DNA of 51,532 bases, taken from contig MU271188.1 of assembly GCA_021432655.1 (NCBI GenBank), forward strand, positions 1 to 51,532. The letters run 5' to 3'. A model generated the notes under the pieces. It saw only the letters and a list, made by a program, of their open reading frames with translations, did not search any database and had not been told where the DNA came from. Shown here piece by piece: positions 1 to 51,532 of the stretch. Source of the stretch: Atractiella rhizophila. Its lineage: Eukaryota. A program made the translations under genes and the position numbers. Every line of letters starts with the position of its first letter. Position 1 is the stretch's first letter.

Positions 1-759
1 GCAACGCACCAACAGATCAGAGCGTAACAAATTCCGGGCTGTAGTGGGCTCAGCAATGTAGGCAGCTGGGGAAGGGACGAACAAAGAGACCGCATTCTGC
101 GACACCAAGAAAGAATCGCTATTCGCGCCATTGTCAGCAACCTCCAAGCTTGTAAAGTGATGCAAACAACATACAGCAGTTGCGAGACCGGCGAAGCTCG
201 TCACAGTCCCCATCAGGGTCATGACTATCGACCAACAGATGATAATAAAAGTGATCCATCTTGAAGGCTTCAGATATTTCAGAGCGATGTTGGAGGGGGT
301 CTCAAAGATCACATAGCCAACGAAGAAAATAGTAAGACAAGTCAAGTCTGCACGTCTGTCTGTCAACGAGATGCACCGGTGATGGAAGTACAGAAAATGT
401 ACACTGTGTACCCTTCAGCCCTAAATCCACCTCTAGCCCGTTAAGCCTCGCTTGACCGATATTCACACGGTCCAAGAAGGACAGGAGGTAAAGGAGGGAC
501 ATGAAAGGAACCATGTTCCAATCCACCTGAACCAGAATCAACCGTAATCTACAAAGCAGAACCGTCTCACCTTCCTCAAGAGCCTCTTCTCCTCTTCTGG
601 CGACCAAGAGAAGTTGGGATCGGCGAGGATAGACTTGTAGTCGTTCGGATCATAAATCGTATCGTGTTTCTCTCCCGTCAAGCCTGGAACGGAGTTGAAT
701 TTGTCGTCGATGGGAGAGACTTCCTTCTCGTCAAATGTGTCCTGTTTTCCATTCGCCAT
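1..759 (-). CDS. MFS transporter, anion:cation symporter (Dal5/Tna1-like) family; 5' part, runs off the left edge
   Basis: ATG at 759. Spliced reading gives WSPEEEKRLLRK/VDWNMVPFMSLLYLLSFLDRVNIGQARLNGLEVDLGL, then IFFVGYVIFETPSNIALKYLKPSRWITFIIICWSIVMTLMG, the typical N-terminal helices of ACS-family permeases. Confidence 0.9.
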
Positions 760-770
760 TTCGTCTCAAG

Positions 771-832
771 CTGAGTCAACAATCCACACTGTGTTTAGTG
801 TTTAGCTAGACTGGTTGAAAGCGCACACTTAC
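771..832 (-). other. 5'-UTR intron of the MFS permease gene
   Basis: Minus strand reads CAG|GTAAGT at 832, has a CTAAAC/TTGAC branch-like site, and ends CTCAG| at 771, 11 nt before the ATG. Confidence 0.6.
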
Positions 833-1886
833 CTGAAGCGATCTTGACTGTCCTTATTTAGACTTTTGGCTTTTTGTATTAGGCACTATCCAATAAAACC
901 TCGGCCAGTACGTGAGTGAACGTTTGGAGGAGCAGTATGTCTGACAAGTCATCGAAACATGAGCGAGTTTTCCAGATTGAAAACGAGGAGAATACACACG
1001 GGGTGTCAGGGCAAGCAGAACCTCGTCGTTCGCTTCGCAGAAGAGGACCTTGGAGATAGTTTACCCCACTGAAACCCCACACGTAAATTTTTGCGAGAAT
1101 GATCAGACTAACGCGCTAAAACGACTTCGGGATGAAGAGGCCGAGAATAGCGCGAATCATTGGTTGCAGGCTAGTGGGCATTTGTTTGTGCATTGCAAAT
1201 CGAGATATGCGTTGTTCTCTTGAAGGGAAGGCTTGGAGGCAAAGGGAAGAAGTTGAGCCAGAAATCTAATCTCCCACCTAGCAGCACGTCACGTGTTCAA
1301 ATATGACGTCGTCATATGAGACGGAGAGGTGGAAAATACTGGGGAAAATAGTGCGTGTCTTCCAATGCGACAGATTCTGGTGGCGCGGGGGTTTGGCACC
1401 TTTATAGGAAAGGCAGAGCTGGTAGCCATTTCACGGACTTTGTTCCTTGTGTTCCCTGTTAAACCGCCCATGGGAGTTTATGAGCTCAGAGAGCTTCGCT
1501 CATTTTTCATGTTTGAGTGGATTGTCACTGTTTCATCGTGGCGCATAGCATAGGAGATATCAACAGGATGCATATATTCAATAAGGGGTAGCGCATTTAT
1601 ATCTGACATGTGGTTTGCGATGAAGGGAATACTGAATACGATTGTGATTAGATGGGTGGAGAGTCGGAAGCAATGGAAGACAATAAGGGAACAGGCGGAT
1701 ATATGACAAAGGGCAACAACCCCAATGGGGAGGCGTTTGGAACTGTTTGGAATATTTTGGTCAATGAAAAAATCAAATTTCAACAAAACACTCATTTCTG
1801 CATCGCCTACATGCCATTCTTTCCAAATTCGGAATTGGGATATCTTTGTATACTGCCGATAAGACAATTTTCTCTGCATTAATTGT

Positions 1887-2779
1887 TCACGCAAGAACCG
1901 GGAGCACTCTTCCCTCGGCTGGGTCGCTTATCGACCTTTTCTTCGGCCTCTCAGGGCTATTCAGGTATGCCTGCACTCTCTCCCTATTTTGCTATTTCAA
2001 GGAAAATCAGTGAGCGCTACCACGCCGCAAGCGACATACCAATTTCTCATATAACGCTTTCAAATTTGGATGATGGTCGAGAACCTTGGAGTATACCTTC
2101 TTCCAATGAGAAATTACCTCCATGAAGAAAAATTCTCCTGGTACAGGCTGTGTTTCACATCTCAGCCCTAACTCAATAGAAAGGAACGTGCTACAGACCT
2201 TTTCAGTGCCGAAGAAATATCTAGTTCCGTCAGGATTCCAGTGAGTTGTTAGAACTTCCAGCTGATCGAGGTAACCTCTAAGCTCTCCCTCAAACCAGGC
2301 TTTCCAGGCAGCCAGGTCGTCCCAATTCGAGAATGAACGGCGAATATCCAGCAAATTAGAAACCAGCATTCTTCCAACACACAGCTTCAGTAATTAATCC
2401 TCCAATTATAATGACAATCAAATACAACTCACAACGACTGGCTGTAGGCAAGTGGAGTTGGGATGTAGCCCAATTCTTGCCCCAAAAAATGAATGATCGC
2501 ATTCGCCTCACAAAGGAGGACAGGGAGCGAAGAGTCGTCCTTGGAATATGATAGCACAGGAATTTTGGCAAAAGGAAATTTGGTGACATCAAATTTGACT
2601 TTGCCGAATTCCTCACGCGAATAAAAGCGGTCATCTTCAAAAGGCACGCCTACGCAAGTGGTCAGTATCACCAACCTTGATCATGCAATTGCAACTGTAC
2701 CAGAGTCCTTGAGAAGAACTCTTATGCTTTCGGCTACCCCTTGGCAGTCGTAATATGTCAATGTAATTTTGGGTGTCAT
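1887..2779 (-). CDS. Glutathione S-transferase (Tyr-type, Pi/Sigma-like N-domain)
   Basis: Spliced protein MTPKITLTYYDCQGVAESIRVLLKDS/GVPFEDDRF...KFPFAKIPVL...LCEANAIIHFLGQELG...LRGYLDQLEVL...HPNLKALYEKL/QNRERVQAYLNSPERP...VLA*. It carries the GST N-terminal Y-x-x-x-x-G-x-x-E-x-x-R motif and the cis-Pro loop. Confidence 0.88.
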
Positions 2780-4986
2780 CTTTGAATCCTTTAGAACTTC
2801 TCAAGACCTCGTTCTCTCAATCATGTCACTCAAACCTCGGTCTTTTATAGCCTGGCTTTGTTCCCTCTCTGTCCCTCCGCTTACATCATGACGTGTGGGA
2901 CCGCGTGCTGTCTGACAAATTAGTGGTCGAATCAGCGGAAGTCATTGTTGGAAAATTCAGAGACCCGCTGTCACGAGCCACATACAGCGATACAAGGAGC
3001 AAGCAGAAGGGTGCAGGTAAAGACATAGGACTGCCTCGGAAGAAGGAGCCGACACCTGGTTCTGCTGATTGAGTAGTAATATCAAGATATTGTGTGCCCG
3101 AATTCGGACGCTTTTGCAGGCCACCTGCAGAATGCAAAACGGGTGCTACCAGGTTGGGTGAACCGGCATGAAGGTAGTACATTAACGAACTTGCCGCACT
3201 CTAGCACGAGTCAAACAGTGAAGGATACCCAATGCAGTGACCTGGACGTGGCAATTTGCATTACAGGTATGATAGATGGACTCACTTTCTCCTTCCTCAT
3301 AGAATTGCAAAAATCACGTTTCATGGTCTTGAGAACTTTCCCGACAGAGAAAGACCGAACACTTCAGAACAGAAATTTATTGCTTTCAAGCGAACTGAGT
3401 ACACACGCTTCTTTTAAGCTTTTAGCGGAGTCCTCACCATTTCTTGAGCCCTCTCAATCCGTTCGCCTTTTCAACCTGTCACCTACCACTTCAAGAGCAA
3501 TTTGATTAGAGCAATGGTTGGTTTGTCCGAGTTTGTCTTACTCTGATAATAGCGAGCAGAGCAAACCACCAAAACACTCTTTCAGCCCAGCATGCGTCCA
3601 ACCTTCCCTCGACGTGTAGGCTCTCCTGTTTCCTCTTAAGAAGTGCTAATGAGCTGTTAACAGGGTGGTGGACAACGTTACCCTTTCCCTAAGGAAGTAT
3701 GGAGTCCCTCAGGTCAGTGGTTACACCTGTCCAAGTAACGCTCTTACAGAGCTGCATGTGTGAATTTGATGGACAACAGGAGGATGGTGGACCCAACCTT
3801 TGAACTGGAAGACTAATACCGCCGTCGCCTTCGGAGGCGTTGCCTTTATCTGTTACCTCGCCTTCAAGTTTTCGTGCGAGTATGAGCATCGAATTGGTGA
3901 CGGACCAACTCGTTGGATACCGTCAATGATGGTGCGCACCTTCTTTCTTTAGTCAGAAAGGATAGTAATTGTGCTTTGGTGGTGTCGGGAACAGTGGACG
4001 AGAGAAGGAAAGGAGGGAAAAATCAAAATTCGCGAAGACTTTTGGGATGAGCAGGAGGGACGAAAAGAAACGCCGAGTAGTCATCACTGAGATCGTAGAG
4101 AAGAATACATGCTGTTCGAGAAAGAGAAAGGTGCGCTACTGCTTGAATTGAGGGTTCGTGAATAGGCTGGCTAAGTTGGTTGAGCATTGACTTATTGCGC
4201 CTGGAGGCAAAGCAGCTCTCACTTCATCCCTTGTTTTAAGCGCTTGTTGCGGGAATTGGTGGCGGCGTTGCACTGCTCCTCAACCAGCATTGTTTGATGC
4301 TTGTTTGTCAGATTTCAATAAAGCAACTGTTGTAATAAGTTCATTCCTTGTGCTGCCCTTCAGGCACAGTAAAGCGGAACAGCTGTTGCATTCCATCGAT
4401 TCTGTTAACATTGCCCTTCCCAGCACGCCACTAGCCTGTTCTAATAAAAGGCCATCTAATCACCCTAGTTTCCTCTCCATATTTCGATTGGTATATTTCG
4501 TTTATTGGGTGGGTAGTTCGGAGCCGTGTGATAGCAGTACTTAGGATTGACAGGAGAAGATGAAGCTGTTTTGAAGAATGTAAAAAGGCATTGTTGCTGA
4601 CACTGGAATATGGGGGCATATAGTAAGAGTTGACTGTCCCGAACTCCAACAGTCTAACTTGATCGCTCTGATAAGAATTGTTATAACTGAGTTGTCAATC
4701 TACTCATTCCAGCAAAGCACAGACTTAAATGTTTTATACCTTGACAATAAATCCTCAACTCGACTATTTCTTATCATGTTGTCCGGCCAACCCAAGTAAT
4801 GGTGCCTTCTCGAGCCACGGGCTTCGATTGCACCTACTTACGATGAGAATGTACACTTCGTTGAGTCTCGATTGTGACTAAATGGTTGTAACAGCCGAAG
4901 TTACCAAATGTATTTACAGTACAATGTAACTATGCATCCCACTTCTAGACTGTCAGTCTATCCAAGCAAACTCTAACCTCCCTGAT

Positions 4987-5997
4987 TTATACCCCTTTGC
5001 TCAGAACTGGCTCAACTACCTTCGCCACTGCCTCCGCCGTCGTAAACAGGATACCACCAGCAAAAACGGTCCGTCCCAAACGCATCACGGTTCCCCTCCA
5101 AAAAGATTTAATCCCTCCATCGGCCCATATATCACGGATGGCTTCCATCATTGTTGTGCTAATGACTTCATTAGCACATCTCACATGGGTAAATGAGGGA
5201 AGGCACACCGTTTTCGCTGCCTGCGAACGTGTCTTGATGGTATCGAAAGGCTGAGTCGCAAGCGTAGTGATAACTCCAGCACAAGCTCCATTGGCAAAAT
5301 TGACCACTGTGGACTGCTTGATTCCCTTCCTGCTCTCAAAATCCTTCAGGATATTATAGCTTCCCATCCTGAAGCTTGTCGCACCAGCCTGCTTCAATGT
5401 CGTCCCTTGGAAACCACGATAGAGGCCAATGAGTCCGTCCTCTTTGAGAATCGCTTTGATAGCAGCCGAGGTGTTGGCGAATCGTTTAGCGGAACGCGCG
5501 TCGTCTATTAATGCTGTTTTCACTCGCTCTGTAGGCGTTACTGCAAAGATACTGGCCATCACACCGCCGCCATGCCCGCTCCCATGCTCCTCATTGGAGT
5601 CAAAGTGCCGTCCGAGGAGGCGAAGGCGTTTTTGACGGTATCAAACGAGAGGAAGCGTACGGCATCCTTGCCTACGCTTCCGATAACCATTATACCCACC
5701 CCGCGATAGATAGACCGTAATCCTTCATTCTTGTATGCTTGGAGGAGGACGGAGAAGGGATTTCGGGAGGGTTTTGCGGTAGAGGAAGAAGGTGAGGCAC
5801 GGAGTTGAGCGCGTGTTTTGGCGAATTCGAAGGGATAAGTTAGCGCTGTAGTTTATTGCCAGAGAAGACACAATGAGATTTGAATCTTTGGAGACGGAAA
5901 ATAAACAGACCTGCTTCTACTCCTCCGCTATGCCTCCGCTAATGAGAGACACAGAAGGCAGCGTCTTTTTTCCGTTTTTCCCGTTTTCAGCTCCCAT
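4987..5997 (-). pseudogene. Mitochondrial carrier, citrate/tricarboxylate (Ctp1-like), with two apparent 1-bp deletions
   Basis: Carrier signatures YPFEFAKTRAQL, TPTERVKTALID and QPFDTIKTRSQ are present. The frame breaks at ~5925 (ATA GCG GAG GAG TAG instead of I-A-G-G-V-E-A) and at ~5568 (ATG GCG GCG GTG TGA instead of M-A-G-G-V-M-A). Either a real pseudogene or consensus errors. Confidence 0.75.
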
Positions 5998-6390
5998 ACC
6001 TGGCATTTACTCCCATATATCTAAATACGTCTAGATATCTAATAGAATTGAAGCAAGGGCAAACCCTGGAGATCCCTGCAGGAGGAGATGGTCGTTTTAT
6101 GGTGTCGCGTGATGGGGGAAACCGGAACCTGGCAGTTTGCCGCTCAGACAGACACCGGGGGAGTCCATCTTCCATCAGATATCAACTTGTGCTGAGGATG
6201 AGCACGGTGCTCGGTTTCAGCAGCGGAATGCTCTCCATCGCCTGTATTGAAATTGTTTTATGTTTTTGATTTGACACACCTAAGTCACGTGGAGAATCTG
6301 CAGGTTCCTTCTATCATGATAAGGACAGGTTTAAACAGCTATAAACACGAAACTGAACTCTATTGACAGCCTACAAAAGTCCGTTAGAAC

Positions 6391-9225
6391 TCAAGGAGCT
6401 CGAATCTGTTCCTCCTCCACTCCGTCTTCCACATGCTGCTGTCTCTTCCTCTCCCTGCTCTTCCAAGCCCTCCAAGCCCTACGTACGGCCCACCAAATGC
6501 AGAACACAATCACGCTGAGGATGACAACGAGGATGCCTACCGCCTCCACTCCGATGAGGACGAATCCAATGATGGCCCTCGTGAGGGCTGAGATGTTGTG
6601 GTTCTTTAGAGCGAACGGGATCAGGGTCGCGATGACGGCTACACGGAAGAGGGAGAGGACGGTGGTGAGGAAGTTTGAGAATTTGGAGATATAGGGACGG
6701 ATGAGGAGGTGGGCTAGGAAGTGGATGGTCGAAAGTACGACAAGGAAGATGACTTGGAGCAGGCCATGGTTCTGTCCCATCCAAACGTCGATCAGTCAAT
6801 CAGAAGGGGAGGGAAGTGAAGTGAGAAGGAGGAATGACAACCTGTGCGAAACCCCACGACTGCAGCTTCGACCAATTCGATCATGAGCACGAAAGGGAGG
6901 AACCAATACTTTCCCTTCGGTTTGAATTCGACATTGTATTCCTCCCAACACTCCTTCACAGAATCCACGGGGCCATACCACCGTTGCTTCCTCATCTTTG
7001 CATCATTCCCTTGCTCCGTCTTTCTCCTCTGCAACCAATCCAGCTCCTTCAACAGCTCGTCTGACGTCCTGATCTCTGTCCCTCTTCTTTTGCAATGGAG
7101 TGAGACAAACGAGGATCAACAAGATGGTGAGGATGGCTAAGATGAGAGCTGCGAAGAGTTGAAATACCCAGCTAGCATGGGGACCGAGGGAGAAGGTGTA
7201 GAAAGAAAAGAGGGAAAGTGGGAAGTAGCAGGTGATGAGGACCCGAAGGGCCATCATGCAAGCGAAGAAACGCCATCGCCATCTCTTTGCCACTTCTTGG
7301 ATCGTAGGTTTCGAGGTCGAGATGCCCTTTTCGTTGAGGACGCTTTGACGCTTATTGTACCGACGTTTGAGGACGGACATCCAGCCGAGGCAGAGGAGGT
7401 AAAGCACGGTCATGAAAACCAAAGTGAGGCCAAGGAGGATGAGAAAGTTGATGAATGATCTATAGTCCAGTTCCATTTCACGTTCGTTCTTTACGCTCTC
7501 ATTGGCAAGGATTGGAGAAACTCACGTCATGAAGAGCGCTCCAGGCTGGATATTCAAGTCAGTAGCTACGATTTCCAATCCAGAGGTGGGGATGGCTGTT
7601 TCATCGCATCCATTTCTCAGCTCAAATCATCTCATCTTCGAACGAAGAAAAGACGTACAGCCCTCGTTCTGGACATAGGGTATCCCCTCCACATCCCCAC
7701 TCGCAGGTTGGACGCTCTGTCTCTTGCTCAGTCCCCCTACGTCTCTCAACGGCCCGACCTCGAACCTCTCCCACTCCACGCGCGGATACTCCGCAATTTT
7801 GGCCGTTGAAGCGAAAGGGAAAGGAAGCGTGTTCCCATCCGTGTTGCCGCTCCCAGTCAGATTGGTGTAAGTAAAGTTGGCAGCGCGTCCGACGAATCCT
7901 AAAGAATCGTCATCTGCTCCAGTGCGTTTACCGAAGGAGTTGAGGGAGGATTGGATGGCTTTTACGTAGATTAGGAGGTTGGACCAGGCGAAGTTCTCTG
8001 TGAAGCCCAAGTAGGCACCTAGTGTCATCGGGCATCAACTATCACATGAACCATGCTACCTAAGGGGTAGAGAACACACCAGGTGTCTGGAGGGTAAGGA
8101 ATCCTGTCAGAGAGATGTGTTGAAAGAATTTAATAACAGTTTGAAAGACCATCGTCCCTCTACTCTTCGGCGGTTCAAAACTGACAGGAGTGCCTAAAAT
8201 GACCGAACTCCTCAGTGGGGATTCGGGATGAGAAGAGAGGTCTCTAAAGCTGATGAGGAGGAAGGCAACGAGGACAATGAGGCCTACTGTGAGGCTGATG
8301 CTCTCGACGTGCGTGCTCAATCCGTTCGACAGTGAAGCTCGAATACAGGCTACTACTGCGCCAGTGACGTTGTCTATCAGCTCGATCTTCGCCGTCGCGT
8401 CGAGGTTGGGCACGATGTAAGCTTCTTTGGGGATGTTGGGAATGACTGAGGAGGGAAGTGGAATCACTGCTACTCCGTGAAAGTCATATTGGGGTAGCGG
8501 ACAGATGACCCCTCCGAAGAGGGAGCAGATGTCGTACGTTTGGTTGAGAACCTGAAAGCACGTTATCAGTATCTAGCAGTTTAAATATTCGGATAGTAAA
8601 ATATCGTGAAAGACGCATTAACGCATTAAAGCATCAAGATGTAGAGGATTGAGGCATTAAGCATTAAGCATTAAGCATTAGATCATTAGAAAATTCCTCA
8701 TCAAAGCATTGTGCATCAAAGCATCAAAGCATTAATTAAAGTACTCAGTCTTAAACATTGAGCAATCGAGCATCGAGCATTGGGCATTGAAGGGCACTGA
8801 GAACTGAGTAACGAAACAGTCGAAGGAAAGGACTGACGCTCTTCCCATAGGCTACGAGGGAGACAGCAATGGTAGGATAGAGATTAGGTAGGACGGATTG
8901 TGCATGTATGTTGAAGGCAATGGAATTATTGTTCCTGTAAAACTTGAGCTGGAACTGTTCGACGAGGATGGCGTTAGGTGGGGAGCAGTAGGAGACGGAG
9001 GACGCGTCTATTCCGTCCATTCTATTGTCAGTTTTTATGTTCATTGTCTTGGATGCAGATTTATCGAGTGAATGCAGATGGGATCTAGATGGAGATGTAC
9101 ATTGAAGGAGTGAGAGACATACAGAGCTCCTGAGAGTTCAAGAAACTAGGCACGCCAATGGCCTGGACCGTTGAAGATCGAAGGGAGGAAAGGAGGAGGA
9201 AGAAAGGGAGGATTAGCGCCCACAT
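6391..9225 (-). CDS. TRP-like channel / flavin carrier (Flc1/Pkd2 family) with N-terminal ML-like domain
   Basis: Signal peptide MWALILPFFLLLSSLRSSTVQA, then ASSVSYCSPP...LNQTYDICSLFGGVICPLPQYDFHG...AYIVPNLDATAKI...VACIRASLSNGLST, FFQHISLTGFLTL, YLGFTENFAWS, followed by many TM helices. The frame near 7110 is unresolved (intron or indel). Confidence 0.85.
8614..8810. repeat. Degenerate 7-8 bp satellite (GCATTAA/GCATCAA/GCATCGA) inside an enlarged 286-nt intron (8552-8837)
   Basis: Visible directly: gcattaagcattaagcattaagcattag, gcatcaaagcatcaaagcattaa, gcaatcgagcatcgagcattgggcattga. Confidence 0.8.
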
Positions 9226-9632
9226 CGTGTGGGAATCGTCGTCAAGTCGTTATTGCAATGGAACCGTAAAATTCGAACAGAAAAGAGTGCCAGTCGATGA
9301 GCTAATAATATTGGTGGCCTCAAAATGAGGGAGCTATGTTGCCCTTGGGATGGCCCACGCCTGCGAGAGGCTACGGCGTAAAGAGCGATGATGAAGCCGT
9401 GAACGATGTAAAGCGATAGCCTGAGGAGAGGTCGTGGTGCTTTGGGTCAACGGCGCGGTGAGGAGAAGCTGATGATAGTTGATGCCGTTCGCGTTCTTAT
9501 TTGACAGATCCGGGCAGCTAGAACAAAGTGACAAAACAGCTGAAAAGAGAAAAGAGGGATTTCGGGAAAAGGTAATCAAAATTCAAGGACTACTGGACAT
9601 AGAGGGATATTACGGTAGAGATAGAGACGGAA

Positions 9633-10221
9633 ATGAGTGAACCACTTCCGCTGAGCCAGCGTCGCAAAGACCTCGGCTGGTTCGCCTTCTTCCTCATCCA
9701 CCTCATCGCGTCACTTTGCATCGGTGAGCATCTCATTCCACTCAAAAAACGTTCTTATAGTCTCTGTAAAAGACCTGCAAGGGGTCCTGCCTTCGTCCTT
9801 CTATCCCAGTCAACTCAAATCCTTCTATGCCTACTACTTAACCGACCAGGCCGATCCCCTTCTCACAAACCAGGACTCTCCAGCCTACATCTGGTTCAAG
9901 ACGTTCATCTACTGTGAGGTCTTCTTCCAACTCCCCGTCTTCGTACTCGGGATGTACCTCCTCCGCTCGCGGCCGTCCAGTCCAATCCTCAACCCGCTGC
10001 TCCTCGTCTATTCCACTCATGCTTTCACCACCATCCTCCCTTGCTTTTCTACCATCCTCACCGCTGATGGAGACGGAGCGCCGACTTACGATCAGAAGGT
10101 TAAACTTGTTTGCAGCTATGCTTCTATCACCATACCTATCCTTTTCATGCTCTTCGATTCTTGGTCTCGCGTCGTTCGTGACGGCGTCACAGCCAGGATG
10201 GCAGAAAAGAAGAAGGATTGA
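9633..10221 (+). CDS. EXPERA-domain membrane protein (TMEM97/sigma-2 receptor-like)
   Basis: MSEPLPLSQRRKDLGWFAFFLIHLIASLCI/DLQGVLP...YYLTDQADPLL...WFKTFIYCEVFFQLPVFV...LLLVYSTHAFTTILPC...KKKD*, with one intron from 9724 and a C-terminal di-lysine ER-retrieval-like tail. Confidence 0.85.
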
Positions 10222-10394
10222 AATGTGAAGGGTTGTTCACAGCGCGGAGGAGCAGTGCAAAGAAGAGGGAACCGAGATTAGGGAAATGAAGTGAAACTGG
10301 TGGGGAGGAGAGGAGAGGAGCAAGGACGGAGGCGGGAAAGCAAAGGGATCAATTGATGACATTCCCGACACATCCTATTTACTCGTAATCTAAT

Positions 10395-11390
10395 CTAATC
10401 CTCAAACTTAACCTCCTCCCACTCCACCCTGTCCTCTCCCGCATCCCACCTCCACCTCTCATCCAACCACCAATACTCGACCTCCTTCCAAACCTCGCTC
10501 TCCTTCCCCACTACAAACCCCAAGCTCTCAAAAAGTCGTCTGCTCCCTCCATTCTCTATGCCAACCTTTGCACAGAATTCGGACGGCTTCAACCCCATCT
10601 GGAGTGTGCAGTAAGACAGAAAGATCTTCATAGCATCACGACCTAATCCCCGCCTTCGGTGCCTTTTGGAGGCAATCATAATCTCCATCTCACAGTGTCG
10701 GGAAGGAGGTGTACCGGGAGGCGTGAGGAAAAGGTTCACGTCGCCGATCATGGGTGACGAGAGGAGGGAGGATGTTTGCGTTGCGTCCCATTGGGATGTG
10801 GACGTGGACGTAGATGTGGACGTGGACGTAGATGTGGACGTGGATGTGGACGTGGATGGAGGGATGGATGGGGACGAGGGTTCGCGCGACAGAATGATGA
10901 ATGTGAGCTCTGCAACATAAGATGTCAATCAGTCCACTTTATCTTCTTCTCGTTGGTCGCATCGTCCTTTGCGGATGTATAGAGACGTACTGTCAGGATC
11001 AAGGTGCCACTTCCCTGTCCCCTCCTCTATCAGCTTCCTGCGAATGTTGATACTCAAGGAACGAGAAAGAGGAAAGACAGGGAGGCACACGTTGCATCTC
11101 GTACTCCTCCTCAAGCGTTAACCGCTCAGATGCCGTCGCTGTCCTCAACTCTTCATCTTCCATCCTATACCCGCACATCAGCTTAAGCGACTCAAAGACA
11201 TGATCAAGATACAAGAAGATAGAATGTCGAAGGACCTCACCATTCGTGGTACCTCGCGACGTGCTCCTGTCTTTCGTTTCCGTCAGCATTCAAGTTGAAG
11301 TGCAAGAGCTATTGGGACAGGACGCACGGCGCGATAGGGAACGAGGATCACCCGCTTCCCGATGAGGATCGTTGACTCGTTTAGGCGCAT
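10395..11390 (-). CDS. GNAT acetyltransferase, NAT9-like
   Basis: MRLNESTILIGKRVILVPYR/EHVARYHEW/MEDEELRTATASERLTLEEEYEMQ/KWHLDPD/K.TFIIL...MIGDVNLFL...EMEIMIASKRHRRRGLG, the NAT9 family pattern. Confidence 0.88.
10795..10854. repeat. Coding hexamer microsatellite (GAYGTR)x10 encoding (Ser-Thr)n in the NAT9-like gene
   Basis: gatgtg gacgtg gacgta repeated, with a nested 18-mer period. Confidence 0.9.
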
Positions 11391-12510
11391 CGACAAAAAA
11401 TGAACCCTATGTGGCAATACTAGCCTGCAATATACTATCGATATCGACCTGATCACCAATCAATCCGCCATTGACTGAGAAAGGCAATCAAGCCAAGACT
11501 ACAGGGTAATGTTATTCCGCACGGAAGTGGCTAAGCTGAAGTCGCCAACTCGGTGGGTTGGTGGGGACGTTTCTTTCCAACTATCACTCGGACTGGCTTG
11601 TCGTGGCCCGACCTCTGAATCAAGCCCATAAAACTAGTATTCCATCACGAGAACCTGCATGACAGCCTGTCATGGCAAGGCCAACATTCCGAAGTACGAC
11701 TTCCCATGTCTCAATACCATCTTCTTTCAGAATCTTTCTTTTCGCGTTATCTTTTCCCTAGCGATGTTCACCAGCAACATCATCCTGCGTTGAGCTGCTA
11801 CGACAACGACCCCGATTCCATCCACCCTGTCCTATAAACCAGACCCTGCTCTGCAGTTTTTGGAACACTTTACTACACGACAATGATGATTCTGCACGTT
11901 CAACGCCGCGGTGTTCGATGTTCTGTTCAACCTTGCATTATTAACAGCAGCTTCGGATTCGACAGGGATGCAATAAATTCCCCGTTCTATAAAGGTATCT
12001 TGTTCAAAGCCTTTCTAAAGATGGCTTGAACGTTCAGCTTCAGGGGAGCGGAGACGGACGGAGAAGGAAGGTCGTCGGGACGGTCAGTACTGGCTCATAT
12101 TTCATGTTCATGAAGCCCACTGCTTCCCTGCAAATTGACACTGCTACAGGTTGTTTAGTTGTTTAATGCTGTTTAAAGGCAATCCAGCCAGCCAGCTGTC
12201 CATAAAAATTGAAAGGTTTTTTGAGTCATCCTCGAATGAACCGAAGAAGGTTTTGAACAAGAAGAGACAGAGGCAGTTCGAGGGCAGGACACGTTCCTGC
12301 CCTCCTGCTTCAACCAAGTTCCTTCGTTATCCTTTTTGCATTTCAATGTTCGAGATATAAATATGAAGGTCTTCGTTGGCAGGTGCTTCCTCCTCCCCTC
12401 CCCTCTCCTCGAGTGCGCAAGCTGATTGCCTCCCGATTAATGTTTGTCTCTCTCTTTGGTGCACCTTGCCTCCGGAATCCTCCCCGTCGCCGTACAGCCA
12501 AGTTGCCAGC

Positions 12511-14672
12511 ATGTCCATGAGATTGCAGGATGTGTGGAAGTGTACGCCGTATATCTTTTGATTGTGGGCGAAACTTGACGCGATCCGAATGTCTAGCTTA
12601 CTCCCCTCTGGAAAGGCGGAATCTGTGTGTTAAAACACCAAGCTCAACAAAATGTTGGAGCTGAGACACGTTTTTGGTGCAGTATGATTTACATCGCTGG
12701 GATTATGTTCTACAAAGTCGGGCTGGAAGTACGTTAGCCCCTTCCTCTCATCCCCAATAGATGTGTCGAAACTGAGAGACAATAGTTTTTTAACGGTAGC
12801 ATCACGACTCTTGCCACCGACCGTTTCACAGCTGCAAATACGTTCACCAAGCTCGGTGCTGCTCAAGGGGTGAACCAAGCCGCTTGTGTCGGCTCCATCC
12901 TCGTCTCTCCGACTCTTCCCAACGCGCACTGTCCTTGCTTCCTCTGTCGTTCTTTTCGCTTTCATGGCCGTTACTGCTTGTCATCGATGCTGCTACTGGT
13001 GGAAAAGTGAAGAAAGATGGGATGGTTCGGTATGGAGATTGGGATCCCAACTTGCTCTTTTTCATTTGGACCGTCGCCGGCGTGGGATACGGAGCAGTGG
13101 AGTTAATCAGAAGGATTATACCTTGCGACATCGTTGGTGGCCACATTGGGAAACTGAGAAGAATGGACGCTCTGGTCCATGTTTTCTACGAGGTATCGGG
13201 ACTTTTGCAGCTTTCGCTTCGAGCACCGCAATATCGCACTTCGGGAACAACTACTCCTTCTTTATCACCCCTCCTTGCTTCGTATGTCGTCCTATCACTC
13301 CTGATGCTAGTCTGACCAGAGCGGATAGGTACTAGCAGGCGTCATCTGGTTCTTCGTGTCCCATTCCACACCTCTAAATGCAGCTTTGGCAGAGGAAGAG
13401 AAAGACGATCGCAGACGGCGATTTGCATATTTTGGCGCTCTAAGGCAAGCGACGGTTGGGTTTGGCGAGAGTATATGGGTCGGTGCAACATTGATATTCA
13501 CAAAACGACGGTTTATATGCTCGTATTCGCTCTTTTGGGCCGCCCACACTTGTTTGATACTCAATAATAGGGTTAATGCCTGGCTACGCGCTCGCTCTTT
13601 ACCTCCATCGATTCCTGGAGTCTACTTTGGGACCAGCATTCGCTAAAAGGGAACTGAATAACTCAGCATGGTCGCAGATTATTACTGGAGGCATGTTCTC
13701 ACACCTCATGTCAAGAGACGACACTGAGTGGGCTTGACAGGCTCGAATTTTGGCGAGCTATTGGGTGCAGCTTCCGTCTTCTTCCTTTCCGACTATGTCA
13801 CGACTCCCATCCCGTGGCTGAGGATTGACGCGTTGATGCTAAATATTGTGTGGATTCTTCCTCACTTTGCTATCATCTCTACGCCAGGTCATGTAGTCTG
13901 GGCTTGGAGGTTTGTTCCTTCCCTCAAGCCAACTAAATATATTAGCTGACCCAACTGAAAGGGCGGCTGCTTGTTTTATTCCCATTTCGTATGGTTGGGC
14001 GGCTGGGGACGTCAGTTTGGCTGCATACGTGCAAGCCTCATTGTCTCCTGGAGTGTACAGTCAGTTATCTTCCTCAACTCTCCCTCACCCCCCTCCATTC
14101 TTATGATGGTCATGTAGGCGAGAAATATCCCTCTGTTTCCGCGCTTGGTGCTGTCATGGCTTTTCTTTATTCCACATATGGTGAGGCTGCCATTTCATTT
14201 CAACGGGCCGGACTCACGGTCTTGTATCAGTTGTTTTGATAGCAATTTTCGCTTCGGTTCTTGGAAAAATCATCGATAACGACTTCCTGCAACACCACAA
14301 TATCGAAGACTCCCTCCGACGTGTTGGAGGGTGAGCCGTCATTTCAGTGTCACACTTATTCAGATTCTAACTCTGTGCGAATTCAGGATTCAATTTTCAG
14401 TTTGTTGTGGTATCATCCTTCTATCTACGTTCATACCAAAAGGAGCTTTCTCTCTCAATCCGCGCCAAATCGAAGGAGTCAACAATAATACGGGAGAGGC
14501 GGATGATGATGGATTCATGGATATCCCAAATCACAACTCCACTTACATCACCATGCCAGAACCGGTGCACAGGAAGTCGACGTTCTCGAATCTCGAATCA
14601 ATACCTGAGGGTCAGGAAGTGCCATTGCCGTTGGAAGTTATGGAAATCAAGCTCGAATCGGGGAATCGTTGA
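12511..14672 (+). pseudogene. Multi-pass MFS-like membrane protein with three frameshifting lesions
   Basis: Spliced start MSMRLQDVWKS/YSPLERRNL/MIYIAGIMFYKVGLE/FFNGSITTLATDRF...GVNQAA. The coherent protein then changes frame at ~12911, ~12967 and ~13200 (CVGSILVSP | LFPTRTVLASSVVLFAFM | LLLVIDAATGG...VELIRRIIPCDIVGG...VFYEVSG | TFAAFASSTAISHFGNNYSF). Later exons (GSNFGELLGAASVFFL, PISYGWAAGDVSLAAYVQASL) are clean. Confidence 0.7.
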
Positions 14673-14827
14673 TGGATGTTTGTTGTGCTCTGTTGTCCTT
14701 ATTCGCCATTTCTTGATTGTGTGTACTTTAGCTTAGATCGGATAGATATCACTTGTCCCACTGTTCGCAATATCAATCAAAACATTGTCCACTTAATGTC
14801 CTTCAATACCATTCTGCTCGTCGTTTC

Positions 14828-15448
14828 TCACAATTTCATCTTGTCATCCTCTGAGGACGATGAGAAGGCTCCCCTTGATCCAATTTCGCCCTGCTCGCAA
14901 GCCGCTTCAAAATCTCGCTGACAATCGACGCTGAGCTTCCAAAAAATGTCCAACAAATCCTCGTCGTCAGATGTTTCCTCTGAATCGTCTGAGCGCCTCC
15001 CTGTCCCGAATTCTAGTTGTCTTCCCAGCACCCTTTCTGTATCTCAACCAAAATCAATCAGCCCTTTGTACTTCCTTTGTTGTCGAAGCCGGGGCAGCCT
15101 ACCGCATTTTGTTTTTACTATCAACAGGCTCCTGATTTTTTTATGCACCCATTCCTGGCTAGGTCGAGGCCCTTTCCACTCGGATCTTGATGCTTCTGCA
15201 TCCTCTATGAAAAAGTAGATGGCTTCAGCAATGATGGCACTGGTGTCGTAGTCTTTGAGCTTGTCATACAGTATGTGAAGTTTGAGCATAGAAAAAGCGA
15301 TAATCCAAGACGTGTGAAGCTCATTAGCATGATAATTGATTGTGGTCGTGATCCGATTCAGGGTATCATACGAGAAGCTATCTTTCGTTGCGACGAGGTC
15401 AGAATAGAGAGCATGACAGGCACGGTGTGATATCTGGCAGGACGACAT
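14828..15448 (-). pseudogene. Hypothetical protein, one reading frame interrupted by a single TGA
   Basis: ORFs 15044-15448 and 14828-15031 share a frame, separated by TGA at 15044-15046 (KGLIDFG*DTERVLGRQ). No recognisable domain. Confidence 0.3.
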
Positions 15449-15601
15449 GGATGTCTCGATGGGAACATCCGATGAAGGATTACCTGCAAGTCGTTGTCAT
15501 TTGGAGGAAAGAAAGGAGAAGGAGCGCGACAAATGCGTATTGGATCAGGTGACTGAACTTTAGTTACAAGGTACAATGATGAAGGTAAAAATATATCTAC
15601 T

Positions 15602-16646
15602 TCACATTAGGCTGCCGTCGCCAGCTCCATCTTGTCGTTTGACCTCTTCTGGTCGTTCCCAGCTCTGAGGAGGCTTCCCTCTACCTGCACGTTCCTGATT
15701 TTCATCCTCCAAGAGCCAAGCGGGCTTCCAGCCTTTGACTGTGTGATCGCACGTTTCTTCCCTCAGCATAGGGTTGGGGAAGGTATTGAAAGTGGAGCCG
15801 AGGGACGTGTATCTGTATCCTCCATTTCAAATACTTTCAAAGAGAGGAAGGTCGACGCACCCGTAATCGTAGAGGTTGCACCAACCAATTCCCTGTTGAT
15901 AAGGTGGCTGTTGTGGACCCTCTGGTGCCAAATCAGATGCACGCAAAAAGTCCCAAATGTTTCTATAACTCCAATCGAGGATGGGATGCACCCTCATAAT
16001 GCGAGGCCAATCGCCATCCGTTTCCTTGAACGCTTCAAGATCTCGTCCATTGGGATCTGTACGACGCGTTCCAATGACAATAGCTCTGATACTTGAGCTC
16101 GTGGGAAACGAGAGGTACTGTGAGAGAGCTGATTTGAGATCAGAAGTGATCGTCCGTAGGGAAAGTGAATATCGCGTTATGCTGTAGTGTACGAACTCTT
16201 CGACTTGAGGGAACGGAGCGGGACATTGGACGTAGAGCGATGGTATGCAGTATGCCGAGGTTGAGGTCTGGTGTATGCGATGCAATATCGCGGCAAAGAT
16301 GTGGACGAGCACGGTACCTTTGTAGGTATCAACATTTGAGCTTTGGCAAGACGAAGGAGCAAAATACCAACAATCCTTCCCTCCATTAAAGCTCAAAGCG
16401 AGTGACTCTGCTCTGCAGCTTGACCTCAGCTCAGCAACTCCGTACAGCAAAGAACGGACCCGTAGCGTTTTATAGCATCTTCCAATGTCTGAATAGCCTC
16501 CTTTGTCCTCCGTCCAAGCTCATCTTGACGATCGGCGAGCGCATACACTTTCTCACTGTCCTTTGACTCTCTTACTCCCACTCATTCTCCTACTAGGATA
16601 GACAGCACACCTTGACAGTAAACACTGGCACTCTAGCCTGCGCCAT
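15602..16646 (-). CDS. FAD1: FAD synthetase (FMN adenylyltransferase, PAPS-reductase fold), intact copy
   Basis: LALSFNGGKDC/TVLVH, IVIGTRRTDP, TDGDWPRIMRVHPILDWSYRNIWDFLR, WCNLYDYG/YTSLGSTFNTFPNPML...KPAWLLEDENQERAGR; stop at 15602. Confidence 0.93.
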
Positions 16647-17418
16647 TGTCATCAACTAAGCCTGATTAACTCTACTGCTACAACTTCTAGATTGTACAAG
16701 TCACAGCCAAAGATGGTGACAAATTTGTGGACAGCATAGGACAGTAGGACAGCGGGCGGAAACAAGGTGCGACTCAAATTCAAAACCAATGTCATGTCTG
16801 GCTGCAACTTCCTTCGTCCCCTGTTTCTTCGATTGCGTTCTGAGCCCTATGTCATATCTGTTCTTTATCTTTAACTATACAAGCTGATGCAAGCATGTCG
16901 ATGCGTGGACAGTTGATTCAGGGGCCTTGAATCGCGCTAGCTTCCCCAGCTCTTTGCCAATCCAAAGAAGTTCTATCTCCCCACAAAGTTCTGGGAAACT
17001 CGCAACGCAAATCAGCCTGGGGTTTCTGAGCCTGAAAGCTTGACGGTATTCGGTTCCTCGTCGAAGTCCATTGAAAACCATCGGTCATCTATCATTCGAC
17101 CGGAAGAACAAGGCTTGTGGAGTCTTGTTGGTAAGAAGGGGCAATTGAGCAATCTACATGTGTTTCCTGCTTCTCCCGCATGGTATTCTCATAAAAACAG
17201 TTGTCTGCTCCTCTGCATATCAACTTTGAAGAAAGCACCATTATCTTTGCGAAGTCTGTCCGCATGAGTCACTGAAAAGAATATCTAGTTTTGAACAAGC
17301 AAGCAACTAAGGTTCTTATCTTTCCCTTCTTACCCAACATTTACGTCGCTTCTGCAATTTTTCATTTTTCTCACCACTCTTCAAGAAAACATCTAAAAGT
17401 ACGCTGTAGGCACTCAAA

Positions 17419-17804
17419 ATGATGCGACCAGCCATGCGTCGGGCTCCAGGTTTGTGTCCCGCTTCGTTTCGTCATAGAAATAAGAAAGTTGGGCAGTTCG
17501 ACACCTCCCCTTCCGCCCTGCAGCTCTAGCATATCCCCTCCGTCATTCCGTCACACGCTCCTTCTACGCTTCACCGCTCCGTTTAGCTGACGTTCAACCG
17601 ACTCCTCCTACACCCCAGCCTACGCCCGTTGCCGCTGCTCCACAGCCAGCTGCGACAGTCGCTTCAACAGCTCCACCACAGCCGAAGAAGAAGAAACATC
17701 GACTCCGTACTTTCGCGCGTTCGGTGCTCGTCCTGATAGTTGGAAGCTTTAGCTATATCGTCTATCAATCGTACAAGGCCCGACATCCGCCGAACCAGCT
17801 TCCA
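17419..17804 (+). pseudogene. 5' fragment of the type II NADH dehydrogenase gene created by duplication 1
   Basis: Same ATG, first intron and second exon as 19401-19786, but it stops after ARHPPNQLP and runs into FAD1 antisense sequence. Confidence 0.9.
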
Positions 17805-18628
17805 CATTTCAAATACTTTCAAAGAGAGGAAGGTCGACGCACCCGTAATCGTAGAGGTTGCACCAACCAATTCCCTGTTGATAAGGTGGCTGTTGTGGAC
17901 CCTCTGGTGCCAAATCAGATGCACGCAAAAAGTCCCAAATGTTTCTATAACTCCAATCGAGGATGGGATGCACCCTCATAATGCGAGGCCAATCACCATC
18001 CGTTTCCTTGAACGCTTCAAGATCTCGTCCATTGGGATCTGTACGACGCGTTCCAATGACAATAGCTCTGATACTTGAGCTCGTGGGAAACGAGAGGTAC
18101 TGTGAGAGAGCTGATTTGAGATCAGAAGTGATCGTCCGTAGGGAAAGTGAATATCGCGTTATGCTGTAGTGTACGAACTCTTCGACTTGAGGGAACGGAG
18201 CGGGACATTGGACGTAGAGCGATGGTATGCAATATGCCGAAGTTGAGGTCCGGTGTATGCGATGCAATATTGCGGCGAAGATGTGGACGAGCACGGTACC
18301 TTTGTAGGTATCAACATTTGAGCTTCGGCAAGACGAAGGAGCAAAATACCAACAATCCTTCCCTCCATTAAAGCTCAAAGCGAGTGACTCTGCTCTACAG
18401 CTTGACCTCAGCTCAGCAACTCCGTACAGCAAAGAACGGACCCGTAGCGTTTTATAGCATCTTCCAATGTCTGAATAGCCTCCTTTGTCCTCCGTCCAAG
18501 CTCATCTTGACGCTCGGCGAGCGCATACACTTTCTCACTGTCCTTTGACTCTCTTACTCCCACTCATTCTCCTACTAGGATAGACAGCACACCTTGACAG
18601 TAAACACTGGCACTCTAGCCTGCGCCAT
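17805..18628 (-). pseudogene. 3'-truncated FAD synthetase copy lacking the last exon
   Basis: Near-identical to 15823-16646. It is broken inside the last intron, so the YTSLG...ERAGR exon is missing. Confidence 0.9.
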
Positions 18629-19400
18629 TGTCATCAACTAAGCCTGATTAACTCTACTGCTACAACTTCTAGATTGTACAAGTCACAGCCAAAGATGGTG
18701 ACAAATTTGTGGACAGCATAGGACAGTAGGACAGCGGGCGGAAACAAGGTGCGACTCAAATTCAAAACCAATGTCATGTCTGGCTGCAACTTCCTTCGTC
18801 CCCTGTTTCTTCGATTGCGTTCTGAGCCCTATGTCATATCTGTTCTTTATCTTTAACTATACAAGCTGATGCAAGCATGTCGATGCGTGGACAGTTGATT
18901 CAGGGGCCTTGAATCGCGCTAGCTTCCCCAGCTCTTTGCCAATCCAAAGAAGTTCTATCTCCCCACAAAGTTCTGGGAAACTCGCAACGCAAATCAGCCT
19001 GGGGTTTCTGAGCCTGAAAGCTTGACGGTATTCGGTTCCTCGTCGAAGTCCATTGAAAACCATCGGTCATCTATCATTCGACCGGAAGAACAAGGCTTGT
19101 GGAGTCTTGTTGGTAAGAAGGGGCAATTGAGCAATCTACATGTGTTTCCTGCTTCTCCCGCATGGTATTCTCATAAAAACAGTTGTCTGCTCCTCTGCAT
19201 ATCAACTTTGAAGAAAGCACCATTATCTTTGCGAAGTCTGTCCGCATGAGTCACTGAAAAGAATATCTAGTTTTGAACAAGCAAGCAACTAAGGTTCTTA
19301 TCTTTCCCTTCTTACCCAACATTTACGTCGCTTCTGCAATTTTTCATTTTTCTCACCACTCTTCAAGAAAACATCTAAAAGTACGCTGTAGGCACTCAAA
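18629..19400. promoter_or_regulatory. Divergent (bidirectional) intergenic region between FAD1 and NDE1; second copy at 16647-17418
   Basis: Head-to-head ATGs at 18628(-) and 19401(+). Promoter function is inferred from position only. Confidence 0.6.
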
Positions 19401-21659
19401 ATGATGCGACCAGCCATGCGTCGGGCTCCAGGTTTGTGTCCCGCTTCGTTTCGTCATAGAAATAAGAAAGTTGGGCAGTTCGACACCTCCCCTTCCGCCC
19501 TGCAGCTCTAGCATATCCCCTCCGTCATTCCGTCACACGCTCCTTCTACGCTTCACCGCTCCGTTTAGCTGACGTTCAACCGACTCCTCCTACACCCCAG
19601 CCTACGCCCGTTGCCGCTGCTCCACAGCCAGCTGCGACAGTCGCTTCGACAGCTCCTCCACAGCCGAAGAAGAAGAAACATCGACTCCGTACTTTCGCGC
19701 GTTCGGTGCTCGTCCTCATCGTTGGAAGCTTTAGTTATATCGTCTACCAATCGTACAAGGCCCGACATCCGCCGAACCAGCTCCCCTTCGATCCTAGTTT
19801 GCCTACCATTGTTGTGCTCGGAAACGGATGGGGAGCTACGAGCTTCTTGAAGAAGTTGGATAATGAGGGGTACAATGTGGTTGTCGTCTCTCCACGAAAT
19901 TACTTTACCTTTACTCCTCTACTGGTGAGTTGTTCCCACCAAGTGGAAAGGAGCGGAGGTTGAATGTCGTCGGGTTAGCCCAGCGTGACTGTCGGCACAC
20001 TGGACTTCCGTTCCATCGTCGAGCCGACCAGGTTCATAACACGACACATGAAGCGAGAGGTGCTTTTCCTCGAAGCTGAAGCCTCGGATATCGACCCCAT
20101 AAATAAGACAGTCACTGCGAGAGGTGAGTTCTTTCATAATGTATGTGACGCAATGAGCTGATAAAGGGAGCTTTAGACAACAGTGAGATTAAAGGGGCCA
20201 TTCACGATTCTACACTCAAATACGACTACTTGTTGTATGCCGTAGGAGCAGAGAACAACACTTTCGGTTCGTCCTCTGTCCTCCCTGCTTCTTATGGGAA
20301 ACGTCATTCATTAATTAACGTGCTGTGGGGCTGGATGCGATTACAGGTATTCCTGGCGTGCGAGAGCATGGCTGTTTCCTGAAGGAAGTTTCGGACGCAG
20401 AGAAGATTCGAACGAGGATGATGGATTGTGTGGAGAGCGCGTCTTTCGCTGGACAGCCGGAGGATGAAGTCAATAGGCTGCTGCACATGGTCGTCGTTGG
20501 TGGTGGCCCGACAGGTGTGGAGTATGCTGGAGAATTGTACGATTTCTTGACGGAGGATCTGGTCCATTGGTACCCTGGTATGTCTTCTTCCGTTTATCTA
20601 TTTCGTTTGTGGAAATAGTGATAAATGGTTTGGTAGGACATGCCGACAAGATCAAAATCACACTCATTGAAGCGCTACCTAATGTGCTGCCGATGTTCTC
20701 AAAGCATCTCATGTCCGTCTTCCTCCCTTCACTTACCGGTTGCGAGCTCAGCTTAAAGCGTGGGATAGTGAATACGCTACCTCAACCTTCAAAGAGCAAA
20801 ACATCGAAGTCCTCACACGAACCATGGTGAAGGAAGTGAATGATCGCACGATCATTGCCCTGAACGAGAAGAAAGAGAAGGTCGAAATTCCTTACGGACT
20901 TCTCGTTTGGTACATTATCTCTTCCCATTAATCCTTCAAGGCTGAAGAATTTCTGTGATGCAGGGCGACAGGCAATGCCACGCGACCGCTAACGAAAGAT
21001 CTGATCCAGAAAATCAACGCCAATGCTGGGAGCGATGTGCAGAAGGAGCGGCGCGGTCTGGTAGTCGATGAATTCCTCCGCGTCGTCGGTGCAGAGGACA
21101 TCTATGCCTTTGGAGACGCATCTGCCACTCCCTACGCAGCGACTGCACAAGCGGCCTCCCAGCAAGGGAAGTATCTAGCGAGGATGTTTGGACAGATGCA
21201 CAAGGCGAAAGTCCTCGAGGCTGCCTTGGAGGCTGCAAGGACGGGAGGAGCAGGAGATAAGGTGGAAGGACTGAGCAATTCGTTGAAAAAGGCGAGGAAT
21301 GTTAAACCTTTCCATTATTCACATGCTGGTTCCCTCGCCTATATTGGAGGAGATAAGGCGATCGCCGACCTGCCATTCATGCAAGGCAATCTCGCAACGG
21401 GAGGTGCGTCCCTTGGTCTATTTGCTAGTGCGAATACATCTGATTGAGGTCATCGTGTTTTGTGTGAAAAGGTCTGGGAACGATGATCTTTTGGAGGAGC
21501 GCCTACATTTCGGAATTGTTCAGCTTGAGAAACCGCGTGTTGGTCATTGCGGACTGGGTGAAGGTCAAGATTTTGGGACGGTGTGTTTCTTCTCTATCCA
21601 ACCAATCCTGCTGTGCTGATTCGAAACTCGAACCAAATAGGGATGTGTCACGGGAGTAA
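19401..21659 (+). CDS. NDE1: Mitochondrial type II (rotenone-insensitive) NADH dehydrogenase, NDE1-like, intact copy
   Basis: [79 protein letters not shown]...[62 protein letters not shown]. Confidence 0.93.
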
Positions 21660-22304
21660 CTCCTCCAACTCCTCCTTGGTGAGGAGCGCATAGACTTTAG
21701 TTTAAGTGCGGTACCGATTTGGTGAGGAATAGACGTTCGTTGTTCGTTTGATTTGTGCACACAAGAGATTCAACATGTTGCTAATTCGACCAATGTGCAT
21801 AATATTAATATTGAACGATACCGTGCAGTGCCTAGCGCGTGATGATGCTGGAAAATGAGAGCAATCCAGAAATGGGAGCACATGCACACTCCAACCGAGC
21901 TCCACGGCAGCTCCGCTTCGAATCCTCAATTCTGCCGCTTCTGAACCGAAACCCCATCGTGTCAACGACGATCGAGTCCCTCCTTCTGAACCAGCCTCAC
22001 CCACACCAAGCGTCTTCGGCTGGCCATTAAGAGCCAGTTTGCAGCTAGACTGAGTCTTAAACGCAACTTGAACTCGACGGTGGAGATCTCAGTTTTCTGA
22101 CTACTTGGGCGTTGGACCTCGACTTTTCTCTTGCATTAGCGTTGCTCTTGACACGACCAGATTCGAGACGGCCGTGGGATTGGGCGTAATATAAGAGAAA
22201 TGTCGCTCAACGGATTCTCCGGTGTGTCCTCCCCTTCCTATCCTTAATTTCTACATTTCATTATCTTTATTTCTCACTTCGGTGGTGCTTATTCGCTTTG
22301 TGTC

Positions 22305-25300
22305 ATGGGGTTGGGTTTCAAAGAGCCAAAATACGTATCGCCCTACTCCGCCTCATCCCTTCTCTCCCTCTCCCGTCCCGCCACCTCTTCCTCCCCTTCA
22401 CTCCAGAGCGGAAGCCTCCAGCTCAAATCGTCGTCGACAAGCCTCCACTCCTTGAACCTCTTTCTCGACGAACTCCTCCACCTCTTCGTCTACTCATCCC
22501 TCTCCTCCACTTCCTCCCCGTCATCCACCATCCCCGGTGGCGCAATCTTGGCCCTCACCACCGACCGGTTCAAGACAGCTGGCGTCCTCAAAGTGCTCCA
22601 ATCCAACCCGCTCGCCAAATCAGCAGTGCTCGAAGCCGAACTGGCTATACGTGAATACGTCCGTATAGCGGGAAGAGGCTCGAATTCGCCTGTACGGACC
22701 GATGCTGCGTTGATGAAGAATCCCTCCCCTTCATCGTCCTTACCTCCCCTCTCATCTTCGTCTTCCTCCGGCGGACTCAAGCCCGAAACGGTTTTCCTGC
22801 AGCTCAGGGAATGGGTGGAGGCTATTTGTGGACTTGGGAATGGTGCCGCGAGGGGAGAGGTGCCTGGATTGGGAGGCGGGAATGGGAGCAGAGAGCAACT
22901 CAGTTTGATGGGAGAAGGAGGCGTGGGTGTGGGAGTTTGGAGTCCGAGTCCGATTCAGGGACTGGTGAAGGACGAATTCAGACTGCTGAGGAAGGTGAGG
23001 GAGGGCATCGTTGCCAAGGCTGGAGATGACGGAGAATGTGTCACTCCCGCCTTGGCCATCTATGCGGAAAGAATAGTGTCCGTCGTCGGTGCGTTTTCTT
23101 ACCAGCACTGTGCATTCCTTGTCGCTCTTTTAACATGATGGATAGCCGAATATGTCCTTCGACGCACCGGGAGGGTGTTGGAGCGTGAGCACCCGGGAAG
23201 AATGGTGGCGGGTCTGAAGGAACTGTGGGAGGGCATGTTGGAGGAGGAGGAAGGCGGAGCTCCGGGTGGGGTGGAGCAGGTTTTGGGAGGAATGGTGAGT
23301 TTTTCTTACGAATGGAGCAGGGAGGTTTCAGTTTTTTGCACTTCAACATTTCACTGGTTGGGTGATGGCCGTGGTCAATGAAGCTGGCGGATAGTTGTCA
23401 TCCATCAGTGGATGTTCCACTCAGTTGTCAGGAACATATGCATCTCTCCTGTCCTTGACGTTCCAAAGGAATAGTGTTTGCCTGTGTAGCCTGCGGCAGG
23501 CTGCCTGAAGGGCAGAGCCCGCGTTCTACAGAAGCAAACGCAGCGGTCTACCGAAAGATGATTCTTCGCTGTCGTAGCTGCGCCGCAACAGCTGTGAATG
23601 GACTGGAATAGAACGATGGAATAGAATTGAAGAGATGGAGAATGACCCCTCTGGCACCGCTGGAATGGCTCATTCATCTCCTTCATTTGGTCCCGTCTTC
23701 CCCTCCCGCTCTTACTCCTTCTCCCTGCAATCTTCTCAATTGTGTTTGGTATTTTGGTGTGGGTGAGGTGGAACCGAGCTGTTGAATGCGCGGAGATGGG
23801 GGTTGTAGAAGACTGAAGGTTCTGTCACGTCAGTCGTTGCAGAAGCAGCATTTCTGTGGAGGACATCATGGGACAATCACGTTCGTTTTCCCGTCTGTGG
23901 TGTGCAGTCTGTGGCTCCTCTGCACAATTGCAATATTTCGCGTGTAGATTTGTCGTGCTTGTTTGTCACTGCGCTCCAGAAGAGTGGAATAAACATGGGA
24001 GAGAGAGAAAGCTCCATTGGACGGATGTGTGCTCGTAAGATGGCACAGTCGGCACTCTCTTGAAATGTTTTGCTTCGTTTCTACATTTCTGCATGTGTGT
24101 GAATGGTCCGCGCAATAAAGGCCATGGTGCACAAAATCAAGAAAAGTCATTCATAGAAAACTTTTTGATTCTCCATATTCTGTTGCTCTTTCCTCTTTGC
24201 ACCTTCATTGCTTCTGCAAACATTGACAGATAATGCGTTAAAACTTCCACATTGTTCACCTTTATGACAATGCCCGCAGAGATATTCGTGAGCAATTGGT
24301 GTTAATCAGATTGACGTTCCATCTACAATCCAAAGACCGCCGGAGGAAAACTGGAGCGCTCCACTTTCTTGGTCCCGAACAGAGTACTTCGGTCCCTTTG
24401 TTCTTCTCTCAGTACTTCGGTTTACTTAGCTCGCTCTCTTCATCTATCTCCCTTTCTGGTTGCCACCACGATACTGACATGATTATCACTGAACAGCGCG
24501 TCAGACTCTACATGGAGGTAAGTTCTGATTGTTTTCTCTCTCAGGAATATTTCTGAGTACTGTCGCAATTAGCATCAGCTCCAGGCATCTGCTAGTAAAA
24601 GGGGGAAGAAACGAAATACCAACTCAGTCACTTCGTCAGCGAGTCCGAGTTCCACGACACCCTCATCATCCAAATCTCCATCTCTTCTCTCCTCGGCAAC
24701 CGGCAAGTCCTCCCCTTCCATGACCACGAGCCGCAGTGTCAATTCAACAGAAGCTGCAAGACCTTCGACAAGTACTTCCTCTCACACCGTCGTCAGTGGG
24801 AGCAGTCACGGACATCAAGGTATGGTGAGAATGAGCGAAGAGGCGAAAGGTCGGAAAAGGAGTGGAAGCACTCATGGTCACGATATGAGGTCAGGAGTGG
24901 GTGATAGCGAGGGGGAGAAGGAAATCGCTAACTGGATGGACTCTGGTGATAAAGAGGTGCGTTCCCTATATATCTCCCGTTACTGCGGCTGATATTTGAT
25001 TCATCCTCAAGCGAGACGATGCAGACGATGCCGAGTTCGAGAGGCTGATGATGTCGGATTCATCTATCTCCCTTTCTGGTTGCCACCACGATACTGACAT
25101 GATTATCACTGAACAGCGCGTCAGACTCTACATGGAGGTAAGTTCTGATTGTTCTCTGTCCGCTAATATTTCTGAGAAATCACTGTCACAATTAGCATCA
25201 GCTCCAGGCATCTGCTAGTAAAAGGGGGAAGAAACGAAATACTAACTCAGTCACTTCGTCAGCGAGTCCGAGTTCCACGACACCCTCATCATCCAAATCT

Positions 25301-27877
25301 CCATCTCTTCTCTCCTCAGCAACCGGCAAGTCCTCCCCTTCGATGACCACGAGCAGTAGCGTCAATTCAACGGAAGCTGCAAGACCTTCGACAAGTACTT
25401 CCTCTCACACCGTCGTCAGTGGGAGCAGTCACGGACACCAAGGTATGGTGAGGATGAGCGAAGAGGCGAAGGGTCGGAAAAGGAGTGGAAGCACTCATGG
25501 TCACGAGATGAGATCAGGAGTGGGAGATAGCGAGGGGGAGAAGGAAATCGCTAACTGGATGGATTCTGGTGATAAGGATGTGCGTTCCCTTTATATCTTA
25601 CTTTACTCTGGCTGATATTTGATTCATCCTCAAGCGAGACGATGCAGACGATGCCGAGTTCGAGAGGCTGATGATGTCGGGCAAGACTATGAAGGTGTCC
25701 CTTACCCCAAATCGGTTACGCACCATGGAGGTGTGTTTCTATCTCTTCTGTTGCTCTGTATGGCTGACGGCATCGTGAAGGCATTCGAGAAGGAGAAAGC
25801 CCATAGCCGCAACGCTTCGTCCTCTGGCGCTTCGACACCTTCTGCCAAAATGTCTCGCGAACGATCCCTCTCCCAACCTCAGCCTAACTCTGTTACTCCC
25901 AAAATTTCACCCATGATGCATACAATGCCCCTCAGCAGTGCTGTCGGCGCTTCTCCTTCGTCGTCTCCATCCGCTTCTAAACCTCGTCTCAAACCGCGAG
26001 GTGCTCGCAAGGCGCCGGAAGAAGTTGAATCAATTGCAGAGGACGAAGAGGAGGAGGAGCTCGATTCCGAAGATGAAAGGATGGGATATCGTCGGAAGCC
26101 TCAGAAGGAGAAACAAGAAAGCCTTTTCGACATTCTCAACAGCGCTCCTCCATGGGAGAGGGATCCTTCGCCCGCTCGTCCAGGGCCGATGCAAGCTGGT
26201 GTGGCCTCGTCTGGGCCCGGGGAACGGGAGAAGCCATCTAGTCGAAAGCTACAGAAGATGTCCGGAGAAGGAAGGTCCTCGTTTGGCCATAATCGTGCCC
26301 TACCTGGAACTGGAAGTTTCAGCGCGAATCCTAGCAAGCTCACTTTCGACGAGAAGACCACGTTTGGCAGTCGGGACGACTTATCAGTGTCGACGGCGGC
26401 GATGAATAGGAACAAGAGCCAGCCTAATCTGAGGGGTGCATTTGCAGATGATAAGGTTGCGAGAGGAAACTACAATACGGAGAGCACGAAAGATTTGGCC
26501 GACTTTTTTAACTCTGTTCCTCCACCTCCTGCAGCGCGGACAAACACTGTATTGTCAGATGAAGGGGAGAAGAAGAAGAAAGGCATTTTTAAGAACATCG
26601 TTTCCAAGCTAGGAGGAAAGGGAGGAGATGGCCGGAACGCCACTGAGGAGGAGGAGGCAGCGTTCAGAGGAACCTCTTCCCCTAACTTTGGTGCTGCACA
26701 CACTGGTCACCAAATGGCAATGGGAGGAACCGCTGGTCTAAACAGGAAAGGCAGCAAAGGAGGTGGCGTTGGGATCTCTTCGGACGACATCAAGCGGATG
26801 CGGGGAACTGGAGGCGGCTCTTCCATATCGCTGGACCAGCCATTTCCCTCCAACTCAACCAGCACTAGCAGCCCGCGCATAGACTTTCCTCCTGCTCGTG
26901 GAACCTCTTCCCTCCCGAAATCAGCGTCAGCCGCGAATGCTTCAAAACTCGTTGCTGCTAGTGCGAACGGAGTAAGCGACTTTTCAGCTCTCCTCGAGAA
27001 GTCAACTGCGCCGTCCCGGCCATCTCTATCCAACAACCCATCCTCAAGTAGCATGAATACAAGTCAACCAAGACCTTCGTTTCAGAAACCCGCTTCCGGC
27101 ATGTCTACAGACACCATAACTTCGAGCGACTCTTTCAAGACCGCCCGTGGGAGCAGCGACATGATCACCTCTTCTCAAGGACAAAGGAAGATATTTGCCG
27201 AACCTGGATCCGGGCTTCACATCCAGACGCCACTCCACTCCACAGATTCTTTAACCTCAAATGGAGCTCAAAGTTCTGTCTCACCCCCAGATACTCCCCA
27301 GCAGTCCACAATGAGAGGAAATCGACCGCTTTATCTGCCAACAAAGGTAGAGCAGAATTACAGAGACAATCCCAACGCTCACAAACGACGATCCAATTCT
27401 CACTTATCCGGACGATCCATGACGCCTGTCTCTTCGATCCCAGAGCATGCTGACGCTAATTACTTGAGAGAGCGTGGTCCTGGTGCGCGATCGAGTCCCT
27501 CGAGCCCGAATGTCAGGGGAGGAGGATTGAGACCTTCCTCGGCGGGAAGCAGCGGGGACACCAGTGAGATGGAGGTCGTCTTGAACGCGCTCAAGAATTT
27601 GCAGAGACAGTTTGAAGGGGCGGAGTCAGTGGCAGAGTGTAAGGAAGCGTTAGATTCCACAATTCTCAAACTGGTATCGGAAGGTAGTGGTGGTCTGAAT
27701 GGAAGGGAGAGGAGGACGTCGAGTCCCATGCCAAAGATGAAGAGCGAGAGGACCGAGAAAGAGTATAAGAGACATCAGGAGGCATTGGAGGGTAGCATGG
27801 CTGAGTTCTTATTAGGAGAAGGAGGACCAGAGATGGTTGCACATGGGCCGAACGTCGTCCTAAATCATGGGGAGTGA
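22305..27877 (+). CDS. Large uncharacterised fungal protein: N-terminal helical domain plus long Ser-rich disordered region with D-F/I-L/F-x-x-x-PP motifs
   Basis: Exons splice in frame: 22305..(LNLFLDELLHLF, LAKSAVLEAELAIREY, TPALAIYAERIVSVV/AEYVLRR)...GGM | 1202-nt intron 23295-24496 | RVRLYME | HQLQAS...DK | RDDADDAEFERLMMSGKTMKVSLTPNRLRTME | AFEKEK...ESLFDILNSAPPW...STKDLADFFNSVPPP...NHGE*. The gene contains an internal exon-block duplication. Confidence 0.7.
23345..23690 (+). ncRNA. Candidate structured RNA element inside the 1.2-kb intron
   Basis: Manually paired stems: 23345-23357/23405-23416, 23359-23369/23394-23404, 23475-23481/23534-23540 (inner tgtag/ctaca, gcgg/ccgc, ctgcct/gggcag), 23541-23546/23566-23571 and 23574-23580/23589-23595, closed by ttcca/tggaa. 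Many G-U pairs on the + strand. No family recognised. Confidence 0.4.
24439..25680. repeat. Tandem direct duplication 2, ~620 bp, intragenic exon block (copies ~24439-25057 and ~25059-25680)
   Basis: ORFs 24720 and 25343 are near-identical. Junction gatgatgtcgg-a-ttcatctatctc at ~25058. Confidence 0.95.
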
Positions 27878-28307
27878 AGAGGTTTTCTCCCACACCTGTC
27901 AAGTTGAAGAGTGCCTGTCTGTTGTGAAAGAATCCTGTTTCTTCTTTTCTGGAGGAACCTCACCAAAGTATGAAGAATACATGTGATCTGTGTGGAGTAT
28001 TTATTCGATGTAAAAGTCTCTCGTTATCTTTTATCTGGCTGGGATGTTTGACTTCAGACTCCATTCCCAATACCCCATATACCCCTCTCTTCCTTTCTTC
28101 GAATTCCAATGCATTGACACTTATCGATTATCCATTGCCTTCCTCTGCTCCACAGTTGCACCATGCGCTCGTCGAAAACATCTCGTCCTCGCTCACAACA
28201 AACCTCTTGCATAAAGAAGTTCTGATTGAGGCACATAGAACATTGTGCACAACAACATTAAACGCGAACGCGTCAGTCAGGTGACCGCGACAGAGAAAAT
28301 CCAGAAA

Positions 28308-29027
28308 ATGCGCTTTGATCGGGAGCAACTCGAGCGACGTGCACCACTGAGGCCCAGAGAAAACAAGGAGCAAAGGTGCCCTATAAAGGGTCGATTGCTT
28401 CATTGTTGGCGGTACTCAGACGTACTCCCACTTCCAACGGAGCTCGACCCGCTCTTGCTTGCACCTGTGCAGCGGTTTGTTTGATTCACCTCACTGATAG
28501 ATCCAAGACGAAGACGAGATGGCGACTGAAGTCATCGACCAATTTCCTGCGCAACCTCCCCCCGGGAAGCATGTTTTTGTCCCATTTGTTCCGTTGGCGA
28601 TGGAGATGAATTGCTGATCATACCTCTGGACAGCAGATTAGGCAGGCAAATAAGGATCCGCGTCAATGCTTTCGAAATCCCTTTCGATAAAAGCGATAAT
28701 CTAAAAAAATTGGAGAAATCAGGAATTAAACAGTTTCGCGTGAGTCTCTCCTCGAATTGTATATCGGGACGTCAATTGTAATCTTCTTGATGTTGCCTTT
28801 TTGACAATACAAATATTTATTCAAACTTCTAGGATGTAGTGCAGTAGACCCATGTCGCGTTGCTTTCCTATCCATTTTTATCTGGCGTAAAAAAGAAAAC
28901 AGTTATTCCTTGCGAGCGCCGCATATCAAGATAACCTGTCATGTCACACCATTACAGTTCCAGAGACATATTCTGAATGTGAAACATGATGGCACTCTAT
29001 TGGGTTGATACCTGGAAAGCATCCTTC
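28308..29027 (+). pseudogene. 5' fragment of the Argonaute gene created by duplication 3
   Basis: Copy of 31778-32497, including the LGRQIRIRVNAFEIP exon, fused to the 3' half of the upstream gene. Confidence 0.8.
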
Positions 29028-31352
29028 AACTGGATGGATTCTGGTGATAAGGATGTGCGTTCCCTTTATATCTTACTTTACTCTGGCTGATATTTGATTC
29101 ATCCTCAAGCGAGACGATGCAGACGATGCCGAGTTCGAGAGGCTGATGATGTCGGGCAAGACTATGAAGGTGTCCCTTACCCCAAATCGGTTACGCACCA
29201 TGGAGGTGTGTTTCTATCTCTTCTGTTGCTCTGTATGGCTGACGGCATCGTGAAGGCATTCGAGAAGGAGAAAGCCCATAGCCGCAACGCTTCGTCCTCT
29301 GGCGCTTCGACACCTTCTGCCAAAATGTCTCGCGAACGATCCCTCTCCCAACCTCAGCCTAACTCTGTTACTCCCAAAATTTCACCCATGATGCATACAA
29401 TGCCCCTCAGCAGTGCTGTCGGCGCTTCTCCTTCGTCGTCTCCATCCGCTTCTAAACCTCGTCTCAAACCGCGAGGTGCTCGCAAGGCGCCGGAAGAAGT
29501 TGAATCAATTGCAGAGGACGAAGAGGAGGAGGAGCTCGATTCCGAAGATGAAAGGATGGGATATCGTCGGAAGCCTCAGAAGGAGAAACAAGAAAGCCTT
29601 TTCGACATTCTCAACAGCGCTCCTCCATGGGAGAGGGATCCTTCGCCCGCTCGTCCAGGGCCGATGCAAGCTGGTGTGGCCTCGTCTGGGCCCGGGGAAC
29701 GGGAGAAGCCATCTAGTCGAAAGCTACAGAAGATGTCCGGAGAAGGAAGGTCCTCGTTTGGCCATAATCGTGCCCTACCTGGAACTGGAAGTTTCAGCGC
29801 GAATCCTAGCAAGCTCACTTTCGACGAGAAGACCACGTTTGGCAGTCGGGACGACTTATCAGTGTCGACGGCGGCGATGAATAGGAACAAGAGCCAGCCT
29901 AATCTGAGGGGTGCATTTGCAGATGATAAGGTTGCGAGAGGAAACTACAATACGGAGAGCACGAAAGATTTGGCCGACTTTTTTAACTCTGTTCCTCCAC
30001 CTCCTGCAGCGCGGACAAACACTGTATTGTCAGATGAAGGGGAGAAGAAGAAGAAAGGCATTTTTAAGAACATCGTTTCCAAGCTAGGAGGAAAGGGAGG
30101 AGATGGCCGGAACGCCACTGAGGAGGAGGAGGCAGCGTTCAGAGGAACCTCTTCCCCTAACTTTGGTGCTGCACACACTGGTCACCAAATGGCAATGGGA
30201 GGAACCGCTGGTCTAAACAGGAAAGGCAGCAAAGGAGGTGGCGTTGGGATCTCTTCGGACGACATCAAGCGGATGCGGGGAACTGGAGGCGGCTCTTCCA
30301 TATCGCTGGACCAGCCATTTCCCTCCAACTCAACCAGCACTAGCAGCCCGCGCATAGACTTTCCTCCTGCTCGTGGAACCTCTTCCCTCCCGAAATCAGC
30401 GTCAGCCGCGAATGCTTCAAAACTCGTTGCTGCTAGTGCGAACGGAGTAAGCGACTTTTCAGCTCTCCTCGAGAAGTCAACTGCGCCGTCCCGGCCATCT
30501 CTATCCAACAACCCATCCTCAAGTAGCATGAATACAAGTCAACCAAGACCTTCGTTTCAGAAACCCGCTTCCGGCATGTCTACAGACACCATAACTTCGA
30601 GCGACTCTTTCAAGACCGCCCGTGGGAGCAGCGACATGATCACCTCTTCTCAAGGACAAAGGAAGATATTTGCCGAACCTGGATCCGGGCTTCACATCCA
30701 GACGCCACTCCACTCCACAGATTCTTTAACCTCAAATGGAGCTCAAAGTTCTGTCTCACCCCCAGATACTCCCCAGCAGTCCACAATGAGAGGAAATCGA
30801 CCGCTTTATCTGCCAACAAAGGTAGAGCAGAATTACAGAGACAATCCCAACGCTCACAAACGACGATCCAATTCTCACTTATCCGGACGATCCATGACGC
30901 CTGTCTCTTCGATCCCAGAGCATGCTGACGCTAATTACTTGAGAGAGCGTGGTCCTGGTGCGCGATCGAGTCCCTCGAGCCCGAATGTCAGGGGAGGAGG
31001 ATTGAGACCTTCCTCGGCGGGAAGCAGCGGGGACACCAGTGAGATGGAGGTCGTCTTGAACGCGCTCAAGAATTTGCAGAGACAGTTTGAAGGGGCGGAG
31101 TCAGTGGCAGAGTGTAAGGAAGCGTTGGATTCCACAATTCTCAAACTGGTATCCGAAGGTAGTGGTGGTCTGAATGGAAGGGAGAGGAGGACGTCGAGTC
31201 CCATGCCAAAGATGAAGAGCGAGAGGACCGAGAAGGAGTATAAGAGACATCAGGAGGCATTGGAGGGTAGCATGGCTGAGTTCTTATTAGGAGAAGGAGG
31301 ACCAGAGATGGTTGCACATGGGCCGAACGTCGTCCTAAATCATGGGGAGTGA
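29028..31352 (+). pseudogene. 5'-truncated second copy of the large uncharacterised gene (last exons only)
   Basis: Starts inside the ...NWMDSGDKD exon and lacks all the N-terminal exons. The ORF translation is identical to copy 1. Confidence 0.85.
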
Positions 31353-31777
31353 AGACGTTTTCTCCCAAACCTGTCAAGTTGAAGAGTGTCTGTTGTGAAA
31401 GAATCCTGTTTCTTCTTTTCTGGAGGAACCTTCACCCAAAGTATGAAGAATACATGTGATCTGTGTGGAGTATTTATTCGATGTAAAAGTCTCTCATTAT
31501 CTTTTATCTGGCTGGGATGTTTGACTTCAGACTCCATTCCCAATACCCCATATACCCCTCTCTTCCTTTCTTCGAAATCCAATGCATTGATACTTATCGA
31601 TTATCCATTGCCTTCCTCTCCTCCACGGTTGCACCATGCGCTCGTCGAAACCATCTCGTCCTTGTCCACAACAAACCACTTATATAAAGTTCTGATGGAG
31701 GCATATAGAACGTTGTGCACAACATTATTAAACGCGAACGCGTCAGTCAGGTGACCGCGACAGAGAAAATCCAGAAA

Positions 31778-34700
31778 ATGCGCTTTGATCGGGAGCAACT
31801 CGAGCGACGTGCACCACTGGGGCCCAGAGAAAACAAGGAGCAAAGCTGCCCTATAAAGGGTCGATTGCTTCATTGTTGGCGGTACTCAGACGTACTCTCA
31901 CTTTCAACGGTGCTCGACCCTCTCTTGCTTGCACCTGTGCAGCGGTTTGTTTGATTCACCTCACTGATAGATCCAAGACGAAGACGAGATGGCGACTGAA
32001 GTCATCGACCAATTTCCTGCGCAACCTCCACCCGGGAAGCATGTTTTTGTCCCATTTGTTCCGTTGGCGATGGAGATGAATCGCTGATCATACCTCTGGA
32101 CAGCAGATTAGGCAGGCAAATAAGGATCCGCGTCAATGCTTTCGAAATCCCTTTCGATAAAAGCGATAATCTGAAAAAATTGGAGAAATCAGGAATTAAA
32201 CAGTTTCGCGTGAGTCTCTCCTCGAATTGTATATCGGGACGTCAATTGTAATCTTCTTGATGTTGCCTTTTTGACAATACAAATATTTATTCAAACTTCT
32301 AGGATGTAGTGCAGTAGACCCATGTCGCGTTGCTTTCCTATCCATTTTTATCTGGCGTAAAAAAGAAAACAGTTATTCCTTGCGAGCGCCGCATATCAAG
32401 ATAACCTGTCATGTCACACCATTACAGTTCCAGAGACATATTCTGAATGTGAAACATGATGGCACTCTATTGGGTTGATACCTGGAAAGCATCCTTCCAT
32501 TTTGACGTAGACTTGTTGGCTGATTATTTGATAAATCCTTTGCTTGGCTTGTTTGTACAATTTCGATCGTATTTGCAGAATGCTCTCACTGCGTCTCCTG
32601 TTGAGCTGTTCAAACGATTCGGATCGTTCGCTCTGTTCAAGTTTCGCGCCTATTTCGTCATCTGATTCCCGTCTACAAACAGGTCTCCATTGTGTCTGCA
32701 TCTTCAGAACAAGGCAGTCGAGAGGTAAAGGATCGACGCGCCCGTCGCGTCATCTTCGACTCTGTCGATTGGAGGAGTTGGTGGAGCAGGCAGGGAAAGC
32801 CGCAGGATAGTTCGGATCCCCAAAGGCTTTTGACGGGAAAGTATGTTTGTCAACTGTTGAGATCTCTAGCGAGCGATGAATCTGAAGGAGTGCCGACTTG
32901 CAGTTTCACGCTTGGTCTACCTATGATCTCTCCGACCCGGATCCAAATGTGATTTCACTCTGTTTTGACCTCAAAGCAAAGCACGTTGATCAGACAAACG
33001 GCTAGTGGCCTACAATCGCAGATTTCAGTGATGGTACACAGCCAAAGAGATTCCTGGTCACTGTATGTTGCCTGCAAAAATTCTCAACGAGTCCGAATCT
33101 CAAGATGGGACAGTTGAGACCTGAGAAACAGCTGAACATCGCTCCACTTGGTCAATTTCTCTTCGGATTGAGAAATAACTTCAATAGCCCAGAAGTGTGA
33201 GCTCTTCTTGACTCATTTGACAGCAAATAGTGTAGGTTGTAAAAAAGTTGTCTTGTCTAGCATCGACATCATTCGGGCTTTCAATTGCTTTCGTGAGAAT
33301 AGCTTGCTCATCAATTACAAACTGAACATGCCTGCAGTTCAGCACTCCATATACCGTAGCTTTCACATCGAAGGAAATATCATATATGACACCAACGACA
33401 CAGCTCGAGCAGGTGCTATGGACCTCGTCCGTGAGCCAAAACTCCCTTTATTTCACATATCTCCGTTATTATTGCTAAATGGTGAACAGGTGGTTATATC
33501 CAGCACATACGACCAGCAAAACGGTGCCTCGTCTTGAATATGGACACCCGCGTTGGAGTCGTATAGTGCGCTGCTTTTTCAATCCCCCTTGTCACCAGAA
33601 TGTTGATAATCTAACAATCGGACTGGTCGATCTCTCATCGAATTCATCCTCGAACTCCTCAAAGATCCTCCTTCAGATCTTAACCTCGGACGGGCTAGCC
33701 ACTTCACCGTTGAGGGTCTGAGAGCTGACAGAATGGATGGCCAACTTCGGCTTAACATAGGACGGTTGTTGCGAAAGCGAGAGATTGAATACTGTCCGCG
33801 AGAAGGGAATGTCGTCACAAGAGGAAGAATATCCGGCTTAGGATTGGTAGGGGCCGATCAGGAAATGTTCGAGATTAATGAAGGTGGTAAAACAACTAGG
33901 ATCAGTGTTGCGGTATGTTTTTCCTCTGTCTGTGCCTCAAGTCCAATATTAACGAAACGTGCAGCATTATATTGAGCGCAAGTACAATCTGCGTTTACGG
34001 CACCCTCAACTTCCTTGCGTCACGATCAAGAACGGCAGCGTATCTCTCCCCATGGAACTTTGCGTACCTCGTAAGGTGGGTTCAAATCTTGACCATCGGA
34101 TTCTTCAAAGTTAATCCGTGAGACAACAGGGTCAGTTGTTCAAAGGGAAAGCAGCTGCAGGTTTGATTATGGAGATGCTCAAATTTGTCAGGGCAGGGTA
34201 AGTCTAATAATCTGTCCACAACAAATTACCTTAATGCCACATGATAGGCCAGCTGTCAGGATTGGAAAGGTCGTCAACATGTTGGACACAATAAAGACCA
34301 TTAATGCGGCAAGTCCAGAGTAGGCTCCATCTCTCCCCCTCATATCAATCCACTGATAAATTACCGGTAGCATGCGCCAATTGGGCATAGCTCCAACTCT
34401 CAAAGCCATTGAAATGGTAGCCCGAGTCCTATCAGCACCGCGATTAGCCTACCGCGGGTGTGCACTTCGCCTTCTCCTCAAATCTTGCTCATCCTCTTGT
34501 CAGTGCACCTCTTCGAGGGGATCCTGCCAACCAACAGTCGGTTCATGGGGTCCCAGATGTGCATTTATCAGCAGGAGAGCATCGCGTGGTGAAGGGATCG
34601 TGGAATGTTACCCAGCAAAGTTTCAGTGAGGTGGTGCAGTGTAGTGACTGGCACGTTGAATATTTGATCTCAATGCCAGTTGTGATAGGTAGGGGCTTAG

Positions 34701-36518
34701 GATCTTCTTCTGTTTTGTCAACCACCACCGCGAACAAGAATTTCTTGGCTTATTGCAAAGAGCTGGGCCGGCTAGAGGGATGACCTTTTCTCGACCGCGT
34801 GTAGTAACGGGCAGACACGTCCCTGGCTCAAGCGCTTTCGTGTGTCTTCTGATGCTGTCTCTATAGATTGCTAACGAGTTCTCTAGTTGACGGACAAGGC
34901 ATTCCATCTCAATTTGTACTGTGGACAGAAAATAAAAGGATGAATGACCAATATATGAACAATCTTCTTCTCAAAATCAACGTCAAATTAGGCGGATTCA
35001 ATCACTTTTGTCAGGTCCACTGTTTTGCCTCTCTGTAGATTTATTGCTCAATCATTTCCAGCCGGTTGATGCGATGCTACCCGGGCAATTTACCATGGTC
35101 ATGGGTCAGTTTCTTGCCAGATAGCACAACTAGCACGCTCGAAGAGGCTGATTGTGACTAGGTGCGGATGCAACCCACGCCTTGGGATTCGAGAAGCCCT
35201 CCATTGTTGCCGTCGTTGGGTCAGTCAACGAAGTCCTGACAAAATACTCGGCAGAGGTTAGAGTGCAGCGGCTCTTGGAGGTCGACGTGCAAGGCTCAAG
35301 TGTGTTCATCTTCTAGTTCTAATGAGACGGCTGAGATATGTCTAGGACGTGCGAAGAAGATGGACATAATCGAAGAGCTGCCTAGCATGGCCAAGGCATG
35401 CTTCAATTCTTTCTCTCACGCGCTGGCTTACATTGTATTTAGATCCTTCTCAATAGATATTATGTGCGCCACAGCAGGCCATTCCTATTTTCCTCAACCA
35501 TCTAACGAGCTTTGTGCGCTAGGAAAATAAAGGCAGATTTCCTCAACAGCTTGTTTTCTTCCGCGATGGTGACTTCGCCATCTCTCTATCCACAACTTTC
35601 TGACAGACATCTTGCAGGTGTTTCCGAGTCGGAATATGTGGCAGTGATGCAGGTTGAAGTCAGAGAGCTTCGGGGTATATGGTTTTCCTTCTCACTTAAG
35701 AGTGGGGTCTGACCATGAGCAGTTATTTTGAAAGCTGCTTGTGAAGAGCAAGTGAAGAGAAACGGGTTAAGGGAGATGATAGTGAGTCCTGTCCTCGTAT
35801 AACCTTCAATCTCAAGGTGTGATAGCAATTGACCTATATTGTCTGCGGCAAACGGTTCGTCAGTTGCAGCACTTCCTTCCAGATCTTAGGGGATTTTCGC
35901 TAGCCACAACTTCCGATTCGAGCCCCTCGACAAGGACCCGGAGTGCGTAAAGGATAATTGTCCCGCGGGTACAGTTGTTGATGATAAAATTATCACCCCA
36001 CGACGTTCGTATCCTCACTCATGGCTCCCCCTCATCATAATAAGCCACAATCTAGTGTACGATTTCTATCTTCAGAGTCATGCGGCCATCCAAGGAACCA
36101 GTGCCAGCACGCACTATACGGTGTTGTGGGACGATCATAACTGGCAGTAAGGGTCTGGTCCTGTTTACTCTCTTCCGCCTTCATTGTTTTGTCCAGTCCG
36201 GATCGACTGCATCCTTTCTGCAATGGGCTGGCCAACAACTTTCAAAGAGCTACTCGCTCGATCTCGATGCCTGCACCGGTCTACTATGCTGACATAGGTA
36301 CGTGTCGTTAGCCCTCTACCTGCTCTTCGAGTGGCGCTGATGGAAAGGCAGTTTGCACGAGAGCTCGCGAATGGTTTTTCGAAGAAGATGATCATGCTGC
36401 CACCCACACAACCCCTACCGCTCAGGAAAGGTTTCAGGATTTGCAAGCGTACCAAGCCCGCCTCGCCAGCATGCAGCAAGGGCTGAATGCTATGGCTTAT
36501 AAGATGTGGTTCTCTTGA
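31778..36518 (+). pseudogene. Argonaute (N-L1-PAZ-L2-MID-PIWI), divergent, >20 introns, apparently disabled
   Basis: Spliced motifs: PPPGK/LGRQIRIRVNAF (N), KAFDGK/FHAWS, MDLVR/GYIQHIRP...LVLNMD (L1), ISVA/HYIERKYNLRLRHPQLPCV...LPMELC (PAZ), ARVLSAPRLAY...GSWNV (L2), KRFL/DGQGIPSQFV...QYMNNLLLKINVKLGGFN (MID end), MVMG/ADATH...[77 protein letters not shown] (PIWI). Family identity is secure; pseudogene status rests on lesions at ~32820, 33617 and ~34820. Confidence 0.88.
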
Positions 36519-37037
36519 ATTCTTTGTTGTTTGAACAGATGTATCCCTGTTTCCATGTCGCAGCCTCGAATTTACAATTTGTTTTAGCTTACTTCAATTT
36601 CTTGCTTGATATCTGTTATTCGCTTCGCAAAATTGGTGATGTTCGCACTCCTCGTGAAATATGTAGCCCATGATGATGAAAAATACATATTTTTGGCACA
36701 ACGAAAAGAGACCGGTCTTTACCAATTCTTCAGTAAGTACTATAGCTCTTCCTTCCCTTCCTGAAAAGTACGATAATGAAGGTAAAGAACGAGGGATATA
36801 TCGCCCACCTGTCGCCAGAACTCACTATAAGTCTTCATCAGCTAACATATATTGTACAGCTATATCATGTTTAAGCTATGGTAAGAGCAGGGTTAGAGCA
36901 CGTTCAGAAGTTCAGAAGTGCTGGTCTTGGCTGGTTAATTGCACATGAACAGTTAATTTGAAATTGGAAAGGAAAGAAGCAACTACCACCAAAATCTTGC
37001 CAAACGCAGAAGCTGAGAATATTCAAGGGGAAGAAAG

Positions 37038-38682
37038 ATGGTAGGCCCTTTTCGCGCCACGCTCCCCGTTTTTCGCGCCACTTCCGCCGCCAATTTCAAC
37101 TACGCACGGCTGAAAGCAGACAACGCCCTCTTCACCAGAACCGCCATCGTCTCAGGAAACAACGTCGCTTCCCACGCTCGCTTCAAGATCAAGACTCGCC
37201 GGTCATGGAAACCTAACGTGCAGAAGAAGACGTTTTATTCCGGAATCTTGGGAAGGAAGTTGAAGGTGAAGGCGACGAGGAGGACGTGGAGGACGGTGGA
37301 GAAGATTGAGAGGGAGATGGTGGAGAAGGAGGAGAAGGAGGGACAGTTGGTACTTGGGAAGGGACAGAGGAAGAGGAGCGCGGTAGATTGGTATTTTTGG
37401 AGGACGAGCGAGGAGAGATTGGGACCGTGGGGTGCAAAAATGAGGGCAAAGGTCTGCTTTTCATTCTCTTGACGAGTGGAGGCGGAGAGGAGTCCAACCA
37501 ATCTCTGTTTGATTCAGCATTATTTTGAGCTTACAAACCAGAGTCTTTGAGTGCCTGAATTGTCCAGCATTCTGAAGGAATAGCCCTCACACATCTTTTA
37601 TTAGCGATATCTATATGCTTCTGCTACTCGTTGAGGTGAACATGCGATTATATTTCCGAAAGTTGGAGAGATTTATCAATTATTGAGGTTTTGGCTCTAA
37701 AGCCCTTTGCTACCCTATCAAAGGAGGGAGCAAATGGCCCACTGTTGAAACATAGAGCAGAGCTCTATGTCTCAGGTTGCGTACTTCACAGCTTGTTCTT
37801 TTTCTGTTCTTTGGTGTTTATATGCAGTTGGACAAAGGCGGCGTTCTCTCGAGTAGAAGGCATAAGGTTGGGCAATAACAAATGAGGCTAGCCTGCGTGT
37901 TCTTATTCACTTCTTTCGCTTTGAGGGAACACAACACTTGTGATTCTGCCCTCGGTAGACCTTGCTGATTTCTCCTCTAGATCGCTCACAAAGAATGGAA
38001 GCTATCACCTGAAGGAGTGCTAGCGGCCCGTCAAAATCGTCGACAGCTGCGAACGAAAGCAGCAGTGGAACACACAAAGCAGTCCCTCCTTTCTTACTAC
38101 CTCCCCGTCCCTCCTCCAATAGCCTGGACCATCCGAGTCAACCGTTCCCAGTCCTATCGTCCCATTGCTCCTCCCCCAGCACCAGAACCGCCCCAACGCA
38201 CCTTGTTCTTCCTCCCGCTCCCAGGACCCGAATCTTTCGTCGGTCGTCTCTCCTCTCGCGTGTTGTCGATGTTTGGTCTCGACAGGAGCGCGAAAGAGGA
38301 CTTTGAGAGGATGGAGAAGCTGGCGAAAGAGGAAGAGGTGAAGAGGAGGGAGGAGAGCCCGGCTGAGAGGGAGAGGAGGATGAAGCAGGCGACGAAGGAG
38401 TTTGCGGATTCGGGCTTCTTTGCTCGTGAAGCGGAGGAGTTGGTCGGGGAGGGAGCGAGGAGGAAGGTCGTGCTTAATCCTTTCAAGAGGATTAGGATGT
38501 GGATGGAGAGTCGGAGACAGGATGTCGTACTTAGTTCACCCACTCCATCGAATTCACTGGCGAGACCGGTTGGTGTGGATGAGTGGGCGAAGCAACAGGT
38601 GGATAAGGATGTGGAGAGGAGGGAGATGTGGAAGAAGAGACTTACAAAGCAGCCAGATGAAGCAAATGTCGGAGTCGCGTAG
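37038..38682 (+). CDS. Mitochondrial large-subunit ribosomal protein bL28m (MRPL24-like) with long C-terminal extension
   Basis: L28 motif SGNNVASHARFKIKTRRSWKPNVQKKTFYSGILGRKLKVKATRRTWRTVEK. The donor at 37452 (AAG|gtctgc) joins in frame to the acceptor at 37980 (ctctag|ATC GCT CAC...), which continues into the 38017-38682 ORF. Confidence 0.8.
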
Positions 38683-38874
38683 GCTGGAGGGGTTTAATTG
38701 ATAAAAGTATCGGTAGACTATTACTGCTCATTATTGCACAAACCTTCCTCACCCTTTGGCGATTCGGCATCCGAACAATCTAAAAGTACAGTCCAATTGC
38801 ACAGGTACCACCAACACGGCCCAAAACCAAATAAGTTACAAATGGTCCTTTACATCTAATCTACGACGAAAGAT

Positions 38875-40722
38875 TTACCACTCCCAAACTTTATACAATC
38901 CTTCTTTCAGCGAAACCGAGAAAGGTAGCAAATTCCAGAGTCTCTTCCACCTCCCACTTCTCTCCACGCTCGCCACATATACCCCTACCACGACCACACC
39001 AACGGCGACACCCACCAAAATCGTTCCCATTCCAATCTCCCACTTCCCTTCCGTCCCCTTTCGCTTCGGCTTCTCTTCCACCGGAGGCGGTTCAGGCTTC
39101 ACTATCCCTTCACCGGTCCGTATGATCGCGAGTGCCTCTGCATCTGATTTTAGAGATAAATCCCAGGTGTAAAGGACAGAGTTGACGTCCATTATACCGT
39201 CAGCGAGGGATGAGAGGGGATAGAGTTCCTCCAACGTCAGAGCAAGGGCGAATACGGTGGATAGAGAGGTAGAAGGTGGAGTTGGAGGTACTGTAGCTGG
39301 TCTTGTTTGTGGGGCGTCATCTGCGAGGTCGGAGGGTGAGACGGAAGCGGAGGGATCGAGGAGCATGGAGTCCGTATACTCTGAGAGGAAGGAAGAACGC
39401 TTGGGAGGAGGGGTGGGAGATGGGGTTGAGGGCGGAGGAGGAACTGGAGAGGAAGCGGGAGAAAAGGTTGGGAGCTTGGACATCTGTGCGTGAAGCATTG
39501 CTGGGTCATCATCATCTTCATCGTATTCTAGTGAGGAGGAGGAGGCGGGAGGAGGAGCGGAATGGAGTTGGTCTTGTCTTGTGAGGATCATCTGTGTACA
39601 GCAGAGATTCATGTTGGAATGCGACAGAAGATGAGAGAAAAGCCTTACGGCAGCACCTAGGTATATCACCATCCCAGGGCTCCTGGAGAGCAGAAAGTCA
39701 AAAGTCCATTTGACCATCTCCTCATCATCGAGGTCGTGGCTCAGCAATGTGAGAACCCAACTGATTGAAAAGTACGGTAATCCGCCTACCCCTTCCAATT
39801 TCTCTCCTAATGACGGCCGATGCTTCTTGACAACCTTCAATAGCATCCTGAGATAACCCATGGTGGGGAGGAGGGTAGTAGTGAGCGAGTCCCGAATGCG
39901 GTGGAGGAGGAGGAACCGGGAGGAATGGTACAGCACGTTCCGTTGATGCCTCGTTGCAGGAGAGGACACCAGAGAAGGTGACGCGGAGGCAGAGAATGGG
40001 AGCAGGACGAGAAGCAGGACGGAGAGGATGTCGTGTAACCCTTGGAAGTAGTTCAGCTCCGGATTTCGGCGTAGTAGAGCAACAATGAGGTCGTTAAGGC
40101 GAGACTGAAGGGCTTCCTTCTCATTTGCTGAAAGACCTATGCCCCAACTCACTACCATTCCCTTCCTGTGAAGTAGAAATCAGGCTCACCGACTGGGAAG
40201 TGCACGAAACTCCTTCGAATGTCGAGCAAAACTTGATGCTCATCTTTGTGCTCTTCTAAAGCACTGACATCGAGCAAGTCCTCCTCCTCTTCCTCCTTGA
40301 CATCCACGTCTTCTCCCTTCTCCTCTCTGAACCCAGACTCCATACGCTCCTCCTTTGGATGCTCAGCATGCACGAAGCTCTCAGCGGGTGACTTCTCGCT
40401 CCCCGCCGTACTGTTAGCGGAATCCGTACGTCTAGCGGCCTCCCATCCTTCCTTGGAGAGTAGAAATGGCCTATGCAGACATCGCCTCCGTCAACAAAGG
40501 CAGTCTCTACCAAGGAGGTATGAGGGACACTCACCAAATCTCACAGCGTGTGGAATCGATCGCAAACCCTCCTGGGCAAAGGGCGAGATGGCGCAGACGC
40601 GCAAAGTCACGAGAGGGACTGCTGATGCCCAGGGAAGGGAGGGACGCGAAGGAGGATGACAGGGAAGCCATTGAGGTTGTCGTGGGGGGAGAATCAGGTG
40701 ACATTTGCACTGCAGTGACCAT
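38875..40722 (-). CDS. TBC-domain Rab GTPase-activating protein (Gyp8/TBC1D20-like), C-terminal membrane anchor
   Basis: LCPGGF...RCEIW, HKDEHQVLLDIRRSFVHFP, LNYFQGLHDILSVLLL, PYFSISWVLTLLSHD, FDFLLS..P...IYLGAA, and a hydrophobic C-terminal segment. Confidence 0.9.
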
Positions 40723-40837
40723 GTTTGACCAGGACGATGATTTCTATAATACAATATATATTCGTTCATTCCATCAGTACCAGTACACAAGCAATTCCTA
40801 CTTTACATTCTATATTATTTACGACATTGAATATCCT

Positions 40838-42726
40838 TCAGACATCCACCACCTCAAATTTCGCCAACAGTGTCCCGTTATGTTTGCCCTTCATGTTCAT
40901 CATCCTTATAAATCGCCATCCCTCCTGCAGATAAAGTACACGGGTGCAGAAGACCGCGACCTCGTCGTCTTTACCAAATACATCTTCCTTGATCGTTATC
41001 CTGTTTGCCAACATCAGCAAAAAAAATAAGAAAAAAAAGAAAAGACGAACCGGAGAAAGGTGAGTCCATCCTCTTCGAAGTACCACTCAAACTCTTCATC
41101 CCACCAAATGTTCGTTCCTCCCTCCTTTTCATCCTTTACTTTCAAATGTTTACTCTCCCAACTCTCGTTCTTGCCTCCGTTGGCAGGGAACAACTTCACT
41201 TTAAGATACGCATCCCACTTCTCTCCCCTCGCATCACTAGTCGGTATAACCCCACTGACTCCTTTAAGAGAACCTCTAATTATCCTCCTCTTGCTCCCAC
41301 CGTTCCTAAAATCATCAGGCTTAAGCACCCATCCGGGAGTCCCAGCGAACATGCCCTCGTTGAACTGCATCCCCAAATCGTACGTTTGCCAGTTGAGGGA
41401 AACGACGTGGGAGCCGGTACGCCAGTATTTGAGAGCGTTCGGGTTGGTGCTCTGGATGCGTGTTCCACGAGGGAAGATTCGACGGAGGTTTTGGTAGGCG
41501 TGGGCGATTAGGTCCGTGAGAGAATGAGGGAGGAGAGAAGAGAGAGTGGATTCTGAGACGTTGATAAGGATGTTTTTGGGGTCGAGAAATGCTAGTAATG
41601 TCATTCAGTCTAGCAAAATGAATGAAATGTTTGGCTAACTCTCAAGCTGCCATCCTGACTTGGGTTTCATGCTCCTGCAATACAGCCCAAGAGCAGCAAG
41701 TTCCGGTGAGATCTTGCCGTGATCATGTTTGCCTGCTTCATCCTCCTTGACAATGCGCGGTCCATTCTGCACGTCTTCTTCTTCCTCCTCAGAAGAGGAC
41801 GAGCTGTCGTCCTTACCGTCTGGAGGATAATATTCAACCTGTTCCAATCGCCGACGTCGTCGTCGCTTTCTTAGTGCAGCTCAAAGGGATTGAGGGAACG
41901 AGGAACGAACCATCAACACAATCCTTCCCCGTAATTCTCGCGGACTGACTCCATCTTCACTGACGCCCTCAATCTCCGTATCTACCAACTTCTGCCCCCA
42001 TTCTTCCTTCATGATCCTCACCAATTCTCCCTGTCTGGCGATGCCCACATGACACTCCAAAGAGACCAATACCGGCCAATCATTGGGTCCGACCTGGGCT
42101 CCGATCGCTCGACAAACGTCCACGAATGGCACGCTCTTCGAAAAGGTGTGTCCATGCGTCACGATCAGGCCTTCAGTGGAAGGCCAGACGTCGATCTCCA
42201 CGCAGCGGCCGTGACTATCCCACAACAATACGGTGAGTAGGGGGTACGGTGGAGAGATGGGAGAATGGAGGGGCGAACCGCATGAGGACGTGTGTGTATG
42301 AAGCAGCAGAAGACTTCCCCATGAGCTGGCCCGAGAGGAGATAGGTGTTATGCGACGACCTGTCAGTTCAATCCATAAGCAACGCGAAAGGCAGAAAGGA
42401 AGGGGAGAAAAGGGAGACACGGACGAGATGAAATAGTGTGTAAGGGGTTTGCTGTCGTCCACAGGAGGAGGGACCACAGAAGGAGTCCGAAGAAGCTCAG
42501 CAGCATCCTGGTAGACCGACATATGTTAGCAAGCCCGCGAGCCTTAAAAGATTATATTTCAGAGGGAGGTACATACCAACCCTTCAGAATCCAAGAACTC
42601 TAGAACTGGCTCGCTCAACTTGACATCGCTGTTGGCGTTGGCTGGGGATACATTGTGCTCTGTCTGAAAGGCCACATCCGAATTCTTGAAGAGTTCGAGG
42701 GCGGCGCGCTTTTCTTCTTCGCTCAT
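40838..42726 (-). CDS. Phosphoinositide-specific phospholipase C (X-Y catalytic barrel plus C2)
   Basis: [78 protein letters not shown], followed by C2-like strands. The start codon (MSEEEK) is inferred. Confidence 0.92.
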
Positions 42727-43188
42727 TGTACCTCTTATTTGTTGGATGGTTGGATGAAACTCGTGCGGGAGCTGGTGAAGGAGATTGTTGTTGATTGTTG
42801 TTATCACGTTCAACTATTGTCCCTGACCCTATTGAATTCCAGGGATATTGACTCATCACAGTTGTAGGTGCCATTTCTCAGTTTGTTATCGTGGAGATGA
42901 TGGAGGATATGGGAATGGATTATTGAAGTTGATCATCGGAAGGTGAAGCAATTCTTCTACCTTTAAAGACAGAGTATCACCATGGTACATCCTATGAAGA
43001 ACTGTTGGATGCTACACACTTGCTGTTATATATTAATGCGACAAAATCAAAAGAAAAAAAATTAGCTTGCGAAGGCGTCTAGCCCCAGACTAAAAGAGCC
43101 AAGGAAAAGGGAGATGAAGTGGAATAGGCTCTGCACGTCAAAGCGGTGCTTGTTGCTAGCGATATGATGAATTGCTTTCATTTCAGTC

Positions 43189-43848
43189 TTGGGAATGTGT
43201 TGCGAAGCATGTTTCCTTCTACTTCTTCATCCTTTGATGTCTGAACGTCATGCCCAAGATTACTATGTACCAAGGTGTGAAAAGAAGCATCGTCACCTGG
43301 ATTTGCTCCATGCACCAGAACATGCACCTGCTTCTGTCATGAAAGAGATGCTATCGCGCGTCCAACACGCAGGCGAAAGTGATCCTCTTCACTTTTTTGG
43401 GCATTATTCAGATGAGCATCCGCTTCTGTCATGATCAGAAAAAGGAACAAACAGAGACCAGGGGATTTCTTGCAAGCGCAATCTTGCGACACAAAACGTC
43501 TGTCGTTGCAAATGTATGGCGGCTCGGAGACAACGTAGGGACGGGACGAAGGACGAAGCCGAAGCGACGTACAATGCCATCTACACAGCCTTTGGCAAAC
43601 ATGTAGATGAGGCGGCTGACCAATTGCTGATGCACCCGTCACGCCACAACTCGACATATTCAAATGGTGGCTCGGCAATAAGTCACGGACTTTGGAGTGC
43701 GGTTGCTCGAAAAACGATGAGCAAAGCAGAAGATATGTGGGGAATTTGGACTTGTCTCCTCACGTCGAAAACAGATGGAGGATTGAAGGCTGGTGTATAT
43801 CTCGCAAAAAATACAAATGATTGCAACATTTCATGTCCTGTAACATAA
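43189..43848 (+). pseudogene. Hypothetical protein, one reading frame interrupted by a single TGA
   Basis: ORFs 43189-43434 and 43516-43848 are in the same frame, open throughout except TGA at 43432-43434. No recognisable domain. Confidence 0.25.
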
Positions 43849-43906
43849 AAGGGAAGGAGTGTGCCACCTCTGCTCCTACTATCATTGGATGCGCGTTGAG
43901 AACAGG

Positions 43907-44478
43907 ATGCCTAGCACACTTCCACCTCCATACACTGCGACTTCAGAGCACATCACCACGGTGTCTGAGGTAAACAGAACCCGCAGTCTTCCACAGGAAA
44001 CAGTCACCGACGTTCAACTAGAGTACAACCTCCTCTCCTCTTCCGCACCATCCCTTGCAGGCGACCTGACAGGCCGACGCGACGTGAAAGCAAAGAAATA
44101 CAGGAAGCGATGGTGGATGCGCCTCTTTGCTCGCGACCGGCACGGTGATATAATTTTCAAACGAAGTTCGTTCCTCCTATTTGCTCGTCCCATCATCTTA
44201 TGCACTCAGGTCCGACAGAGTGGCCGCAACCCCATTCAATGGCGTATCGTGCGACTCCATATCCCAACAATCTTGGGAGAGGGCCATCTGGTGTGCGTCG
44301 TCGATTGAATAGGCTCATGTTCAAGCTGACATCGCTTGGACATGTTTCAGAATATGCACTTGCTGTGATCGGTCCTGCATTCGATACAGATTTACTAGAA
44401 GACTGTCTTTGTTATGTAGTAACGAAGCATTGTAATCATGATACAGAGCAGACAAACAAACCACACATGAACGTGTGA
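43907..44478 (+). CDS. Small hypothetical protein (two exons)
   Basis: MPSTLPPPYTA...LFARDRH G|gtgata...ctcag|GT CCG joins ORF 43859 to ORF 44200 in frame. It has an N-terminal PPPY motif. Confidence 0.45.
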
Positions 44479-44594
44479 CCCCTTCAAGCTTCGAATTGCA
44501 CAAATCGGAATGCGCCGAAGCCGCAGAGTGTAAAAAATTCAGCATTACGTCAGCATTGTAACACGGACATCAGTCGGCGAATAATCCTTGCACA

Positions 44595-46144
44595 ATGGAA
44601 GTCGCAGACGAAGCGTCCGGCTATCCTGCCGCCCGGGAAGAACTCGCGGTTTCCTTGCTCAATCTTTGTTCGCGGCAATCGCCCCCTCCAACGCTGTCCG
44701 AGGTGAACGCGTCCCTTGAGGCTGGTGCGGACGCGTGGTACCAGGATGTCAGTGGATGGAGCTCGTTGCATTACGTTGCAGCTCAAATGGAGACGGAAGA
44801 AACGGTGCAGATCGTGGACAGCCTTTTGAAGGGTGGAGCGATATGGAATTTGACTGATGAAGCAGGATATGTGCGTATCGCCTTACCTTACCGACCTCTT
44901 TGATATTTAGATTGTCCAGACGGATGCTCATGTGTTTGTTGGTTGGATTTGGCTAGGAAGACGGCTGGCGATATAGCTTTTTCTCTCAATTCTAAACGGA
45001 TCTACGCTCTCATCTTGGATGAAGGAATCCGGTTTGTTCACGCCGCGTTCCACTCTGGCGACTTTTTCATAAACTAACAGGCCTTTTTCATTTGTGAGAT
45101 AGATCTGAAATGCTCGGCACGCTTCTTGACCGCATACCTTCCGATTCGGCGGACGAAAATTCAGCAACGAAGGACGAACCTGTTGCAGAAGAAGAGGAGG
45201 GGGATGGGACAGAACCAGGATCAAAAAAGAAAGGAGAAGATCCGGCAACATCGAACGCTGCATTCCTAAAATCTCAACTTCGATATCTCACTTCTGCTAC
45301 TGGTCAACAAATCCTAGTAGACGAGCAAAAGAATGGGGTGATGATGGGCTGGGAAACCGGAATCATGCGAGAGACTGCTAAATTGCTCCTGGGGTCCGAA
45401 GAAGGCGAAAGGGAAGATGAAGAGGTCGCAGTTCTCAACGTTGGGTTTGGGCTTGGACTGGTTTGTCTCCTCTCATTATCTCCTAGCTCGTTTTGTTGAA
45501 ATGTCGGGGGAACAGGTAGATAAGGCGTTTCAAGAGCTCAAACCGACACGACATGTCATCATAGAACCCCATCCTTCCGTCCTCGCACACATGAAATCCC
45601 AAGGCTGGTACGACAAGTCCGGAGTCGAAGTGTACGAAGGTCGTTGGCAAGATTACATCTCCGCGATCGAAAAAGGTGAGGTAGAAGCCGCTCTATTCGA
45701 CGCTGTATACTTTGACACTTTCAGGTTTGTCCCTCCCACGCTAACGCTCCAGATTTTAATCCGAGGTCCTGATGTTCGATTTGATGGACGAAAAGTGAAC
45801 ATTATACGCATTTGAGGGAATTCTTTGAACAAGTCCCTAACCTACTCAAGGACGGAGGAAAGGCGAAATTCAGCTGGTTCAACGGCATGGGAGGGTCGTC
45901 CAGGCTTTTCTGGGATGTCTACACGTTCGTCCTTCCATATCCCTTCCCCCAATCGTCCTCCCTGATATATTGGCGTGTTATCAGCTCCGTTGCTGAGCTA
46001 CATCTGAAAGAGATCGGCCTGACCACCAAGTGGTACAGTGTGAAGGTCGATGATGAGGGAGAAGAAACGTGGAGCGGAATCAAGAAGGTTTATTGGATGG
46101 TTCCGGGAGAGTTTAGAATACCTATATCTATGTTGGAGTATTAA
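44595..46144 (+). CDS. RMT2: Protein arginine N-methyltransferase 2 (ankyrin repeat plus class I SAM domain)
   Basis: AGADAWYQDVSGWSSLHYVA, GAIWNLTD, NGVMMGWETGIMRETA, VLNVGFGLGL, HVIIEPHPSVL, EGRWQD, FDAVYFDTF, FSWFNGMG. Confidence 0.93.
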
Positions 46145-46735
46145 ACAACATGCATTCGGGCAGCCATTATGTCGGCAGCATTTCACATCCTTCTTAATGA
46201 AGGTCGCAGAAATACTTTACCGCGTCCAATAACAACAAGAATCTTGATGAAAACAAGTGAGAAAATAAAACAAAATACAACCTATCTTTTGGACGAGATC
46301 AAGGGAAAAGCGGCAGAGAGGATGTTATGGTCTCTGCCACCACCCTTATTGCATCCCCCAGACTTCCACCTTCTTGTATAGACTCATCAAAACTTACCAA
46401 TTTATACTACATAAAGGCTTTCGTGACGACCGCCGCCTGCTTCATCAGTTTCAAGCGGTCTCGCATCGCGGGAGGTAAACAGGACCATAGAACGAAATTG
46501 AAACGCGTAAATTTCGGCTGTAAATGAGACTAATGCAATTGACAAACTCTGTATGTGTTGTGAGACATATGCGACGTAAACTAGAACAGAAGGATGTAGG
46601 GAACAACAAAAATGCAATTGAGGCAAAACAGAAAGCAGTCACGAAGGGTAAGAAAGCACAAATGCCAAACGGGTAATCCAAATACTCTGCAAATTATGCA
46701 CCTCTGATACACATTCAATAATGGATGAAGTTCAC

Positions 46736-47336
46736 TCAATCGACGAGAGCAAGCCCCCTCAATTGAGAGTCCAACAAAATTTCAGTTAGCCAATCTTCGA
46801 ACTCCTCGTTTTGCCTCTCTTGTTCCTCTACAACTAGCTTCAGATATTGTGTGAGACATAAGGAGCAGCTTACTAGCCGCAGTAAGGAGGCAAGCGAGAT
46901 GCCAGACCAGAGCTGCTCTCCAGGAATCGTATTCTGCCCCGTACTCCACATCATTCAGATTCCACCTCTCCAAGAAAGCCCCATCTTGCATAGCGTAGAA
47001 AGGTCCACAAGCCTCGCAGACGTAGGAGATGCGAAGCATGACGAGAGGAATGAGGAATTCAGACTTTCTTTCCTTCGATACTTGCTCGTTGACGGCATTC
47101 CAGCGATCAAATGTAGCGTCATGGTTCGCGAGCAAACCAGAAGAAATCATGCGATAATTTTCTTCAAAAGGTGAAAAGGAAAGTAGCGCGTCGGCAGGAA
47201 AAGTATATTTCTGATTCTGAGTTTGGGAGGTATCCATGTCCATGTCTTCGTACTGGTTGTAGCAGTTGTTTCATTCCCGCAGCACGGATTTGCTTCCGTT
47301 TCCGAGGTCAATAGGCGAAACTTCTTGCAACATCAT
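46736..47336 (-). CDS. Hypothetical protein (possibly degenerate)
   Basis: 153-aa ORF 46782-47243. An upstream in-frame extension from ATG 47336 is interrupted by TGA at 47271-47273. No domain recognised. Confidence 0.3.
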
Positions 47337-48242
47337 GCCAGTACCACTTCGTCTCTCTCTTTTTTTTTGATAAATGAGCTTGCAAGGTATTATTTGTGGA
47401 AAGGCGTTACTTGATGGCAATGGGCTGCAGAAAAGAGAAAACGGCGGAATATTTCAAAAATCGATCCTTTGGCTCCATGAGCGTGTGTTACACCATCTGA
47501 GGGCAGTAATGCCTGTCAGTGTAACATTGGTAAATGCAATTAAAAGTCTTGACAGGTCCATTACTGAATTTAACATTCGGCTACTGTAGACTTAGCGACA
47601 TCTCTTTTATCATGCTGTACAGTCTCTACCCAAGATGAGCATAGAGTAAATCACGGATGGACAAAAGGAGCACAGGGAGCGAAGGTACCGGACTAGGCAT
47701 GAGATAAGCAGCTTTTCTCAAGTCTCATTAGCCCCTCAATGATGACAACTGACTCTGTGGATAACTCGACATGTTCTCAACAGATCAATGTTTCACATAG
47801 TATACTTCTTTCTAACCACGTTTATGCGCAAAGCAAGAAATAAGCACACCTTGTCAATGTCAACCTGTATTCGTCTAACAAGCGAAGACCACATGTACAC
47901 AGAAACCCGTCTCTAACCAATCACTCTCTGTAGCACTGCACATTGCTCCTGTCGACGCCGCATTTCAGCAAGTATTGATACTGGAGTGTGGTGGAAAGAT
48001 GGCTCCAACTTGCTGGAAGTTGTTCTTTGTTCTTTTGTCATGGGTCATGTGATGTGACATTTAGCAGTACACGGGCCACAAATTGCGAAGATTCCTTGAG
48101 GAGTTCATGATGGAGGTATGGATATTAGACACCCGCTAGCTCTACAACACTTTTGAATCTATCTCACTTTGTGCAGGCGAGCAGCACTCCTCCTCCACAC
48201 ACCTGATCCGCCACCCTGTCCTCAGCAAAGTGGGGGACATGC

Positions 48243-49937
48243 TCAGAGTTTAGCGATGATGGCATCCGTGAATTGCTTCGTAGATGCCTTTCCACCCAAA
48301 TCACCAGTGATAGACTTGCCCTCCGCAATGGTCTGTACCCCATTCCCGCATGTTAGATATAACACTTCTACCTTCCCATAGGGTGACAAGAAGAAAGAAG
48401 ATGATGGAGAAAAAGAGAGGGGAGAGCTTACGCCAAGAGCGGCTTTCTCAATCCTATCCGCATGCTCATAAAGCCTCATGTGCCTCAACATCATCAAACT
48501 GCTCAACAACAACGCTGTCGGGTTTGCCTTTCCTTGTCCAGCGATATCAGGTGCGGATCCATGGACGGCCTCAAAGATTGACGCGTCCTTTCCAATGTTT
48601 CCGGAAGGAGTGAGACCCAGACCGCCGATGAGACCGGCGCACATGTCGGAGAGGATGTCGCCGTACAACTATTTACGCGCCGTCGTCAGGAATAAAAAGA
48701 AAGAGATGGATAGAGGACCGACGTTAGGCATGACCATGACCCTGTCTGCATACGGTGCAGGGTTCTGAACCACCCTCAAGCAGACCCTATCGAGGAGGTC
48801 CTCCTCGTATGTGATTTGGGGGAACTCAGCGGCTACTTTTCTGCAAGCTTGGAGGAAAGTGCCGTCCGAAAGCTTCCTGCAAACCCAAGACGACGGTTAG
48901 AGAGTTGAACGTTGAAACAGGAGAAAGGCGTACATGATTGGCGCTTTGTGTACGGCGGTGACGTTCGACCTCTTATTGTTCACTGCATAGTTGAATGCAT
49001 ATCGAGCGACTCGCTCGGAGGCTTCAAAAGTGATGAGTTTGATAGATTGGACGACACCGTCGACAACCTGTCCATTCTTACGTTCAACATCTTTTCTGAT
49101 TCACAACAAGGAGAGAAGCACCTCGTGTTCGATACCAGAATACTCTCCCTCGGTATTCTCACGAATAATGACCGAATCCACGTTATCATAGGGGGTTTTG
49201 TAACCGACGATGGAACGGCAAGGCCTGACGTTTGCGAAGAGGTTGAACGTTCGACGGAGGGTCAGGTTGAGAGAAACGTGTCCTTTCCCAACTAAGCACA
49301 TGTTCAGCACCTCATCATGCGAAGGACAGAAAACGAACTTGGTGTCGCCAAAGGACCCTTCAATGCGACGGTGTTCTTTCGGATGTTCTCAATGGCAGCG
49401 TCGGGGATTGTCTGCTTCCCATCCTTGATGACTGGCGCGACGTTGACCTCTTCCCATTCTACTGGGACCTTCCCGTCCAACCACATTTTACAACCCCCTC
49501 CGGCTGTGTATAGCAAGAGAAACACACCTTTGCCTTTTCATAAATTGCTTGAACGGATTCAGAAATTTCAGGTCCAATACCGTCACCAGAGATCAAGGAG
49601 ACCTGTTGGCTTCTCAGCTCGCACTTCGTCCCACTAATAAGAACCGTACAAAGTAATTGCCCTAACACCTAAATTAATACCATGTTGTTTGGGAGCAGAA
49701 AACTCACCCTGGAGCTTTTGACACCCTTGAAATCACCCACCGGCGAGCTCTGCTCCGTATGAGGTTTGGCTTGGGTAGAAACGTATCGCAGCTGGTACCT
49801 TTGCGTATTAGCATTATTCCTATGAACCCTCTAGAACCACTGAAAGGCTCTAAGAGGAATAGAGGACGACGCACCTGTGTTGCTGCCCCGCGGCTGAGGG
49901 AAGAGCGAAGGAGAGAGGAAGCACCGAGCAGGCTCAT
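48243..49937 (-). CDS. IDH2: Mitochondrial NAD-dependent isocitrate dehydrogenase, catalytic subunit 2
   Basis: [96 protein letters not shown]. Confidence 0.95.
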
Positions 49938-50251
49938 CGTCGCAAATTTTGTGGCCCGTCATTGTCGCTGTGAGGTACGTACACTGCAAATTGACGTCGG
50001 TTATACCGGTCATCTGTCCGGGAAGCCAACTGAAATCCACCAAGACCAACTGGACCACCCTTCGGAACTCTTTCTGCACTTTTGAGCATAGAAAGTGCTG
50101 CAATAACTGTGCGTGCTAGACTTTGACATATATAGCTACTCATTCCCTTTTCAGGTTGAAACGGCTGAAGCTTTACCGTGAACAACTTCCCCACTGCCAA
50201 CATCTGACTTCACGCTGCAGCAACAGTTCAAAGGATTAATAAAGCGCGAGC

Positions 50252-51532
50252 ATGTCTTTAGGAGTTGTAGCTACACGGCCCTACAAGCCAATAACTCGAG
50301 AAGAGGTGGCGAAACACAACAAGCGAGATGACTGTTGGATTATCATCGACACTTACGTCTATGTTCGTCCCTTTTCTCCTCTACTTTCCTCTACATTACG
50401 ACATCAGTATTTGATGCTTGACGGTATAGGACATTACTTCGTTCATAGATATGCATCCTGGAGGTGCCGCTGTCCTGTTAGACGCCACAGTTGCAGGGAA
50501 AGACTCTACCGACTCCTTCTTTGGCCTTCATCGCGCTGAAGGTTTGTCTACCTTATTTCACCCAAATTTTTCTGATTCACGAAACTCTCTCAGTGCTGGA
50601 AAAGTATCCTCGCCTAATAATTGGCCGGGTACCCAACGAATCCACACGGGTCGTAATCCGTCATGCCGGAGAACTCTCTCGCGTTCCGCACGCTGAACCT
50701 CTCTGGCTTACCCCTGGTTACCATACGCCTTACTACAATGATTCCCACCGCGCTTTTCACAAAGCGTTGAGGAAGATCTTCGATGAGAAGCTGCGCAGGA
50801 AAGCATGGGAGATCGAAGAGAGTGGCAAGTGGGATCTGGGCCTTTTAAAGGAAATGAGCGAGTGGCATTTCCAAAGGATGCGTTTGGGTCCTGGAAGTCA
50901 TATGAAAGGTATAATTCTGCCTGGAGACCTGAAGGGAGAAGACTATAATTACTTTCATGAGTACGGTTGTCTGTCACATCCACGCATGGTTTCTGAGGAT
51001 TGCTGTGAACCAGGCTCATTTTCACGCAAGAGATTGGGCGAATGGGTGCAAGAACGATGTTTGATGGTGTATGCGATCCTTTTTCCTTCGTCCACCTGTG
51101 TCATTAATTTGAACCCTGATCAGTTCGTCAGCGGTCTCTCCATTGGCCTTTCCACCATTTACAACTATGCTTCTCAAGCGGTCTGCATTTTATCTCACAT
51201 AAAGCTAAATCGCTGATGGCATGATGGATGTAGGTGAAGGACGAAGTGATGGAGCCTTGTCTCCGCTCCGACAAGTACATCTGTCTCGCAATCACTGAAG
51301 GTCTATCCCCTGCTTTCCTACCTCCTTGCCTTTCTTAAATGCTCGTTACATAGCATTCATGGGTTCTGATGTCGCTGGAATTCGCACAACCGCTGAGAAG
51401 ACGCCGGATGGCAAACACTGGATTATTAATGGCACGAAGAAGTGGATCACAAACGGAATGTTCGCCGATTACTTCGCAACGTGTTGCAAGACAGGACCCA
51501 ACGGGCATCTTACGATGATACTTGTTAAGCGA
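50252..51532 (+). CDS. Acyl-CoA dehydrogenase with N-terminal cytochrome b5-like domain; runs off the right edge
   Basis: EEVAKHNKRDDCWIIID, MHPGG, AGKDSTDSFFGLH (b5 domain); PHAEPLWL..GYHTPYYNDSH, ICLAITE/AFMGSDVAGIRTTA, WIINGTKKWITNG (ACAD). Confidence 0.92.

Follow-up and report, generated by a model that had tools for sequence, protein, structure and literature searches.

Eukaryotic Argonautes of the AGO clade have a common PAZ-L2-MID-PIWI order. The residues of the MID pocket are described as Y529, K533, Q545 and K570, and the catalytic residues of slicers as a DEDX tetrad (PMC4390867). Loss of RNAi is described for Cryptococcus deuterogattii, where the losses are fixed throughout the lineage and have removed its two Argonautes as well as its single RdRP (PMC4778953). 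Localised deletions in Argonaute, Dicer and RdRP genes are the point of likeness between that account and the case presented here; each Atractiella deletion, however, has a long counterpart in the same assembly. Errors of assembly form a further comparison. False heterotype duplication and gap-related errors, with false gene annotations as a result, are reported for assemblies of heterozygous genomes in which alleles were assembled side by side with gaps (PMC9516828), and there are descriptions of ambiguity braces in ALLPATHS-LG output (PMC6434015) and of inaccurate gap closing (PMC8848313). As in PMC9516828, the alleles here were assembled apart or next to each other, separated by a gap; that work concerns vertebrates and duplications, whereas in Atractiella one of two haplotype contigs carries a deletion, and the comparison rests on contigs rather than on source-strain read depth.

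The window is a stretch of 51,532 nucleotides from Atractiella rhizophila contig MU271188.1, and it contains a multi-exon Argonaute gene whose reading frame is broken within the MID domain. The gene was compared with a second assembled copy on contig G000:C590 (coordinates prefixed L011) and with contigs, not raw reads, from four of 10 listed public sequencing runs (X1, X2, X3 and X5), over L011:1-5000. X1 and X2 are one sample, and assembled contigs drop rare variants. The features of the locus are as follows.

About 31989-36518, plus strand: Argonaute gene, multi-exon.
31989-33430, plus strand: 5' part of the gene, N/L1 region, with a probable start ATG at 31989; weak tblastn matches.
33490-34817, plus strand: L1, PAZ, L2 and the first part of MID, in seven exons and an eighth up to the joint; open frame, from the translated exon chain and profile matches.
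33566-33617 (L011 107-158), plus strand: intron with acceptor AA in both assembled copies; the last base is G in X1 and X2, and the intron is spliced in X3.
34817-34818, plus strand: deletion joint, at which 115 bases of C590 are missing (L011 1358-1472; 38 codons and one base).
34840-34886, plus strand: 47-nt GT-AG intron with a CTAAC branch site, from sequence signals and homology.
34941-34943, plus strand: premature TGA in the shifted frame after splicing, from translation of the exon chain.
34818-36518, plus strand: end of MID (K, Q, K and K kept) and PIWI; open for 350 codons, with the stop at 36516-36518.
L011 2107, 2174, 2323 and 2637: one-base indels in the PIWI exons of C590.

An earlier note on this DNA had proposed that the frame switches near 34818, and this was confirmed: the exon at 34701-34839 reads EFLGLLQRAGPARGMTFSRPRVVTGRH in a frame that differs from the frame RPWLKRF starting at 34818, and the upstream frame, once spliced, ends at the premature TGA, leaving the MID-to-PIWI frame discontinuous in this copy. 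The 47-nt intron that it placed after PWLKRF has its GT-AG signals and leads into LDGQGIPSQFV...KINVKLGG; it is absent among the 15 joints listed (of 24) from the public-run contigs. Its statement that PIWI is open and undecayed downstream also holds across the 350 codons. Nine listed X3 joints fall within this 3' part, and the introns at L011 105/158 and 861/911 in the L1/PAZ/L2 part are spliced in X3 as well. Further upstream, the weak matches in the 5' part are LGRQIRIRVNAF and IEGNIIYDTND...AMDLV, and an X3 contig carries 788 letters upstream of L011:158, its loose end matching the exon that ends at 33430. The gene has two GC-AG introns (34651-34700 and 35396-35442), the second of which is GT-AG in C590, and a 21-base micro-exon at 35443-35463 is seen in X3 and X5.

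A public gene model derived from the window DNA, P0001, is labelled 'Piwi-domain-containing protein [Atractiella rhizophila]' and scores 208.5 bits against PF02171 (cut-off 28.9; Pfam Piwi E 1.8e-61). On our reading it passes the frameshift by skipping 22 bases. The short copy might be thought to yield a MID-less or PIWI-only protein, through a shifted donor or from an ATG inside the gene at 34940. Splicing from a donor at 34799 or 34844 to the acceptor at 34886 would put the frame right, 34940 is the position of the first in-frame Met, and P0001 itself restores the frame. Such joints are absent among those listed in any run, however, and the product would lack the phosphate-pocket Tyr and the first Lys. 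P0001 is alone in its protein cluster and looks like a gene predictor's repair. We give a MID-less or PIWI-only product a negligible chance.

A Piwi search of the genome returned 10 matches on five contigs. One of these, C590, matches the window at 94-98% from 33460 to the window's end, collinearly over about 18 kb. Since it stays collinear with the window to its end, C590 is the other haplotype; a paralogue was ruled out by the collinear flanks. At 34817/34818, C590 holds 115 extra bases that restore the frame, which reads ...QESGNRTAIGQQLERTLRDHLSAKTQLVLVVLERKDQIY-RPWLKRF. The segment codes for 38 residues of MID, among them the LVLVVL strand and the Tyr, in agreement with the proposal that a frameshifting deletion had removed these elements. 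The further statement that most of the MID domain is missing was too strong: 38 residues are gone, and the stretch from the GM motif to the Q has 29 residues in the window, compared with 67 in C590 and 60-76 across 45 homologues, these being the first 45 longer than 780 residues among the 120 matches listed. Against the homologue profile the MID exon chain scored 68.8 bits with the segment and 42.9 without it, a gain of 26 bits; shuffling the 38 residues gave a mean of 51.3 bits (sd 3.4), and 0 of 200 shuffles reached 68.8. Searched alone, the MID exon found no Argonaute in PDB or Pfam and only P0001 among 1.84 billion representatives, and the exact 22-base pattern beside the joint occurred in 0 stretches of metagenome_contigs.

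By sequence, the gene is an ordinary, divergent fungal Argonaute of the AGO clade. Structure matches include human AGO2 (9w5i_D and others, E 6.5e-49) and Neurospora QDE-2 (2yhb_A, E 8.1e-33), and basidiomycete 'argonaute-like' proteins are about 30% identical. Profile and tblastn matches at 33490-34460 cover the PAZ, L1 and L2 regions; Pfam PAZ gave no score on the single exon tried. The K, Q and K of the MID pocket align with those of 45, 45 and 44 of the 45 homologues, and the MID K, Q, K, K and three catalytic Asp of AGO-clade homologues match the long allele. The long allele differs from the clade in a Tyr that lies one residue further from the Lys (YxxxxK, one column off relative to the homologues), an Asp finger, a 12-residue insert and an N region that aligns poorly, and the window copy differs in its 38 missing MID residues and shifted frame. 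The four catalytic positions read D, D, D and D rather than DEDX; the second is Glu in 45/45 homologues. In both assembled copies this Asp follows the 12-residue insert, which lies before the glutamate finger (window 35162-35395). As Asp occupies the finger position, slicing is doubtful and the protein may be a non-slicing variant, although a Glu from the insert might replace the finger Glu.

Judging by homology, the intact protein most likely functions as a small-RNA-guided AGO protein, with MID anchoring the guide's 5' phosphate while PIWI engages the target. Over 674 codons, the window and C590 show 18 synonymous and five non-synonymous codon differences, one of the five produced by the alignment around a C590 indel, and pN/pS is about 0.08 (p 2.5e-8). 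By this ratio the two copies have evolved under purifying selection, a pattern that fits an assembly error and a very young allele alike. The PIWI exons of C590 carry four one-base indels (three extra A, one missing G), all in homopolymers and all shifting the frame, with no clear amino-acid change besides. Between 2 and 4 kb of C590, one-base indels are frequent (7 and 6 per kb versus 0-5 elsewhere), and all four PIWI indels are absent from X1 and X2. Neither assembled copy of the Argonaute is intact as written.

The 115-base segment is present in contigs of three of the four public runs compared, X5 having no cover there. X1 contig 2 covers L011 1168-1507 unbroken and bridges both breakpoints at a depth of 288, versus 126-159 for single-haplotype contigs; X2 (L011 1072-1483) crosses the left breakpoint and extends only 11 letters past the right one, and X3 (L011 1240-1455) runs over the left breakpoint and into the segment. 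At both breakpoints, the contigs of the covering runs are free of listed joints and of loose ends, and a skip of L011 1358-1472 was not seen among the 15 joints listed of 24. Among its listed joints X3 has 11 that are intron-like and lie within the gene, which suggests that X3 is RNA; the long form is thus transcribed and spliced, and it is the normal one in the species. Letters from each assembled copy stand together on the run contigs, within 31 bases of each other (L011 318 with 333; 1230 with 1232), so these contigs represent a further haplotype and are probably from other isolates. Since the runs lack the window's haplotype to the left of the joint, they cannot clear the window's allele. 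Window-type letters at L011 1310, 1332 and 1343 were considered as proof of a long window haplotype and rejected, as those contigs carry a third combination of letters.

The earlier note had read the lesion as the loss of an RNAi effector in progress, and had named an extra 100-200 bp near 34820 in all molecules as evidence that would overturn this. An extra 115 bp was found in the molecules covered here, C590 and contigs of three of the four runs, the latter probably not from the source strain. As both the second copy and the public data contain the 115 bases, the short form points to an assembly error or to one broken allele, and not to loss of RNAi. The rest of the pathway is also in place. 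Two further Argonaute loci, on C164 and on the pair C309/C344, have profile matches from N to PIWI, and MID is present in the C164 gene. C4 and C367 carry two tandem Dicers, and for each Dicer one of these contigs has the long form; RdRP gave 21 matches on 10 contigs in the genome search. The count of other RNAi genes that had been suggested as a check comes to two Argonaute loci besides this one, a pair of Dicers and several RdRP loci; the other components show no parallel loss in genome searches, and the Argonaute lesion is not fixed, the segment being carried by C590 and three of four runs. The C164 Argonaute (L012, about 32320-32230, minus strand) has a full MID strand and reads KKDIIKRD, with the Tyr missing four residues before the Lys.

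We lean towards an assembly error as the origin of the short form: the species keeps and transcribes the Argonaute, the assembly contains the two haplotypes of a heterozygous strain, and 115 bases would have dropped out of the window's contig through a join or gap-closing error. The presence of the long form in the assembly and runs argues for this, as do several kinds of local fault, some of them within the Argonaute gene itself, and the recurrence of blunt deletions in a single copy of each Dicer and of MSS1. Among these faults, the window contains three near-identical head-to-tail duplications, each with an A at its joint.

15823-19785: head-to-tail near-identical duplication.
24439-25680: head-to-tail near-identical duplication.
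25553-32497: head-to-tail near-identical duplication (25553-29027 and 29028-32497, 98.9% identical), which repeats the first 0.5 kb of the Argonaute gene.

The duplications are probably two haplotypes laid in tandem. A third haplotype was looked for in the window and not found; two of three 128-base versions were identical. We counted 13 head-to-tail duplications with a joint of ≤11 bases over 191 kb of C9, 200 kb of C1 and further stretches, leaving out four C1 pairs with spacers of 106-166 bases and one pair with a 122-base spacer. At five of the 13 joints there is an extra A, or a stretch of 11 A, that neither flank accounts for; another joint reads 'aag', five more show a flank-explained A and the last two lack an A.

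Mismatches between contigs show a second kind of fault. Of 93 isolated mismatches between C309 and C344, a pair on opposite strands, 80 leave each contig with whichever letter comes first in the alphabet (p 6e-13), and the first 56 of the 93 (L013/L014) do so without exception, whereas same-strand pairs show no alphabetical bias; pooled over partly overlapping pairs, the alphabetically first letter was found at 354/499 versus 893/1,721 mismatches. We infer that ambiguity letters, N included, were flattened to their first letter in this assembly, and single-base differences in the assembly may consequently not be true haplotypes. The AA acceptor at 33617 is probably one such flattened letter.

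Deletions in one of two copies also occur at other loci. The first Dicer lacks 1,844 bases on C367 and the second lacks 570 on C4, both bluntly, the latter deletion removing the DUF283 region:

L058 5091-5660 (G000:C367) versus L067 1795/1796 (G000:C4): 570-base deletion in the second Dicer.

Both Dicer deletions lie over the dimerisation (DUF283) domain, each on one of two paired contigs. MSS1 has a blunt 702-base deletion on C938 relative to C9, with no A at the joint (L085 4626/4627, G000:C938), and C434 is missing about 100 bases with a 4-base overlap. Lesions of this type thus also affect genes outside RNAi. On their left side the joints in both Dicers end in A, as does the Argonaute joint, which is blunt and without microhomology. 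An unexplained A was found at 0 of 5 deletion-type breaks; we estimate that a placeholder should give one about half the time, and that the joint A carries a likelihood ratio of 1-2 as evidence. The placeholder A was rejected as proof of error, the A at the Argonaute joint being explained by its left flank and the MSS1 joint having none. A placeholder origin of the Argonaute joint is no more than compatible with these data. A mis-sized gap hardly accounts for the loss of 1,844 bases, which argues against assembly error, and as the MSS1 joint has no placeholder, it leaves room for real deletion alleles.

A real recent deletion, made by end joining without homology, that left one nucleus of the sequenced strain with a null allele is a serious contender to which we assign somewhat less than an even chance. 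The blunt Argonaute joint without an unexplained base is consistent with it, as are the blunt deletion without a placeholder in MSS1, the undecayed surroundings, which fit a young allele, and the absence of the window's left-hand haplotype from all public runs compared. Such an allele would be sheltered by the other nucleus and the other Argonautes, and its transcript would stop at 34941 and probably be degraded. Against a real allele, the deletion is on one contig only and absent from the listed joints of all three covering runs, and many local assembly faults are proven, some in the Argonaute gene itself.

A broader reading, that RNAi is decaying in this strain and that the Argonaute deletion, the C590 frameshifts and both Dicer deletions are all real, would liken it to an early stage of the loss in C. 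deuterogattii. Both Dicers do carry a blunt one-contig deletion over DUF283, and neither assembled Argonaute copy is intact. Each Dicer is nonetheless long on the other contig, pN/pS between the Argonaute copies is low, the C590 indels are missing from X1 and X2, and two more Argonaute loci and several RdRP loci exist. A one-copy deletion of like type in MSS1, a gene unrelated to RNAi, weakens the reading further, and we give it a very slim chance. It is likewise highly improbable that the blunt deletions are real and that the strain is heterozygous for complementary null alleles of the RNAi core, with one Dicer broken per haplotype, both over DUF283, and the Argonaute broken on one or both haplotypes.

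This assembly yields domain losses that look convincing, and one of these has entered public protein sets as the MID-deleted P0001. If real, the window's allele would be a recessive null in one strain, which is nothing unusual. The case would become important only if every one of the Argonaute and Dicer lesions were real and such lesions were more frequent there than in other genes; complementary nulls, if true, would capture in nature the erosion of RNAi while a second nucleus shelters it.
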